Of a DNA stretch of 64,000 nucleotides, positions 1 through 64,000 are shown piece by piece; the first letter of the stretch is position 1, and each line of letters begins with the position of its first letter. The position numbers were made by a program, and so were the translations under genes. The stretch covers positions 2,784,001 to 2,848,000 of the forward strand of contig OZ244744.1 of NCBI GenBank assembly GCA_965219455.1, read 5' to 3'. The DNA is from Candidatus Latescibacterota bacterium. GTDB taxonomy: Bacteria > Latescibacterota > UBA2968 > GCA-2709665. The notes under the pieces are model-generated. The model was not told where the DNA came from. It ran no database searches and worked only from the letters and a program-made list of their open reading frames with translations.

Positions 1-629
1 TCTATTGGAAACCCGTCCCGCCGCCCCGGGACGGGGAGCCGGACGACAATGTCTGCGAAAGCAGACTCAGACCCGTTGAGAATCGATGGCTTGAACTGGC
101 CACCCGGTACGGTTTCGTGACGACGACCTTTCCCGTCATTCCACGGGGGACGCTGGAATTCGACGTCAAATCCCCGGATGTATCGGCGGAAGCCTGCATT
201 CTGCTGGGTGAAAACGACGGCTCCATCAAGTGTTTTCGCAAGATCCAGACGGGCATCCTGACAAACCGCATGACCGTTGCCACCGGTCATCCCACGCCAG
301 GCTTCAACACGTTTGACAATTCCGTTGTTCCAGAAAACGACCGGACGTACCGGTTCAAAATCGCGTGGGACGCGCAAACCAACAAGCAACAAATCCGGAT
401 CGACGACGTCCCTCAGAAATACCAGGACGAGACGGAAATCGAAATCCACGGCCTATGGGGCAAGAAGAACCGGATGACGCGGGGCATCGACACCATCTCT
501 TTGCATCCCGGGTTGCTCGGTACGGCACGCCTCACTTCGATCCAGAAGGCCGAAGGCCGAACGCTCGATAATCCGCCGGACCCCCTCCGAACCTGGTGGG
601 GCAACTTCAGGCTTCGTTCCCAGGATTAA
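1..629 (+). CDS. Hypothetical protein, C-terminal part (5'-truncated by the window edge)
   Basis: The frame of ORF 117..629 is open back to position 3. Beta-rich sequence; same strand as the downstream cluster. Confidence 0.6.
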   Translation, partial: YWKPVPPPRDGEPDDNVCESRLRPVENRWLELATRYGFVTTTFPVIPRGTLEFDVKSPDVSAEACILLGENDGSIKCFRKIQTGILTNRMTVATGHPTPGFNTFDNSVVPENDRTYRFKIAWDAQTNKQQIRIDDVPQKYQDETEIEIHGLWGKKNRMTRGIDTISLHPGLLGTARLTSIQKAEGRTLDNPPDPLRTWWGNFRLRSQD

Positions 630-679
630 TCGGTGGCCCACTGCCGAAAACGAACCCATATTCTCCACGGAAGGTTGAT

Positions 680-3028
680 ATGCCAGCCATTCGGTATCCA
701 TGTACGATGTACAAGCCCGACGATCTCGCCCGCGCCAGGGAGAATATCAAGCGCCACGCCTGGGCAAGGAAGCTCTATGGTCAGATCAAATCGCAGGCCG
801 AATACTATCTGACGATGGACAGGGACCGGATGCGGTCCTTCATCAGCGACCAAACCCCGCTCGTCACCGTCGTCTGTCCCAACTGCGGCTGCGGCCCCTG
901 GTACGCCTACAGCCTGATCAACCACGGCGCCACCCTTCAATGCACCGACTGCAAAACGACGTGGGACTGGGATCCGGAAGACACTTCCGAAACATGGAAT
1001 ATACAGGCGGTCATTCGCACGTACCGCCTGCAATACATCCTTGGCGGCCTGGAAAGCGCTGGTCTCGTCTACGGAATCGACGGCGACGTGCGGTACGCCG
1101 AGATAGCCGCCATCCTTGTCGAACGCTTCGCGGAAGTCTTCGAGAACTATCGCCTCAACCAGGTGAACAAGAACGTCTGGCACGATCGGAACGATCCCCT
1201 TTACGGGAAGATCGACGGATGGAAGCAGCGGGATGCCGGGTGCGCACGTAAAGTGCTGATTGCCTATGACCTCATACGAGACTCGGGCGTTCTCGATACC
1301 GAACAGCGCAGATCCATCGATGCCTTTGTGGAATATGTGCGTGACTATTTCGTCGAATCTTTCAACAACCCAGGATCCTCGACTCTGGAAGGCTACTCGT
1401 ATTCCGATGACCTTTCCCCCTATCTCTCTCACTACTCCATCCAGGATCACGGCGGCGCATGGTGGTGCATCGCGGCTTCGGCCGCGCTGACCGGTGACAG
1501 GGAAATCCTGCAATCCGTTGTCACGCTATACGAAGACATGCTCAGGCCGGAGGCCGGAGTCTTCTTCCAGGATGGCGCATTCTACGAATGTACGGCCGAC
1601 TACACCCTGGGTCTGCTTCAGAATATCACGGGCATACCGGAAATCATCCGGGGCAACCTCGACACCGACGTGTACGCCAACCCCCGATGCACCCTTCTGG
1701 AGAAATGTTATGCATGGTTTCTGGATGCCGCCTTCCCGAACGACACCCACCCGGCGATCAACGACTCGCACGTCGGAAGTCCGCTGCGACCCTTCTGTTC
1801 CGAAGTCGCCTATATCGTCTACAACAACCAGAAAGCGCTGCGCCACCTCAAGGCAATCTGGGGTCCGGACTTGAACGGCGGCACGGAATACTCCCTCTTC
1901 TACAGAGATCCGGACGCCGCGTTCGAAAGCGACGGCGAGCCCTACGCGGCGGCTAGCGTCCATATGCCCGATATGGGGCTTATGATTCTTCGTCACGGCG
2001 AAGACAAGCCGTCGCGGACCATGGCCTTTATCGACTACGGTCCGTATATTCCGGCCGCACACAAGCAGAAAGACTATCTCAATTTCGTCCTGTGGTCGTG
2101 CGGGCAGGAACTCGTCACGGAAATGGGGTACAACTGGAATCCGGAGTGGGCGCGACTGTGGGAACGCGGACCGCTATCGCACAATACCGTCCTGGAATGC
2201 GCGGAACAGGGCGAGGGGGGAAAACCGCTCCTGTGGTGCGTCACGCCGGGTCCCAAGCTCGCGGAAGCGGGCCTGCCGCCGGCCAACGCGCGCGTTATCG
2301 CGCTGTTGCCTCGAAGTTCGGGTGAACCCCTCATCGCCGATATCTTTCGTGTCTCCGGAGGCGTGAGTTCGTACACATGGATGTTGCACGCCCGATCCGG
2401 GAACCTGGAGGTCGCTGGCCTCGACGCCCTTGTACCCACAGACGTCCCCGAACCCCTGCGGTCCGGCCGGTCGGGCCGCGCGATGGAAGACGTCACCGCC
2501 ACCTGGTCGATGGATCGCGGCGGTTTGCAGACGATCATACCAAGTATCGGCGACACCACGGTTACGATTTCCGAGTGTCCTCCCGAAGAGGACGTGATCG
2601 AAGACCTGCACGCCGAGGGCGGCACCCTGAAACCGGGGGCCGTCCTCCCGTACCGCGGCCACCTCCAGGTCTCCCGATCGGGGCCAGACGCGATATTCGC
2701 CGCCTTGCACGTGCCGTTTCGGCATCGGCCACCGGCGATAGACGTTCAATGCCGAATTTTGTCCGACGACACACTGGCGCTCCGGATTTCCACAGAAGGC
2801 GAACGATTTCTCCTGTTGCATACCCTCGCACAAAACGAGGTGAGTTTCGACGGCCTTGCCCTGAAGGGACGGGCGGCAGTCGTCACGCTGACGAACGGGA
2901 TCCCCCAATCTTTCTGCCTCGCCGCCGGGACCTCCCTGGTCTATAACGAAACCGAACTTCGTCTCGAAGAAACGGGCAACGCCTATGCCGTGCGTTCAGG
3001 AGACACGTTCAAAAGGGTGGAGCTATAG
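680..3028 (+). CDS. Heparinase II/III-like (polysaccharide lyase-type) protein
   Basis: ATG at 680 after AAGG. Helical N-terminal part (YAEIAAILVERFA), DGAFYE...Y, FPNDTHPAINDS, H.QKDYLNF, SHNTV motifs typical of heparinase II/III. Also CPNC...CTDC. Confidence 0.7.
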   Translation: MPAIRYPCTMYKPDDLARARENIKRHAWARKLYGQIKSQAEYYLTMDRDRMRSFISDQTPLVTVVCPNCGCGPWYAYSLINHGATLQCTDCKTTWDWDPEDTSETWNIQAVIRTYRLQYILGGLESAGLVYGIDGDVRYAEIAAILVERFAEVFENYRLNQVNKNVWHDRNDPLYGKIDGWKQRDAGCARKVLIAYDLIRDSGVLDTEQRRSIDAFVEYVRDYFVESFNNPGSSTLEGYSYSDDLSPYLSHYSIQDHGGAWWCIAASAALTGDREILQSVVTLYEDMLRPEAGVFFQDGAFYECTADYTLGLLQNITGIPEIIRGNLDTDVYANPRCTLLEKCYAWFLDAAFPNDTHPAINDSHVGSPLRPFCSEVAYIVYNNQKALRHLKAIWGPDLNGGTEYSLFYRDPDAAFESDGEPYAAASVHMPDMGLMILRHGEDKPSRTMAFIDYGPYIPAAHKQKDYLNFVLWSCGQELVTEMGYNWNPEWARLWERGPLSHNTVLECAEQGEGGKPLLWCVTPGPKLAEAGLPPANARVIALLPRSSGEPLIADIFRVSGGVSSYTWMLHARSGNLEVAGLDALVPTDVPEPLRSGRSGRAMEDVTATWSMDRGGLQTIIPSIGDTTVTISECPPEEDVIEDLHAEGGTLKPGAVLPYRGHLQVSRSGPDAIFAALHVPFRHRPPAIDVQCRILSDDTLALRISTEGERFLLLHTLAQNEVSFDGLALKGRAAVVTLTNGIPQSFCLAAGTSLVYNETELRLEETGNAYAVRSGDTFKRVEL

Positions 3029-3090
3029 GTTTCGGCGCGTTATATTGTGCCGGTCAGAACTGCAGCCATTCATCAATACAGGAGACACGC

Positions 3091-4035
3091 ATGCCGTCCG
3101 ACTTTCTCGACCGGGTCGCCGAAGGCCATCTGCTCTGCGATGGCGGATATTATCTCGAATTCGAACGCCGTTGCCTTGGAAGCTACGCATCCAAAATCCC
3201 CATGGGCGTGCTCGACTATCCTGAAGGCGTACTCGAGCTCCATAAAGAATTCGCCCGCGCGGGCGCAGAAGTCCTTCAGGCCATGGTCTGGGGCGTTCGA
3301 CCGATGGAACGCGAAGAGGAACTCCACACGAAGGCCGTGGAACTCGCGCGCGAAGCCGCCGGACCGGGCCGTTTCGTGGCCGGCACCCTCAGCCCCTACG
3401 TTTATCTGGGTCGCTCCAAATGGGATCCCATGACCGAAGAAGACAAGACCAATGCCCGGGAATTCTTCGAGCGCCGCGTCGGCCAGCAGACCTCGGCCGG
3501 CGTAGACCTCTTCATTGTCGAAACCTTTTATTCCGTGGATGAAGTCAGCCTTGCCATTCCCTTTGTCAAACAGGCGGGGATCCCGGCCGTTGTCACCATG
3601 ACCTATCGCGACGCGGAAATTACCCGGGAAGGCTACCGCCCCGGCGAAGCCGCCAGACGCCTGGCGGACGCCGGCGCCGACGTCGTCGGTATCAATTGCA
3701 GCCGCCCCTGGTCCACCATGCGCCCGCTGATGTACGAAGTCAGGGAAGCCGTTTCCGTACCCCTGTGCGCCCAGCCCACGGGATACGAACTCGAACCGGG
3801 CGAGATTTTCAACCGACCCCTGAGTGTCGCCAACCTCTGGACGCAGGTTGAACCCCGCGTTGTCACGCGCTTTTCCATGGCTGAGTATACCGCCGAAGCC
3901 AGGCACTTGGGCATCGGCCTGATCGGCTCCTGCTGCGGCGCCCTGCCGTACCACGTCCGCGCCATGGCCGAGGCGCTTGGTAAAGCCACGGATCTGCCCG
4001 ACCTCGACCGGGGGTACCACGGTCTGGCGGGGTGA
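3091..4035 (+). CDS. Homocysteine S-methyltransferase family protein (BHMT-like)
   Basis: LCDGG, LHKEFARAGAEVLQ, IVET, GINC, GSCCG (Zn-binding cysteines); AGGAGA RBS. Confidence 0.85.
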   Translation: MPSDFLDRVAEGHLLCDGGYYLEFERRCLGSYASKIPMGVLDYPEGVLELHKEFARAGAEVLQAMVWGVRPMEREEELHTKAVELAREAAGPGRFVAGTLSPYVYLGRSKWDPMTEEDKTNAREFFERRVGQQTSAGVDLFIVETFYSVDEVSLAIPFVKQAGIPAVVTMTYRDAEITREGYRPGEAARRLADAGADVVGINCSRPWSTMRPLMYEVREAVSVPLCAQPTGYELEPGEIFNRPLSVANLWTQVEPRVVTRFSMAEYTAEARHLGIGLIGSCCGALPYHVRAMAEALGKATDLPDLDRGYHGLAG

Positions 4036-4198
4036 GACTCGAATGTGGATGAAAAAGCACGCGCGTCACCGTCTTTCCGGCAGCCCACAATCGGGGATCG
4101 AACGGGAATATGGAGACAGTATATGCGACAGGTCGTACGACGGATTGGTCGAAGCTTCGGCAAACCATCTACACCACGACGACGGGAGGAAGCCATCA

Positions 4199-5881
4199 AT
4201 GTTGAATGACATCACGGCCTGCCTCAAAAAAGGCTTTGACCTCGGTGTACGGTGGACGGACGAGAACGGCGTCTTGAACGACGCCTATGAAAACAATCGG
4301 CCGGAAAACTTCGCGCCGGCTTGCTGGGCCGTCATAGGCGCTTCACTTTACCGGCTCACCGGTGAAGGCGTGTATCTTGAGTGGACCGACCGCTGGATGA
4401 AACGCACCGCCGAGATAATGGAAGGCGCCAGAAACGCGCCCGGTTTCAGAGAATACGTGATGGGATACGGCGTGATGGTTTTCCCCATTCTATCGGACGT
4501 CCTGGACAGGGATACCCTGGAAGGCTGGGAAACCGCCTTTGCCGCTTCCTATACCGAAGACGCCGGATTGTCCGACTGCCATGTCTCCGCCGCCTCTCTG
4601 TTGTGCGACCTCGTCCTGGACAGCGGGCGGGAGGAAAAAGCCCGGAAGCGGTCCGAAGCATTCATCGCCGCGTTCAACAGGCGCCTCACGTCCGGAGGTT
4701 TTCTACGTGACGACGACGTGAACGGGCACTCCGTTGCCCACGTCTACCTTACAGGTACCTTCCTCGCCGCGGCCCTTCTCCAAAGCAAATCGGATGTCTA
4801 CGCAGCGTCCGAGGACGACCAGCGCCACGTCGAACGGCTCCTCGAGGTCATATGCAAGTGGTTTAAACGGGCCAACGGTCAATTCCATCTCCCATTCCTG
4901 GCCAGTCGGAGCATTTACCAGATGTACGTGTATCCCATGGTCGGGCTTCTCTCCTACATAGGAGAAGGTGAAGCGGCCAGCGATAGAATCCGTGCGCTGC
5001 TCGCCTTCTGTGAGTCCTTCAATCCGGAAAAGAACGTGTTCTCCCATACGCCCAACCACCTGTCGCCCTATGCCCTCGCTGGCCTGGAATGGACCTACAA
5101 TCGTCTGAACACCGACCTCGGCGCGGGCCTGGTGGCCTGGGCGCTGCTCGCGCTCCTGGTCGACCAGGGGTGGCCGGGGTTCGACGCGGTCGCCGCCACT
5201 CCCGTTCGGGACGTGGTCGATCCGGAAGCCGGGTACGCGATCCTGCACGGTGAGAAGTCCCGGCTGGCCCTCTCCCTATGCAGACACGACTGGGGCTACC
5301 ACCTGCCGCTCCAGCCGATTGCGCTCAAACTCGGCAATACCCCGATGATCGAACCCATTGCAGACGCCAAGCGGGACGGCGTCAAACATGCCTTCCATGG
5401 CCAGATCGTCGAACCGGAAAGGGCCGATCCGTTGCTGGAACCCTACTTCGGCATTCTCGTTAAAGAGGCCGGCGGGGCATACCGCATCATGGAAGGCGAC
5501 GCGGAGGCGATTGCCAACGATGAATACAGGCTCACCGGTCCACTTGGGCTGAATCTTAAACTCGATCTGAAGAACGAACTCATTCGGCTGACGTACCGGG
5601 CCACGGGTCTTAGAGACGACGACCAGGCCATTTTCTCAATTCCCATTCTCCTGTGGGACGGCAGAGAGGAGCTGACCTACAAAATCGACAACGGCACCCT
5701 GGCCCTGGGCTGGAAAGGCGCGGCCTACCGCGTATCGATAGCCGGCAACAGCGGTCCCTGGGACCTGGACATGGCGCGCTATATGCACGCGGGGTACGGG
5801 CTGACCGCGAACATGACCGTACCCGTGGCTCACGACACCTCACAACTCCACGCCACGGTCACCATCGAACGGACGGCTTGA
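4199..5881 (+). CDS. Hypothetical protein (possible alpha/alpha-toroid plus beta-sandwich)
   Basis: Long ORF; ATG at 4199 after GGAGG. No family motif recognised. Confidence 0.6.
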   Translation: MLNDITACLKKGFDLGVRWTDENGVLNDAYENNRPENFAPACWAVIGASLYRLTGEGVYLEWTDRWMKRTAEIMEGARNAPGFREYVMGYGVMVFPILSDVLDRDTLEGWETAFAASYTEDAGLSDCHVSAASLLCDLVLDSGREEKARKRSEAFIAAFNRRLTSGGFLRDDDVNGHSVAHVYLTGTFLAAALLQSKSDVYAASEDDQRHVERLLEVICKWFKRANGQFHLPFLASRSIYQMYVYPMVGLLSYIGEGEAASDRIRALLAFCESFNPEKNVFSHTPNHLSPYALAGLEWTYNRLNTDLGAGLVAWALLALLVDQGWPGFDAVAATPVRDVVDPEAGYAILHGEKSRLALSLCRHDWGYHLPLQPIALKLGNTPMIEPIADAKRDGVKHAFHGQIVEPERADPLLEPYFGILVKEAGGAYRIMEGDAEAIANDEYRLTGPLGLNLKLDLKNELIRLTYRATGLRDDDQAIFSIPILLWDGREELTYKIDNGTLALGWKGAAYRVSIAGNSGPWDLDMARYMHAGYGLTANMTVPVAHDTSQLHATVTIERTA

Positions 5882-5906
5882 AGATGTGCTATCCGCAGGT
5901 GCAACC

Positions 5907-6890
5907 ATGAACCTCGGATTCATCGGTCTGGGCAACTACTCCGGAAACCACCTGCGGGCCGTCGACAAGAATCCGGACCTGGTTCTGGTATCCGTATTCG
6001 ACGTCGTCACCGAACGCGCTGAGGAGGTTGCCCGGATCTCCGGCGCCAGACGGGCGTCCGGTATTGAAGACCTGGCCGGCGAACCCGCTGTAGACGGCGT
6101 TGTCATCACCACGCCCAACCCGCGCCACTACGATGACTTCAAGATCTGCGCGGCCCATGGCAAACACATCTTCGTCAACGTGCCCGTCACGACCAGTCGC
6201 ACGCAAGCCGCGGAAATGATGCGGCTTGCCGACGAAAAAGATCTCACCTACATGGCCGGTCACAACCTCCGCAAAAACCCGGCTATCGCACACCTGAAGA
6301 AGCGTCTGGACGCCGGCGACGTCGGCACCCTGCACTCCGTCGAAGCTTCTGTCGGAGGCGCCTCGGCTTATCATCTCACACCGGACAACTGGCGGTACCA
6401 CATCGTAAACGCGCCTCTTCTGCCCTTCGCGCAGATGGCCGTGGTCTTCATCGACCTTGTCCTGCATGTCATGGGCGCCCCTGAAAAGGTCGCCGCCTTC
6501 ATGTCCAAGAGAGACGGGGCTGGAGAATCCCCGGACCTGGGCGCAGTTATCGGCCGTTACGCCGATGGACGCCTCTCCTACATCGGCGCGTCGTACGTCT
6601 CCCAACTGGGTTACGAAATCACCTTCGTGGGCAGCGAGGCAAGAATCAAGTGGGACAGCCACGACGAAAACGCCGTCACCCGGATCGGGCTTGAGACTCA
6701 CCATAGGGAATCCTTCGACCGAATCGACGAACAGTACGAGGAACTCGCCGAATTCGCACACTGCGTCCAGACCGGCGCCACTCCCTCGGTGAGTGGCCTG
6801 GACGCCTTCAACGTCGCCGCCTACTTCGAAGCCATTGAAGAATCCATTACCACGGAACGGGCCGTTCCTTTCAGGTCTTTCGATGCATAG
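5907..6890 (+). CDS. Gfo/Idh/MocA family oxidoreductase
   Basis: GFIGLG Rossmann start, ITTPNPRH, GKHIFVNVP (EKP variant), GHNLRKNP. Confidence 0.85.
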   Translation: MNLGFIGLGNYSGNHLRAVDKNPDLVLVSVFDVVTERAEEVARISGARRASGIEDLAGEPAVDGVVITTPNPRHYDDFKICAAHGKHIFVNVPVTTSRTQAAEMMRLADEKDLTYMAGHNLRKNPAIAHLKKRLDAGDVGTLHSVEASVGGASAYHLTPDNWRYHIVNAPLLPFAQMAVVFIDLVLHVMGAPEKVAAFMSKRDGAGESPDLGAVIGRYADGRLSYIGASYVSQLGYEITFVGSEARIKWDSHDENAVTRIGLETHHRESFDRIDEQYEELAEFAHCVQTGATPSVSGLDAFNVAAYFEAIEESITTERAVPFRSFDA

Positions 6891-6891
6891 C

Positions 6892-6920
6892 AAAAAACCC
6901 TGGAGATCGCGTCTCCAGGG
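6892..6920 (-). terminator. Intrinsic terminator hairpin, copy 1
   Basis: CCCTGGAGA-tcgcg-TCTCCAGGG preceded by an A tract (U tract on the minus strand). Confidence 0.7.
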
Positions 6921-7018
6921 TCACGGCCGGACGTCCTGTCCGACCTGATTCAGATCACATCTATATGTCCAACTGACCTAAATCGAGTTGACCTGATGTC
7001 AATAATGATGGGATAATT

Positions 7019-7546
7019 CTAAGCCTCAAGTTCTTTAATTTCGTGAATGATGCCTCGATATAAAGCCTGTTTCGCCGAAATAGGCACTATGTTTTGTGCA
7101 GTTGTGAATTCTTGTGCCTCAGATAAAGAAATATCAGTATGTTTAATGAGATAATCCAGGACACGTCGATTACATTCCTTTACACCATTGAGGCGATGTT
7201 CAAGCCAAAACTGATCAAGCCGTTCTGCTTGTGGTGTTAGATAATAAATAGAGTGAATGCCAAAATTAGCTTCGGGCGTGGCCAATCGTTTTTTACCACC
7301 TAAAAATGGTATAATGCCAGTAGAATAAATCCGTTGTGAATTATGAGTAATGGTCTGTATAGATTGTCCCATCAAAAAATGATAAAGAGAAATAGCAGAT
7401 TCAAATTGCCCACCATCGGTGGAAATTTCTACATAAAGTGTGGAAGGTTGCTGTTTTGTTATTTTTGGTTTCACTTTATTTATAAAATTATCTACTGTGT
7501 CCCGACAAATGAAATCTTTAAATTCACATCTTAAAATTGAATCCAA
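7019..7546 (-). CDS. ClpP/crotonase-like serine protease domain protein
   Basis: ISTDGG, IYSTG (Ser), FGIH (His), ISAKQAL..GIIHEI; AT-rich. Confidence 0.7.
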   Translation of the reverse strand: MDSILRCEFKDFICRDTVDNFINKVKPKITKQQPSTLYVEISTDGGQFESAISLYHFLMGQSIQTITHNSQRIYSTGIIPFLGGKKRLATPEANFGIHSIYYLTPQAERLDQFWLEHRLNGVKECNRRVLDYLIKHTDISLSEAQEFTTAQNIVPISAKQALYRGIIHEIKELEA

Positions 7547-7598
7547 TTAATTATTCCGCCGAAAAGGGGAGCGGTCTGACGCAATACTGGGGAGTAAA

Positions 7599-7832
7599 CT
7601 AACCGAAGGGAGAAGGGGGCACATTTTCGTAATCTATACGTTTAGCTAATTGGCCATTTATACGATGAATGTGCAGCTCCGTTCCTAAGCCGCTCGCTAA
7701 TTCTTTTCCGTGCGAAATCGCATAGGCTTGTGTAGGGTGAACACCGAGAGGGTTATCCATGCCCGCTAACTTAACTTCCCATTTACCACCTTTTGCTGTG
7801 ACATGGATATTATTTCTTTCCACCAAACGCAC
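7599..7832 (-). CDS. DUF2188-like small protein
   Basis: HVT...GKWEVK...TQ..AI..GKELA...ELHIHRING pattern. Confidence 0.75.
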   Translation of the reverse strand: MRLVERNNIHVTAKGGKWEVKLAGMDNPLGVHPTQAYAISHGKELASGLGTELHIHRINGQLAKRIDYENVPPSPFG

Positions 7833-7976
7833 CTCCTGTGGGCGATACTTCAGGGACTACTTTATCGCGCCAGACCTGCCTTAATATACTCACGGGAGGA
7901 CTTTCGTCAATAGTCACGTTCGATCTCTAATTTGATCAGGCACCGATTTTTTCATACAAATTTCCAACGGGCGGTT

Positions 7977-8085
7977 TTAAGTTATTGTGGGTTGTTTTCC
8001 CAAGGGTGGAAAGGGATCATTCCAATAGCTGTTACGATCACGAATTCGTCCATAAGGCCGATGGATGAATAACTCAGTTTGTAAA
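7977..8085 (-). pseudogene. Remnant of a second DUF2188-like gene (C-terminal part)
   Basis: TELFIHRPYGRIRDRNSYWNDPFPP matches the DUF2188 C-terminus; the N-terminal half is not recognisable. Confidence 0.55.
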
Positions 8086-8173
8086 CCTTGAGTGTCTTCC
8101 TCGTTGTTTCTTACACAATTGATTTTACGGGATTTAGCCATCACCGGGTAATTATCTATATAGGCCCAATTGT

Positions 8174-8201
8174 AAAAACCCTGGAGATCGCGTCTCCAGG
8201 G
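8174..8201 (-). terminator. Intrinsic terminator hairpin, copy 2 (28 bp identical to 6893-6920)
   Basis: AAAAACCCTGGAGATCGCGTCTCCAGGG. Confidence 0.7.
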
Positions 8202-8355
8202 CTCCGGCCGATTCAATTCGGCGACCGTCATTGTAATACTTCAGCCGCAGGATTTCGAATCTGAGCATTTGACTTCTCTACCTCTTCATCCGAGGCACGT
8301 CGATAGGATATATATTGTTCATCGAGTATTGATAATGCATCAATAGGGTTTCTGC

Positions 8356-8847
8356 TTATCTATAAATCTTCACTATCCGCAACCCTCGATGAATAGCGTG
8401 TGTTTGACCGTCGTGTTTAATGAACAGTTCCAAGGATCGAATCTTATTCGCCGCCGTTAAATTATCTACAATAATGAAGAAGGGCTGAGAAGTTGTATGA
8501 AGTTCTTTTGGTCCGAGTTTGACATCCTCAGTCGCCACACTAGCCAATTGAGCAATTACGAAACCGTGTTGATCGACAAAGCGAACACCATAGTCAACTA
8601 CAATCGGTTTCTTGTTCTCGTTCTTCCACTGTATCCGATACCCACCGGACACGTATATTTGCTGACCATGAGGACTATAAGAAATAAGTCTCCACTGAAT
8701 ATTATGGGCCTCTAAACTTATCACCTTCCAAGCGCCTCGCTCCTCAGACCGTAGATCGGTATCCAGGGAGGCGAACGTATTCTTCATTTGATCGCGGCAG
8801 GATAACGTATGGACGAAGGTGAATAGGATTATAATATATGGTTTCAT
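8356..8847 (-). CDS. Putative lipoprotein
   Basis: MKPYIIILFTFVHTLSC signal/lipobox-like N-terminus. Confidence 0.55.
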   Translation of the reverse strand: MKPYIIILFTFVHTLSCRDQMKNTFASLDTDLRSEERGAWKVISLEAHNIQWRLISYSPHGQQIYVSGGYRIQWKNENKKPIVVDYGVRFVDQHGFVIAQLASVATEDVKLGPKELHTTSQPFFIIVDNLTAANKIRSLELFIKHDGQTHAIHRGLRIVKIYR

Positions 8848-8854
8848 TTGGGCC

Positions 8855-9385
8855 TCACCAGTCACACACGATGGGATTTAATTTACGGACACCTTTTAAT
8901 CTTCCGGATTCATATACCAATTCTAAACAAGTACCGTCGTTGTCACGCTGTAACCAAGAACCCACCGGCCTTCCATACTCATAATGTTGTCTGGATTCAG
9001 ATTCGCCATTGTTGCTATTCATATACCATGAGCCGTGCTTTTCACCAAGATGCATACGGCCAACATAAACCCTGTTTAACAACACCAGCGTCGTATCCGT
9101 TCCAGGCGGACCGGGAAGATTATGAAAGGCCCTGGCATATGTTCCATAACCGTGCGGTCTGCCATTTGGACATTTTCCAGACCAACTGATATTCTGTTCT
9201 TTATGTACATACTTTGTCCACCAATAACATTCTGGTGGACTGTCCATTTTTAACCAGCAATGTTTCCCCAATAATTCATCTGTACAAATTTGTCCCGGTT
9301 CAATTGTCGCAGGTGCTTCCACTACTTTTCGAACAGAAGTACAAAATACGAAAAGAAAAGAGCACAATATAATTCGCGTATACAT
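8855..9385 (-). CDS. Putative exported protein with MORN-like repeats
   Basis: Signal peptide; WSGKC.NG.PHG.G, YVG.M..G.KHG.W, YEYG.PVG.W units. Confidence 0.6.
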   Translation of the reverse strand: MYTRIILCSFLFVFCTSVRKVVEAPATIEPGQICTDELLGKHCWLKMDSPPECYWWTKYVHKEQNISWSGKCPNGRPHGYGTYARAFHNLPGPPGTDTTLVLLNRVYVGRMHLGEKHGSWYMNSNNGESESRQHYEYGRPVGSWLQRDNDGTCLELVYESGRLKGVRKLNPIVCDW

Positions 9386-9386
9386 A

Positions 9387-9905
9387 TCAAGTCGCTACTC
9401 CTATTTGAAACCAAAACCAATATTGTTCGTACATATCACCGATCTTCAAAGCGAGTTTCATGCCGACTTTAGCACTTTTGGAATTCTTTGATAACAACCC
9501 AGCTAATTTCCAATGAAATGCGAAATGGCCCCAATACACTTCCTCCGTAGAACGAGACAGCTCACGCATTTGACTACGAGGCAATATAACTATTGGATAC
9601 ATCGGCTGTCCGTGCCGCCCTCCCAATTTCCTATAAGCACCGGACGCAGCTATATAGGTAGAACTATCCCAAAATATACGTATAGGTTCTTGAGTCCGAC
9701 TGATTAAAAGTACTTCAATTGTCTCGCGATCAAGCATACGGAAATTTACGGAAATATCATCATTCAAATATTCAATTCGTGAGCCCTTGGTCGCACGGCC
9801 TTTACCTGCTGGTGCCGCAACTTCCGTCATTACTAAGGTACGTTCAGGCTCGACAGTTGCGCAACTACAGAACAATAAACAGACCAAGACCATTCGGCCA
9901 TACAT
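9387..9905 (-). CDS. Putative lipoprotein
   Basis: MYGRMVLVCLLFCSCAT lipobox-like N-terminus; GGAG RBS. Confidence 0.55.
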   Translation of the reverse strand: MYGRMVLVCLLFCSCATVEPERTLVMTEVAAPAGKGRATKGSRIEYLNDDISVNFRMLDRETIEVLLISRTQEPIRIFWDSSTYIAASGAYRKLGGRHGQPMYPIVILPRSQMRELSRSTEEVYWGHFAFHWKLAGLLSKNSKSAKVGMKLALKIGDMYEQYWFWFQIGVAT

Positions 9906-10143
9906 ATTACTCTCCACCCTCACTCTCGAAATTCCTCCTAAACCCCTCCCCCGTATAGTTCCTCGCGCTACCTATTTTCAACCGACCCAATATCGCACCT
10001 GCGCCATTTTGAATCTCGACCGCCGTCCCGGTCGCCGGAGCATTATCATCTAACGAGAAAGCAAAAACACGAGGCCGAGTTGTAAGGCAGGGAGATAGAG
10101 TATTAATGTAATTGACATAAGGTATAGGTCTCCCTATTTTTGT

Positions 10144-11880
10144 TCAACTCTTAAACTGGCGTCTCCGAACGACGTCTTTCACGTACTCCACCAACGCATC
10201 GATTGCAACGTCTTTACGTTCCGGCTCGTTTCTCATTTTCACCTCCACCTCTCCTCGTGCCAGCCCCCTCGAACCCACCGTAATCCGGATTGGGATGCCG
10301 ATCAGGTCCGCATCGTTGAACTTCACGCCGGCCCGCTCGTCCCGGTCATCCAGAAGCACCTCAATCTCCTCGGCTTCGAGATCCCGGCAGATCTGCTCGG
10401 CCGCCTCCAACTCACCCTTCGGCCGATTGCCCGAGAGTACCACGATATGTACGTGGAATGGCGCGACCGAAATCGGCCACATGACACCCTGTTCGTCGTG
10501 GTGCGCCTCGATTACGCATGCCAGCAGTCGCCCGACGCCGATGCCGTAAGATCCCATCACCAGCGGCCGGGCCTTGCCGTCCTCGCCCAGTACTGTCGCG
10601 CCGAGTTTCTCGCTGTACCTTGTGCCCAGTTTGAAGATGTTCCCCACCTCGACCCCACGCTCGGATCGAAGCGCGGCGCCGCAAGATGCGCAGGGCATCC
10701 CCGCATCCACCGCCACCAGATCGGTGACCACGTCCGCTTCGAAATCTCTACCCGCGTTTACGTTCAAATAGTGATAATCCACCCTATTCGCCCCGGACAC
10801 CAGGTTGCCGGATGCCGCCACCAGGTCATCCACAATCACCAGCGCATCCTCCGCAATGCCGATCGGGGATCCGTAACCCGGCTCCGCGCCGATCGCCCGG
10901 ATTTCCTCCTCTGTCGCCGGCCGCATCTCAACGGCCCCGGCCGCGTTGGCCAGTTTCGTTTCGCTTAGCTCCTGATCCCCTCGCACGACCGCGAAAATGA
11001 ACCGTTCGTCTCCTTGAATGGAACCTGCCATAAACACCGCTTTGGCCGTTCGGCTCGCTGGGATGTTCAGAAACCGCGCCAGTTCCTCAATGGTCGTGCA
11101 TCCCGGCGTTGCAACTTCCTGAAGCGGTTCCGGTGTTTCCCGAATCGCGTCCTCTCTCCTATACACGGCAATCTGCCGGTTCGCGCGATACCCGCACCCG
11201 TCGCAGATCAGCAATGTATCCTCACCCACCGGATTCAAATACATGAACTCGTGCGCCCCGGTTCCGCCCATCATGCCCGTGTCGCTCTCCACCGACACCA
11301 CGGAATCCGACAGGCCAACGCGCCGGAATATATTCTCATAAGCCCGGTACATATCCTGATAGACCGAATTCAGTCCGGATTCATCCAGGTCGAAACTGTA
11401 CGCGTCCTTCATCGTAAATTCCCGCACCCGTATCAGGCCACCCCGGCTGCGGGGCTCGTCGCGGAATTTCGTCTGGATCTGAAACACGCACATCGGCACC
11501 TGGCGATAGCTCCTGATCAGTTGCCGGGCCAGATCCGTTACCGCCTCTTCGTGGGTCATGGCCAGACACATTTCCCGATCCGATCGATCTTCCATGCGCA
11601 GCATTTCCGGACCCACCTCGTACCACCGACCACTCTCCCTCCACAACTCCGCGGGCTGCACGATCGGCATCAGCAGTTCAACGCAGTCGATTGCAGCCAT
11701 CTCTTCCCGAAAAATTGCCTCAATCTTCCGTGCGACCCGGAGTCCCAGCGGCAGGGCGCTGAATATGCCCGCTGCCAGAGGACGGATCAACCCGGCCCGC
11801 AGGGCCAGTTGGTGGCTGGCCAACTCGGCGTCAGCGGGCGCCTCCCGAAGCGTCTGCGTAAACAGGCTGCTGTACCGCAT
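10144..11880 (-). CDS. proS: Proline--tRNA ligase (with INS editing domain)
   Basis: SHQLALRAGLIR, MTHEE, QTKFRDEPR.RGGLIRVREF.MKDAYSF, GNIFKLGTRYS, MGSYGIGVGR, KFNDADLIGIP. Confidence 0.97.
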   Translation of the reverse strand: MRYSSLFTQTLREAPADAELASHQLALRAGLIRPLAAGIFSALPLGLRVARKIEAIFREEMAAIDCVELLMPIVQPAELWRESGRWYEVGPEMLRMEDRSDREMCLAMTHEEAVTDLARQLIRSYRQVPMCVFQIQTKFRDEPRSRGGLIRVREFTMKDAYSFDLDESGLNSVYQDMYRAYENIFRRVGLSDSVVSVESDTGMMGGTGAHEFMYLNPVGEDTLLICDGCGYRANRQIAVYRREDAIRETPEPLQEVATPGCTTIEELARFLNIPASRTAKAVFMAGSIQGDERFIFAVVRGDQELSETKLANAAGAVEMRPATEEEIRAIGAEPGYGSPIGIAEDALVIVDDLVAASGNLVSGANRVDYHYLNVNAGRDFEADVVTDLVAVDAGMPCASCGAALRSERGVEVGNIFKLGTRYSEKLGATVLGEDGKARPLVMGSYGIGVGRLLACVIEAHHDEQGVMWPISVAPFHVHIVVLSGNRPKGELEAAEQICRDLEAEEIEVLLDDRDERAGVKFNDADLIGIPIRITVGSRGLARGEVEVKMRNEPERKDVAIDALVEYVKDVVRRRQFKS

Positions 11881-11929
11881 CCAGACTCCTTTCAGTGTCG
11901 AGCGATCTCCCGTGCTCGCGTCGCGGGTT

Positions 11930-12679
11930 TCAGAAATCAAAAAGCTTCAAGGCCGTCCTGCCCATGATCCATTCAAGTTCGTTCTCAGACAGGAACGCCC
12001 ATCGGCGGGGCATTTTTACCGCCATTTCGCAGGTTTCGTGAAGACTCACGGGGGGGAAATCGCTCCCCCACATTATCCGCTCGGCGCCGAACCGCTCCAA
12101 TGCCCGCTCGATGAATGGCGTTGCTTCGTCGTAGGGATATCCCTTCCCGAATCCATAGAATCCAGACAGCATAAATACTGTATTTTCATAGCTTGCGTAC
12201 CCCATCAATCGGTCGTACTCCGGCTCATCGGGCGTCCTGTCCACATCGGGAAACCATCCCATGTGCTCGATGCGAAACATCGCGTTCGGATACCGCTGAA
12301 TGCACTGTTCCAACCGGGGGTTGAGCATATTTGCCATGCCCCCGCTCAGACTGGCCATGATGCCCAGTTCGCCAACGGCTTCCCAGACGGCATTGTTTTC
12401 GACCGAAGCCGGTATGCGCAATCCCGCAAGATCGAATTCGGCCACTTCGCGCCGGATTCGCTTCCCCGCGTCTGCGGCATCGTAGTCCACGGCTCCCAGA
12501 GATGCGAATCGGCCCGGATAACGGTCCATACAGTTCTTTAAATAGGCGTTGTCGTGGCATCCTCCGTACTGCACCAGAAGTGCCTTGTCGATGCCGGCTG
12601 AAGCCATCTGCGCCAACAGCACTTCAACGGCGACGTACTTGGTCAACCCCACGTGCACATGGCCGTCAACAATGGTCAT
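11930..12679 (-). CDS. Amidohydrolase family protein (Amidohydro_2)
   Basis: DGHVH, IEHMG, RIMWGSDFP. Confidence 0.85.
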   Translation of the reverse strand: MTIVDGHVHVGLTKYVAVEVLLAQMASAGIDKALLVQYGGCHDNAYLKNCMDRYPGRFASLGAVDYDAADAGKRIRREVAEFDLAGLRIPASVENNAVWEAVGELGIMASLSGGMANMLNPRLEQCIQRYPNAMFRIEHMGWFPDVDRTPDEPEYDRLMGYASYENTVFMLSGFYGFGKGYPYDEATPFIERALERFGAERIMWGSDFPPVSLHETCEMAVKMPRRWAFLSENELEWIMGRTALKLFDF

Positions 12680-12744
12680 TCCATCCCTCCTCGCTGGATT
12701 ATAAAGGATCCCGTCTGTCCGCCGCATACCGCGGCCGCAGGCGT

Positions 12745-13569
12745 TTATTCAATCTCAACGACCAACCCGTCCTCCGCTACGAGAACCTCGCCGCTGTATC
12801 CGCCCCTGATCTGTTCCGCCATCTGGTAGGCCGCCGTCCGGTCGCCGGTAATGTCTTCAATCACCAGGTGTTTGATCATAACGCGCTTCACTTCGGCCTT
12901 CTGCGCGATATTCGCAATATCGGCGGGCGTGATGTGCCAGGCGCCCCACGGCTGCCGCTCCAGGAACTCCGGCGTACCCGAACACTCGATGGCGAGGAGG
13001 TCCGCACCCTTACAGAATGCCGGAAAGTCCTCATCGGGCGTTCCATCTCCCGTAATGACGACACGACGATCGCCCGCATCCACCCGGTAGGCCAGGGTCG
13101 GAATATTCCCGTGGTCCGTAAACGTGGCGGAAATCCGGTAATCCTCTCGCTCCAGAAAATAGTGTTTTCCGTCCACCTCGACCACCTCCGGATCGAGCGG
13201 CAGAATGTCCTTTCCGTGACTCAACCGGCTGCCGATGTCCTGTTGAAAGGGCGGCCGGATGATTCGCTCCACGAAATTCCGGGTGCCCTCCGGTCCATAT
13301 ATCTTCAATCGACGATTTCGCACCTTTACCCATCCCACGAAAACCAGATAGGGCACATCCACTATATGATCGAAGTGCAGGTGGGTCAAAAACAACCGAT
13401 CCACCTCCTCACAACCCACGCCCGAGCGCGCCAGGTTCGTGCTGGCGCTCCGCCCGCAGTCGAACATCAACACCTCGTCTCCGATCCGAAGCATCTGTGC
13501 CGGTCCGCCCCGACACGGGTTGTCCCGGACCGCACCGCTGCCCAGCATCACAAACGTCATTCCCGCCAT
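12745..13569 (-). CDS. MBL-fold metallo-hydrolase (RNase Z/arylsulfatase-like)
   Basis: MLGSG, FDCG, THLHFDH, TGDG, WHITP, KHL. Confidence 0.85.
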   Translation of the reverse strand: MAGMTFVMLGSGAVRDNPCRGGPAQMLRIGDEVLMFDCGRSASTNLARSGVGCEEVDRLFLTHLHFDHIVDVPYLVFVGWVKVRNRRLKIYGPEGTRNFVERIIRPPFQQDIGSRLSHGKDILPLDPEVVEVDGKHYFLEREDYRISATFTDHGNIPTLAYRVDAGDRRVVITGDGTPDEDFPAFCKGADLLAIECSGTPEFLERQPWGAWHITPADIANIAQKAEVKRVMIKHLVIEDITGDRTAAYQMAEQIRGGYSGEVLVAEDGLVVEIE

Positions 13570-13637
13570 TGCCGAACCTTCTCAATATTGACCCGCCGCG
13601 GCTTCCGAATTCCTTCGGCGCCGTGTTTCAAGGTATC

Positions 13638-14714
13638 TCAGTGCGATGAAGCAGGTTCGTATTCGTACGCCTCCAGCGTGTTTTCCGCTATTGCCTCCCA
13701 CGACAACGCCTTTGCCCGCTGAAACGCGCTTTCCGAGCAGGCCGACATGTCCCGCTCCCGGATTTCCTCCATTGCACGCCTCAGCCCATTCCTCTCCTTT
13801 GCGTCGTATATGATTCCGGAGTTATCGTCCAACAGTTCAGGAAGACAGCCGATGCCAGGCGCGATTACCGGACGCGCGAAAGACATCGCCGTTATCGCCG
13901 ATCCGGAAGTCAGCATATCCACGAAGGGCAGCACCATAACGTCCGCCGCGTTAAAGAAAAGCTGGAGTTCCTCGTCCGGGAAAAATTCCGCCGTATGCGC
14001 CAGAATTCTCGGATCGCCGGTGCGGGCCTGCGCGATCAACTGCGCGCTGTATTCGCTGTTCAACTTTGCGGCCAGGAGCAACCTCAAATGTTCGCCCGGA
14101 AGCCGGGAAAAAACCTCGATCAGCCGCTCGACGCCCTTGTAGCGTTTCACGTTTCCGAAAAACAGATAGACGAACCCATCCCCGGCAATTCCCAATTTTC
14201 TCCTGGCCTCAACGCGCGACGTCGAATTCTCGTACGCGTCTATAAAATGGCCATGGGGAATTGTAAAAATGCCTTCCGTCCGGTGAAAGTGCGCCGCCAC
14301 CTGCCCGCGGCCGTACTCGCAGTGCACAATCAGGGCCGTCGCAAGCTGCGTGATCGCAAGCCTCGCCAGACGGTCCAGCCCCGGATGCGGACGTTCGTGC
14401 GGATACAGATTATGGACCGTCCACACCACTCTGTAACCCAGGAACCGCGCGTGAGTCAGATGGCCGATCAGTTCTGCGCACCTTCTGACGCTCTCGCTCA
14501 TATGTTCCGCGTTGTACATATAGGAGGGCCAGTTCAGGTGCAATACGTCCACACGACCCCGATTGTCCACCAGCCACGATTCGCTCAGATCTTCGTCGTA
14601 TCCGGCTTCCAACTCCACCCCGAGCCGGCCCATCGCTCGCGCGAGCAATGGGCCGTAGGGGTTGTTTTTTTCGAACCCAAGCCCCGCCTTGCCCCAGTAA
14701 AATGCCACCCGCAT
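13638..14714 (-). CDS. Glycosyltransferase family 4
   Basis: WTVHNL.PHE, FFGNVKRYKG, AADVMVLPF...TSGS...AMSF.RPVI. Confidence 0.85.
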   Translation of the reverse strand: MRVAFYWGKAGLGFEKNNPYGPLLARAMGRLGVELEAGYDEDLSESWLVDNRGRVDVLHLNWPSYMYNAEHMSESVRRCAELIGHLTHARFLGYRVVWTVHNLYPHERPHPGLDRLARLAITQLATALIVHCEYGRGQVAAHFHRTEGIFTIPHGHFIDAYENSTSRVEARRKLGIAGDGFVYLFFGNVKRYKGVERLIEVFSRLPGEHLRLLLAAKLNSEYSAQLIAQARTGDPRILAHTAEFFPDEELQLFFNAADVMVLPFVDMLTSGSAITAMSFARPVIAPGIGCLPELLDDNSGIIYDAKERNGLRRAMEEIRERDMSACSESAFQRAKALSWEAIAENTLEAYEYEPASSH

Positions 14715-14812
14715 ACGGATCTCCCACGGACCCAAAAAAGCAGGTTCCTTCCACGTTTCGAACCCTGTCCCCCATTGATGGTTCACCGGTGTCGGGGTTC
14801 GCGACCCATTCC

Positions 14813-16771
14813 CTACAACAACAGTCTTCGGACAGTCTGGCTCCACCGCCTCTGAAAATACAAATCACCGTTCAAATATACGTTCAGTCCCAGATTCATC
14901 ACAAAACAATCCGCGTTGCTCGTCAGCGATCCGGTCGCTTCGGAACGCACTTCACACCCTGGCCACGCCACCGTCACCTGCTTTTTCGAACGAGACCAGG
15001 CCTCTGCCGGCGTTCGGTTCGACACCCCCATCTCTCCTTCTCCACCGAACAGAATGAAACGGTACCTGTCTTCCAGCACATCGTGAACCACCTGCCAGGG
15101 CGCGTCGCCCGACCCGGTCGGCCTTGCGGCATGCGGCGAAGGCGAATATGCAAATTCCGGATCGCTGCCACCGTTCCATACCGGCAACGTGATCTTCGAC
15201 GGGTATTCCGGCCCCCAGTGAACCGTGATCCGACCCGCCCGCGGCGTGGGCCATACGTTTGGAAAATCCGATCCGTTGATGCTGATGCCGATCCGGTGTC
15301 CCTCCCTGAATCGCCACGCCGTTGCCTCCATATGAAACGCAACCGGAGCGACTTCGCCCGGAATCAAGGGAACCGGTCGAACCATTCCCTCCCGGCGGGT
15401 CGCATTCAATATTCCCTTTGTCACGAGCACGCTTGTCCCATCCGGCGCAATCTCCAATAGCCGGACAGCTACCGGCACGACTTCCACGTCGGAGCTGATA
15501 TAAAGGCTGAATGTCGGCGTCCCCAAAATCGATACGGGCTCCGCAAGCGGCGGTGAAACAAAATTTATTGCCCGCGCCGAATCCTCTCGCTGGTCTCCCG
15601 GCAGCGTGAAGGGCGTCCCGCCGTCCCACAAGCCCCCGTGCCGGCACGCGGCCGGCAGATAGGATTCTGAAGCCGCTCCGGTTTCTGCAGCCGGACCACC
15701 AGTCAGGTTGCTGCCTTGCAAAAAGAAAGACTCGGGTGTCTGCTGAGGCAGATCGTCGGCCATCCGCCATTCGCCTGCGATCATGGTGCGATCCGTCACC
15801 GGTTCTTCAAATTCCCGCTGGTATATCTGTACTGGAGGTTCGTCCATAACGCCGTTATCCATCTTCTTCAGCCAGCGGTCCCACCAACGCAGCAATTCAT
15901 AGTAGATGTCGATTCGGGGTCCGCAGTGTGACTGATCGCCATACGAATGAGACCATGGTCCCATCAGCAGGCGTTTAGGCGACCGTAGCGACCGGTACAC
16001 CCGCATTGGCGGCGTCGGGTATCCGTCGTGCCAGCCGCCGATCAACAGGGCTGCCGCCTGAATCTGATCGTAGCGCCCGGATATGGAACCCACCGCCCAG
16101 TAGTCATCCTCCACCTGATGAGAAATCCACTTCAGCAGATAGGGCTCGTTCGTCTCAAGCCTCTGCTGCCAGAGTTCGCTCCACCGCTCGCCGACGGCTT
16201 CGCGAAACGGGGGAAGGCCGTTGCGCGCCACCATGTTCAGGCCGTAGGTCAACATGTCATAAAAGCCTCGCAGGCACCCGCCCTTGTAGTGACAGTCATC
16301 GGTATACCTTCTGTCCGTAAAATAGGCAGGCGCGATCGCCTTGAGCGCGGGCGGCGCCGTGGCCGCAACCTGCAGTGTCGTGAACCCGCTATAGGAAGTA
16401 CCCAGCATTCCCACGCGACCACTGCACCACGGCTGATCCGCCAGCCATCCGATGGCATCGTATCCGTCCTGCGTTTCCTCCGCCATATACTCGTCCATGC
16501 TCACGCCCTCCGAATTACCCGTCCCCCGCGCATTCAGATAGACAAATGCGTACCCCCGCTCTGCGAAGTACCGGGCTATCGGCGCCGTGGATCCGTCCGA
16601 TCCCCCCCGGTACGGGTCGTACCACACCAGTGCCGGAAACGCGTCTTCGGCCAGCGGCCGCGTAATCGTCGCGCCCAGCGAGGTTCCGTCACGTGTTGGA
16701 ACTCGATATTGATTGCGCGTCCGGAAACCGTACTCAGCGGTAGAACAGATTTGCCTTTTCGATAGATCCAC
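14813..16771 (-). CDS. CocE/NonD family hydrolase
   Basis: GTSYSG nucleophile motif, RGTGNSEG, GGWHD, MGPWSH; GTG start after GAGG. Confidence 0.88.
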   Translation of the reverse strand: MDLSKRQICSTAEYGFRTRNQYRVPTRDGTSLGATITRPLAEDAFPALVWYDPYRGGSDGSTAPIARYFAERGYAFVYLNARGTGNSEGVSMDEYMAEETQDGYDAIGWLADQPWCSGRVGMLGTSYSGFTTLQVAATAPPALKAIAPAYFTDRRYTDDCHYKGGCLRGFYDMLTYGLNMVARNGLPPFREAVGERWSELWQQRLETNEPYLLKWISHQVEDDYWAVGSISGRYDQIQAAALLIGGWHDGYPTPPMRVYRSLRSPKRLLMGPWSHSYGDQSHCGPRIDIYYELLRWWDRWLKKMDNGVMDEPPVQIYQREFEEPVTDRTMIAGEWRMADDLPQQTPESFFLQGSNLTGGPAAETGAASESYLPAACRHGGLWDGGTPFTLPGDQREDSARAINFVSPPLAEPVSILGTPTFSLYISSDVEVVPVAVRLLEIAPDGTSVLVTKGILNATRREGMVRPVPLIPGEVAPVAFHMEATAWRFREGHRIGISINGSDFPNVWPTPRAGRITVHWGPEYPSKITLPVWNGGSDPEFAYSPSPHAARPTGSGDAPWQVVHDVLEDRYRFILFGGEGEMGVSNRTPAEAWSRSKKQVTVAWPGCEVRSEATGSLTSNADCFVMNLGLNVYLNGDLYFQRRWSQTVRRLLL

Positions 16772-16961
16772 CGGCCATCCCTCACCTTTAGGTTGACAGA
16801 GCCATCCGGATTCAGTACCTAAAATGAGCGTGCATCGGCCCACAAAAGCAATCACAGACGGCGTGGCTTCGACTAGCTCAGCCGCCTGGAGGGGGCCCTG
16901 GTCGTTCATGACTTGCCGGATCCAACGACAATGGATCCGCTAATTTTAATCAGTCGGGGAA

Positions 16962-18794
16962 ATGATGCGTTACAGAAGCATGCTCCACTGCGTCCAGGAC
17001 CTGGAAAAACACGGCCACCTCGTCCGGATCGGGGATGAAGTCGATCCCAACCTTGAAATGGCCGAAATTCACCGCCGCGTCTACCAGTCCCGCGGCCCGG
17101 CCCTCTTTTACGAGAACGTCAAAGGCAGCGACTTTCCGGCCGTGTCAAACCTTTTCGGCACCCTGGAACGTTCCCGCGTCATCTTCCGCTCCACGCTCAA
17201 GTGGGTCAGGCGTCTTATCGAAATCAAAGCCGACCCGCCCGCCTATCTGAAAGCGCCCTGGAAAGCCGCGGGCATCGCCAGCATCGCCCTGAATATACCG
17301 CCCCGTAGAGTTCGGTCCGGTCCCGTGCTTAAACATACAACCACGATCGCCCGACTCCCGCAGATCAAGTGCTGGCAGGACGACGGCGGCGCCTTCATCC
17401 TGCTCCCCCAGGTCTACACCGAAGATCCTATGAATCCCGGTATCCTCAAATCCAACCTGGGGATGTACCGCATCCAGCTCTCTGGCAACCAATACGAACC
17501 CGACAGAGAGGTCGGTCTGCATTACCAGATCCGGCGGGACATCGGCATCCACCATACAAATGCCATTGCAAAGGGCGAGCCCCTTCGGGTCAGCGTTTTC
17601 GTCGGCGGCCCGCCCGCCCATACGTTCGCCGCGGTTATGCCCCTTCCCGAAGGCCTGCCCGAAGTCGCTTTCGCTGGAGGGCTGGCCGGCCGCCGCTTCC
17701 GATATGTACAAAAAAACGGCTTCACCATATCCGCCGAAGCCGACTTCTGCATTACGGGCACCGTCAATCCAGGCCAGACCCTGCCCGAAGGCCCGTTCGG
17801 CGACCACCTGGGATATTACAGCCTGGCACACGAATTTCCCGTGCTGAACGTCGATACCGTCTATCACCTCGAGGGCGCGGTCTGGCCCTTCACCGTTGTC
17901 GGCCGGCCGCCTCAGGAAGACACCGCCTTCGGCGAACTCATTCACGAATTGACGGGCCCCATGGTCCCCGTCGAACTGCCCGGCCTCAAGGCCATCAACG
18001 CCGTCGACGCCGCCGGCGTTCACCCCCTGCTGCTGGCCATCGGCAGCGAGCGTTACGTGCCTTATCGCGAACGGCAACCGCAGGAGATTCTCACCATAGC
18101 CAACGCCCTGCTGGGATTCGGTGCGTGCTCGCTCGCCAAGTATCTATTGATCGTCGCCGGCGAAGACAATCCGCAACTGGACATCCACAATATCAGCGAC
18201 TTTCTCCGCCATCTGCTCGAACGCGTGGACTGGACTCGCGACCTCCACTTTCAGACCCGCACCACGATCGATACCCTGGACTATTCCGGTACCGGCCTGA
18301 ACGAGGGTTCCAAGGTCGTGATCGCCGCGGCGGGCGCAAAAAGGCGGGATCTGTCCACCGAAATTCCACGCAACCTGGTACTTCCCGACGAGTTAAGGAA
18401 TCCGAGAGTCGCGCTTCCGGGCATCCTGGCCGTCGAAGCGCCGCCCTATAATACTCCTGCCGAGGCGGAAGCGGCACAACGGCTGACTGCCGCCCTGGAA
18501 TCCGCGGATCGGGCGAAGGGCTTTCCATTGATCCTGTTTGTGGACGACGCCGATTTCACCGTGCGGACGCTGAACAATCTCCTATGGGTAACGTTTACCC
18601 GTTCCAATCCCTCGCACGACGTTTACGGCGTCGGGAGTTTTATCGAAAACAAACACTGGGGCTGTCATGGGCCGTTGATCATCGATGCCCGCCTGAAGCC
18701 CCACCATGCGCCGCCTCTGGTTGAAGACCCGCAAATTACGCGGAAAGTCGATCGTCTGGGTGAGCGCAACGGCCCCCTTCACGGCATTATTTGA
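16962..18794 (+). CDS. UbiD family decarboxylase
   Basis: SNLFG, NLGMYR.Q, PEGPFGDHLGYY, VGRPPQED, DTLDYSG. Confidence 0.9.
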   Translation: MMRYRSMLHCVQDLEKHGHLVRIGDEVDPNLEMAEIHRRVYQSRGPALFYENVKGSDFPAVSNLFGTLERSRVIFRSTLKWVRRLIEIKADPPAYLKAPWKAAGIASIALNIPPRRVRSGPVLKHTTTIARLPQIKCWQDDGGAFILLPQVYTEDPMNPGILKSNLGMYRIQLSGNQYEPDREVGLHYQIRRDIGIHHTNAIAKGEPLRVSVFVGGPPAHTFAAVMPLPEGLPEVAFAGGLAGRRFRYVQKNGFTISAEADFCITGTVNPGQTLPEGPFGDHLGYYSLAHEFPVLNVDTVYHLEGAVWPFTVVGRPPQEDTAFGELIHELTGPMVPVELPGLKAINAVDAAGVHPLLLAIGSERYVPYRERQPQEILTIANALLGFGACSLAKYLLIVAGEDNPQLDIHNISDFLRHLLERVDWTRDLHFQTRTTIDTLDYSGTGLNEGSKVVIAAAGAKRRDLSTEIPRNLVLPDELRNPRVALPGILAVEAPPYNTPAEAEAAQRLTAALESADRAKGFPLILFVDDADFTVRTLNNLLWVTFTRSNPSHDVYGVGSFIENKHWGCHGPLIIDARLKPHHAPPLVEDPQITRKVDRLGERNGPLHGII

Positions 18795-18801
18795 ACGATG
18801 C

Positions 18802-20235
18802 TCAATAGAGATCATCCGCCGTCGTGACCGCACACCACCGTGCGGTAAACATCGCGTCCAGCAACGCGTTCCGGGCCCTGGGCGTACCGATGCGTCTGAG
18901 GGCCAGCGCCGCATAAAACCGGTTGTAGCGATTCTCGTCCCGCAAAACGTCAATCAGGTCGTCCACCGCCGGATCCCCCGCCTCGCCGACGTTGCAGAGC
19001 ACCAACGCCGCGTTGCGCCGTACCCGGTAATCGGGATCCTTTACGGCCCGGAACACCGTGGGCAGTACATCCTCGGAATCTGCCCCGATGGAACGCAACG
19101 CTTCCAGCGCATTGCGCCGGACCCACCAGTGATCGTCGGAAACCCTGCTGACCAGGTCGGGCACCGCCGCATCCGCTGCCGTGCCCATCCGGGCGAGCAC
19201 GTCCGCCGCCATAGCGCGAATCCACCAGTGATCGTCCTCCAGTACCTCCAGAAGCGCGGGGACAGCCGACGCGCCCATGGTTGACAATGCCCGCGCCGCC
19301 GCTCCCGGCGTGGGATTGGTCCCGTGAGCGTTGTCCGCCGTCTTTGCTGTCGTTTCCTCAATAGCAGCCAGTGTCTCCTTACGCATCGCGCCTGTTAGAA
19401 GAGGTATCGATGTTTTGTCTTTCGCGAGCGCATATGCCGCGTTTATACGCACGCACTCGTCCCCGTCGAACAGTGCCTCCTCCTCCACGTCCCCAAGCGC
19501 GTCTGAACGTCCGTTGACGGCCTGTCCGTGCATCCAGCGCCAAACATCCATGGAAACAGCCGGGTTGGCATCATCGTCCGGGGGCGTCCAGGCTTCATCC
19601 CGGTGTTTCCACGTGGGGGCCTGTGGTTCCCGAAGACGCGTAAACTGAAACTTCAGCATGTACCTTTTGTTGTTGCTGACGTTGGGCGTCGCCCGGTGCC
19701 ACGAGTCGAAATGCATCAATGTAACGATCCCGGCGTCGCCGCAGATGGAATACCCCGGCTCAAGGGTGGCTTCCGGATCGGCATTCGAAATGGTTTTGAA
19801 ATTCTGCCTGCGCGGAATCACCCCCGAAGGCCCCATGTCCCGCGTGGTATCCTGTGGGTAATAAAACGCCAGCAGCCACTGAAAGCGCGGATGTCGAATA
19901 TTGTGGTCGAAGACATAACAGTCCTTGTGCCAACTCTGCCCCCTGCTACCCGACGGATTCAGATGGCAGTGCCGGTGCGGATTCATGATATAATCGGGTC
20001 CGAGCAGGCTCGTCAACGCGCCCCGCACCACCGGCTGGTCGAACACCTGCTGAATCCGGGGCACGCGGGGCAGTATATTGTTGCCGACGTTGCCTTCTTT
20101 TTCGAATACGGTTTCGATTTCATCGTAGATCTTGCCGTGTATCTCGGGGATTGCATCCGTCTGTACCGTCGTGTAGCCGTCCAGAATAAACCGCTGAATC
20201 TGCGCATCCGTCAGAAGATGATTTGTTGCGGCCAT
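18802..20235 (-). CDS. Phytanoyl-CoA dioxygenase (PhyH) domain plus HEAT/PBS repeats
   Basis: Q.WHKD and WHRA Fe-binding motifs; D.HWW.RRNA..AL HEAT repeats at the C-terminus. Confidence 0.8.
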   Translation of the reverse strand: MAATNHLLTDAQIQRFILDGYTTVQTDAIPEIHGKIYDEIETVFEKEGNVGNNILPRVPRIQQVFDQPVVRGALTSLLGPDYIMNPHRHCHLNPSGSRGQSWHKDCYVFDHNIRHPRFQWLLAFYYPQDTTRDMGPSGVIPRRQNFKTISNADPEATLEPGYSICGDAGIVTLMHFDSWHRATPNVSNNKRYMLKFQFTRLREPQAPTWKHRDEAWTPPDDDANPAVSMDVWRWMHGQAVNGRSDALGDVEEEALFDGDECVRINAAYALAKDKTSIPLLTGAMRKETLAAIEETTAKTADNAHGTNPTPGAAARALSTMGASAVPALLEVLEDDHWWIRAMAADVLARMGTAADAAVPDLVSRVSDDHWWVRRNALEALRSIGADSEDVLPTVFRAVKDPDYRVRRNAALVLCNVGEAGDPAVDDLIDVLRDENRYNRFYAALALRRIGTPRARNALLDAMFTARWCAVTTADDLY

Positions 20236-20261
20236 CGTTCAACCTCCTCTTACGCCGGTCT

Positions 20262-22118
20262 TCACCGTGTCGCCGGAAGCCCGAATCCAAGCATTCCCCT
20301 GGCTCTGTTCACTGCCGTCACCACCTGTTCAACCGTGTAAAAATCGCTTTTGAACACCTCCCGTCCGTCGGGCGCATAGATCACCAGCAACGGGATGGTC
20401 AACCGGCCGGTATTTCGCAGCTTTTCCTTGCCAACCGGGTTATTGCCTGTAATGTCCACCTTGATCGCAGCCACGTCGGGCCGTGCCAGCAATTTCACGA
20501 CTTCCGGACTCTGCAGCACGTTGTGTTCCAGAACCTTGCAGTTGAGACACCACTCCGCGGTAAAGTCCATCACCACAACCTGGCCCTCCTCCAGTGCCTC
20601 TTCCAACCGCGCGGGCGTGTAGTAGATCCAGTCGACCGGCCCTTTATCCGTAAACCGGACGGCGCCGACAGCGGAAAAAACGACAAGCGCCGCGCCGAGA
20701 CCGCCGAAAACCGCGCGGCGTCCCCAACGCGCGGTTATGCGCGCAGTTCCGTAAACCAGCCAGAATCCCGCAGCAGCGCCGAAAGCCATAACAACCCACC
20801 AGTAATCCTTGCCCGGCGGGTCAGGCGGTGTGACGACAAGCGCGCTCAGCCCGACGCCCACGAAATAGGCCGCCGCCGCCAGCATCAACAGTCCCATGAC
20901 CTGCTTGATCAACTCGCTGGCCGGGCCCGTACGGGGCACCCGGTTCGCGAGCGCCGGAAAGATCGACAACGCCATATATGGCGCGGCCATCCCGGCGCCA
21001 ATCGAGGCAAAGGTCAGCAGCGTCGTCGCCGGATACTGTGTGGCTGCCCACGCCGCGGCCGCTCCCATAAAGGGCGCCGTGCAAGGTGTGGAAAGCACCG
21101 CCGTCATGATGCCGAAACCGAAAGAACCCGTGAGGCTGTCCTGTCCGGGATTGATCCGGTAGACGGTCTGCGGCAGCCGGATATAAAACAGCCCGCACAT
21201 GCCTACCGCCATGACGGCGATAATCACCCCCACCAGGATCGTAAACAGCGGATATTGAAAAAGCTGATTGGTGGCCGTAAACCCGCTGATGCCCGCAATC
21301 ATCGTCCCCAGCGCCAGCCAGAAAGCCACCACGCCCAGCGACATCGCGGCCCCCAGTACAAGACGTCGCGCCTGGTTGTCCGACGCCTGCGCCAGCCCTA
21401 TAATCTTGATGGGAATCACTGGAAGCACGCAGGGCGTGAGATTCAACAACCCGCCGCCGCCGGCAGCCACGACCAGAAGCAGGATCAATCCCGCCGCGGA
21501 TGACGTATCGACGGAGAATGTCCAACCGAACAGATCGAAGCGCACACCGTTTCCCTCGGAAACGGCGCCTGCCGTGCCGTACCCTTCGAATAACGCCGAA
21601 TTCACCCGGTTTACAGGTTGATTGGCGTCTACGATCGCCAGCGACGTCTCCAGAACGGCCGTTCTGGGTATGAAACACGTGTACGCGTCGCAGGCCTGGT
21701 ACTCCACCTCCAGTTTCAGCCGCTGAGATCCGGGTTGTATCTCTTCGCCCACCTTAATGGGGAGGTAAAACACCGTTCGGCCCTCGAACACCATCAGATC
21801 GCCGTCAACGTAATCGGCCTGTATCGGATGCGGCTTCGGGAAACGAACGGCTTCCAGCGCCAGCCCACTCGCCGCCTCGAGGATGCGTACGTCTGTCGGA
21901 TACGGTTCAAAATCGCCGACGATCACCACCTGAGCCGGATCCGGATTGATATGAAATCCGTCGTCGATATCCACCACGATGCCCAGCGCCACGAGGTCAC
22001 CCGGCCGCGCCCCGTCCACGGACCAAGCCGTGCTCACTCTCACTTTCTCCTGCGCGTGAACCGGCGCCGTTGCGAAGAGAAAGGCGACCAGCAGGACAAT
22101 CACATTCGACGTTTGCAT
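20262..22118 (-). CDS. dsbD: Thiol:disulfide interchange protein DsbD-like
   Basis: N-domain CDAYTC, membrane TPCVLP and TPCTAP, thioredoxin WCLNC. Confidence 0.85.
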   Translation of the reverse strand: MQTSNVIVLLVAFLFATAPVHAQEKVRVSTAWSVDGARPGDLVALGIVVDIDDGFHINPDPAQVVIVGDFEPYPTDVRILEAASGLALEAVRFPKPHPIQADYVDGDLMVFEGRTVFYLPIKVGEEIQPGSQRLKLEVEYQACDAYTCFIPRTAVLETSLAIVDANQPVNRVNSALFEGYGTAGAVSEGNGVRFDLFGWTFSVDTSSAAGLILLLVVAAGGGGLLNLTPCVLPVIPIKIIGLAQASDNQARRLVLGAAMSLGVVAFWLALGTMIAGISGFTATNQLFQYPLFTILVGVIIAVMAVGMCGLFYIRLPQTVYRINPGQDSLTGSFGFGIMTAVLSTPCTAPFMGAAAAWAATQYPATTLLTFASIGAGMAAPYMALSIFPALANRVPRTGPASELIKQVMGLLMLAAAAYFVGVGLSALVVTPPDPPGKDYWWVVMAFGAAAGFWLVYGTARITARWGRRAVFGGLGAALVVFSAVGAVRFTDKGPVDWIYYTPARLEEALEEGQVVVMDFTAEWCLNCKVLEHNVLQSPEVVKLLARPDVAAIKVDITGNNPVGKEKLRNTGRLTIPLLVIYAPDGREVFKSDFYTVEQVVTAVNRARGMLGFGLPATR

Positions 22119-22274
22119 ATCCGAGCGCTCCTTATACGTACTGTCCCTTCAATGTGTCACGAATATGCCCGCGATTCATTCCGTTTTTCTCAGCGGGAAG
22201 CAGAATCTCCACCATCGGGCGGGCAAGAGGTCAAAACGCACGGCCGCACAGCTTCTCTTGCCGATGTGGAATTT

Positions 22275-22302
22275 GCAGGGGCGACCGGCCGGTCGCCCCT
22301 AC
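22275..22302. repeat. REP-like palindrome (GTAG-type variant)
   Basis: GCAGGGGCGACCGGCCGGTCGCCCCTAC; one mismatch to 62840-62867. Confidence 0.8.
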
Positions 22303-22473
22303 GAAACCAGGCATCCGCGAACTGATTTCGCCATGCCGTATCGTAGACCGGGTTTCGCTGACCGCCGAGAGCTGATAGCTGTTTTTCCTCGCTCCCTGCG
22401 GGTTAAAGAAACGAAAACATGTCTCAATGGCAACGCTTTTTTCTTTGCAAACAACCGGGGCCGTTCTTAATTT

Positions 22474-23103
22474 ATGCCGCGAAATCAACTTCCTGGCGAC
22501 CATGCCTTGCAGGTTTGCTTTTCAGCTCTGAACCACTATCGGAGAATCCGTTCTTTGCATTTCCTGCGTGCCTATATCAGCTTTGCGAATCGGTTGAATG
22601 AACGCATTGGCGTTGCCGTATCGTGGCTCACCACGACCCTCGTGGCTGTTGTCTGTTACGACGTCTTCACGCGCTACCTCCTTAAAAGCAGCCTGGTGGC
22701 CGTGCAAGAACTGGAATGGCATCTGTTTGCCCTCATTTTCCTGATTGGCGCGGCGTATACGTTGAAACATGGCAAGCATGTGCGTGTGGATGTCTTCTAC
22801 AATCGCTTCTCGGCAAATAAAAGGGCATGGGTGGACTTCGTCGGAAGCCTGCTCTTTCTCATACCCTTCTGCCTGGTCGCCATCTGGTGTTCCCACGCGT
22901 TTGTCATTAACGCCTACGTTATCGGGGAAGGTTCGCCCGACCCCGGCGGCCTGCCCGCGCGGTTTATCCTGAAGGCCGCCATTCCGGTGGGTTTTTTTCT
23001 GCTGACCTTACAGGGCCTGGCGCTGGCCTTCGGTTCGCTGGTCAAAATTGCGGGCAACCAGCCGATCGACCCTGAAACCGAACAACAGGGGGCGGACGCA
23101 TGA
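22474..23103 (+). CDS. TRAP transporter small permease (DctQ-like); true start possibly later
   Basis: [27 protein letters not shown]. Confidence 0.88.
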
Positions 23104-24419
23104 TGGAAGCCATGCCGCTCATCCTGTTCGGGGTCCTGTTTGTACTGCTCCTGTTCGGTTTCCCCGTTGCATTCACACTGGGCGGCGTCTCCCTCATCCT
23201 GGGTTACCTCACGTTCGGCATCGATTTCTTCAATCTGTTGCCCCTGCGCATCTGGGGCGTGATGACCAACTACGTGCTCATCGCGGTCCCTCTGTTCGTC
23301 TATATGGGCGTCATGCTCGAGAAATCCGGGCTTGCCGAGGAACTGCTGGAAACGATGGCCCTGCTCTTCGGCAAGTTGCGTGGCGGCCTCGCCATTTCCG
23401 TGGTCGTTGTCGGCGCCCTTCTGGGCGCTTCGACAGGCATTGTCGGGGCAACCGTTGTCACCATGGGTCTCCTGAGTCTGCCGACCATGCTCAGGCGCGG
23501 CTATCGCACCGAACTCGCGACCGGTATCATCTCCGCGTCCGGCACTCTGGGTCAGATTATTCCACCCAGCATTGTCCTGGTGCTGCTGGGTAGCATCCTG
23601 AATATTTCCATTGGCGACATGTTCATTGCGGCCGTCATCCCCGGCCTGTGCCTCGTGGGTCTCTACCTGACGTGGATCGTGATTGTCGCCGTCACGAAGC
23701 CGGACTCCGCGCCTGCGATGCCCAGAGAAGAACTGGACCGGTTTGTAGGCGCCGTCAGAGTCAGACAGACCATACACGCCTTCCTCCTGCCCGGGCTGCT
23801 GGTAACGGCCGTCCTGGGTTCCATCTTTGCCGGTATCGCCTCCCCCACCGAAGCTGCCGCGGTGGGCGCCCTGGGCGCAACCATCCTCACGCTGTGTAAG
23901 CGCAAACTATCGCTCGAAATCCTCAAGTCCGTTATGGCCGAAACCACCCATCTCACCTGCATGGTCTTCATCATACTGGTCGGCGCCACTGCCTTCGGCC
24001 TTGTTTTCAGGGGAATGCACGGCGACGTGTACCTCACGCAACTGATCGTGGACGCCGACCCGGGGCCCCACCTTTTCCTCGCACTGGTTATGGTTATCAT
24101 TTTTGTCGCCGGGTTTTTCATAGATTTCATCGAGATTACGTTTATCATCGTTCCGGTTGTCGCGCCCGTATTCGCACACCTGGGCGTCGACCTTCTTTGG
24201 GTGGGTGTCCTCATCGCCATGAATCTGCAGACCTCTTTTCTGACCCCGCCGTTCGGATTCTCCCTGTTCTACCTGAAAGGCGTCGCGCCGCCCGAAGTGC
24301 GGACCGGCCACATCTATCGTGGCATCATACCCTTTATCATCGTCCAGCTTATCGGCCTTACCCTGGTCATCGTCTTTCCTGAAGTGGCCACGTGGCTGCC
24401 CCACTACCTTGCATCCTGA
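23100..24419 (+). CDS. TRAP transporter large permease (DctM-like)
   Basis: [33 protein letters not shown]. Confidence 0.92.
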
Positions 24420-24431
24420 TCGATACGAAAC

Positions 24432-24460
24432 AAAAAGGGACGCGTCACTCCTGCGTCCCT
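24432..24460 (-). terminator. Probable intrinsic terminator between the convergent TRAP genes
   Basis: AAAA-AGGGACGC...GCGTCCCT hairpin. Confidence 0.5.
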
Positions 24461-24489
24461 GCGTACCAAGACCGCCGTGTTCAGAACTG

Positions 24490-25611
24490 CTACCCGCCAA
24501 TAGCGGAATAGTAGAGCTTCTCCGAGAGCGCGGCCCACGGGTTGATACTCTTCCGGAACGCGTCGAAAGAAGCGTACACCTTTTTGCTCATCGGATCGCC
24601 TTCAGCTACCTCGTTTTCGACCTCCACGGAGAACCGGCGCAGCGTCTCGAGAACCTCGTCCGAAAACCTTCGCAACTCAACGTTGTGTTCATTGGTGAGC
24701 TTCTGGAGATAAACACTGTTTTTGGCCTCGAATTCTGAAAGCATCCATGCGTTTGATCGGGCTGCGGCCGCCTCCACAATCCGTTGAAGATCGGTTGGCA
24801 GTTGCTCGAACGCGAGTTTGTTAACGATCAACTCAAGCGCGGTACCCGGCTCGTGCCATCCCGGATAGTAGTAATATTTCGCTGCCCTGAAGAATCCCAT
24901 CAGGAAGTCATGGTAGGGTCCGATCCATTCAGTCGCATCGATGACACCTCGTTCCAGGTTGGTGTAAATCTCGCCTCCGGCGGAAAGCACGGCGGATCCT
25001 CCGGCCTTTGCAATTACCTTGCCGCCGAGGCCCGGGATGCGCATCTTCAGGCCGTGAAAATCGGCGATGCTGTTCATTTCCCGATTGTACCAGCCGCCCA
25101 TTTGAACGCCGGTATTGCCCACCGGCATCGCGATAAGGTTGAACGGGGCATATAGCTCCTGCCAGAGTTCCAATCCCCCGCCGCTGTATATCCAGGCATT
25201 GAGCTGTTGTCCGTTCATTCCAAACGGAACCGCCGCAAAAAACTGCGTAGCAGGCGCTTTGCCGGCCCAATAGTATGCGGCGCCGTGGCACATCTCGACG
25301 GTTCCCTGGGTGACGGCGTCGAAACCTTCGAGCGGCGGAATCAACTCGCCACCGCCGTAAACCGTAATTTTCAGTTGCCCGCCGGACATCTCATCGATCC
25401 ATTTGGCCAGCAAGTCCGCGCCTTCGCCAAGAATGGGAAAATGCGGGGGCCAGGTCGTTACCATCTTCCATTCGAACTTCATTCCAGTATGCACGGCGGG
25501 CGCGTCGGATTTTTCGTTTGAAGCGGGGCTGCAACCCGCCAGAGCCGCAACGCCGCCGGCAACCCCGACGGAGGCCCTTCTGAGAAAATCGCGTCGTTCG
25601 AATTTCTCCAT
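24490..25611 (-). CDS. TRAP transporter solute-binding protein (TakP-like), Tat signal
   Basis: RRDFL Tat motif, WKMVTTWP, QMGGW, KMRIPGLGG, YPGWHEPG. Confidence 0.9.
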   Translation of the reverse strand: MEKFERRDFLRRASVGVAGGVAALAGCSPASNEKSDAPAVHTGMKFEWKMVTTWPPHFPILGEGADLLAKWIDEMSGGQLKITVYGGGELIPPLEGFDAVTQGTVEMCHGAAYYWAGKAPATQFFAAVPFGMNGQQLNAWIYSGGGLELWQELYAPFNLIAMPVGNTGVQMGGWYNREMNSIADFHGLKMRIPGLGGKVIAKAGGSAVLSAGGEIYTNLERGVIDATEWIGPYHDFLMGFFRAAKYYYYPGWHEPGTALELIVNKLAFEQLPTDLQRIVEAAAARSNAWMLSEFEAKNSVYLQKLTNEHNVELRRFSDEVLETLRRFSVEVENEVAEGDPMSKKVYASFDAFRKSINPWAALSEKLYYSAIGG

Positions 25612-25750
25612 TTAACTCCTCCGCGGAAATACCCTGTAACAAGAAGTCGTCAATCAACGAAACAAGGTAGGTCGCGTAAGCGCCGATGGCAAGAAAATTG
25701 AGAACCCCCGATATCCTCCTTTTCCGGGAGTCGGGGGTCGGGAGAAAGCA

Positions 25751-28486
25751 ATGAGCGAAACAGGCAAAAAGCTCTACCTGCTGGACGGAATGGCGCTGGT
25801 TTACCGGGCCCATTTTTCCATGATCCGCAACCCCCGCATGTCCTCCACCGGCCTGAATACCTCCACCGTATTCGTGCTCACAAACACCCTGCTGGATATT
25901 CTGAGCAACGCGGACCCCACCCATATCGGCGTTGTTTTCGACACGCCGGAGCCGACTTACCGGCACAAGATGTATCCCGCATACAAGGCTCAGCGCGAGG
26001 CCATGCCTGAGGACCTCAGCATGGCGCTTCCCTATGTTTTCCGCCTGTGCGAAGCGTTCAACCTGCCCGTTGTCAGAGTCCCCGGATGGGAAGCGGACGA
26101 TGTGATCGGAACGCTCGCCAAACAGGCGGAAGAATCCGGCTTTGTCACCTACATGGTTACGCCCGACAAGGACTACGGTCAGCTGGTCTCCGACAGCACC
26201 TTTGTCTGTAAACCGGGGCGCACCGGTGACGAGGAAGTTCAAGGCGTCAAAGAAATCCTGGAAAAGTGGCAGATCGAACGCGTGGATCAGGTAATAGACA
26301 TCCTGGGCCTGATGGGCGACAGTTCGGACAACGTGCCCGGTGTGCCGGGTGTGGGTGAGAAAACCGCTCAGAAACTGATCGGAAAGTATGGAAGCATTGA
26401 AAACCTGCTCGACCACGTGGACGAACTCAAAGGAAAACAGAAGGAACGTGTCGAAGAAAACCGTGAACAGGCGCTGCTTTCCAAGGAACTGGTTACGATA
26501 GACCGCGAAGTACCGCTGGAGGTCAAACCTGACAACCTGGCACGCACGGACTGGAACGAAGAAAAACTGAAAGCTCTGTTTATCGAACTCGAATTCAATA
26601 CGCTTGGTCAGCGCCTGTTTGGTGAAGCGTTCATAGCGGGCCCCACGGCTGCCGCCGACGAGGGTGGAGGCGAAGTCCGAGCCATCGAAGAAGTGGAACA
26701 CGACTACAGGCTGGTGGACACTGTGGAATCTCGCCGGGAACTCATCGCCGCGTTAAGCGAAAAAGAGGCCATCTGTTTCGACATCGAAACCACCGGTCTG
26801 AATCCCAAAACCTGTGAATTGATCGGCCTGGCCTTCTCGTATAAGGCTCACACCGGATTCTACGTACCCCTGCCCCCGATTCAGGAGGAAGCGTTCGAGA
26901 TCCTGGAAGCGTTTCGACCCATCCTGGAGAATCCGGGAATTGAAAAAATCGGCCACCATCTCAAGTTTGATCTCAGCGTGTTGCGCTGGAAGGGCTTTCG
27001 CGTTGCGGGCCCCCTTTTCGACACCATGCTTGCGGCCTATCTGGCGACGCCGGATCTACGCCGCACCATGGACTATCTTTCGGAAGCGCTGCTCGGATAC
27101 CGTCCCATTCCGATTTCCGATCTCATCGGTGAAAAGGGCGAGGACCAGTTGAGCCTGACGGACGTCCCCCTGGATCAGGTAACGACCTATGCGGCGGAGG
27201 ATGCCGATATTACGTTTCAACTCAGCGAAGTCCTCCGGTCCCGGCTTGAAGAAATGGGCCAGGTGCGCGTGTTCAGGGAGGTGGAATGCCCGCTTATTCC
27301 GGCCCTTGTCGAAATGGAATACGAAGGCATCCGTTGTGAGGCCGGCGTGCTCAGTGATTTATCCGAAGGGCTCTCTGGCGAAATCGATCGGGCCAGGGAG
27401 CAGATCTTCCAACTCGCGGGAGAACACTTCGATCTCAACTCCCCCAGACAACTGGGCGACATTCTCTTCGACAAACTCAAACTCGATCCGAATGCCCGCC
27501 GCACTGCAAGGACCAAACAGTACCAGACCACGGAGCAGGTCCTGCGACGGCTGGCGTATAAACATGAAATTGTGGAACAGGTGATGTTCTACCGGATGTG
27601 TACGAAATTGAAATCGACCTACGTCGACCAGTTGCCGGGATCGATCTTCAAACCCACCGGCCGCATCCATACCAACTACGAAGCGGCGGTTGCCGCCACC
27701 GGCCGCCTGCAGTCCCATGGCCCCAACATGCAGAACATCCCGATCCGCACCGAGATGGGCCGGGAGATTCGCAAAGCCTTCGTGCCCAGAGACGAAGACC
27801 ACGTGTTGCTTGCCGCCGACTACTCCCAGATTGAACTTCGCGTCGCCGCCGAACTCAGCGGTGACGAAGCCCTGATGGAAGTTTTCAGGCAAGGCGGAGA
27901 TATCCATACCGCGACCGCTGAAAGAATCTACGGCATCGAAGGGGCGACCGAAGATATGCGGCGGCACGCGAAGACCGTCAATTTCGGTATCATCTACGGC
28001 ATTTCCGCGTTCGGCCTTGCCGATCGCCTGGACATTTCACGCAAGCACGCCGCGGACCTCATCGCCCATTACTTCGATCAGTTTCCGGGCATCAGATCCT
28101 ACATGGACGAAACCATCGAGTTCGCACGCGAAAATGGTTACGTGGAAACGGTCACCGGACGCCGCCGCTATCTGCGGGACATCAACTCCCGCAACGCCAC
28201 CACGCGAAAGGGAGAAGAGCGAAACGCCATCAACTCGCGCATCCAGGGCACGGCCGCGGACATGATCAAACTCGCAATGAGCCATATCCATCGCGAGATT
28301 CTGGAACGAGGTCTCATATCCCGGATGCTGCTGCAGGTCCACGACGAACTGGTTTTCGATATGCATAGAGACGAAGCGGACGTCCTCCCGCCCATTGTTG
28401 AACACGGGATGAAGACCGCCATTCCGATGCAGGTTCCCATCGTCGTTGAGATGGGCACGGGGGCCAACTGGCTCGACGCACACTGA
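25751..28486 (+). CDS. polA: DNA polymerase I
   Basis: 5'-3' exonuclease (LLDG, EADDVIGT), 3'-5' exonuclease (FDIET), polymerase motifs DYSQIELR, KTVNFGIIYG, QVHDEL. Confidence 0.98.
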   Translation: MSETGKKLYLLDGMALVYRAHFSMIRNPRMSSTGLNTSTVFVLTNTLLDILSNADPTHIGVVFDTPEPTYRHKMYPAYKAQREAMPEDLSMALPYVFRLCEAFNLPVVRVPGWEADDVIGTLAKQAEESGFVTYMVTPDKDYGQLVSDSTFVCKPGRTGDEEVQGVKEILEKWQIERVDQVIDILGLMGDSSDNVPGVPGVGEKTAQKLIGKYGSIENLLDHVDELKGKQKERVEENREQALLSKELVTIDREVPLEVKPDNLARTDWNEEKLKALFIELEFNTLGQRLFGEAFIAGPTAAADEGGGEVRAIEEVEHDYRLVDTVESRRELIAALSEKEAICFDIETTGLNPKTCELIGLAFSYKAHTGFYVPLPPIQEEAFEILEAFRPILENPGIEKIGHHLKFDLSVLRWKGFRVAGPLFDTMLAAYLATPDLRRTMDYLSEALLGYRPIPISDLIGEKGEDQLSLTDVPLDQVTTYAAEDADITFQLSEVLRSRLEEMGQVRVFREVECPLIPALVEMEYEGIRCEAGVLSDLSEGLSGEIDRAREQIFQLAGEHFDLNSPRQLGDILFDKLKLDPNARRTARTKQYQTTEQVLRRLAYKHEIVEQVMFYRMCTKLKSTYVDQLPGSIFKPTGRIHTNYEAAVAATGRLQSHGPNMQNIPIRTEMGREIRKAFVPRDEDHVLLAADYSQIELRVAAELSGDEALMEVFRQGGDIHTATAERIYGIEGATEDMRRHAKTVNFGIIYGISAFGLADRLDISRKHAADLIAHYFDQFPGIRSYMDETIEFARENGYVETVTGRRRYLRDINSRNATTRKGEERNAINSRIQGTAADMIKLAMSHIHREILERGLISRMLLQVHDELVFDMHRDEADVLPPIVEHGMKTAIPMQVPIVVEMGTGANWLDAH

Positions 28487-28496
28487 AGGAAGGGAC

Positions 28497-29024
28497 ATGA
28501 ACCCTCCTTTGCCCAACAGCTACTGGGTCCGTCCGGGCCGCTTCGCAGCGGGTGAGTACCCCGGCGACCTGGACCCATGCCAGGCCGCAGCAAAGCTGAA
28601 GGTGCTGCTGCGCGCCGGAATCAACCATTTCATCGACCTTACGGGCGCCGGCGAGCTGCGCCCGTATCGCTGCATTGCGGAACGGGAAGCGCGCCCGCCT
28701 GGCGTGCGTGTGGGTTATGAACAGTTCCCGATTGCCGATGCGGGGGTTCCCCGAAACCCCGAGTGGATGGCCCTGATACTTGACGCCATAGACGCCGCTC
28801 TGGATGACGGCAGGACGGTCTACGTTCACTGCTGGGGCGGCGTTGGCCGGACCGGTACCGTGGTCGGCTGCTGGCTGGTCCGCCACGGCGAGAGCGGAGC
28901 ATCCGCCCTGGAGCAGATCGCCAAGTGGTGGCGGGGCGTGGAAAAGGTCTGTCGCATCCCCGCATCGCCGGAGACCCCCGGCCAGGTGGAGTATGTATTC
29001 AACTGGGTGGAACCCTCCGCGTAA
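28497..29024 (+). CDS. Dual-specificity/tyrosine phosphatase family protein
   Basis: VHCWGGVGRTG (HCx5R), AGEYPG, PET..Q. Confidence 0.88.
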   Translation: MNPPLPNSYWVRPGRFAAGEYPGDLDPCQAAAKLKVLLRAGINHFIDLTGAGELRPYRCIAEREARPPGVRVGYEQFPIADAGVPRNPEWMALILDAIDAALDDGRTVYVHCWGGVGRTGTVVGCWLVRHGESGASALEQIAKWWRGVEKVCRIPASPETPGQVEYVFNWVEPSA

Positions 29025-29063
29025 ACTGACGTGAATCAGACAAAGGGAAACAAGGAAAACGCC

Positions 29064-32000
29064 ATGCAAAACGAAAAAGCGACCGAAGTCATCGAAACGG
29101 CGATCAAGAAAACAGCAGAGATGAATCCACAGGAGACCGACGGCGCATGGCTTGAAGTCGTCACTGTGGAGTCCGGTCCATTCATCAAAGAATGGGACAT
29201 CGCGAAATGCTGGCATTGGGACGAATGGCCTTATAGAGAGACACACTTCCCGAACACCACCAAGTTAGACGTAGGGATAGATGCGGTAGCCGTACGTCGT
29301 AGTGACGGGGAACATATCGCAGTTCAGTGCAAGTCGCGCCAGCTTGATGACGAGGGGCGTGGTTCCCCGATCCACAACACCGAGGTCGCCAAGTTCGCGG
29401 CTGCGTCTGCTTCAGAATTCTGGGCTGAACGCTGGGTTGTCACCAACGGAGACAATCCACTTGCCAGTGGAGCAGCGCAGTCAGCATCAATGCATGGGAA
29501 GCCCCTCAAACTGGTCAACATCACGAACGACTTGCACCAGCAGTGGCAGTCAATTGCCGCATCCGAGGAGTGCGAGCACTGCACGAATCCTGATAATGAG
29601 GATGCGATTCAGACGAAATCCTGCATGCAAAACGAAGCCGTCGCCAACAGCGTCCGCATACTCAAAGAGCAGGAACGCTCTGAGAGCGCCGGACTGCCGC
29701 TCGGCGAGGCCCGCGGAAGAATCATCCTGCCCTGCGGAACGGGGAAGACTCGCATATCGCTCCGGGTCATGGAAGAACTGACGCCTCCGGGCGAACTGTC
29801 CATCGTGCTGTGTCCTTCCATAGCGCTCGTAGCCCAGATAAGGCGCGAGTATCTGCAAAACACCGCGGTTCCGATAGATGTGCTGGCGGTCTGCTCGGAC
29901 GTTACGGCGGGCTACGATCCCAAGAAAGAGGGCAAGCGCAACGCCACATTCGACCCTACGGTCGATAACAGCAATGTCAGCGCGTCCGAGGTGAAGGGAA
30001 GGGTTACCACCGACGCCGGAGAAATAGCCGATTGGATGCGGCAGAGTGACATCGACAACGGAATCAAGGTTCTCATCGGGACATACCAGAGCAGCGGCAG
30101 GGTATCGGAAGCCCTGCTGAGCGCCGGTGTCAGAGCGCGCGTGATGATTGCTGACGAAGCGCACAGAACGGCGGGACTGAAGCGCAAGAACTCCAAATCC
30201 GCTGCCGCCAATGAAGAAGAAAAGCGTCTTCGTGACTTTACTATCTGCCACGACAGCGACAGGTTTCCCGCAGCCTATCGCGTCTATCAGACAGCTACAC
30301 CGCGCATCTATGACGGCAAGCGCGCCACCGGCAATCCGAACTGGATCGTCCGCTCGATGGACGACGAGACCACATTCGGCGTTGAGCTGTACCGCAAGAG
30401 CTACCTGGAAGCCGTCCGCAACCGTTGGCTGTCCGACTACCGCATTATCGCTATGGGCATCAACGACCCGGAGGCGTTCGAGACGGCGAATATTCTGGCT
30501 AAGAACACCATGAGCAAAGGGCGCGGCAAGCTGACGACCACGGACTACCTGCGCGGCCTGGCGTACGCTCTCACCATGGGCGGAGCGACCCAGGGCGACG
30601 ACGTGGACATCAGGTCGTGCATCGCCTTCATGAATACGGTCGACAAGTCCAGGAACATGGCGGCGGACCTCCAGACCGATAGTGTGAAGGAATGGGTCTC
30701 CCGGTGGCTCGACGAGAACGCGGATGGCAGGGCTGCGTCTGACTACAACCTCGAACACCTGGACGCTTCGAGCAACGCCGCGGCGCGTGAAACCGCGAAA
30801 GGACGGCTTGCCTCCGCCGACGCTGAGAACCCGCACGGCATCATCAATGTGGGCATCTTCGGAGAGGGCACCGATTCGCCGTCTTTGAGCGCGGTGGCGT
30901 TTCTGGAAGCCCGAAAAAGTCCCATTGATGTCGTGCAAGCCGTCGGGCGCGCGATGCGAACCGCGCCCGACAAGGATATGGGCTACATCGTCTGCCCCAT
31001 CCTGATTCCGCCGACCGCCGACCCCGAAAAATGGCTGAGCAACAGCGACTGCGAGGAAGGCTGGAAGGAGCTGGGACAGATACTACTCGCTCTGCGCGCC
31101 CACGATCAGCGCATCGAGGAGAACCTTGAGGAACTCCTGCACCTGTATATCCCCAAACCGCCGCCGGTGGAGCGCACTTTAGTGGCGGTTGCCACCGGCG
31201 AAGGCAATCGCATACAGTACGGCGAAGTCGAAGGTTCTCCCGGCGCCGCGCAGGAAGCGGTCGAACAGGCATTGAAAGGTAAGACCCGCGCCGAGTCCGG
31301 AATACGACGCATAAGCGAAACGCCTGCCGATTTCCAGGCACAAGACAGCGCCAAATCTGCATCAGGAATACCACGTATAAGCGAAACGCCCGTCAATTAC
31401 TGTACAGTGGAGATAACTCAGGTCTTGACGGGAAAGAAGAACGACGACGGAAGCATCGAACTTCGCGCGGATTCCGTTAACCGAGACAAGCCTGACGCTG
31501 GCGAGGCGCGCGGCGTTGTGAACATACAGAAAACCAAAGCCAAAGCTCGGAAGATGATAAATACCGGCGAGGGCGGCATTCGCGTTCAGCCGGGCAGTCA
31601 TCGGAAGCCCCGCAAGACCGCCAAAGAGCGAGCAGAGGAAAAAGGGCAGGTGATGCTCAAGCTGAGCGGGCTGGAAGCGCACGGCAGCGCCATCAAGATG
31701 AACCTCCTTGCGAAGTCCGGGCTGAGCGACAATCGCGTGATGCGCGACCTGAACATACTGGAAGCGAGCGTCACCGAAGCCGCGCATCATATGCGCGCCG
31801 ACGGACTGTTGACTGCGCTGAACCGGCACTTCGGACTGGACAGGCTCAAGAAGACGGACAAAAAACAGGCGGACGGGTGCACGGTAGCCGCTCTTCTGAT
31901 GATGAACGCCGCCATGTTGCACCAGCGTATCGCCAATGGCGGCTGGCTCTCGGGCATCAGCGACCTCTCGCTCGTTAAGAACGAGGTCAACGTCGTTCGG

Positions 32001-34385
32001 AAGTTGAGCCGTGAATGGGAGCGCATCATGCGCCACGACTTCCGTCCGGTGCTCGAACCCGCGCTGGAAGCCATTTACGCGGTGGAGACGACGGGTAAGA
32101 CCGCCGGTCTGGAACGCGCCTTGCATCACCTCGCCGCCGAAGCCGAGCGCATCGCCGAGACATACGCGGATATGGGCGCCGACCACGCGGGACCGCTGTT
32201 CAACCGCGTCATGGGCAACCAGGCATCGGATGGCGCGTTTTTTACCAGACCCGTCGCCGCGTCGCTTGCCGCGCGGCTGACGCTGGATGTATGCGGAGAC
32301 CAGGATTGGTCCGACCCTGAAGTTTGGAAGCGGCACAAGACCATTGATTTGGCCTGCGGCAGCGGCACTCTGCTTGCCGCTCTGCTCTCCGACATGAAGC
32401 GCAGAGCGGCGGAGAATGGCGCTGACACGGAAACCCTGACCCAGCTTCAGAAGTTGGCAGTTGAGGATGTCATCAAAGGATTGGAAATCAATCCCGTTTC
32501 CCTCCAGCTCGCTGCGTCCCAACTGACGGCTGGCAACCATAGAGTCAGCTACCGCAGAATGGGACTTCACCAGATGCCCTACGGCCCCGACAGGGACAAT
32601 CCCGGCAGGGTACTGGTGGGAACGCTCGAACTGCTGGGGCAGAAGTCGATTGTTAGCAGAGAAGGCGAACTGGAGCTCGGCGACGACGACATCGGCTCGC
32701 AGGCAACATGGGCAACAACCGACGACGCAGACCTTGAAGACGCGGTGGACGCGGCGCGGGATGCCCGCATCGTCATCATGAACCCGCCGTTCACCAATCG
32801 TGCCAATATGGGCGAGAAATTTCCGAAGGAGACGCAGAACATGCTCCGCGCCCGCGCGGACTCAATGGAGCAGATACTCATTCAGGCTGACACGGACCTA
32901 GCGGAGTTCGTTGATAAGAACTCGATTGCGCCTCTATTTGTTGCCGTGGCGGATCATAGTCTTGAGCAAGAGAATGGCGTTCTGACTATGGTTCATCCGA
33001 CAATCGCTCTGAGTAATCCGTCAGGGCATGAAGAACGCCGCATCCTCGCCCAGCGCTTCCACATCCACACCGTGTTAACTTCCCACCAGCCTCAAAATAT
33101 CAACATGAGCCAGCATACGAGCATCAACGAGAGCATCGTTGTGATGCGGCGGCACGCCGGACACAAACAACCAACACGGTTCATCAATCTTGACAGAATG
33201 CCGGTGGACGACGCGGAGATTGGCGATTTTTATCGGTGTCTGCTGGACTGTAAAGAAGGGTTGATGGAGAACGGATGGGGTGAGGTGTCGTACTGGCCTG
33301 CCGAGCGAATCGAGGCCGGCGACTGGACTGCGGCAATATGGCGCTCACCTGAATTAGCGAAGGCCACCATACAATATGCCAGCCTTCGAGACCTGCTGGC
33401 AATAAAAGACTTGCCTGACTACATCGTGCGTCAATCTGGAAGAAGAGTTAGCGAGAACATGGAAAGAGCAAGTCAATTCGATGCAGGTAGCACACCCATA
33501 CTATATGGGAAAGGCGCAGATGCTCAAACGACCATTGAGGGTCAACCCGACGAGTATTGGATTGCCCAAAAAGGACGTGAATCCCAAACAGAACATTACC
33601 TCGAATGGAAATCTCATCTTCTGATAACGGAAGGTCAACGTAACAACACAGCGCGACTCACGGCTGTCGCTGCAAACGAAAAATACATTGGCGGCGGATG
33701 GCATCCCGTTACAGGAATGTCTCCTGAAGAAGCGAAAGCTACTGCTGTGTTTATCAACTCCACTCTTGGACGTCTTCAGGTGATGCGAAACGCGGGTCGA
33801 ACCATAGAGTTCCCAATATATCGTCCTGCGGGCATTGAAAACGTCAGAATCCCTGACAACAAGGATGAGCGTATCCGCAACATCCTTGCCAATTGCTGGG
33901 AGCGCACGAAGGACATGGAAGTTCCGCAGTTCCGCGACGGCGAATGCGAAGTGCGCCGCCTGTGGGACGAGGCAGTAGCCGATGCGATGGGCCGGGACGC
34001 GGACGAACTAACTCGCCTCCGCCTGCTGTTGCACCAGGAGCCGCATGTGCGCGGGTTGGGATACGGGCAATACGCCGACGAAATCGACATTGAGCCGGCC
34101 GACCGTGAACGCTTTACGGAACTCGCCGACCTGTGGGAAAATGAAACCGTATTCCTGTCGAATCCAGACCGCATAGCCGAACACCGAGCTCACCGGGAAA
34201 TCGTCAGCATGGGCGAATCGGCAGTGCCGCTGATTCTGCAACGGATGCAGGCGCAGGGCGGGCACTGGTTCTACGCGCTGCGCGCCATCACCGGCGCCAA
34301 TCCCGTAAAACCAGACGACAGAGGCAAGGTTGCAGTAATGCAGCAATCCTGGCTGGAGTGGGGCAAAGCAAATGGATACGCCTAG
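29064..34385 (+). CDS. Type ISP-like restriction-modification enzyme (Mrr-like nuclease + SF2 helicase + N6-adenine MTase + TRD) with an extra C-terminal domain
   Basis: GIDAVA...VQCK; PCGTGKT, DEAH, TATP, QAVGRAMR; GAFFTRP, DLACGSG, NPPF. ATG at 29064 after AAGGA. Confidence 0.85.
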   Translation: MQNEKATEVIETAIKKTAEMNPQETDGAWLEVVTVESGPFIKEWDIAKCWHWDEWPYRETHFPNTTKLDVGIDAVAVRRSDGEHIAVQCKSRQLDDEGRGSPIHNTEVAKFAAASASEFWAERWVVTNGDNPLASGAAQSASMHGKPLKLVNITNDLHQQWQSIAASEECEHCTNPDNEDAIQTKSCMQNEAVANSVRILKEQERSESAGLPLGEARGRIILPCGTGKTRISLRVMEELTPPGELSIVLCPSIALVAQIRREYLQNTAVPIDVLAVCSDVTAGYDPKKEGKRNATFDPTVDNSNVSASEVKGRVTTDAGEIADWMRQSDIDNGIKVLIGTYQSSGRVSEALLSAGVRARVMIADEAHRTAGLKRKNSKSAAANEEEKRLRDFTICHDSDRFPAAYRVYQTATPRIYDGKRATGNPNWIVRSMDDETTFGVELYRKSYLEAVRNRWLSDYRIIAMGINDPEAFETANILAKNTMSKGRGKLTTTDYLRGLAYALTMGGATQGDDVDIRSCIAFMNTVDKSRNMAADLQTDSVKEWVSRWLDENADGRAASDYNLEHLDASSNAAARETAKGRLASADAENPHGIINVGIFGEGTDSPSLSAVAFLEARKSPIDVVQAVGRAMRTAPDKDMGYIVCPILIPPTADPEKWLSNSDCEEGWKELGQILLALRAHDQRIEENLEELLHLYIPKPPPVERTLVAVATGEGNRIQYGEVEGSPGAAQEAVEQALKGKTRAESGIRRISETPADFQAQDSAKSASGIPRISETPVNYCTVEITQVLTGKKNDDGSIELRADSVNRDKPDAGEARGVVNIQKTKAKARKMINTGEGGIRVQPGSHRKPRKTAKERAEEKGQVMLKLSGLEAHGSAIKMNLLAKSGLSDNRVMRDLNILEASVTEAAHHMRADGLLTALNRHFGLDRLKKTDKKQADGCTVAALLMMNAAMLHQRIANGGWLSGISDLSLVKNEVNVVRKLSREWERIMRHDFRPVLEPALEAIYAVETTGKTAGLERALHHLAAEAERIAETYADMGADHAGPLFNRVMGNQASDGAFFTRPVAASLAARLTLDVCGDQDWSDPEVWKRHKTIDLACGSGTLLAALLSDMKRRAAENGADTETLTQLQKLAVEDVIKGLEINPVSLQLAASQLTAGNHRVSYRRMGLHQMPYGPDRDNPGRVLVGTLELLGQKSIVSREGELELGDDDIGSQATWATTDDADLEDAVDAARDARIVIMNPPFTNRANMGEKFPKETQNMLRARADSMEQILIQADTDLAEFVDKNSIAPLFVAVADHSLEQENGVLTMVHPTIALSNPSGHEERRILAQRFHIHTVLTSHQPQNINMSQHTSINESIVVMRRHAGHKQPTRFINLDRMPVDDAEIGDFYRCLLDCKEGLMENGWGEVSYWPAERIEAGDWTAAIWRSPELAKATIQYASLRDLLAIKDLPDYIVRQSGRRVSENMERASQFDAGSTPILYGKGADAQTTIEGQPDEYWIAQKGRESQTEHYLEWKSHLLITEGQRNNTARLTAVAANEKYIGGGWHPVTGMSPEEAKATAVFINSTLGRLQVMRNAGRTIEFPIYRPAGIENVRIPDNKDERIRNILANCWERTKDMEVPQFRDGECEVRRLWDEAVADAMGRDADELTRLRLLLHQEPHVRGLGYGQYADEIDIEPADRERFTELADLWENETVFLSNPDRIAEHRAHREIVSMGESAVPLILQRMQAQGGHWFYALRAITGANPVKPDDRGKVAVMQQSWLEWGKANGYA

Positions 34386-34824
34386 ATGGGCGCAGATGCT
34401 CATCGAAGCATTCCCCAATCTGTCCGAAGAGGACTTTGATATCGTAGAGCAGTCCTCGGAACGGTACAATTGCATCGCATACGCCGCTGGAGACGTCACC
34501 GAATGGTGGTGGCCCAACGCAAATAGCTACTGGCCTCCATGGGCGACGGACGACAACAGGATAGAGAGCCTGAAGGAAGTGTTCGCCGGATTGGACTACG
34601 AACAATGCGACGACAGTAAAGCCGAAGATGGCTACGAAAAGGTCGCGTTATACGAAATCCAGGGCAGATTTGAACATGCGGCAGCGCAGATGCCCAACGG
34701 ACGCTGGCGCAGCAAAATGGGAAAAGGCCCTGTGATAGAACACCTCAGCCCTGAGTCGCTTTCCGGTGGAATGTACGGCAATCCGACAATCTACATGCGA
34801 AGAGCGCTCAACGCTCCAGTTTGA
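34372..34824 (+). CDS. Conserved hypothetical protein with papain-like Cys/His pattern (DUF7689-like, recalled)
   Basis: YNCIAYA, WWWP..YWP, HAA.Q..GRWRSKMG..IEH; overlaps the upstream stop. Confidence 0.65.
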   Translation: MDTPRWAQMLIEAFPNLSEEDFDIVEQSSERYNCIAYAAGDVTEWWWPNANSYWPPWATDDNRIESLKEVFAGLDYEQCDDSKAEDGYEKVALYEIQGRFEHAAAQMPNGRWRSKMGKGPVIEHLSPESLSGGMYGNPTIYMRRALNAPV

Positions 34825-35049
34825 GAAACCCTGAATCTCAGACGCGGACCACAATTTCGTGACGAATCGCGCAACTGACGTGTTTACTGGTCGGCGGTTG
34901 ATGGGGCGGCGCAGAGCGAGTAGAAGAAAGAGGTGGCAAGGGGCGGAATCACGCACCGGAAGGCGCCGATGCGAAAGGCGAATTGTCTCGCAGTTTCGTC
35001 ACTTGATCGCGGAACAGCCGGAAGATAAATCGGACGGGCGTAACCGACT

Positions 35050-35092
35050 CCAAAAAGAAGGGCCGTGTGACTCACACGGCCCTTCTTTTTGG
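35050..35092. terminator. Bidirectional intrinsic terminator
   Basis: Perfect 20-bp stem CCAAAAAGAAGGGCCGTGTG-act-CACACGGCCCTTCTTTTTGG. Confidence 0.8.
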
Positions 35093-35243
35093 GGAAAGCG
35101 GAGCGGAGAAACTCAGGAATATCGGGTGGGACATCGAGAATGTGGTACGCCTGACGATTTCCGATTTCACCAGTTCGGGATATATACAACAAAACTGTTG
35201 TATGTTAAATTTGCATCAGTCTCATCCCAAAAAGGAGCTGGCG

Positions 35244-35540
35244 ATGAACTCAGCAACTGGCCGTTGGGTAAGCGGCGAAGACTTTTTCAATCGTGATGGT
35301 GAATTGCAAATACTGGAAACTCTGGTCCGAGAACGCAACCACGTGTTGCTTACTGGACAGCGGCGAATGGGAAAGACCAGCATCGTAAGGGAACTCGGAC
35401 GCAGGCTCGAAGACGACGACGATGGTCACCGCTTTGCTTCACGTTTGCTGAAAGATTGGTGGACGGCCCGCTTCCGAGATCATCATATCCCCATCCGACG
35501 CCGGTTTACTGACAATAATTCGGGGGAGATAACCCAATGA
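35244..35540 (+). pseudogene. P-loop ATPase gene with a large in-frame internal deletion
   Basis: G.WVSGEDFFNR and Walker A GQRRMGKTS run straight into a C-terminal-type motif (GHRFASRLLKDWW); no Walker B; 98 aa. Confidence 0.65.
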
Positions 35541-38314
35541 CCGGATCGAAACCAACGAATCAGACCGTCAGTCGCCCAATCCGAAAATTCAATCCGGGAA
35601 CGTTTCAATCCGACGAAGAGGTGATCGAGCAGTTCGTCGTTCGCAAGCGCGAACTTGACACCGTACTCGAGGTCCTCCGTGGAAACGTTGACTCGGCGTC
35701 GTGCCAGCACGTCATGGTTGTGGGCCCTCGTGGTCGCGGAAAAACCATGCTCCTGGTCCGTACCGCCGCAGAATTGAGAACTGACCAGCAACTCGCGAAA
35801 TGCCTATTCCCGGTGCGGTTCATGGAAGAGAGCCAGGAGATCTTCAACGTCGCCGATTTCTGGCTAGAGACGCTGTTCCATCTGGCAAGGGAGGCTGCGG
35901 AACATCATCCATGCCTATCACGGGATCTGCGTGAGACATACGGCGACCTGTCTTCCCGTTGGCGTGAACAATCGCACGAGGCGCTCGCCCGCGCCGCCGT
36001 TCTGGAGGCAGCGGATCGGCTGGACAGGAAACTCGTGCTCATGGTCGAGAACCTGCAATCGCTATGCGAGAACGTGGACGAGGATTTCGGCTGGAAGCTT
36101 AGAGGGGCGCTTCAGTCGGAACCCCAGGTCACGTTGCTTGCCTCCTCAACGAGTCGATTCGAGGGTCTGGACGACGCGGAGCAGCCCTTTTTCGAACTGT
36201 TTCGAACCATCAATCTGCAACCGCTGGCAACGGAAGAATGCCGCCTTCTCTGGAATGTCGTGAGCGGAGATAGGGTGAGTTCTCGGGAGATCAGGCCGCT
36301 CCAGATCCTGACCGGCGGCAACCCACGCCTTCTGGTTATCATTGCGGAGTTCGCGAGGCACAGATCCCTGCGCCTGCTGATGGAAGAACTCGTTACGCTG
36401 ATTGACGAGCACACGGAGTATTTCCGCGGACACCTGGAGGTTTTTGCGAAGACCGAACGGCGTGTTTACATCTCGGTGATAGACCTCTGGCAGCCGTCGA
36501 GCGCCGGCGAGATTGCGGCGCGCGCCCGCATGGACATCCGAAAAGTATCGACAATGCTAGGAAGGTTGGTCGAGCGGGGCGCGGTCATCGTGGAGGGCAG
36601 TGGCAGGAAAAGACTGTACGCCCCATCCGAGCCGCTCTACAGCATCTATTACAAGCTGCGGCGCGAACGCGACGAGGCCGCCATAGTGGAGAATCTGATT
36701 CAATTTATGGTTGCGTTTTACGACATTGGCGAGTTGGACCGGATTCGTGAACAGTTATACTCCGAGGCAATCGGTTCAGATGTCATTCACGCCGGATTAG
36801 ACCGCGCGCTAGCTAAAATTCCACCTGCCGACGACAGTCGCTCCGAAAAGAAATGGGATTTCGTTAAAGACGCTACGGTTAAGGTTGAGATCTATCATCA
36901 AGAAATGGCTGAAAGACGGCTTGACGAAGATATCGAGGACGCGTTTCAGGAACATGCGTGGCAGAGAGTCATCGAAATCGCGGACGAGGTGTTCACGTCC
37001 CCGAACGCAGAATCGCGGCAACTGTCAGAAGTATTCATCGCCCGCATTTTGCATGCGAAGGCCTTCGCTTACGAGCAACTTCGAGATTTTCACGCGGTTA
37101 TCGCAGCGTGCAATGAGCTGGTCAAGCGCTTTGGCGAAAGCGGTGAGCCGGAAATTCGGACGCGGGTCGCTGCTGCGTTGTTGGATAAGGGGAGAGCGAA
37201 ACAACATTTGGGCGATACGGAGGGCGCCGCTGTATACTACGATGAGGTCGTAACGTGCGGCAGGGAAACCAAAGTACCAAGTCTTCAGTGGTTGGCCGTA
37301 CCGGCATTGCATTACAAGGGAGGAGCAAGAAAGGAACAGGGTGATCTGCAGGGCGCCATTGCGGCGTTCGACGAAGTGGTCGAACTCTATGGCGAAAACA
37401 ACGTGCCGGATCTTCAGTTTTGGGTTGCAGCGTCGTTGGTCCACAAAGCAGAAGCGATCAAAGAACAGGGCGATACGGCCGGAGCCGTTGCATTAAACAA
37501 CAACGTGATTGAACGCTACGCTGACAGCACCATTCCGGAGGTCCAGGAATGGGTTGCCGCCGCTCTGATCGACAAGGGTAGAACGGAAACGCAACTAGGC
37601 GATTTGGAGGGAGCCGTTGCAAACTTCCAGGAGGTGGTCGAACGATACGGCGACGGCGATGCGTTGGGTCTTCAGAAGTATATCGCCGGGGCGTTGATCG
37701 ATAAGGGAAGAACGAAAAAGGAATTGGGTGATGCGGAGGGAGCCATTGCGTCGTGGGACGATATGGTTGAGCGTTATGGTGACAGCGATGTATCGGATCT
37801 TCAGAGGTTTGTTGTCGGGGCGTTGGTCGACAAGGGAAGATGCCAGGCCGAAATGGGTCGTGCAGATGAAGCGCTGCGCGTGTGTGAGCAACTCGAAAAA
37901 AGAGTCCACGCTCTGCCTGATAATGGGAGCGGCCAAATTGTGTGGCAGGCACGGTGTATACGGGCTCTGGCGCTGATGGTACGGAATGAGAGTGTCGCGG
38001 CTATGGAAGTGTTTTGCTCCGTGTATGCCGCGGTTCCTCCTGACAACGAAGTTGGATTGAACTGGATGCTTTGGATTGTGCCCAACCTGGTCGCTGCCGG
38101 TGCTGAGGAGCGTGAGCTTGTTGCAATCCTGTTGAGTGATCCCGCGAAATCCGCTGCACTGGCGCCCCTCATCGTCGCCCTTCGCGAGCGACAGGGCGAG
38201 ACGGTCCGCGCACCTGCGGAAGTTCGAGAGGTCGCCGGGGATGTGCGAGAACGCATTGAGGAACGCGTAAAGTGTTGGGAGGAAACTACAACAGATTCCG
38301 CGGCCGTTGGATAA
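35537..38314 (+). CDS. STAND-like NTPase + winged helix + TPR-like repeat protein
   Basis: GPRGRGKT, LMVENL, TGGNPRL, wHTH region, several ~45-aa repeats (AL.DKG....LGD.EGA.A...VVERYGD). Confidence 0.8.
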   Translation: MTGSKPTNQTVSRPIRKFNPGTFQSDEEVIEQFVVRKRELDTVLEVLRGNVDSASCQHVMVVGPRGRGKTMLLVRTAAELRTDQQLAKCLFPVRFMEESQEIFNVADFWLETLFHLAREAAEHHPCLSRDLRETYGDLSSRWREQSHEALARAAVLEAADRLDRKLVLMVENLQSLCENVDEDFGWKLRGALQSEPQVTLLASSTSRFEGLDDAEQPFFELFRTINLQPLATEECRLLWNVVSGDRVSSREIRPLQILTGGNPRLLVIIAEFARHRSLRLLMEELVTLIDEHTEYFRGHLEVFAKTERRVYISVIDLWQPSSAGEIAARARMDIRKVSTMLGRLVERGAVIVEGSGRKRLYAPSEPLYSIYYKLRRERDEAAIVENLIQFMVAFYDIGELDRIREQLYSEAIGSDVIHAGLDRALAKIPPADDSRSEKKWDFVKDATVKVEIYHQEMAERRLDEDIEDAFQEHAWQRVIEIADEVFTSPNAESRQLSEVFIARILHAKAFAYEQLRDFHAVIAACNELVKRFGESGEPEIRTRVAAALLDKGRAKQHLGDTEGAAVYYDEVVTCGRETKVPSLQWLAVPALHYKGGARKEQGDLQGAIAAFDEVVELYGENNVPDLQFWVAASLVHKAEAIKEQGDTAGAVALNNNVIERYADSTIPEVQEWVAAALIDKGRTETQLGDLEGAVANFQEVVERYGDGDALGLQKYIAGALIDKGRTKKELGDAEGAIASWDDMVERYGDSDVSDLQRFVVGALVDKGRCQAEMGRADEALRVCEQLEKRVHALPDNGSGQIVWQARCIRALALMVRNESVAAMEVFCSVYAAVPPDNEVGLNWMLWIVPNLVAAGAEERELVAILLSDPAKSAALAPLIVALRERQGETVRAPAEVREVAGDVRERIEERVKCWEETTTDSAAVG

Positions 38315-38672
38315 TGAGTCGGGGAAACCGCTGGATTTGCTCGGGATGGTCGGGAATTGTCTTAAACGGTGATTTCGTCTTGTCTACGTCCAACGGGGTT
38401 GACAGTTGTGGATTTATGCAATAGATTTCGGATAGGAATATCCGTTGTGACACGAAGCAAGGCATTTGACGTGGATTATTCACGAAAGCCCGTGCTTTTT
38501 GTTGAATAATTGGCTGTTTTTCGACAATGAAGCGGCAATTCTTGCACTTGTGGAATCGAGTTGATCGTCGTTGTGTGGCGCGGCTTATGGAAGAAGGTTC
38601 GTTGCCGTCGTTCATATCCGGGAGCACTATTCCCGCATTTGGTCTTTATCCTGTTTATCCTGTCCATCCATG

Positions 38673-40651
<1,979 letters not shown>

Positions 40652-41052
40652 TAAGGTCTGTTTTCTGAAATTAACAGGATTTAAGGAGTAACGCCATGCG
40701 CCAGTTTCTTGTCCCGGCCGTCTGCACGGCGCTGGTTTCAATCGGACCGGCCCTTGCCGAGGAAATTGACCACCGCCGAGGGGAAGCGCTCTTGCAAAGC
40801 CGAAGGTGCGGCATCTATCTCTACAGGATGCGGGCCGCCAATTTTTCCGCATCCAAACGAATGATGCTATTGAAATAAGCAAGCCGGATGGTTTTAAGGG
40901 GTTGTCGGGGCCGCCACCGATCGGGAGGCGGCCTTTGCCTTTCGATTCCCCCGCCGAATGGGGACGGGGGTTCTGTCTATATTCACGTCGGAGTTACCGG
41001 TACGCATTTCGCCCGGTGGGTCGCCCCGATCGATCAACGAAAGGAAGGATGA

Positions 41053-41958
41053 ATGTCACGATTAGCCGGAATCACTTTAACGGTTCTGATTGCGCTGGGT
41101 ATCCTCACGCCGGTCGGCGCTGAGACGCCTGACTTCTATGCGCACTGGGGGGACGGTAAAGCGGAGATCTCCAGCTATCGCGTGGTGCAGCCGCGTTACG
41201 GAGAGTCGCGCGAGGGCTACGGCGTCCTTATTTTTGTCACGGAAGACCTGAACCGGAATACCTATATCAAGGTCGAATCGCCCACACCGAGTTCGGACAG
41301 GGTCTACGTTCTGAAATTGAACAACGTTTTGAAGTTCACCACCGGCATTTACGACTACTCCGTGATGACCTCAGTTTTCAGCGCCGTTGAGGGTTTCAGG
41401 GGTACGAAGCCGTTCGAACTGATGAAAGTCAATCTGAGTTCGCAGGAATGGTGCGGGCATATATTCGATGAGGTTCGCGTGGCTGACGGCGGGGTGCGCG
41501 GCGCCCTGAACAGTTACTTTGAACGGGAAGGCCTGCGTTCATACAGCCTGGTTATCCCTGAAGGCTTTCAGAGCGAAGACCATCTGCTCATTCAAATCCG
41601 GGAACTCAAAGGCCCCGTGATGCAGGCCGGCGAATCGCGGTCGATCCGGCTTCTGCGCAGCCTCTGGTCATTCCGGACGCGGCACCGACCCCACGCCCTT
41701 GTGGATGCGCGCTTAAGCAAAGGTACTGAGGAGGCGATTACCGTATCAAACAAGAGCTACGAAGCCATTCCATGGCGCTGGGAAACGGACCGGTGGAACA
41801 CAACGGTCTGGGTGGAAACGGCGTACCCTCGCCGCATTCTGAAATGGGAGGACGCGTTGGGCGGACGCGCGGAACTGATGGTGACCGTCCGCGAACCCTA
41901 CTGGCGGCTGAAAACCGGGCAGGACGAAGTCTACCGGCAGCGGCTGGAGATACCCTGA
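41053..41958 (+). CDS. Conserved exported hypothetical protein
   Basis: Signal peptide; WGDGKAEI..Y, IFVTE, TGIYDYS.M, SQEWCG; AAGGAAGG RBS. Confidence 0.7.
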   Translation: MSRLAGITLTVLIALGILTPVGAETPDFYAHWGDGKAEISSYRVVQPRYGESREGYGVLIFVTEDLNRNTYIKVESPTPSSDRVYVLKLNNVLKFTTGIYDYSVMTSVFSAVEGFRGTKPFELMKVNLSSQEWCGHIFDEVRVADGGVRGALNSYFEREGLRSYSLVIPEGFQSEDHLLIQIRELKGPVMQAGESRSIRLLRSLWSFRTRHRPHALVDARLSKGTEEAITVSNKSYEAIPWRWETDRWNTTVWVETAYPRRILKWEDALGGRAELMVTVREPYWRLKTGQDEVYRQRLEIP

Positions 41959-41980
41959 TCCACCTATTGGAGGACGGAAA

Positions 41981-42730
41981 ATGGAACCGGTCGATCAGGC
42001 GCGTGAAGCCATTGAACAGAGCGATATCAAAAGGTTGGAGGCGTTGATCGCATCGCATCCTGGCCTGCCCAATCTCAGGTCGGAGGACAACGATCGCACG
42101 CTCTTGCATACGATTGCGGATTATCCCGGGCACAAACCGAAGGGCGTGGAGATGGCCCGGCTGGTCGTCGACGCGGGAGGCGACGTGAACGCGCGTTTTC
42201 AGCACGGGCAGGTTGAATCGGTGAAGGAGACGCCCCTGCACTGGGCGGCCAGCAACGACGACATCGACCTGGCGGAACTGCTGCTCGATGAAGGGGCGGA
42301 AATCGATAGTGACGGCGGCGTCATTGCAAACGGGACGCCGATATGGAATGCCGTCATTTTTCGCTGCATAAACGTCGCCAGACTATTGATCCATAGAGGC
42401 TCGTCGTCAAATCTCATGACTGCCGCGGGCGCCGGACGACGTGACCTCGTGGATCGGTTCTTTGACGATGAGGGAAACGTGACGGAACGTGCCGGGGCCC
42501 TGCCCTGCTGGGATGCGCCGAGACCGCCAAAGACGGCGCTGGACAGCGCGTTCGGTTTCGCGTGTCGAAACGGCCACACGACCATCGCCAGGATCCTCTT
42601 CGAGCGCGGCGCCGACCCGGGCTGGGTGAATCCGGCCGGTGAATCCGCGTTTCTTCAGGCGAAACGAGGCAATCACAAGATCGTCGTGGATTGGATGAAG
42701 GCGCGCGGCATCGCGCCGGACGGCGCTTGA
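41981..42730 (+). CDS. Ankyrin repeat protein
   Basis: TLLH, TPLHWAA..LLLD.GA.I, TPIWNAV. Confidence 0.85.
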   Translation: MEPVDQAREAIEQSDIKRLEALIASHPGLPNLRSEDNDRTLLHTIADYPGHKPKGVEMARLVVDAGGDVNARFQHGQVESVKETPLHWAASNDDIDLAELLLDEGAEIDSDGGVIANGTPIWNAVIFRCINVARLLIHRGSSSNLMTAAGAGRRDLVDRFFDDEGNVTERAGALPCWDAPRPPKTALDSAFGFACRNGHTTIARILFERGADPGWVNPAGESAFLQAKRGNHKIVVDWMKARGIAPDGA

Positions 42731-42802
42731 TTACCAATTCAGGGGCAAAGTGGAGTCAACTAAGCGGTTTTTCGAGATTCAACTCTTGTGTTTATTATTT
42801 GA

Positions 42803-42834
42803 TTGACAAACTTAGCATAACTAAATATATTTAG
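42803..42834 (+). promoter_or_regulatory. Sigma70-type promoter with overlapping palindromic operator, probably leaderless
   Basis: TTGACA (42803-42808), 17 bp spacer, TATATT (42826-42831); palindrome CTAAATATATTTAG (42821-42834); ATG 7 bp after the -10 box, no RBS. Confidence 0.7.
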
Positions 42835-42838
42835 CAAT

Positions 42839-43198
42839 ATGGCAAAGACGGAAGGAAAATTAGGCACGTTTCTCGCGTCGGCAAGAAATAAGCTCGAGTT
42901 GACGCTCCGGGCTGTCGAGGCAAAGACTGGGATCTCGAACGCCTATTTAAGCCAGTTGGAACACGGCAAGATAAAGGCGCCGGCCCCGCAGAATTTGTAC
43001 AAACTCGCCGAACTCTATCGTGTACCCTACGAACTATTGATGGAATTGGCCGGTTATCCAGTGCCAAATGCTGAATCCACCGAAGGTCGTTCATCTATCG
43101 ACAACTTCGCTGCTCGCATTGGAACTGTCACATTGGAAGAAGAAGAAGCACTCGTGGAGTACCTCCAGTTCATTCGATCGCGGAGGCGGAGGCGGTAA
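42839..43198 (+). CDS. XRE-family helix-turn-helix transcriptional regulator
   Basis: LTLRAVEAKTGISNAYLSQLEHGK...LAELY.V....LMELAGY. Confidence 0.9.
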   Translation: MAKTEGKLGTFLASARNKLELTLRAVEAKTGISNAYLSQLEHGKIKAPAPQNLYKLAELYRVPYELLMELAGYPVPNAESTEGRSSIDNFAARIGTVTLEEEEALVEYLQFIRSRRRRR

Positions 43199-43482
43199 TG
43201 CGGTGGTCCTATTCAGGAAGTCGTTCGTTTCGTCAATGCCAGCGACAGGGGACATCGAATCCGCTCCACATCAGGCGTGCGGCTGGAAATATGCCCATTG
43301 AACATTGCCTGTCCGATGTTTTTTTGCTTAGCTGTCTAACCTGGACACGCCCGGAAGGTGCGATGCGTCTGCCGATTTCGATCAAGTTATGTGTTCGGAG
43401 TCTATTCGATGAAGCCGCGGAATACGATCAAGACGCCATCGAGTTTGCAAGTGCCCATCTTCAGGAGGAGGTCGCAAAATGA
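43198..43482 (+). pseudogene. Deletion-fusion remnant: Cas4/RecB-like nuclease N-terminus joined to a prokaryotic Argonaute PIWI C-terminus
   Basis: aa1-17 WSYSGSRSFRQCQRQ resembles the S.S...F..C.R start of PD-(D/E)xK Cas4/AddB-like proteins; aa18 onward GTSNPLHI...AG..PIE...DVF.LS.L.W....RLPISIKLC.R matches the PIWI C-terminus. Confidence 0.7.
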
Positions 43483-43850
43483 GTGATTTGAGTTTATTGA
43501 GGGGAGTCTACGCCGATGTGGAAACATACGGCAGCCTGATAGACAGGGTAATTGCGCGGCTGGGTCGCGTAAGGACCGGTCCCCCGGATCGGGATCAGAA
43601 GAAGCTCGGCCAGCTTCTCATTTATGCAAACGATCAGGGTCTAAGATCGGAGTCCCTTGAGGCCCTGACGCTGGATAGCATTCTGCGGTTAAATACAGGC
43701 GAGCCTTTCGACGGCTTAGATCTGAAGCGACTAGGGGAATACCTTCTAAGCGGGGAAGTCGATGCCAGCTATAATAGGCAGCTAGAAACGCTTGCTCAGA
43801 GACTGGAGCAAGAAAGGGCGGAAATTGCGCGCCGACTCCGGAGGCGTTGA
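43479..43850 (+). CDS. Hypothetical helical protein (123 aa)
   Basis: GGAGG RBS; ATGA overlap with the upstream stop; TGATG overlap with the downstream gene. Confidence 0.7.
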   Translation: MSDLSLLRGVYADVETYGSLIDRVIARLGRVRTGPPDRDQKKLGQLLIYANDQGLRSESLEALTLDSILRLNTGEPFDGLDLKRLGEYLLSGEVDASYNRQLETLAQRLEQERAEIARRLRRR

Positions 43851-45001
43851 TGATCGAAGCCTATCTCGTCGGTTCGATCAACCAATCTATGCAGCGAATA
43901 CGGTATTTGCGCCAGATCGTACATGGAACGTATCGACGCGAATACGACGGTTTACGTCAAATTTGTCTGACGCATCTAGACGCCGCACAGGAATTGCTCC
44001 AATGCCTAACCGAGGAGACTGTCGTCGCTAAAGAACTACAGACACCTCGACGTGTGAGGGAATTCACACGAATCGTGGAACAGCTAGAAACGGCTGAGAA
44101 CGTTGGTGTATTCGCCCTAAGCAGAGTAAGCCAAGACGATGACTTCCTGAACCGCTTGATTACGGATGTTTGTCGCGAGATCAATTACCCGCTGATTCCT
44201 CCAGTCGTCAGTCACATATCTCAGGACTATTTCCATATATACCTCAACTTCAATCTACTATGTCTGCCGTTGGTGGAAAGTAGGTTTTTTCTACACCTCC
44301 CCGACATATATCACGAACTCTGTCATCTATTCCATCGGGAGCAGAATGCCGATTTGCCGCTTCTCAAGGCGTATCATGTTGCTTTCGAACGGAGCCTTTT
44401 CGAGGCCGTAAGGCACTACCGCGATAGTATCGTCGCTGCCGAACGCGTAAGTGAGCCAACAGGTAAGCTCTACCAACTCCAACTATGGCAAACATGTTGG
44501 GTCAAATACTGGATGCAGGAATTTTACTGTGACCTGTTCGGGGTACTTGAGGCGGGGCCGGCCTTTGTCTGGTCACACTATCACCTCTGTATAAAACGCG
44601 GTGGTGATCCCTTCGAGACTCCTCTGAAGTTTGTATCAACGCACCCGGCAGACGATGCACGTATGCGTGCGATGCAGTTGATGCTGACGGCGAACGGCTT
44701 CGACGGGGAAGTGAAGCGAATCGATGCAGCCTGGCGGGATTTTGTTGTTATAATGGGCTACAAAGTAGAGCCCGAATACCGTCAGTGTTACCCCGAAGAG
44801 TTGCTATCGAGAATCGTCTCCGCGACAAAAGAGGGAGTCGAAGGGACCGGTGTGGTGACAGCAAAGCCGGACACATTGGCGCCAATCGTCGATCTGCTGA
44901 ACTCGGCGTGGCAGGAATTCTGGCGCGCACCAGAAGACTATCAGGCGTGGGAAGCGAAAAGGTACGACGAATTGAGGCGCTCTTTGCGTGCCGACTGGTA
45001 A
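43850..45001 (+). CDS. Putative HExxH zinc metallopeptidase
   Basis: YHELCH, QEFYCDLFG (ExxxD), THP...R; ATG overlaps the upstream TGA. Confidence 0.72.
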   Translation: MIEAYLVGSINQSMQRIRYLRQIVHGTYRREYDGLRQICLTHLDAAQELLQCLTEETVVAKELQTPRRVREFTRIVEQLETAENVGVFALSRVSQDDDFLNRLITDVCREINYPLIPPVVSHISQDYFHIYLNFNLLCLPLVESRFFLHLPDIYHELCHLFHREQNADLPLLKAYHVAFERSLFEAVRHYRDSIVAAERVSEPTGKLYQLQLWQTCWVKYWMQEFYCDLFGVLEAGPAFVWSHYHLCIKRGGDPFETPLKFVSTHPADDARMRAMQLMLTANGFDGEVKRIDAAWRDFVVIMGYKVEPEYRQCYPEELLSRIVSATKEGVEGTGVVTAKPDTLAPIVDLLNSAWQEFWRAPEDYQAWEAKRYDELRRSLRADW

Positions 45002-45625
45002 ATGTGGGGCAGTTCCAACGTGCGCTGCATTAACAAAGTGCTTGACGTGAATCCTGAGGCATCCTCCACCGTCTTTCTGGTCGGCGATTTCCAGGGCGGG
45101 TCTTATGTATTGCGGATTCGACTCAAGGAGAACGCCGCGCTTTCTTTTGGCGGATTCAAGCGTGGGAAGATCATATCGCTTTTGGCGGGTGAGTACCTCT
45201 ACGCAGGTTCCGCCATGTCGAAGAAGGGCGCCGCGTCACTGGCCAACCGGCTGACTCGCCACGCCACCCGGAGCGGCCGGAAGCGACCTCACAACATCCG
45301 GGACGAAATGCTGCGGCGATTCAATGCCATCGGTCTCGGAAACGGAAATCTCACTCGAAAAAGACTCAAGAACCTGCACTGGAACGTCGACCACCTGCTC
45401 GACCTGCCGGCTGCCGAACTGACCGGCGCCTGCATCATTCGAACCCGGGAGCGCCTGGAAGCACGCCTCGGTCGGTTTCTGGAGCGTGATCCCCATACCA
45501 TCGTCATTGAAAAAGGTCTGGGCGCAAACGACGTTCCGGGTAACACGCACATCCTCCGTCTCTCGGGCGGAGACGCCTGGTGGACGTCCCTTCCTCAGCG
45601 GCTCAGCGTCTATTTTGGTCTCTAA
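45002..45625 (+). CDS. DUF123 / GIY-YIG-like (Uri superfamily) endonuclease
   Basis: GSYVL, YLYAGSA...L..RL.RH, LHWNVDHLL, GLGAND. Confidence 0.75.
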   Translation: MWGSSNVRCINKVLDVNPEASSTVFLVGDFQGGSYVLRIRLKENAALSFGGFKRGKIISLLAGEYLYAGSAMSKKGAASLANRLTRHATRSGRKRPHNIRDEMLRRFNAIGLGNGNLTRKRLKNLHWNVDHLLDLPAAELTGACIIRTRERLEARLGRFLERDPHTIVIEKGLGANDVPGNTHILRLSGGDAWWTSLPQRLSVYFGL

Positions 45626-45670
45626 AGTGCTTGTATTTAGACTGGTACCACTTCCCCTCTCTTCCTTTCT

Positions 45671-46284
45671 TTTTTCTTCGTCCTTTTTCTTGTACGCCCA
45701 AGAAAAAGGACCAAAAAGAACGGCGCCGTTCGGCACGGGGCCGGTTTTTCCGCGAATGACCTCAAGGGCATCACCTGGTCCGGTGCCCTGCATACGTATG
45801 CGTCTACACAGGGCAACGGTGTTGGACGGAATAACGCGGAAAAACCCCCCACTCCACCACCGTTCGCAGGAGGGATAAAGCTCAGGTGCGGGCGAACCCC
45901 TCTACAACAAAAGCTGCTGGTTTTTCCGTACACAGATGATTATTGACGTTAAAGCGCGGAGAACCAACCTCCACTCGCACAGCGGGTGGCCTGTTGACCC
46001 GGCGGTTTATCGGGGCAACAGGGGACGCCTGGTTCTGGCGTTCGAGGTTGCTGGTGAGCGGCGCGATTTTTGCCGCGAACAAACCCCCCACGCCACCACC
46101 GGGCGCGTGACGGATAAATTTCGTGAGTGAAACCGAGAAATGCACCTCTCGAAAACTGTGCAGATGAACGGTACATACGATAGCCCGCAAACCCTTCCGT
46201 GCCGTCTTTGAATTTGTAGGGGCAACCCTTGTGGTTGCCCTCTATATGGCGCGGGCAGGCGGGCGACCCGTGGGTCGCCCCTAC
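45671..46284. repeat. Composite structured non-coding repeat, copy A (87-bp core + stem modules + REP pair)
   Basis: 45671-45757 identical to 62415-62501; shared 3' end GAATTTGTAGGGGCAACCCTTGTGGTTGCCC. Confidence 0.85.
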
Positions 46285-47312
46285 AGGAACCGGGCATCCT
46301 GACTGGATTCCTCGAACCGTTGGAGCACCTGTTCGGGTGAGGCGGTGCCCGTTGTCCCGATCTGCTGGATGGTTATGGACGACACGAGTACTCCTACCCG
46401 TGCGGCATCGACGTACGAGGCGCCCGCACAAAGCGCCGAGACAATCCCCGCGGAAACGCTATCCCCCGCGCCCACAATATCGATGGGATCGGGCACTGTA
46501 ATGCCCGGAACGCGATGTATCGTTCCCCCATCGACGCAGAGGATGCCCTCCGGTCCAAGTGTAATATAGACGGGTCGTCCGGTGCGCTCGGCAAAGGACC
46601 GAGTGGCGGCGTTCAGACGCTCCGCCTCTTCCGTTCCGGAATTGCCGGCCGCCGCCTTGAGCGCCTCTTTTTGGTTCACCTTGACGATCACGTTCCGGAA
46701 CGCTGCGATGCGTGAACGGGAATCCGCCAGAAACACGATATCGGGATACTCACGAGCGAGGCACGCGATTCCCGCACGAACGCGATCCGTAATCACGCCG
46801 CAATTGGGTTCCTGGACCTGGTCGAGCACAATCACACCGTGAACCTCGCCAAGCAGATTCTCCAGGGCGGTGAGGATGCGGTCTTCAACGTGCCGCGGGA
46901 GGGGTAAGCGATTCTTGATATCCAATCGCTCCATCTCCTGCCCGGTCGTGCTGAGAATCGGTTTGGTATAGGTTGGCGTAACGCGGCCCGAAATTTCCAT
47001 CAGGTGCCGGGTATCCACACCCGTCGCATGCAGGCCCGCCTTCAGATCGTACCCATGTCCATCGTCGCCAATCACTCCGAGTGCCCGGATTCTCCCGACG
47101 CCCAGGGCATTGAGGTTGCCGGTCACGGTTCCCGCCGCGCCCGGCCGGTTCCGGACCTGTGCGACCTGCCGGGCCTCCAGCCCGGTCTCGAGTGAGATTT
47201 CAGCCAGATCCGGGTCGATAATGAGGTATCGATCCAGGAAATAATCCCCGACGACGAGAATGGAGAGGTCCGGAAAATTATCCAGCAGCTTTTGCAGATC
47301 GGAAGAAGTCAT
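46281..47312 (-). CDS. PfkB family carbohydrate kinase (RfaE/HldE kinase-like)
   Basis: VGDYFLD, PGAAG, ITLG..G, DIVGAGD. Confidence 0.85.
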   Translation of the reverse strand: MTSSDLQKLLDNFPDLSILVVGDYFLDRYLIIDPDLAEISLETGLEARQVAQVRNRPGAAGTVTGNLNALGVGRIRALGVIGDDGHGYDLKAGLHATGVDTRHLMEISGRVTPTYTKPILSTTGQEMERLDIKNRLPLPRHVEDRILTALENLLGEVHGVIVLDQVQEPNCGVITDRVRAGIACLAREYPDIVFLADSRSRIAAFRNVIVKVNQKEALKAAAGNSGTEEAERLNAATRSFAERTGRPVYITLGPEGILCVDGGTIHRVPGITVPDPIDIVGAGDSVSAGIVSALCAGASYVDAARVGVLVSSITIQQIGTTGTASPEQVLQRFEESSQDARFL

Positions 47313-47387
47313 AACGAAAAAATCGGGCCGCAACGGGAGCGTTCTGTGCTCGTCAGCGGCCCGGCAATCTATTTCCGGGACAGAATA

Positions 47388-48233
47388 CTAAGCATCGAGG
47401 AGATAGTCCACGAGTAAACCCTGACACCGGAAGTCCGGTATGATCAGATCCGCCCCCGCCTGAATCAGGCGTTCGCGTTTCCATGCATTCACGCCCCGGC
47501 GGCGAGCCTCATCGGACGCGACGCCCACGGCCGTTCCGCCCGCCGACTTGACGTTTTCAATCTCCACGTATCCATCGCCAAAGCCCAGCAACGCCTCGCC
47601 CGCGATCCCCTGTGAGACAATCAGATCCCGGATCACCCGCTCCTTGGAAAAATCCTGATATTGATCCAGTGCGCCGTAGACGCGATCTTCAAAGAAGGGC
47701 GTCAGCCCCAGCAGGGCGGCCTCCTTTTTAACGTACACCTCGTCGGTGCCACTTGCCAGATACAGCGTAAGTCCCCGGCATTGCAGGTTGCGAAGAAGAT
47801 CCAGCGACTTCGGCACCATCAGATCTTCCGCGGCAACAGCGTTGGAGCGGAGGCCGTGTATGCGACCCCTTATATGACCGTTGAGCCGTTCGTGATAACG
47901 GTGTTTGCAGGCGACCGGATCCGGAGGCGCGCCGCCGCGTTTTAGTACTTCCTCGGAAAGCCGGATCATCTGGTAAATGGTCTGCTTTCCCGTAAGCCGG
48001 TCGACAAAATCGGCCACAATATGTGTAAGTTGGGCCTCGGTCTCGCCGGTGTTGCATTCGCCAAGCGTTTCGACCATCATCGGGACCATGATTTCTCGCC
48101 AACCCTGGCGAATCAGCGAGAGCGTTCCGTCGAAATCGAAGAGTACCGTGCGAAAGCGGCCCCGGACTATTCCGTGGTTCACCCGTTCAATTTCAGCCAC
48201 TCGCAAGGAATCGGATCTATCCGGTAAGACCAC
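47388..48233 (-). CDS. HAD family hydrolase
   Basis: FDFDGT, LASGT, GFGDG. Confidence 0.85.
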   Translation of the reverse strand: MVLPDRSDSLRVAEIERVNHGIVRGRFRTVLFDFDGTLSLIRQGWREIMVPMMVETLGECNTGETEAQLTHIVADFVDRLTGKQTIYQMIRLSEEVLKRGGAPPDPVACKHRYHERLNGHIRGRIHGLRSNAVAAEDLMVPKSLDLLRNLQCRGLTLYLASGTDEVYVKKEAALLGLTPFFEDRVYGALDQYQDFSKERVIRDLIVSQGIAGEALLGFGDGYVEIENVKSAGGTAVGVASDEARRRGVNAWKRERLIQAGADLIIPDFRCQGLLVDYLLDA

Positions 48234-48457
48234 TGATTGACCTCATTGTCTGGAAAAATCGTGGATTTGTCGGGCGGAGTTGCACCAGACGGGCAATCTA
48301 AATGCGCATCGAGAATTGTCAAGCCATTTTACCCTTTGGAGACCCTGTCATTGAGTTCAAATCTGCTTGTCAAATTTCAATTCTACATTATCTTAATATC
48401 GTGCCTATTCAGACTTCGATAGAGAAGGCGGCTGATGGGGCGTTTCAGGGGCAGGCT

Positions 48458-49126
48458 ATGGAACGGCGGGTTGTGCAGCATTCAACCACCCGTAAAGGTG
48501 TCTTACAGCTTGCGTCCGTTAAGGCCGGCACGGCCACCCATTTCGAACTTATCTTCAACGGCGTTTTCCTGATGGCCACCTACAATGCCTCGTCCGATCG
48601 GGCATTGATGGACACCGTCCTGGAAACATCGAAGTCCCACAGGCACATCAACGTTCTTATCGGCGGTCTGGGATTGGGGATCTCCCTTCGGCAGGCGCTC
48701 GCTTATTCGAATGTGCGTTCCGTGTGTGTCGTGGAACTGGATTCGCGAATTGTAAACTGGAATCGCAAATACCTGAGCAATGCCGATATTCTGGACGATG
48801 CGCGCACGGAAGTGGTGGTCGGCGATTTTTGCGATTACCTTCAGGGCAATCCCCGAAGCTACCACGGCATCGCACTGGATATCGACAACGGTCCCGACCG
48901 GGTCGTGCGTTCGGAAAGCCGGCGTGCGTATAGTGTTTCCACACTGCAGGCGCTCCGAACGAGGCTGCGCCCGGGAGGAACGCTGGCGATCTGGAGCCAG
49001 GCTGCCAGCAATTCGTACGAACGTGCGCTGGAGAGCGTTTTCGGCGGGGTGACTCGACAACAAACGTGTGACCATAGCCTGACCGGAACACCGCTTGAGA
49101 GTATGATCTACGCGGTTCGGGCCTGA
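48458..49126 (+). CDS. Spermidine synthase-like SAM-dependent protein
   Basis: VLIGGLGLG, VVELD, LDIDNGP, LRPGG. Confidence 0.8.
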   Translation: MERRVVQHSTTRKGVLQLASVKAGTATHFELIFNGVFLMATYNASSDRALMDTVLETSKSHRHINVLIGGLGLGISLRQALAYSNVRSVCVVELDSRIVNWNRKYLSNADILDDARTEVVVGDFCDYLQGNPRSYHGIALDIDNGPDRVVRSESRRAYSVSTLQALRTRLRPGGTLAIWSQAASNSYERALESVFGGVTRQQTCDHSLTGTPLESMIYAVRA

Positions 49127-49162
49127 CCGGCAGGCAAAGACGATCTGAAAGGAATTGTGTGA

Positions 49163-50467
49163 ATGAACAACGACTCCCTATCTATAACGGATAATCGGAC
49201 CGGCAAGACTTACCATGTTCCCATTCTTTACGGCACGTACCACGAATACGGCGCCGCGATCAGAACCGCGGATCTGAAACAGATCAAGGTATCGGAGGAT
49301 GATTTCGGGTTGCTCGGATACGATCCGTCCTACCTGAATACGGGCTCGTGTCAGAGCGCAGTGACATTTATCGACGGAGATAAGGGCATTCTCCGTTATC
49401 GCGGGTATCCGATCGAGCAACTTGCCGAGCAAAGCACCCACCTGGAAACGGCATATCTGCTGTTGTTTGGAGAACTTCCCGGCCGGATGCAACTGGATGC
49501 GTGGAACGAGTCGATTATGGCGAACGTGACAACCGACCCCAGGCTGACCGAACTGGTGAACGGGTATCGGGCAGGCTCTCACGCAATGGGTATGCTGGTG
49601 GGGGTGCTGGGATCATTGTCGACGTTTTTCGAAAATTCAAGGGACGTCAGTTCCGACGACGCACGGGAACAGCATATTCGGCGATTGATCGGCTGGGCTT
49701 CCGTGGTTGCGGCAATGGTGTACCGCCGGAGCCAGGAGCTTGACTTTGTGGATCCGGATCCCTCGGCGGGGTATTGCGGCAACTTTCTGAGAATGATGTT
49801 CGGAGGATCTGACGACAATACTCCGGATCCGGCGTTGGAACGCGCGCTGGAGGTCCTTCTGATATTGCACGCCGACCACGAACAGAACTGCAGCGCCAGC
49901 ACCATGCGCGGCATCGGCAGCGGAGGCGCAGACGCGTACTCCTCCGCGGCCGGCGCCGCCGCCGCACTCTATGGGCCGGCGCATGGCGGCGCGAATGAAG
50001 CCGTGCTGAAGATGCTGAACGAGATCGGGTCGGTGGATAATATCCCGTCCTACATCAAACGCGTCCATAACCGGGAGGTGCGTCTGCAGGGCTTTGGGCA
50101 CCGGGTATATAAGAACTACGATCCCAGAGCCGCGATCATCAAGGAGACCGCCAACGCGGTATTCGAGGTGACCGGCAGGAATCCGCTCATCGACATTGCT
50201 CTGGAATTGGAACGCATTGCGCTGGAAGACGATTATTTCGTCTCTCACAAGCTGTATCCGAACGTGGATTTCTATTCAGGCATCATCTACCAGGCAATGG
50301 GCCTGCCAACGGACATGATGACCGTTATGTTCGCGCTGGGCCGGATGCCCGGGTGGCTGGCGCAGTGGAAGGAGTTGCTGAACGACCGGGAACAGCGTAT
50401 CGCGCGTCCGCGTCAGGTCTATATCGGTGAAGACCACCGCGACTATGCGTCGATTGGGGAGAGGTAG
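49163..50467 (+). CDS. gltA: Citrate synthase
   Basis: LRYRGYPIE, HADHEQN, GPAHGGANE, GFGHRVYKNYDPRA, YPNVDFYSG, RPRQ. Confidence 0.96.
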   Translation: MNNDSLSITDNRTGKTYHVPILYGTYHEYGAAIRTADLKQIKVSEDDFGLLGYDPSYLNTGSCQSAVTFIDGDKGILRYRGYPIEQLAEQSTHLETAYLLLFGELPGRMQLDAWNESIMANVTTDPRLTELVNGYRAGSHAMGMLVGVLGSLSTFFENSRDVSSDDAREQHIRRLIGWASVVAAMVYRRSQELDFVDPDPSAGYCGNFLRMMFGGSDDNTPDPALERALEVLLILHADHEQNCSASTMRGIGSGGADAYSSAAGAAAALYGPAHGGANEAVLKMLNEIGSVDNIPSYIKRVHNREVRLQGFGHRVYKNYDPRAAIIKETANAVFEVTGRNPLIDIALELERIALEDDYFVSHKLYPNVDFYSGIIYQAMGLPTDMMTVMFALGRMPGWLAQWKELLNDREQRIARPRQVYIGEDHRDYASIGER

Positions 50468-50604
50468 GCGACGGAAGGGACGCCACGCGGTACGTGGCGG
50501 ACAGAAAAGGGCGCAAGAGCCGATGGCTCTTGCGCCCGGACTATTTAGGCGTACAGCGGCGACTATTGGTTCCTTTAAGCGGCACCCCGGAACCCCTCAT
50601 ATTG

Positions 50605-50895
50605 CTACTTCAATGGATGCGTATCCATGTACTCGCGCACGGCATTCTTGTAGACTGTTTGTAACCCTCCACCGTGTTTCCTGCAGTATTCGAACGTTTC
50701 CCGGTCAATCGGAATCTGCGCCAGCATTTCGGTCTTCTTCCAATCTTCGCCGCTCATGAAAGGTGGCGCGTCCGGGTCGGAACGCGCAGCCGCGTTCAAT
50801 TCCGTTTCGGTCAACACATTGACCCGATTCCAGTCTGTCCGTGAATCTTCCGCCAGGTCATCGCGGGAATATCTCACGATATCTTCTTCGTTCAT
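50605..50895 (-). CDS. BrnA-like antitoxin
   Basis: TDW.RV, DPDAPP, ID......Y....G..QT.....VREYM; downstream of BrnT. Confidence 0.75.
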   Translation of the reverse strand: MNEEDIVRYSRDDLAEDSRTDWNRVNVLTETELNAAARSDPDAPPFMSGEDWKKTEMLAQIPIDRETFEYCRKHGGGLQTVYKNAVREYMDTHPLK

Positions 50896-51133
50896 TTTGA
50901 TTGGCTCTCCTTGCGGAAATGATCCGGTGGCGACTGTTGCGAATGGCGTATACAACGTAGAGTTCAGTTTCTTCAACTTTGCCAATAGATACGTACCGAA
51001 TTTCTCCGTAATCTTTCCGGTTATCGATAAACGTGAATACGGATCCATCAAAAACGCGCGCGGCGGACAAAAAGCCTACTCCGTGTTTCCGGATATTCAG
51101 TTCATTCTTGCGTTCGTTCCATTCGAATTCCAT
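50858..51133 (-). CDS. brnT: BrnT family ribonuclease toxin
   Basis: MEFEWNERKNELNIRKHGVGF...DYGEIRY..IG...RIISARRA. Confidence 0.88.
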   Translation of the reverse strand: MEFEWNERKNELNIRKHGVGFLSAARVFDGSVFTFIDNRKDYGEIRYVSIGKVEETELYVVYAIRNSRHRIISARRANQNERRRYREIFPR

Positions 51134-51188
51134 AGTCTGTTTGCAGTCAAAGATATGGGATTGGCCTTGCGTCGTCAAGGTTTGGGGA

Positions 51189-51956
51189 TCAGTCGCCGTA
51201 GAGTTTCAGTGGCGAGAGCGTGATGAGGGAGGGTTCGTCGCGAAGGACGCGCGAGACATACTCGATTGTGGGAACGACACGGAAGGCCTGCCAGCGTGAC
51301 GGCCCGACCGAGGTCTGGCTGACGAGGCCGGCGGACTTGACGCGATCGCCCATAACGCTGAAGTTGAATCCGGGCCACATGCGCGACTCGCTCGTATTGT
51401 CGAAATTGCGCTCAACCCATAGAGCCTGGTTATAGTGGAAGATGGAGCAGACGTTGAAGCCGACGCCCATGAGGACGTAGAGGGTGTTGCGAGCGACCAG
51501 CCAGTCCCACGGAGAGCCATGGCCGAACGCTTTCTCGTCCCACGGACTGTGGCGGGAACCCGCCCGTTTGTGCCCGCCCATGGCGGCCTCGGCTTCGGCG
51601 CCGATGGCGGCCATGGAGTCACAGCAGTGGTCGCTGCGCACGGCGTCCGGGCGCCGGCGGAAGACCTCGGTGACGTGGCCCACGTCCGAGGGCGATGTTC
51701 GGATGTTCCAGGCTTCGCGGCGGGTCCTGTAGGTGGCGGATTCGCCGTTGACTTTTTGCACGAAAGTGGGCACAACCACGGTACCTGTCGCGCCAACGGC
51801 TTCGACGGCGCCGTCAATGACGGTATCGGCGCCTCCGTGCACGTAACCAAAGCTCTTCAGGGAACTGTGAAAGAGGAGTGCATCGCCTTTTCGAAGGCCG
51901 AGGGCGGCGAAGCCCTGAAGGAGGTCGTCTTTCTGGATAGGATTCCGGACTGCCAT
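51189..51956 (-). CDS. AAC(3)/YokD family N-acetyltransferase
   Basis: HSSLKSFG.V.GG, VVPTF, RS.H, GVGF...SIFH. Confidence 0.82.
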   Translation of the reverse strand: MAVRNPIQKDDLLQGFAALGLRKGDALLFHSSLKSFGYVHGGADTVIDGAVEAVGATGTVVVPTFVQKVNGESATYRTRREAWNIRTSPSDVGHVTEVFRRRPDAVRSDHCCDSMAAIGAEAEAAMGGHKRAGSRHSPWDEKAFGHGSPWDWLVARNTLYVLMGVGFNVCSIFHYNQALWVERNFDNTSESRMWPGFNFSVMGDRVKSAGLVSQTSVGPSRWQAFRVVPTIEYVSRVLRDEPSLITLSPLKLYGD

Positions 51957-52154
51957 TTGGATACGTAGGATCCGATCGGAGATTTCGACCTCCAGAATCC
52001 TGGAGGCAAAAAAACCGGCGATTTAGAGTCAAACCGCCGATACGTAGAGATTCTTTCTCGCCTTCACGAGTTGCAGAAAACAGAAACTTCCCATCAGATC
52101 TGTCTCCAACTGGAATTTCCTGCCACAGCATATCAACCCGTATGAGATTACGAA

Positions 52155-52370
52155 TCAGAGCTTGGACTGATTACGCACTTTCTTAATCTCGTTGAGGATT
52201 TCGTCCAATGTCATATCTTCGAAAATTTGCTCCCGCTCCTGGGTATAATCTCCGTAACCCATCGTAAATTGGTTGATGAATCGTATCGTATTCGCAATAC
52301 CAATCTCTTTGGAAAGCACTTCAAGGGCCTCTTTGGTTATTTCGCTCAAGGCCTTTTCCTGAACGGTCAT
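52155..52370 (-). CDS. Small protein downstream of the PIN gene (putative antitoxin)
   Basis: L.KEIG..NTIRFI.QF..G.GDYT.ER; start overlaps the PIN stop. Confidence 0.7.
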   Translation of the reverse strand: MTVQEKALSEITKEALEVLSKEIGIANTIRFINQFTMGYGDYTQEREQIFEDMTLDEILNEIKKVRNQSKL

Positions 52371-53009
52371 CTATCAATCTCCGATATGAGTTCGGCGGGC
52401 GAAACGACCCGCACTCGAAGGTTTTCCAATGCCTCCGCTCGCCTCAGAATGCTATCATCACAAGTACAGAAATAATCTGTTTCTGCTTCTTCTGCACAAG
52501 CCAAATGCAATGCATCCAATGGCTTGAAACCTGATTCAACCAGGTCGCGTGATCTGGCCTCAATTCGGTCACTTACTTCAACAGAAATTGCAGCCTTTGA
52601 CATTACTCTGAACGCAAACAACCTGCGAAGTATATTTGAGTCCACTCCGAAAAGTCAAAATCGACTCTGACAAGGTCTAAAATGTCGTTTTATTCAAAAG
52701 CAAATCGAAATTATAATTGATATAACAATATTATATATAATGATTTATGTGGATATGGATTATATTGAATAATGGCCCTTCCTGATCCAAATTGGAGGAA
52801 AATTACGAGAATCTCACTTTTCGGAGTGGACTCATATTTGGATTTCGAAAAGCCTCGTAAAGGAGCGTTTCAGATCCTACCAGTTCAAATTGGCCCGATT
52901 CACAAAGGTTGATTAAGCGCAATACAGCCTTCGATTCAATGGCAATCCGAAGCTGTGTCTTGCTGTCCAGGGGGCGTTGCAAACTACAATTATCAAGATA
53001 TATCTTCAT
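52367..53009 (-). pseudogene. PIN-domain toxin gene interrupted by a MITE
   Basis: IYLDNC..QRPLD...Q.RI N-terminus and DALHLACA...DYF.TCDD C-terminus; removing the insertion and one TSD copy restores ...FRNPNILRRLF... in frame. Confidence 0.88.
52638..52833. mobile_element. 196-bp MITE with 18-bp terminal inverted repeats and 6-bp target duplication
   Basis: GAGTCCACTCCGAAAAGT...ACTTTTCGGAGTGGACTC flanked by ATATTT (52632-52637 and 52834-52839). Confidence 0.9.
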
Positions 53010-53123
53010 TGTTTACAATATCATATCGGATGCACCGGCCCTCTCTTCCAAAAATACCGCTAACAAGGCCATTAATCAAGGCAAAACATCCAATAAAGCA
53101 GGAGCGATGATTATTTGATGATC

Positions 53124-53912
53124 TTAGAACGGGGCTTGAATCTTCAGAAGTGTCAGGTAAACGTTTCCCAGCTCCCCGGACAGGCGTTCCCAGTCGTTCA
53201 GTTCTTCGAAATCCTCTCCATAAATCGCCACGATCTCAAACTGACCAGATCGGTGGATTAACTCCTGTAGATCGGAAAACAGCCATAGCCTCAGGGTATG
53301 AAGAAAATCAAACTGCTCTATCTTGCCATCCTGTTCGATTTCAAACGAGCCAATTTGGTGACTCAACTTTGATTCTTTGTCTTCGCTAAGGATTCGCCAC
53401 GAGATTTTCACGTTGATGCCGTCACGGTCCATCGTCCAGTGATCCCCATCGGGGAGTTCGCCCTCGTGTGCGAAATTCAGATGGACAAGATAAATCCCGC
53501 CCTCACGGAGCGATGAACCCGTAGCCTTCAGATGGGAAACGACGTTATCGTCGGAATGAAGGTAACCAATGCTGTTTATCGAATTGAACGCAGCATCGAA
53601 CTCACCGGGGATTTCAGCGGAGACCATGTCGGCCAGCACAATCCGAACACTGCCCTCGCAACCGGCAGCCGCAACAGAGTCCGTGGCGTATTGGACCATG
53701 GCGGGGCTGACGTCGTAGCCTGTGACGTGGTACCCATAGGAAGGCAGGGTTCTCAGAAAGCGCCCGGAGCCGCACGCTGGCTCCAGGATGTGCCGTACCG
53801 GGAAAGGCACGTGCGTTTCGAAAGCTCTCTTAAAGAAGTCAATCTCCCCAGAGAGATCCCAGGAGACCGCGATATCATAGAGCTGAGGGAGGTTGTAGAG
53901 CTTTGAGATCAC
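53124..53912 (-). CDS. Class I SAM-dependent methyltransferase
   Basis: ILEPACGSGR, TGYDVS, ADM, FDAAF; GTG start after GGAG. Confidence 0.85.
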   Translation of the reverse strand: MISKLYNLPQLYDIAVSWDLSGEIDFFKRAFETHVPFPVRHILEPACGSGRFLRTLPSYGYHVTGYDVSPAMVQYATDSVAAAGCEGSVRIVLADMVSAEIPGEFDAAFNSINSIGYLHSDDNVVSHLKATGSSLREGGIYLVHLNFAHEGELPDGDHWTMDRDGINVKISWRILSEDKESKLSHQIGSFEIEQDGKIEQFDFLHTLRLWLFSDLQELIHRSGQFEIVAIYGEDFEELNDWERLSGELGNVYLTLLKIQAPF

Positions 53913-54081
53913 TGTTGTTCTCCGTACGTCAACACTTGTCAGCCGCTTTCCCTTAATGTTTTCGGCACCCATCAACCCGCGCAGCGGGTTGCCGAAGGCC
54001 AGGGCTACGTGACATCGATCAGCTTCGCGGCGCGGAAAAACAACGGTCCCCGCCGGCCCCCGCACAGTCGGCCATTGTTCC

Positions 54082-54492
54082 TTACGATCTTCCGGCCAAT
54101 CTTGCGCCGATCCACGCCATGGGTATGTAGGCGCCAACCAGGTCCACGACGGCAAACAAGGTGGGTGACGCTATCGAGACCGCGTTGATGATGCCGCCTA
54201 TCAGGAAAAAACCACCAACAACCATCGCCGCTGCCATCCCGCGGCTTGCAGACATGACGACGGCCAGATACGCGCCTGCGAGGGTCCCCAGGGCGTGAGC
54301 CAGGAACGGGAAGACGAAGTGCTTGAATTCAAACAGGTGCAGGGATGACCTGATGGATTCCATATTGGTCACATCGACACCATCAGGGGGTGGGATGATT
54401 GCAGGACCTACTACCACCAGTGCCATATTTGCTACACTTCCTGCAATAATGCCGACGATGACGGCCAACGCATTCTTTAGTCTGGGATTCAT
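54082..54492 (-). CDS. Small membrane protein
   Basis: Four hydrophobic segments; FPFLAHALGT; GAGG RBS. Confidence 0.7.
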   Translation of the reverse strand: MNPRLKNALAVIVGIIAGSVANMALVVVGPAIIPPPDGVDVTNMESIRSSLHLFEFKHFVFPFLAHALGTLAGAYLAVVMSASRGMAAAMVVGGFFLIGGIINAVSIASPTLFAVVDLVGAYIPMAWIGARLAGRS

Positions 54493-54709
54493 AAATCACC
54501 TCGCCTGTTCAGTTTTCGTTTGAACGATCTCTCCTCCACGTCTTAGCGCTTCAGTGCCTGTCGCGAATCCGACGCTCATAGGCAGTTCCTTTCCACGTTA
54601 AAACAAGCCTATCACGCCAAACTTGAAATCTCTTCGAAAAGGCTGTTTCGGTTAACAGCCACTCCAATTTTGATGGTCAGAGTTCATGCATTTGTCGTCA
54701 GGCACATTT

Positions 54710-55669
54710 TTAAAACAGGTGTGCCGCACTTTCAAGAAAACGACGGCGTTTGTTTACGTCTGTAATGCAATCTGCAAAGCGATGAGCGCCATAGAGAATC
54801 TTCAACCGATGTTCATCGCCTCCGCCATCGTTTATGGTGATTTCCTCACGCCAGTAGTCCGATGTGCGAGGATCGTGCTGCGATTTCACGGAGTACCTGT
54901 TTTCGGCTTGCGGGAATTCCGGAAGGCTCAACCACAACTCAATATGTTGCCGATGAGCTGCCATCCCTTTAGTCGCCAATGAAGAATACCCCAATGCCTG
55001 CAGATCCAATAGTGCTACGGCATGATTTATGACATGGATCGGTCCGCCAACGCCTCTTTTGGTGAAGTTGTCCGGTACGACATAGCGGGATACTGCATCG
55101 ATCATGTCGACATAGCTCTCATAGGGTTGATTGACCGGCTCTTGAGCTACCGAGAACTCACGGGGGTCTGCCAATTTCTCATTACCTGGTACACGTGCCC
55201 ATCCCGGCCCGCGACCCACAAAAGCCTTGAGCAAGTCATTGATGCCTTCTATAATCGCAGGAAATGCATACTGTGGTGCAGCATGTAGTGCCTTTAGAGC
55301 TAAGGACGCGAAGATAGAATTGTGTCCTGAATCCCGACATTCGGTGATACTTGGCTCAAGTGCAGCGGCAACAGATGGTATTAGATCCGCGTTTGGTCTC
55401 TGGTCTGGTTCGGTCGAAAAGAAAATCTCATTGGTTGAAGATTGCCCGTCCCCGCTGAACCAGATTGACTCTGAGTTGACCATGCGTTTCACGAGATCAT
55501 AGACTTCGGCTTGAACGTCGGTTGATAGGGCATTCTCAAGACAAAAGAAATATGCAGCCAGCATCGCAGCGGCTGGATGGCCGCACATACGATTCTTACT
55601 GATTGCCCGGCTCATACCAATGAGCCCTTTAAGCAAAAACTCATCTACGATGACAGTCTTGCTATTCAC
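54710..55669 (-). CDS. Hypothetical protein
   Basis: Long AT-richer ORF; GHNSIFASLALKAL motif; GTG after AGGAG. Confidence 0.6.
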   Translation of the reverse strand: MNSKTVIVDEFLLKGLIGMSRAISKNRMCGHPAAAMLAAYFFCLENALSTDVQAEVYDLVKRMVNSESIWFSGDGQSSTNEIFFSTEPDQRPNADLIPSVAAALEPSITECRDSGHNSIFASLALKALHAAPQYAFPAIIEGINDLLKAFVGRGPGWARVPGNEKLADPREFSVAQEPVNQPYESYVDMIDAVSRYVVPDNFTKRGVGGPIHVINHAVALLDLQALGYSSLATKGMAAHRQHIELWLSLPEFPQAENRYSVKSQHDPRTSDYWREEITINDGGGDEHRLKILYGAHRFADCITDVNKRRRFLESAAHLF

Positions 55670-55739
55670 GGAAGACTCCTGTCTGATGACCGAACGGAAT
55701 ATGTGCTTCATTGAGACATGAATCACTGGATCGGGTTTT

Positions 55740-57086
55740 TCACTTCCGCGCCCGTAGCGCGTCGTCTACGGCCGAGAGGAGTTGATCGACGTGAGACGTT
55801 TCCATTGGCAATGAGACATTGCCGCCGAGTTTCGTGTAGATCCCGCGGTTGAGCAGTGCGAAGAACAGCCAGCGGTGCAGAAGCTGGTTGTCGCGGGCAG
55901 CCTGGCGGTAGTTTCGGGGTTTCTCGGTGAGGAAGTGGATCCGGAACAGGGAGCCCGCCGTTGTGACCTGTGCCTCGAGGCCGGCATCCTGGAAGACGCA
56001 TCCGAGCCGGTCGGCAAGGCGCCGCGTCAGAGAGTCCAGCCTTTCATAGGCTTCCGGCGTGAGCATGCGAAGGGTCGTGAGGCCTGCGACGATGGCGATG
56101 GGGTTGGCGTTAAACGTGCCGGAATGAGGAATTTTCGGGGTGCCTCCGGTGGGGTTGTAGAGATCCAGGATGTCGGAGCGGCCGCCCACCACGGCGCCGG
56201 GGGTGCCGCCCGCCACGACTTTTCCCAGGCACGTGAGGTCAGGGCGTACGCCATACGTATCCTGGGCGCCGCCATGGGAGATGCGAAAGCTTACGATTTC
56301 GTCGAATATGAGCAATACGCCGGCGCGTTCCGTGATTTCGCGGAGACGCGCAAGAAAACCGTCGACCGGAAGGGTAAACCCGGCTGCCGTTGAAAGCGGA
56401 TCGACCACCACCGCGGCCAGATCGTCCCCGTGTTCGTTGATGATCGTATCGCAGGCGTCGGCATCGTTAAACGGGAGGACGATGACATTCTCGACGGCCT
56501 GAGGGGTTAGGCCGCGTGAGGAAGGCACTGAGCAGGGCCGGGTGGCCGGTCCCAGATTTCCGTCGACCGGAGGGACGTGGCTTACCATCACGTATTCATC
56601 CATTCCGTGGTACGCCCCTTCGAATTTGGCGATTCTGGTTTTGCCGGTGAAGGCGCGGGCCGCGCGGATGGCATTGAGGATGGCTTCGGTGCCGGAGCTG
56701 CAGAAGCGTACCTTTTCAAAGGAGCCGACGCGGTTCTTCAGGAATTCAGCCATTTCAACTTCGAGGGCCAGTGGTCTTGAGAAGCCCGTGCCGAGGGCTA
56801 TCCGTTCCCGCAGCGCGGCGACGAGTTCGGGGTGGGCGTGGCCCAGGATGAGGGCGGTATTGTTGTTTACGAAGTCGAGAAGGCGATGTTCGTCCAGGTC
56901 GATGAGATGGACGCCTTCGCCGCGGTCGGCGTAGACCGGGTACGGGTCAAAGTGGACGCCGGTGCGCGTGTTCCCGCCGGGAAGCGATGCCTGGGCCCGT
57001 TTGAACATCGCCTGGGATCGCGGGTGTTTGTCCATGTATTCGGCAATCTGCCTGTCGAGCGATGCCTGTTGGTGCTGCGGTTCCAT
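55740..57086 (-). CDS. Class III aminotransferase (glutamate-1-semialdehyde aminomutase-like)
   Basis: SSGTEA, KFEGAYHG, LIFDEI, DLTCLGK..AGG, HSGTFNANP. Confidence 0.9.
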   Translation of the reverse strand: MEPQHQQASLDRQIAEYMDKHPRSQAMFKRAQASLPGGNTRTGVHFDPYPVYADRGEGVHLIDLDEHRLLDFVNNNTALILGHAHPELVAALRERIALGTGFSRPLALEVEMAEFLKNRVGSFEKVRFCSSGTEAILNAIRAARAFTGKTRIAKFEGAYHGMDEYVMVSHVPPVDGNLGPATRPCSVPSSRGLTPQAVENVIVLPFNDADACDTIINEHGDDLAAVVVDPLSTAAGFTLPVDGFLARLREITERAGVLLIFDEIVSFRISHGGAQDTYGVRPDLTCLGKVVAGGTPGAVVGGRSDILDLYNPTGGTPKIPHSGTFNANPIAIVAGLTTLRMLTPEAYERLDSLTRRLADRLGCVFQDAGLEAQVTTAGSLFRIHFLTEKPRNYRQAARDNQLLHRWLFFALLNRGIYTKLGGNVSLPMETSHVDQLLSAVDDALRARK

Positions 57087-57362
57087 ACAATCCTCGTTTC
57101 GGGGTGGTCGGCGCTGAAGAGGGAGAGGGGAGAGAATTTCGGCACGGCGCTTTCAATGTGTGGTTTCAAAATACCGAAAAACGAGAAGGGATTTCAACTG
57201 TTGTTTGCAGCCTCCGGCAAGGGATCGGCCTCAGCAGCCCGGGTGGGCTTTTTCAACGGGCTGTCAGGCGGAAGGGGTTGACTTGCACGGGATACGGGCG
57301 TAGCATACAGGGTGTGTTTCAGACAGGCTGACGTGATATCGACGTTGGATGGAGGTGTCGTT

Positions 57363-58349
57363 ATGGCGGGTTTGGAAGTCGATGGGTTGCCGAGGCTTAC
57401 CGACGACCTGGCGGTGGCGAAGTCAAATGTCGAGCGGTTCGGTTATTGTTTGCTGAAGGGCGCGTTGAGCAGGGACCAGGTGGCGGCCATGCGGAAAAGG
57501 CTGGTGGAGCAGGCGGAGGCGGAGAGGCAACTGGGCGCCGCGTATGAAGACGGAGGGCCGGACCAGAACTGGGGATCGTTCCGGGACGAAAGGGGTCGGG
57601 TACGGCCGGCGGCGTTCACCGCGGCGCACGGGGGCGTCAACCAGCGGGTGTGGATGTTGATCAACAAGGGGCGGGTGTTTCACCAGGTGTTGTTTCAGGA
57701 GCGGGTGCGAGAGGTGATAAACCACGTTCTGGGCGAGGAGTACCTGCTTTCGAGCTTTACGGCGAATATCGCCAAGCCCGGCGGCGTGGAGATGGATCTG
57801 CATACGGACCAGTGGTGGATGCCTTCGCCCACACGGCCGGGCCGGAGGGCATTGCCAGTGGGTTCGATAACCCGCGAGCGGTTTGATATGGACGGAGACG
57901 GCGCTCCGCAGATGATCGCGCCGGCGGCAGCGGCGAACGTGTTGTGGATGCTCGTGGATTTCACAGACGGAAACGGAGGGACGCGCGTCGTGCCGGGCAG
58001 CCACTTGTTCGGTCGGCAGCCGGTCAGGGCTTCCGACGTGGAGGCGGTTGCCGCGGAGGGTCCGGCGGGCACGGCCCTGATGATCGATGCGCGAATCTGG
58101 CACGGTACCGGGGCCAACGTGACGGGCGGTCAACGGCTTGCGCTGTTGACGACGTTCTGCGGTCCACAGTTCCGGCCGCAGGAGAATTTCACCGTTGGTA
58201 CCTCGCCCGAGGTAATGAAGGATGCCTCCCCCGAGTTGCTGGCGCTGCTCGGGTTCAAGGTGTGGAACGCGTACGGCCGTGTTGAGAATCCTGCGGTGGA
58301 GTACATTTCACCGGGCGAATCGTCGCTGGGGGAACTGCGGCCGGAGTAG
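57363..58349 (+). CDS. Phytanoyl-CoA dioxygenase family protein
   Basis: LHTDQ, NGGTRVVPGSH, WHGTGAN, RPQEN. Confidence 0.88.
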   Translation: MAGLEVDGLPRLTDDLAVAKSNVERFGYCLLKGALSRDQVAAMRKRLVEQAEAERQLGAAYEDGGPDQNWGSFRDERGRVRPAAFTAAHGGVNQRVWMLINKGRVFHQVLFQERVREVINHVLGEEYLLSSFTANIAKPGGVEMDLHTDQWWMPSPTRPGRRALPVGSITRERFDMDGDGAPQMIAPAAAANVLWMLVDFTDGNGGTRVVPGSHLFGRQPVRASDVEAVAAEGPAGTALMIDARIWHGTGANVTGGQRLALLTTFCGPQFRPQENFTVGTSPEVMKDASPELLALLGFKVWNAYGRVENPAVEYISPGESSLGELRPE

Positions 58350-58353
58350 AGCT

Positions 58354-58617
58354 ATGGCGCGCAAAGAGAGGGTTGATCGACGGACCATTTCGATCCACTG
58401 CGCCAGGTGCCGGACGCTGCTCTACAGGTACCAAAAAGGCGGCAGGGGCGGCCTGGTCAAGTGTTTCGTGGAACGGATTGTGGAGGACTGCACCCGCGGA
58501 GATTTGAAGTGTCCGGATTGCGGGCAGGCATTTGCGAGGGACCGGATGATGGGCGGACGACCGGCGCACAAGATCATCCAGGGCAAGGTGTATACCAGGG
58601 GGATGTCGAGGAAGTAA
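58354..58617 (+). CDS. Small zinc-ribbon protein
   Basis: CARC...KGG.G.LVKC...CPDCG. Confidence 0.7.
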   Translation: MARKERVDRRTISIHCARCRTLLYRYQKGGRGGLVKCFVERIVEDCTRGDLKCPDCGQAFARDRMMGGRPAHKIIQGKVYTRGMSRK

Positions 58618-58636
58618 TATCACCGAGGAGACTATA

Positions 58637-59176
58637 ATGGCCGAAGAACGCGCGACGTTCGGAGGGGGATGTTTCTGGTGCGTGGAGGCGTTTTATCAGG
58701 ACCTGCACGGGGTGCAGGAAGTGGTTTCCGGATATGCCGGTGGCTCGGTTCCGAATCCGACCTATCGGGATGTGTGCGACGGAACCACGGGTCATGCCGA
58801 GGTCGTGCAGATTCGATTCGATCCCGAGACGGTTTCCTATCGGGACCTGCTGGACGTGTTCTGGCGCACTCACGATCCGACAACGCTGAACCGGCAGGGG
58901 GCGGACGTGGGCACGCAGTACCGGTCGGAGATTTTTTATCACGACGAGCAACAGCGGGCGGAAGCGCAACAGTCCCTGGCAAAGACGGATGCCTCGGAGC
59001 TGTGGGCGGACCCGATCGTGACGGAGGTTTCGCCGCTAGGCGAATTTTTCAGGGCCGAGGATTATCATCAGAATTACTATCGCTCCAATCGCGCCCAGCC
59101 GTACTGCATATTCGTGATCGACCCGAAGATGCAGTGGTTCAGGGACGCGTTTCAGGATCGGTTGAAGGCAGGGTGA
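58637..59176 (+). CDS. msrA: Peptide-methionine (S)-S-oxide reductase
   Basis: GGCFWC, GHAEVV, HDPTTLNRQGADVGTQYRS, AEDYHQNYY. Confidence 0.96.
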   Translation: MAEERATFGGGCFWCVEAFYQDLHGVQEVVSGYAGGSVPNPTYRDVCDGTTGHAEVVQIRFDPETVSYRDLLDVFWRTHDPTTLNRQGADVGTQYRSEIFYHDEQQRAEAQQSLAKTDASELWADPIVTEVSPLGEFFRAEDYHQNYYRSNRAQPYCIFVIDPKMQWFRDAFQDRLKAG

Positions 59177-59180
59177 TGGC

Positions 59181-61412
59181 ATGGAAGGTGGGCGATACGG
59201 ATTCAGGCTGGTGGTGACATCGCCGCTGCCCTCGGATCTCGGGCGCATTCCGATGTCGGTGGAAATGGATTTCGGACGTATGGCGCGGGAGATCAAGGCC
59301 TCGGGTGTGTTCGATCCGAATTCCATTGAAGTTGTGGACGTCGTGTCGGGTGAGGCAATGGCGTTCGTTCGGACCGAGGATTTCGCCTACGGCGATCGGG
59401 GCAGAATCGAGTGGGTGGTTGAGGATCCCACCCATACGGCGTATGAGATCCGATTTTGTACCCTGCCGAAAAGGCCGCCGTTGCAACCCCAGGAGTACAC
59501 GCCGATGATCGGCGTCGGAGACCTCCTGAGGTACAACGCGGGGGCACCACGCCCAATTGCAATCTCGCATTCGATGCGTCTCATTGACATAACCGGCGAC
59601 GGCCGCGCCGATCTTGCGGGGTGCTGGAATTATTATTATCGACCGGGGTCACCCATCAGCGGGATTGTGTTTTATCCTCGTGTGGGACCGGAAGAGGACT
59701 TCACGTTTGGAGATCTTGCCCGGCTGCGGTACGTGGATGAACGAGGATCGCGTGAACTCAAGCATTTCCAGGATGTGTACGCCGAAGCTGATTTTGTGGA
59801 TCTGAACGGCGACGGGCTTCCCGACATTGTGTACGCGGGGATGCACGATAAAGGGGTGACGGTCTACCTTAATTCAGGCGAACGCGACGGGGGCGGGTTG
59901 CCCGTTTTCGTGAAGGACATTGAGATTCCGGCGCCGGTTGCTCAAAACGCCGGGATCCGCATTGTGGATCTGAGCGGGAATGGCACTCCGGACCTGGTGG
60001 TCAACGGGCACTATGTCCGGAATCTGAATCCGGACGGCTGGCCGTTCATGGCCGCCGATGCGGTGGATCTCGAGGTTGGAAAACAACTCACGTTCCTGGA
60101 TCTGGACGGCGATGGACTACCGGACGTTATGGCGATGCCGGTTGGCGGGTATGACCATCCTCTGACGTGGCGGAGGAATCTGGGCGGGGACCCGCCCCGG
60201 TTCGGACCACAGCAGAAGCTGGGAGACTTGAAAACGGGTTTCTGCAGCCGGCTCAGCGCGGTAACAGACGGCAATCGGAGAGGGATTCTGGTGCAGCACA
60301 ATATGTATCAGAATCTCACTTTCTATGAACTCGCCGGAACGCGGGCGGGCCAACCCCGTTTCGAGCACCGGGGAAGGGCCCGGTCGGTGTCGGCGGTGAT
60401 GTCATTCAGCGATCAGTCCTGGCCGTGTTCGTGCGACTGGAATGGAGACGGGGTCTCCGATTTCGTCATCGGCGGGGGTTACGGATGGCCGCGCGTGGTC
60501 ATCAATAGCGGGAGCAATGAGCGACCGGTCTGGACAGAGCCGGAGTTGATTGGTTCCGAAGGTAAGCCGATCCGGATATTGCGCGATGAGATACTGCACA
60601 GTAAACACCGGCACAATATGGGGTACCCTTATCCCGTATTTGTGGATTGGGACGGGGACGGTCTGCCGGATCTGATGCTCCCGAACGAAACGAACCGGAT
60701 TGTCTGGTATCGAAATATCGGTACGTTCGAAGAACCGAGGTTTGGAACCCGTAGATTCCTTGAAGTGGATGGATTCCCGGATTCCGACGATCTGCGGGCG
60801 GAAACGGGCAGGGCGGCCTCCGACGAGACCCGGCCCGACAGTCCCTATCCTTTCGATGCGCGTTCGCCGTTTTTCTGGCGGACCGGCGCGGCGTTTGCGG
60901 ACTGGAACGGCGACGGGATGATGGATTTTATCGCACACGATCATACCCGCAAAGCAACGCTGTTCCTTCAGTATCGGGATGGAGAGAGCCGCCGCAGACT
61001 CAAACGGGGCGACCACGTGCGGCTGGTGGACGGGCGGGAGATCGACGACTCCATTGTGGGCCGGACAAAGCACTGGACCGAGTCGTTCCGCGCCGTGGAT
61101 TGGGACGGGGACGGATTGATCGACCTGGTATACAATCTTGCGGGAACGGGTACGATCTATTTACTGCGCAACGTGGGTTCGGCGGATGCCCCGGTGTTCG
61201 ACCTGCCGAGAGAGTTCAGGTGTTACGGCGAGGAGATCGCGTTTACGGTTCACGGTCCGAACGCGTGGCCGGGTGATTTCAACGGCGATGGAAGGCCGGA
61301 TCTGTTGGGATGTGTGGAGTGGAGCGTATACCCGTTTTACTGTCACGCAGCCCTGGAGATGGAGAGTCACCCCACGTACCGGATCGGGACGGTACGGAAG
61401 ATGACGTTCTAA
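59181..61412 (+). CDS. FG-GAP/VCBS repeat protein
   Basis: Many D(W/L)xGDGxxD motifs. Confidence 0.85.
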   Translation: MEGGRYGFRLVVTSPLPSDLGRIPMSVEMDFGRMAREIKASGVFDPNSIEVVDVVSGEAMAFVRTEDFAYGDRGRIEWVVEDPTHTAYEIRFCTLPKRPPLQPQEYTPMIGVGDLLRYNAGAPRPIAISHSMRLIDITGDGRADLAGCWNYYYRPGSPISGIVFYPRVGPEEDFTFGDLARLRYVDERGSRELKHFQDVYAEADFVDLNGDGLPDIVYAGMHDKGVTVYLNSGERDGGGLPVFVKDIEIPAPVAQNAGIRIVDLSGNGTPDLVVNGHYVRNLNPDGWPFMAADAVDLEVGKQLTFLDLDGDGLPDVMAMPVGGYDHPLTWRRNLGGDPPRFGPQQKLGDLKTGFCSRLSAVTDGNRRGILVQHNMYQNLTFYELAGTRAGQPRFEHRGRARSVSAVMSFSDQSWPCSCDWNGDGVSDFVIGGGYGWPRVVINSGSNERPVWTEPELIGSEGKPIRILRDEILHSKHRHNMGYPYPVFVDWDGDGLPDLMLPNETNRIVWYRNIGTFEEPRFGTRRFLEVDGFPDSDDLRAETGRAASDETRPDSPYPFDARSPFFWRTGAAFADWNGDGMMDFIAHDHTRKATLFLQYRDGESRRRLKRGDHVRLVDGREIDDSIVGRTKHWTESFRAVDWDGDGLIDLVYNLAGTGTIYLLRNVGSADAPVFDLPREFRCYGEEIAFTVHGPNAWPGDFNGDGRPDLLGCVEWSVYPFYCHAALEMESHPTYRIGTVRKMTF

Positions 61413-61452
61413 CCGCGTGTGCTCCACGGAATACGGGTTGCTTCTTCAACTC

Positions 61453-62304
61453 TTAATCGGGCCCCGACGTCGACGCGATGGCCTGCCGGCGGGCGGAGGC
61501 AAGCGCGCGGTAGCAGAATTCCGCGGCGTGCCAAGGGTCGTACCCAGGCCGATTCCAGATCATCGCGCTGACTTCAGCGTTAACGGGTACAGTGGCGCCC
61601 GCCTTGAGCAGGACCTGGAAGTATGCCACGAGGTCAAGGCTGCCTTCGCCGGGCAACAGGAAAGTCACGGCGCCGTCTTCCATGTACCCGTCTTTGATGT
61701 GGATGTGAACGGTGTGAGGAAGGCAGAAGTCGGCGGCGCGTTCGAGGTCGATGCCCTGAACATGAAAGTGGCTGTGGTCGAAGTGGATTTTGAGGTTGGG
61801 ATGACGGGTGTGTTCCATAAGCCATGCCGCTTTTTCAGGCGTATCCAGGATAGCGCCAACGTGCGGTTCCACCGCCAGAATGACGCGATGCGCTGCTGCG
61901 AGATCCGCCAGTTCCAGCAGGTCGGCGGCTACGGATTCCTTTTCCTTATCCCAGTTTGAAAGGGGGCCGCCCAACGTTGTTGTGATGATGCCGGGGTCGT
62001 CCCCATAGTTGAGGTCGCGAGCGAGGATGCAATTCCGGATGAAGCGGGCTAGCATCGTCGGGCGGTCGCTGCCTCGTGCGCACGTGGAAACGGGGCCGAA
62101 GCATGCCGGTGGCGGGAAGCCGAGATCTCGCAGGGTGCCTGCAAGTCTGCGCCGCGTGTTCCGGTCGAGCCTATGGGGCGCGGTCGGCCATGCGTCGCCG
62201 ATTGCGATTTCGACGGCTTCGTAGCCGATCGCGCGAATTTTGGGCAGGGCGTCAAAAACGTCGACGCTCTGGGTGGCGTAGGTGCTGAATCCGAGGGGGA
62301 TCAA
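61453..62304 (-). CDS. Sugar phosphate isomerase/epimerase (xylose isomerase-like TIM barrel)
   Basis: GYEAVE, AVEPH, FDHSH, HIHIKD, PGEG.LD, AEVS. Confidence 0.85.
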   Translation of the reverse strand: MIPLGFSTYATQSVDVFDALPKIRAIGYEAVEIAIGDAWPTAPHRLDRNTRRRLAGTLRDLGFPPPACFGPVSTCARGSDRPTMLARFIRNCILARDLNYGDDPGIITTTLGGPLSNWDKEKESVAADLLELADLAAAHRVILAVEPHVGAILDTPEKAAWLMEHTRHPNLKIHFDHSHFHVQGIDLERAADFCLPHTVHIHIKDGYMEDGAVTFLLPGEGSLDLVAYFQVLLKAGATVPVNAEVSAMIWNRPGYDPWHAAEFCYRALASARRQAIASTSGPD

Positions 62305-62414
62305 TGGACCTCAGCTCCGTGTAAAGGCAAAAAAACAAACGGAAAAGGCGAGTGATAGGTTTTGCTCCTGGCCTGCGAAATCATTTCCATCTGTCTCATT
62401 ATCTTATCTTTCAA

Positions 62415-62745
62415 TTTTTCTTCGTCCTTTTTCTTGTACGCCCAAGAAAAAGGACCAAAAAGAACGGCGCCGTTCGGCACGGGGCCGGTTTTTCCGCGAA
62501 TTACCTCAAGGGAAACAACGAGCGTCGTTGCCCTGCGACCGCCGGCAGCGATTGAGAACAACGTTGCTGGACGGATCAGCGCGGAAAAACCCCCATCTCC
62601 GCCACCGGTCGCACGAGAGGCAAACCGCTGGATAGAGCGAACAAACCCCCAACGCAACCACCGCGCGGGCGAGGGAACAAAGCGAGAGGCCGCACACCTC
62701 CTCGCGTCGTCGCTGAATTTGTAGGGGCAACCCTTGTGGTTGCCC
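62415..62745. repeat. Composite structured non-coding repeat, copy B
   Basis: 62415-62501 identical to 45671-45757; ends in the same REP palindrome as copy A. Confidence 0.85.
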
Positions 62746-62839
62746 ACATCTTGGCGTAGACAACGGCAATTGACAACGCTGGGCCGTATGGATGACCGGC
62801 GTCAGTTGACCGCTGTTCCTTGTCGGACGCACGGTATAC

Positions 62840-62867
62840 GTAGGGGCGACCGGCCGGTCGCCCCTAC
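62840..62867. repeat. REP palindrome (GTAG-type)
   Basis: GTAGGGGCGACCGGCCGGTCGCCCCTAC, perfect palindrome. Confidence 0.82.
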
Positions 62868-62936
62868 AGAATCCGAACAAACACGAATTGAAATCGCCAG
62901 GCCGAATCGCTAACCGGTTGTGGCTGAATGCTGATA

Positions 62937-64000
62937 GTGCGCCGTGAAAAGGCGCGGATCTTCAGTGGGTGAGAGTCCCACCCGACAAATGTTGCTGCAG
63001 TCGGAAGCAACCGGAGCGGTGAGGGAGGTAACGACATCGCCGAAGCCTCCGGTGTAAAGGGTCGCGCGGCGACCCCGCGAATATGCAGGCCGTAACGTGA
63101 GTGAACGCTGAGCAAGCCTCGAAAACTGCAATGCGGGCGCCGACCCGATTATCAGCCGGGGAAGGCCGCCGTCGTTGGGGAAGAGAGCAACGGGCGCACC
63201 CAACGGTCCCGCCGGGGTATTGGCGACGGCATGCATAGAAGGAGATCCGACGCAACACGGGAAGCCCCCGGCGGCGGAATGTGGACACCAACCGGCAGCC
63301 CGCGAGGGCCAGGCCGGGCCGTGGGGGGTGGCGGAGAGGCCCGTAGTACCCGTGATGCCGGGTAATGCCGGTGGAGGTAAGGGGCCTTGGTTCAAGGGCA
63401 ACGTCAAAGGAGCGAGAGCCGGGAGATTGGTGTGAGCCTAAGACCTCCAGACAAGGTTCGGAAGTTGCAGAGGACGTTGTATGCCAAAGCGAAGGAATCG
63501 CCCGATTACCGATTCTACGCACTGTATGACAAAGTGTATCGCGAGGACATCCTGCACTATGCCTACCGTTGTTGCAAGGCCAACGGCGGTGCGGCGGGCG
63601 TGGACAAAGAGCGCTTCGAGGATATCGAGTCATATGGACGAGAGCGGTGGTTGGGCGAACTGTCGGAAGCCGTGAGAAGCAAATCGTATCGGGCGTCTCC
63701 GATCCGCCGGGAGTATATCCCCAAGCCGAACGGTAAGCAAAGACCGCTTGGCATCCCGACGATCAAGGACCGGATGGTGCAAACGGCTGCGATGCTGGTA
63801 TTGGAGCCGATCTTTGAAGCGGACCTGCCAGAACAGCAGTATGCCTACCGTCCGAAGCGGAGCGCGCACGACGCCATCAGAGCCGTACACACCCTGGTGA
63901 ACAAGGGCCATACACAGGTGATCGAGGCCGACTTGAGCGGCTACTTCGACACGATCCCGCACGCCGAGTTGATGAAATCGGTGGCGCGTCGCATCTCGGA
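62937..64000 (+). mobile_element. Group II intron, copy 2 (3'-truncated by the window edge)
   Basis: 5' GTGCGCCGTGAAAAGGCGCGG as in copy 1; colinear but diverged RNA domains. Confidence 0.92.
63432..64000 (+). CDS. ltrA: Group II intron reverse transcriptase/maturase (partial)
   Basis: GTG AGC CTA AGA CCT... near-identical to the copy 1 ORF through EADLSGYFD. Confidence 0.9.
   Translation, partial: MSLRPPDKVRKLQRTLYAKAKESPDYRFYALYDKVYREDILHYAYRCCKANGGAAGVDKERFEDIESYGRERWLGELSEAVRSKSYRASPIRREYIPKPNGKQRPLGIPTIKDRMVQTAAMLVLEPIFEADLPEQQYAYRPKRSAHDAIRAVHTLVNKGHTQVIEADLSGYFDTIPHAELMKSVARRIS

What the first reader, a model, noticed from the sequence alone, without database searches (positions are those of the whole stretch)
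42839..45001. Candidate new pAgo-associated system: HTH - nuclease - pAgo - 123-aa protein - HExxH metallopeptidase
Seen: four ORFs are translationally coupled (TAATG at 43196, ATGA at 43479, TGATG at 43848) and share a lower-GC composition than the flanks. The last two look intact: a helical 123-aa protein and a 384-aa protein with HELCH, ExxCD and THP motifs. Knowledge: characterised pAgo partners include TIR/SIR2-APAZ, nucleases, Cas4-like enzymes and membrane effectors. I do not know of a characterised peptidase plus small-protein module. Inference: the ancestral locus was a defence operon in which pAgo guide/target sensing may be coupled to proteolysis of the small protein or the HTH repressor. 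The DUF123/GIY-YIG gene starting directly after the stop (45002) may or may not belong to it.
Basis: partly seen in the sequence, partly recalled or inferred. Interest (0 to 1): 0.8.

Follow-up and report, generated by a model that had tools for sequence, protein, structure and literature searches.

The report
Argonaute operon remnant keeping peptidase pair
This is the decayed remainder of a bacterial Argonaute defence operon that has lost its Argonaute and nuclease but kept a small protein and a zinc-peptidase-like protein, a pair that sits behind every relative of this Argonaute examined and has no name or known function.

Summary
Four coupled ORFs lie at 42839-45001. The second, 94 aa, is an in-frame fusion of codons 1-17 of a Cas4-like nuclease to the last 76 codons of a pAgo, so neither enzyme survives here. 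The HTH, the 123-aa protein (p123) and the 383-aa HExxH protein (p384) are intact.

Related loci carry a five-gene operon: HTH, Cas4-like nuclease, pAgo, p123, p384. It is complete in 31 of 31 metagenome loci with enough upstream DNA. p123 and p384 follow the pAgo in 10 of 10 pAgo-bearing genomes of the phylum and on 5 of 5 plasmids, including the biochemically studied Runella RslAgo.

The pAgo belongs to the PliAgo/RslAgo DNA-guided, RNA-cleaving group. A 2022 paper noted its constant operon but named only the regulator and the nuclease.

p384 keeps HExxH plus ExxxD invariant, and matches no Pfam, NCBIfam, PADLOC or PHROG family and no solved fold. A complex model (0.90, best control 0.41) puts p123's conserved N-terminus in p384's cleft.

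Several separate lineages lost the pAgo yet kept intact p123 and p384.

Most likely p123 and p384 form a latent peptidase-inhibitor pair that serves as an accessory arm of the system. This mechanism is inferred. DUF123 is not part of it.

The parts
42803..42831 (+). sigma-70-like promoter (TTGACA, 17 nt, TATATT) just upstream of the HTH gene
   Evidence: 11 of 12 matches. It is the only promoter-like site in 42600-45800, and shuffles give 1.9 on average, so it is a consensus match only. No inverted repeat was found in 42730-42850.
42839..43198 (+). XRE-type HTH regulator, 119 aa, first gene of the operon
   Evidence: Pfam HTH_3 4.4e-12 and HTH_19 5.7e-11. PADLOC HTH_VI 2.3e-8 and capH 2.6e-6. 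A homologue stands in the same position in 30 of 31 complete metagenome loci.
43198..43482 (+). 94-aa in-frame fusion remnant. Cas4-like nuclease (ACE2-like) codons 1-17 occupy 43198-43248 and pAgo codons 742-817 occupy 43249-43476. The deletion junction lies at about 43245-43248.
   Evidence: PADLOC pAgo_II 1.8e-31 over positions 706-776 of 782, and Aga_Cas4-like_Nuc over positions 1-17. blastp to the L009 proteins: ACE 1-17 at 94% and pAgo 742-817 at 83%. Contigs bridge the junction in runs X1 and X3, and contigs of X5 and X6 diverge at 43244 and 43247. The fourth catalytic Asp of the pAgo is Val here.
43479..43850 (+). p123: small all-helical protein with a conserved N-terminus (MSDLSLL...) and a basic C-terminus. 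Predicted partner of p384.
   Evidence: 153 homologues, none with a Pfam domain. No hit in Pfam, NCBIfam, PADLOC or PHROGs. AF2 pLDDT 85.5 with five helices. Complex model.
43850..45001 (+). p384: 383-aa predicted zinc metallopeptidase-like protein with HELCH 156-160, EFYCD 225-229 and THP 265-267 (numbering of the 384-aa ORF that starts at TTG 43847)
   Evidence: 238 close homologues and 935 clusters at E<=1e-3. Invariant residues. AF2 pLDDT 89.2. No family hit. No fold match at E<=0.001.
45002..45625 (+). DUF123 gene: a flank, not part of the system
   Evidence: Pfam DUF123 4.6e-15. A homologue follows p384 only in the window, L001 and L002, all of the same genus, and nowhere else among the loci held.
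41981..42730 (+). ankyrin-repeat gene: the upstream flank of the insertion site
   Evidence: Pfam Ank_2 3.1e-22. It is syntenic in L001 and L002 only.

Best explanation
The locus is the remnant of a five-gene Argonaute operon of the PliAgo/RslAgo type, the DNA-guided RNA-cleaving long pAgos. The gene order is XRE-HTH regulator, Cas4-family nuclease (ACE2-like, 313 aa), pAgo (about 818 aa), a small helical protein (p123), and a roughly 380-aa HExxH...ExxxD protein (p384).

In this genome an in-frame deletion joined nuclease codon 17 to pAgo codon 742. Argonaute function is therefore gone, while HTH, p123 and p384 remain whole and translationally coupled.

p123 and p384 form a constant, so far unnamed two-gene arm of these systems. 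I read p384 as a gluzincin-like zinc peptidase held latent by p123, whose conserved N-terminal tail lies in the catalytic cleft as an inhibitor or pseudo-substrate. This resembles an antitoxin-toxin pair.

In the complete system, release or cleavage of p123 would free the peptidase as an effector or checkpoint beside RNA cleavage by the pAgo. In the remnant the pair persists by itself.

Shown:
- the anatomy of the locus
- the deletion
- the co-occurrence with pAgo
- the motif conservation

Supported by a model only: the p123-p384 complex.

Inferred:
- peptidase activity
- inhibition by p123
- the trigger
- the substrate
For: Anatomy.

Operon conservation, sampling from p384:
- One search gave 11 genome loci. 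Five have all five genes whole (L005, L006, L008, L009, L010). Five more have pAgo and/or the nuclease split by insertions, deleted or fragmented (L001, L002, L003, L007, L011). One (L004) has NsnABC upstream instead.
- One search kept the best 80 of 351 confirmed metagenome loci. Of the 31 with at least 4400 nt upstream, 31 have a pAgo of 700 aa or more, 31 have the nuclease, 30 have the HTH, and 24 have p123 by phmmer.

Operon conservation, sampling from the pAgo:
- 10 of 168 genomes of the phylum match the pAgo, and all 10 have p123 and p384 next to it. Four of these pAgos are only 37-38% identical to the query.
- 4 of 4 plasmid records match at 22-48% identity, and the A2 profile hits the last gene of each at 8e-100 to 6.5e-130.
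- A fifth plasmid, from Emticicia, was found from p384.

Identity of the pAgo:
- PDB 7R8K (PliAgo) matches at E 1e-211. D563, E592, D626, D762, K565 and K759 align to identical residues in the L009 pAgo.
- The Runella pAgo in the same five-gene layout is WP_013921749.1, the accession of the R. slithyformis pAgo expressed in PMC9360449.

Peptidase reading:
- H156, E157, H160, E225, D229, H266, P267 and R272 are invariant in 75 sequences of 21-63% identity.
- All 5 plasmid homologues keep HExxH and ExxCD.
- The model shows a three-stranded sheet, then the HExxH helix, then a long helix that carries E225.
- HExxH followed by ExxxD as the gluzincin signature is recalled knowledge.

Complex:
- ipSAE is 0.90 in each of 3 runs. 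The best of 3 controls is 0.41.
- That mark was reached by 58 of 80 solved complexes and by 2 of 110 mismatched pairs. These counts hold only roughly, because my own alignments were used.
- The runs agree in at least 97% of contacts, and the partner's pLDDT is at least 88.
- p123 residues 1-10 touch p384 residues 153, 156-157, 160, 220-225, 244, 247, 261-266 and the edge strand 125-134.
- The N-terminus MS-x-[LI]-[GS] is kept even in the plasmid homologues.

Persistence without pAgo. HTH, p123 and p384 are intact where the pAgo is deleted:
- G000, junction ACE17/pAgo742
- G054, junction ACE28/pAgo720
- G046 and G047, junction about ACE85/pAgo791
- G143 and G139
. p123 and p384 are also intact in L004 and in L036/L039. 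Three of four remnant alleles keep one open frame from the nuclease's start; two of them (the window's and G046/G047's) run in the pAgo frame to the pAgo's own stop, which overlaps p123's start.
Against: - No biochemical evidence exists for any p384 or p123.
- p384 matches no peptidase family. Pfam M78 is hit weakly by only 4 of 75 members (best E 0.011), and M48 and M50 by one member each.
- Foldseek found no solved or viral fold at E<=0.001. The nearest peptidase rows are selecase (probability 0.38 over 74 columns) and ZMPSTE24 at rank 10. Calling p384 a zincin therefore rests on motifs and topology.
- The pAgo of this group is an active slicer and works alone in vitro (PMC9360449). It does not need a helper effector in the way inactive pAgos do.
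- The loci are related to one another, and several metagenome loci are duplicates, for example L021/L022, L043/L045/L046 and L069/L070/L072. The counts therefore overstate independence.
- dN/dS cannot show selection after the loss. The window's remnant still looks constrained against intact relatives (omega 0.08-0.11), so its deletion may be recent.
- Disruptions hit the 3.4 kb of nuclease plus pAgo more often than the 1.5 kb pair partly because the target is larger.
Confidence: 0.55

Rival explanations
1. p384 is a regulator-cleaving peptidase of the CapP/IrrE/ImmA kind. On a stress or infection signal it cuts the operon's HTH repressor, or in the sigma-70 variant an anti-sigma-like protein, and so switches the operon on. 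p123 would be its sensor or brake.
For: - The HTH hits PADLOC capH at 2.6e-6.
- HTH plus HExxH peptidase pairs are known regulators of defence operons (CapH/CapP preprint 10.1101/2022.04.27.489752, passages read).
- Pfam M78 is the commonest weak hit, in 4 of 75 members.
- Both regulator types seen with this operon, an HTH or a sigma-70 factor with a 180-aa protein, could in principle be released by proteolysis.
Against: - No capP model of PADLOC and no PF06114 hit for the window's protein.
- No sheet-rich GAF-like C-terminal domain. Residues 147-382 of the model are helical.
- The third ligand candidate lies 65 residues after HExxH. In CapP it lies 29 residues after.
- The gene is last in the operon, on the same strand and three genes away from the HTH. 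capP lies beside capH on the opposite strand.
- The pair is unchanged whether the regulator is an HTH, a sigma factor, or none. The Aphanizomenonaceae plasmid has no annotated regulator, and the 295-nt gap upstream of its nuclease holds no convincing ORF, although this was not scanned against HTH models.
- The cleft is predicted to hold p123, not the HTH. The HTH was not tested.
Confidence: 0.2
2. p123 and p384 are a self-contained toxin-antitoxin or abortive-infection module. It merely travels with the pAgo operon and has no mechanistic link to Argonaute.
For: - Intact p123-p384 pairs, with the HTH in the genome loci, outlive the pAgo in several lineages.
- L004 has the pair behind NsnABC.
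- Divergent pairs of a 148-150-aa and a 371-378-aa protein lie beside a STAND NTPase fragment plus an Mrr nuclease (L129), and beside a type IIG restriction enzyme plus AbiU (L130).
- Gene order and 4-nt overlaps resemble antitoxin-toxin pairs.
Against: - The pair is adjacent, on the same strand and stop-start coupled to the pAgo gene in 31 of 31, 10 of 10 and 5 of 5 samples. This holds while the pAgo diverges to 22% identity and the regulator changes.
- A hitch-hiker would be expected to be lost or swapped in some of these.
- No case of an intact pAgo of this group without the pair was found.
Confidence: 0.15
3. p384 is not a peptidase. The HExxH...ExxxD site serves another metal-dependent reaction or only a structural metal, and the pair helps guide supply or loading for the pAgo.
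For: No peptidase family or fold match. The long N-terminal helical domain (residues 1-111) has no assigned role.
Against: - The invariant set H, E, H, E, D plus a downstream His is the classical thermolysin-like arrangement (recalled).
- A sheet edge strand next to the HExxH helix contacts an extended peptide in the complex model.
- Some family members are fused to a CHAT caspase-like protease domain, which fits a proteolytic setting.
- PliAgo loads and cleaves in vitro without helpers (PMC9360449).
Confidence: 0.08
4. The four ORFs are chance neighbours in a defence island.
For: Other defence genes do lie nearby in related loci: CBASS after L009 and L104, and NsnABC in L004.
Against: The same gene order recurs across phyla and on plasmids.
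Confidence: 0.01

Closest known systems
PliAgo/RslAgo group of DNA-guided, RNA-cleaving pAgos and their operon (Lisitskaya et al. 2022, PMC9360449; passages read)
   Same: - The pAgo of the intact relatives matches PliAgo (PDB 7R8K) at E 1e-211, with the DEDD tetrad and K565/K759 conserved.
- It is preceded by a PD-(D/E)XK nuclease and an HTH regulator, as the paper describes.
- The studied RslAgo (WP_013921749.1) sits in the same five-gene layout.
   Different: - The paper's text names only the regulator and the nuclease. The small protein and the HExxH protein are not named or discussed in the text I read, and the figures and supplements were not visible.
- The window has lost the pAgo and the nuclease.
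[quoted passage not shown] 2025, PMC12094033; passages read)
   Same: - The nuclease is 313 aa, the mean length given for ACE2.
- It has one Cys near the N-terminus, three near the C-terminus and a D-x-K motif.
- It hits PADLOC Aga_Cas4-like_Nuc at 7e-125.
   Different: - I did not place the nuclease in their tree, so ACE2 membership is by likeness only.
- That paper characterises APACE1 and says its conclusions cannot be carried over to APACE2.
- 'peptidase', 'HTH' and 'helix-turn-helix' do not occur in its main text. All 6 occurrences of 'protease' are reagents or methods.
CapH/CapP, IrrE/DdrO and ImmR/ImmA: an HTH repressor plus an M78 zinc peptidase that cleaves it
   Same: An XRE-type HTH and an HExxH protein occur in one defence operon. 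Latency of the peptidase is a shared theme: CapP has an internal cysteine switch, and here a partner's tail is predicted in the cleft.
   Different: - No PF06114 or capP hit.
- No GAF domain.
- The genes are not adjacent to each other and are not divergent from the operon.
- The regulator is replaceable by a sigma factor.
Lit peptidase of prophage e14 (Pfam Peptidase_U49), an abortive-infection zinc peptidase (function recalled)
   Same: A dormant HExxH peptidase in a defence setting. The nearest named clusters in the ESM Atlas carry Peptidase_U49 or M48.
   Different: The Atlas scores are only 0.79-0.80, below the level at which the tool treats a hit as more than a lead. PF10463 is absent from the 25 families listed of the 47 matched.
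Effector-coupled Argonaute and CRISPR systems: SPARTA/SPARSA, SPARDA, long-B BPAN/BPAS/BPAM (PMC10620215, search listing only), and Craspase of type III-E CRISPR (recalled)
   Same: A guide-directed sensor is encoded with a separate enzyme that could act on the cell. Craspase is the precedent for nucleic-acid sensing that switches on a protease.
   Different: Those pAgos are catalytically inactive and their effectors are NADases, nucleases or membrane proteins. Here the pAgo is an active slicer, the partner is a metallopeptidase-like protein with its own small binder, and no link between them has been shown.
Protein inhibitors that plug a metallopeptidase cleft with their N-terminus (TIMP with MMPs, Inh with serralysins; recalled)
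   Same: The complex model puts the first ten residues of p123 along the cleft and at the HExxH site.
   Different: This is an analogy of mechanism only. There is no sequence or fold relation, and p123 matches no solved fold.

Membership tests
PliAgo-group D-R pAgo operon | A long pAgo with the DEDD tetrad and the group-specific Lys next to the first Asp | tested here: not met
   In the window only pAgo codons 742-817 remain, and the fourth Asp is Val. In the intact relative L009 all four tetrad residues and K565/K759 align to identical residues of PliAgo. The ancestral locus was therefore a member, and the window is a remnant.
PliAgo-group D-R pAgo operon | [quoted passage not shown] | tested here: met
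   The HTH is intact. The nuclease is reduced to codons 1-17 in the window. Both are complete in 30-31 of 31 related loci.
ACE2 (Argonaute-associated Cas4 family enzyme 2) | About 313 aa, a D...DxK motif, one N-terminal and three C-terminal Cys, and placement in the ACE2 clade | tested here: inconclusive
   Length 313 aa, C14, DWK and CxxCx5C were seen in L009. Pfam PDDEXK_1 1.2e-11 and PADLOC Aga_Cas4-like_Nuc 7e-125. Clade placement was not done.
Gluzincin zinc metallopeptidases | HExxH on a helix, followed by a Glu ligand on a later helix (ExxxD) | tested here: met
   H156, E157, H160, E225 and D229 are invariant in 75 sequences. They lie on helices 153-163 and 205-236, after a three-stranded sheet. 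The definition of the signature is recalled.
Gluzincin zinc metallopeptidases | Fold similarity to a solved zincin, and zinc-dependent peptidase activity | tested here: inconclusive
   No Foldseek match at E<=0.001. The best peptidase row is selecase at probability 0.38. The VIA-align libraries were not available. Activity is not testable here.
CapP / IrrE / ImmA (Peptidase M78, PF06114) | [quoted passage not shown] | tested here: not met
   No PF06114 or capP hit for the window's protein. 4 of 75 relatives give weak M78 hits, best E 0.011. The spacing is 65 residues. The C-terminal half is all helical.
CapP / IrrE / ImmA (Peptidase M78, PF06114) | The gene lies beside its HTH substrate gene, usually divergent from the regulated operon | tested here: not met
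   HTH is first and p384 is last on the same strand, three genes apart in intact loci.
Lit / Peptidase_U49 | A match to PF10463 | tested here: not met
   No hit for the window's protein. PF10463 is absent from the 25 families listed of the 47 matched at E<=1 across the 75 members. There is only an Atlas lead at 0.80.
Type II toxin-antitoxin pair | A small protein gene overlapping a larger downstream gene, with the two proteins binding each other | tested here: met
   TGATG overlap. The complex model scores 0.90 against 0.41 for the best control. This is model support, not proof.
Type II toxin-antitoxin pair | The larger protein is toxic alone and is neutralised by the smaller one | not testable with these tools
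   This needs expression tests.
PADLOC 'Class II' Argonaute system | All genes of the locus are covered by the system's models | tested here: not met
   The pAgo_II and Aga_Cas4-like_Nuc models hit. p123 and p384 have no PADLOC family at E<=0.1. DefenseFinder could not be run.

The most novel reading that the evidence does not exclude
D-R Argonaute systems signal through proteolysis. When the pAgo, loaded with DNA guides made with the help of the Cas4-like nuclease, engages invader RNA, p123 is displaced or cut and the p384 metallopeptidase is set free to cleave a host or invader protein. This would be an Argonaute counterpart of the type III-E CRISPR Craspase. The p123-p384 pair can also live on by itself as an addictive protease-inhibitor module after the Argonaute is lost.
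Probability: 0.22. Interest if true: 0.85.

Novelty: new variant of a known kind. Interest (0 to 1): 0.66.

Why it matters
The DNA-guided, RNA-cleaving pAgos (PliAgo, RslAgo, PnyAgo, MbpAgo) have been studied as purified single proteins and as tools. Their natural role is stated to be open in PMC9360449 (discussion).

Every operon of this group that I could inspect also encodes a predicted latent zinc peptidase and its small binder, and no library names either. In vivo work on these pAgos that leaves the two genes out may therefore miss half of the system.

If the peptidase is an effector or checkpoint, this would be the first Argonaute system with a proteolytic arm. The hypothesis can be tested directly with the Runella or Rhizobium plasmid operons.

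The repeated survival of the peptidase pair after loss of the Argonaute suggests a module that is selected, or addictive, by itself.

For this window alone the finding is modest: a decayed locus with no Argonaute function.

Tried and rejected
Led nowhere:
- A profile of 33 homologues against PDB sequences gave only chance hits to ribosomal protein L29 at E 0.6-0.8.
- Foldseek of the p384 model against PDB and BFVD found nothing at E<=0.001. The same held for the p123 model against PDB.
- PHROGs and NCBIfam gave nothing for p123 or p384.
- The ESM Atlas returned only unnamed clusters at 0.97-0.98. Peptidase_U49 and M48 clusters scored 0.79-0.80, which I treat as a lead only.
- No RNA holder was listed for the stretch, so nothing can be said about expression.
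- No inverted repeat lies in the promoter region.
- Parts of the stretch without long contig cover in X5 and X6 are not interpreted.

Considered and dropped:
- I first read the window and L001 as sharing one ancestral deletion, with all later divergence under purifying selection. Synonymous divergence differs along the locus (HTH 0.89, remnant 1.59, p123 0.33, p384 0.42) and the junctions differ. The alleles are therefore mosaic or the deletions separate. dN/dS of 0.11-0.17 cannot be read as selection after the loss.
- The p384 nucleotide identity printed (0.51) is an artefact of an unaligned indel and is not used.
- The excess of disruptions in nuclease and pAgo over p123 and p384 among the 12 genome loci is not significant once target size is allowed for. 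My rough estimate is 0.69^6, about 0.11.
- DUF123 as a member of the system was rejected.

Literature:
- Searches for 'APACE2' found no paper on this pair.
- The same was true for Argonaute + metallopeptidase + pAgo.
- The same was true for Argonaute + metalloprotease + prokaryotic Argonaute + operon.
- The same was true for RslAgo/MbpAgo/PnyAgo/D-R pAgos from 2023 on. For those papers I saw listings and abstract starts only.
- Figure 1b and the supplements of PMC9360449, the orthogroup tables of PMC6299218 and Table S1 of PMC12094033 were not visible. They may show or list these genes.


Full report
WHAT IS IN THE WINDOW

Four ORFs on the + strand run from 42839 to 45001. They are joined by TAATG (43196), ATGA (43479) and TGATG (43848), which I read directly.

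- The first ORF is an XRE-type HTH of 119 aa (Pfam HTH_3 4.4e-12; PADLOC HTH_VI and capH).
- The second, 94 aa, is not a gene of its own kind. Residues 1-17 match the first 17 positions of PADLOC's Argonaute-associated Cas4-like nuclease. Residues 13-83 match positions 706-776 of 782 of PADLOC pAgo_II (E 1.8e-31). blastp against an intact relative gives nuclease 1-17 and pAgo 742-817.
- The third ORF (p123, 123 aa) and the fourth (p384) are whole. They have no hit in Pfam, NCBIfam, PADLOC or PHROGs.
- p384 most likely starts at ATG 43850, giving 383 aa, with GGAGG six bases upstream.

About 3.2 kb that held nearly all of the nuclease and pAgo genes has therefore been deleted, in frame. The own genome holds no other pAgo of this kind.

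Contigs of two runs of one study bridge the junction without differences. Contigs from two other studies diverge exactly at 43244 and 43247. This is a weak hint that sister strains carry more of the nuclease gene.

A sigma-70-like promoter lies at 42803-42831. G+C is somewhat lower than in the flanks.

THE ANCESTRAL OPERON

A scan with p384 of one genome per species gave 11 loci in MAGs. The records label them Latescibacterota, Entotheonella, Poribacteria, Binatia and Nitrospirales.

- Five loci (L005, L006, L008, L009, L010) show the complete order: HTH (about 119-131 aa), nuclease (313-320 aa), pAgo (about 809-828 aa), small protein (121-123 aa), p384. PADLOC scores for L009 are Aga_Cas4-like_Nuc 7e-125 and pAgo_II E=0.
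- In L002 the nuclease is split by an IS (DDE transposase). In L007 both the nuclease and the pAgo are split in this way.
- In L003 the pAgo is split by a 0.9-kb insert.
- L011 is broken throughout.
- L001 carries a deletion like the window's.
- In L004 the pair follows NsnA-NsnB-NsnC, with no pAgo.

A scan of metagenome contigs used a profile of members only 30-37% identical to one another. It kept the best 80 of 351 confirmed loci.

- 31 loci have at least 4400 nt upstream. All 31 have a pAgo of 700 aa or more and the nuclease, 30 have the HTH, and 24 have p123 by phmmer.
- In six of the other seven, a gap of 328-358 nt lies where p123 should be. In L089 the pAgo frame runs on to p384. I did not examine these slots further.
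- Six loci have 2900-4400 nt upstream. Three have a whole pAgo, L039 has a 73-aa pAgo tail, and L070 and L072 have the HTH and part of the nuclease but no pAgo.
- The remaining 43 loci are too short upstream to judge the whole operon. Of the 26 with 600-2900 nt, 25 show pAgo sequence up to the contig edge.

Several loci are duplicates or close kin, so these are not independent counts.

SAMPLING FROM THE pAgo SIDE

Searching with p384 cannot reveal pAgos that lack it, so I also searched from the pAgo.

- In the 168 genomes of the phylum, 10 match at E<=1e-20. Four of them are only 37-38% identical to the query. All 10 have p123 and p384 directly downstream.
- Among 72,556 plasmids, four match at 22-48% identity. 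In all four, a gene of 118-145 aa and a gene of 378-412 aa follow the pAgo, both annotated 'hypothetical protein'. The family profile hits the larger gene at 8e-100 to 6.5e-130.
- One of these plasmids is Runella slithyformis pRUNSL03. Its pAgo, WP_013921749.1, is the RslAgo studied biochemically. Its last gene is 33% identical to the window's p384 (E 9e-75).
- The Spirosoma plasmid, and an Emticicia plasmid found from p384, have a sigma-70 factor and a 180-aa protein in place of the HTH.
- The Aphanizomenonaceae plasmid has no regulator upstream.

The constant core is therefore nuclease, pAgo, small protein, p384. The regulator varies.

WHICH pAgO

The intact pAgo matches PDB 7R8K at E 1e-211. 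That entry is PliAgo (PMC9360449, data-availability passage).

The paper gives the tetrad as D563, E592, D626 and D762, and the group-specific lysines as K565 and K759. Counting along the printed alignment, all six align to identical residues in L009. These are active, DNA-guided, RNA-cleaving pAgos.

[quoted passage not shown] It names the nuclease and the HTH, or the sigma factor. It does not name the two downstream genes in the text I could read.

The nuclease fits the description of ACE2 in PMC12094033: mean length 313 aa, Cys pattern and DxK motif. I did not place it in their tree.

WHAT p384 AND p123 LOOK LIKE

The p384 family is large: 238 close homologues and 935 clusters at E<=1e-3. 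None carries a name or a Pfam domain.

In 75 members of 21-63% identity the invariant residues are E84, H156, E157, H160, E225, D229, G237, H266, P267 and R272. HExxH followed by ExxxD is the signature of thermolysin-like gluzincins. That point is recalled, not tested here.

The AF2 model (pLDDT 89.2, pTM 0.86) has these parts in order:
- four long N-terminal helices
- a three-stranded sheet
- the HExxH helix, residues 153-163
- a long helix that carries E225 and D229

Neither sequence profiles nor Foldseek link it to a solved structure. Weak Pfam hits in the family go to M78 (4 of 75 members), M48 (1) and M50 (1).

Two members are fused to a CHAT caspase-like domain and keep HExxH.

p123 is a five-helix protein with no fold match. 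It evolves fast. It keeps its first residues (MS-x-[LI]-[GS]...) and a basic C-terminus even in the plasmid operons.

THE PAIR

- The score was 0.90 in each of three runs. The best of three controls scored 0.41.
- That mark was reached by 58 of 80 solved complexes and by 2 of 110 mismatched pairs. These counts hold only roughly, because my own alignments were used.
- The runs agree in at least 97% of contacts, and the partner's pLDDT is at least 88.
- No like complex is solved, as far as searches show.
- p123 residues 1-10 lie against p384 residues 153, 156-157, 160, 220-225, 244, 247, 261-266 and the edge strand 125-134. Residue 5 touches H160 and residue 6 touches residue 224.
- The helical body of p123 packs on the N-terminal helices of p384 (residues 61-78).

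The model thus places a conserved N-terminal peptide in the presumed catalytic cleft. It could sit there as an inhibitor or as a substrate. This supports binding but does not show it.

LOSS OF THE ARGONAUTE, SURVIVAL OF THE PAIR

The family profile finds p384 in 17 of the 168 genomes, seven more than the pAgo query found.

- Four of the seven (G046, G047, G143, G139) have an intact HTH, p123 and p384 with only a scrap between them. In G046 and G047 the scrap is nuclease 1 to about 85 fused in frame to pAgo 791-818. In G143 it is nuclease 1-23 plus pAgo 574-593 and a shifted tail. G139 has a further eroded form of the G143 scrap.
- Together with the window (junction 17/742) and G054, which is L001 (junction 28/720, out of frame, one TGA), this makes at least three and probably four or five separate deletion histories in two genera.
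- Outside the phylum there are also L004, L036/L039 and L069-L072.
- Two of the four remnant alleles (the window's and G046/G047's) keep one open frame from the nuclease's start codon to the pAgo's stop codon, which overlaps p123's start. G143's frame also opens at the nuclease's start, but shifts and ends just before p123. This would preserve translational coupling into p123 and p384.
- A divergent branch of the family, with a 148-150-aa and a 371-378-aa gene, lies in three settings. In G053 it follows an IS-split divergent pAgo. In G081 it lies beside a STAND NTPase fragment and an Mrr nuclease. In G138 it lies beside a type IIG enzyme and AbiU.

dN/dS between the window and L001 is 0.11-0.17. 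The locus is mosaic and the deletions may be recent, since the window's remnant against intact pAgos has omega 0.08-0.11. I therefore do not claim selection after the loss. I claim only that the ORFs and all invariant residues are intact.

HOW IT MOST LIKELY WORKS

- Shown: the window holds a remnant of a PliAgo-type operon, and p123 and p384 are constant members of that operon.
- Supported by a model: p123 binds p384 with its N-terminus in the cleft.
- Inferred: p384 is a zinc peptidase kept latent by p123. In the full system the pair is an effector or checkpoint arm released on infection. Without the Argonaute it behaves as a self-standing, possibly addictive, pair under the HTH's control.

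The main rival is a CapP-like regulator-cleaving role. It fails the family tests (no PF06114, no GAF domain, different gene position). It also fits poorly with a pair that stays the same while the regulator changes. It cannot be excluded, because HTH with p384 was not modelled.

FLANKS

The ankyrin gene upstream and the DUF123 gene downstream recur only in the two same-genus loci. They mark the chromosomal site, not the system.

One contig joint in run X5 (42730 to 45071, with 25 other letters between and a side of 30 letters) may be an empty site. It is too weak to lean on.

VERDICT

The operon is partly in print. Its two last genes are unnamed, and the predicted peptidase-inhibitor pair is a new component for Argonaute systems. 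The window itself is a decayed copy.

Noticed in passing
window 38699-40651: A group II intron. Rfam group-II-D1D4-4 hits at 38699-38836 (104 bits) and Intron_gpII at 40505-40651. An RT/maturase ORF lies at 39124-40494 (RVT_1 1.9e-36, GIIM 1.5e-13). A second D1-D4 match at 62963-63100 suggests another copy.
   Followed up: partly
window 35537-38314: A 925-aa ORF with an N-terminal AAA_16/STAND-like ATPase, a TrmB-like winged helix and many TPR repeats. It is a possible STAND-type sensor, so the neighbourhood may be a defence island.
   Followed up: no
L002 5737-7101; L007 3975-5183 and 7294-8478; L128 4256-5590; L036 396-1865: IS transposases (DDE_Tnp_1_4, DDE_Tnp_1, Mutator family, IS66) sit inside or beside the nuclease and pAgo genes in several related loci, while p123 and p384 stay whole.
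   Followed up: partly
proteins P0125 (609 aa), P0148 (632 aa), P0151 (799 aa): Family members with extra C-terminal parts. Two carry a CHAT caspase-like domain (Pfam 4.3e-9 and 2.4e-4). P0151's tail holds a second HExxH string. All keep the p384 motifs. Their gene context could not be fetched.
   Followed up: partly
L105 8244-10406 and L107 1-1394: On both the Runella and the Spirosoma plasmids the pAgo operon lies next to a gene pair annotated multiubiquitin-domain protein plus ThiF family adenylyltransferase. In Runella a DUF6527 gene is also present. This recurs in 2 of 5 plasmid loci.
   Followed up: no
L009 11243-12811; L104 7882-8841: CBASS genes lie directly after the operon. L009 has a cyclase (PADLOC 8e-113) and a 2TM effector (6.8e-62). 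The Rhizobium plasmid has an annotated CBASS cGAMP-activated phospholipase.
   Followed up: no
L004 5923-9414: NsnA (5e-145), NsnB (1.3e-106) and NsnC (1e-51) stand where HTH, nuclease and pAgo would be, directly before p123 and p384.
   Followed up: partly
window 42839-45001 compared with L001 and L002: Divergence is mosaic. The window's HTH is closest to L002 (dS 0.37, against 0.89 to L001). Its p123 and p384 are closest to L001 (dS 0.33-0.42, against 0.98-1.29 to L002). This suggests recombination inside the operon.
   Followed up: partly
window 42730 / 45071: One contig of run X5 joins 42730 to 45071 with 25 other letters between, which would be a site without the whole four-gene locus. 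The side is only 30 letters, so this is a weak hint. 45071 lies 23 codons inside the DUF123 ORF as called from 45002.
   Followed up: no
L129 1473-6566; L130 2832-9850: A divergent branch of the pair (150 aa plus 371-374 aa, profile E about 1e-43 to 1e-45) lies beside a STAND NTPase fragment and an Mrr_cat nuclease in L129, and beside AbiU and a type IIG restriction-methylase in L130. No pAgo was detected in either.
   Followed up: partly
window 43399-43401: In the pAgo remnant, the residue aligned with the fourth catalytic Asp (PliAgo D762) is Val (KLCVRS, against KLCDRS in intact relatives and in L001).
   Followed up: yes
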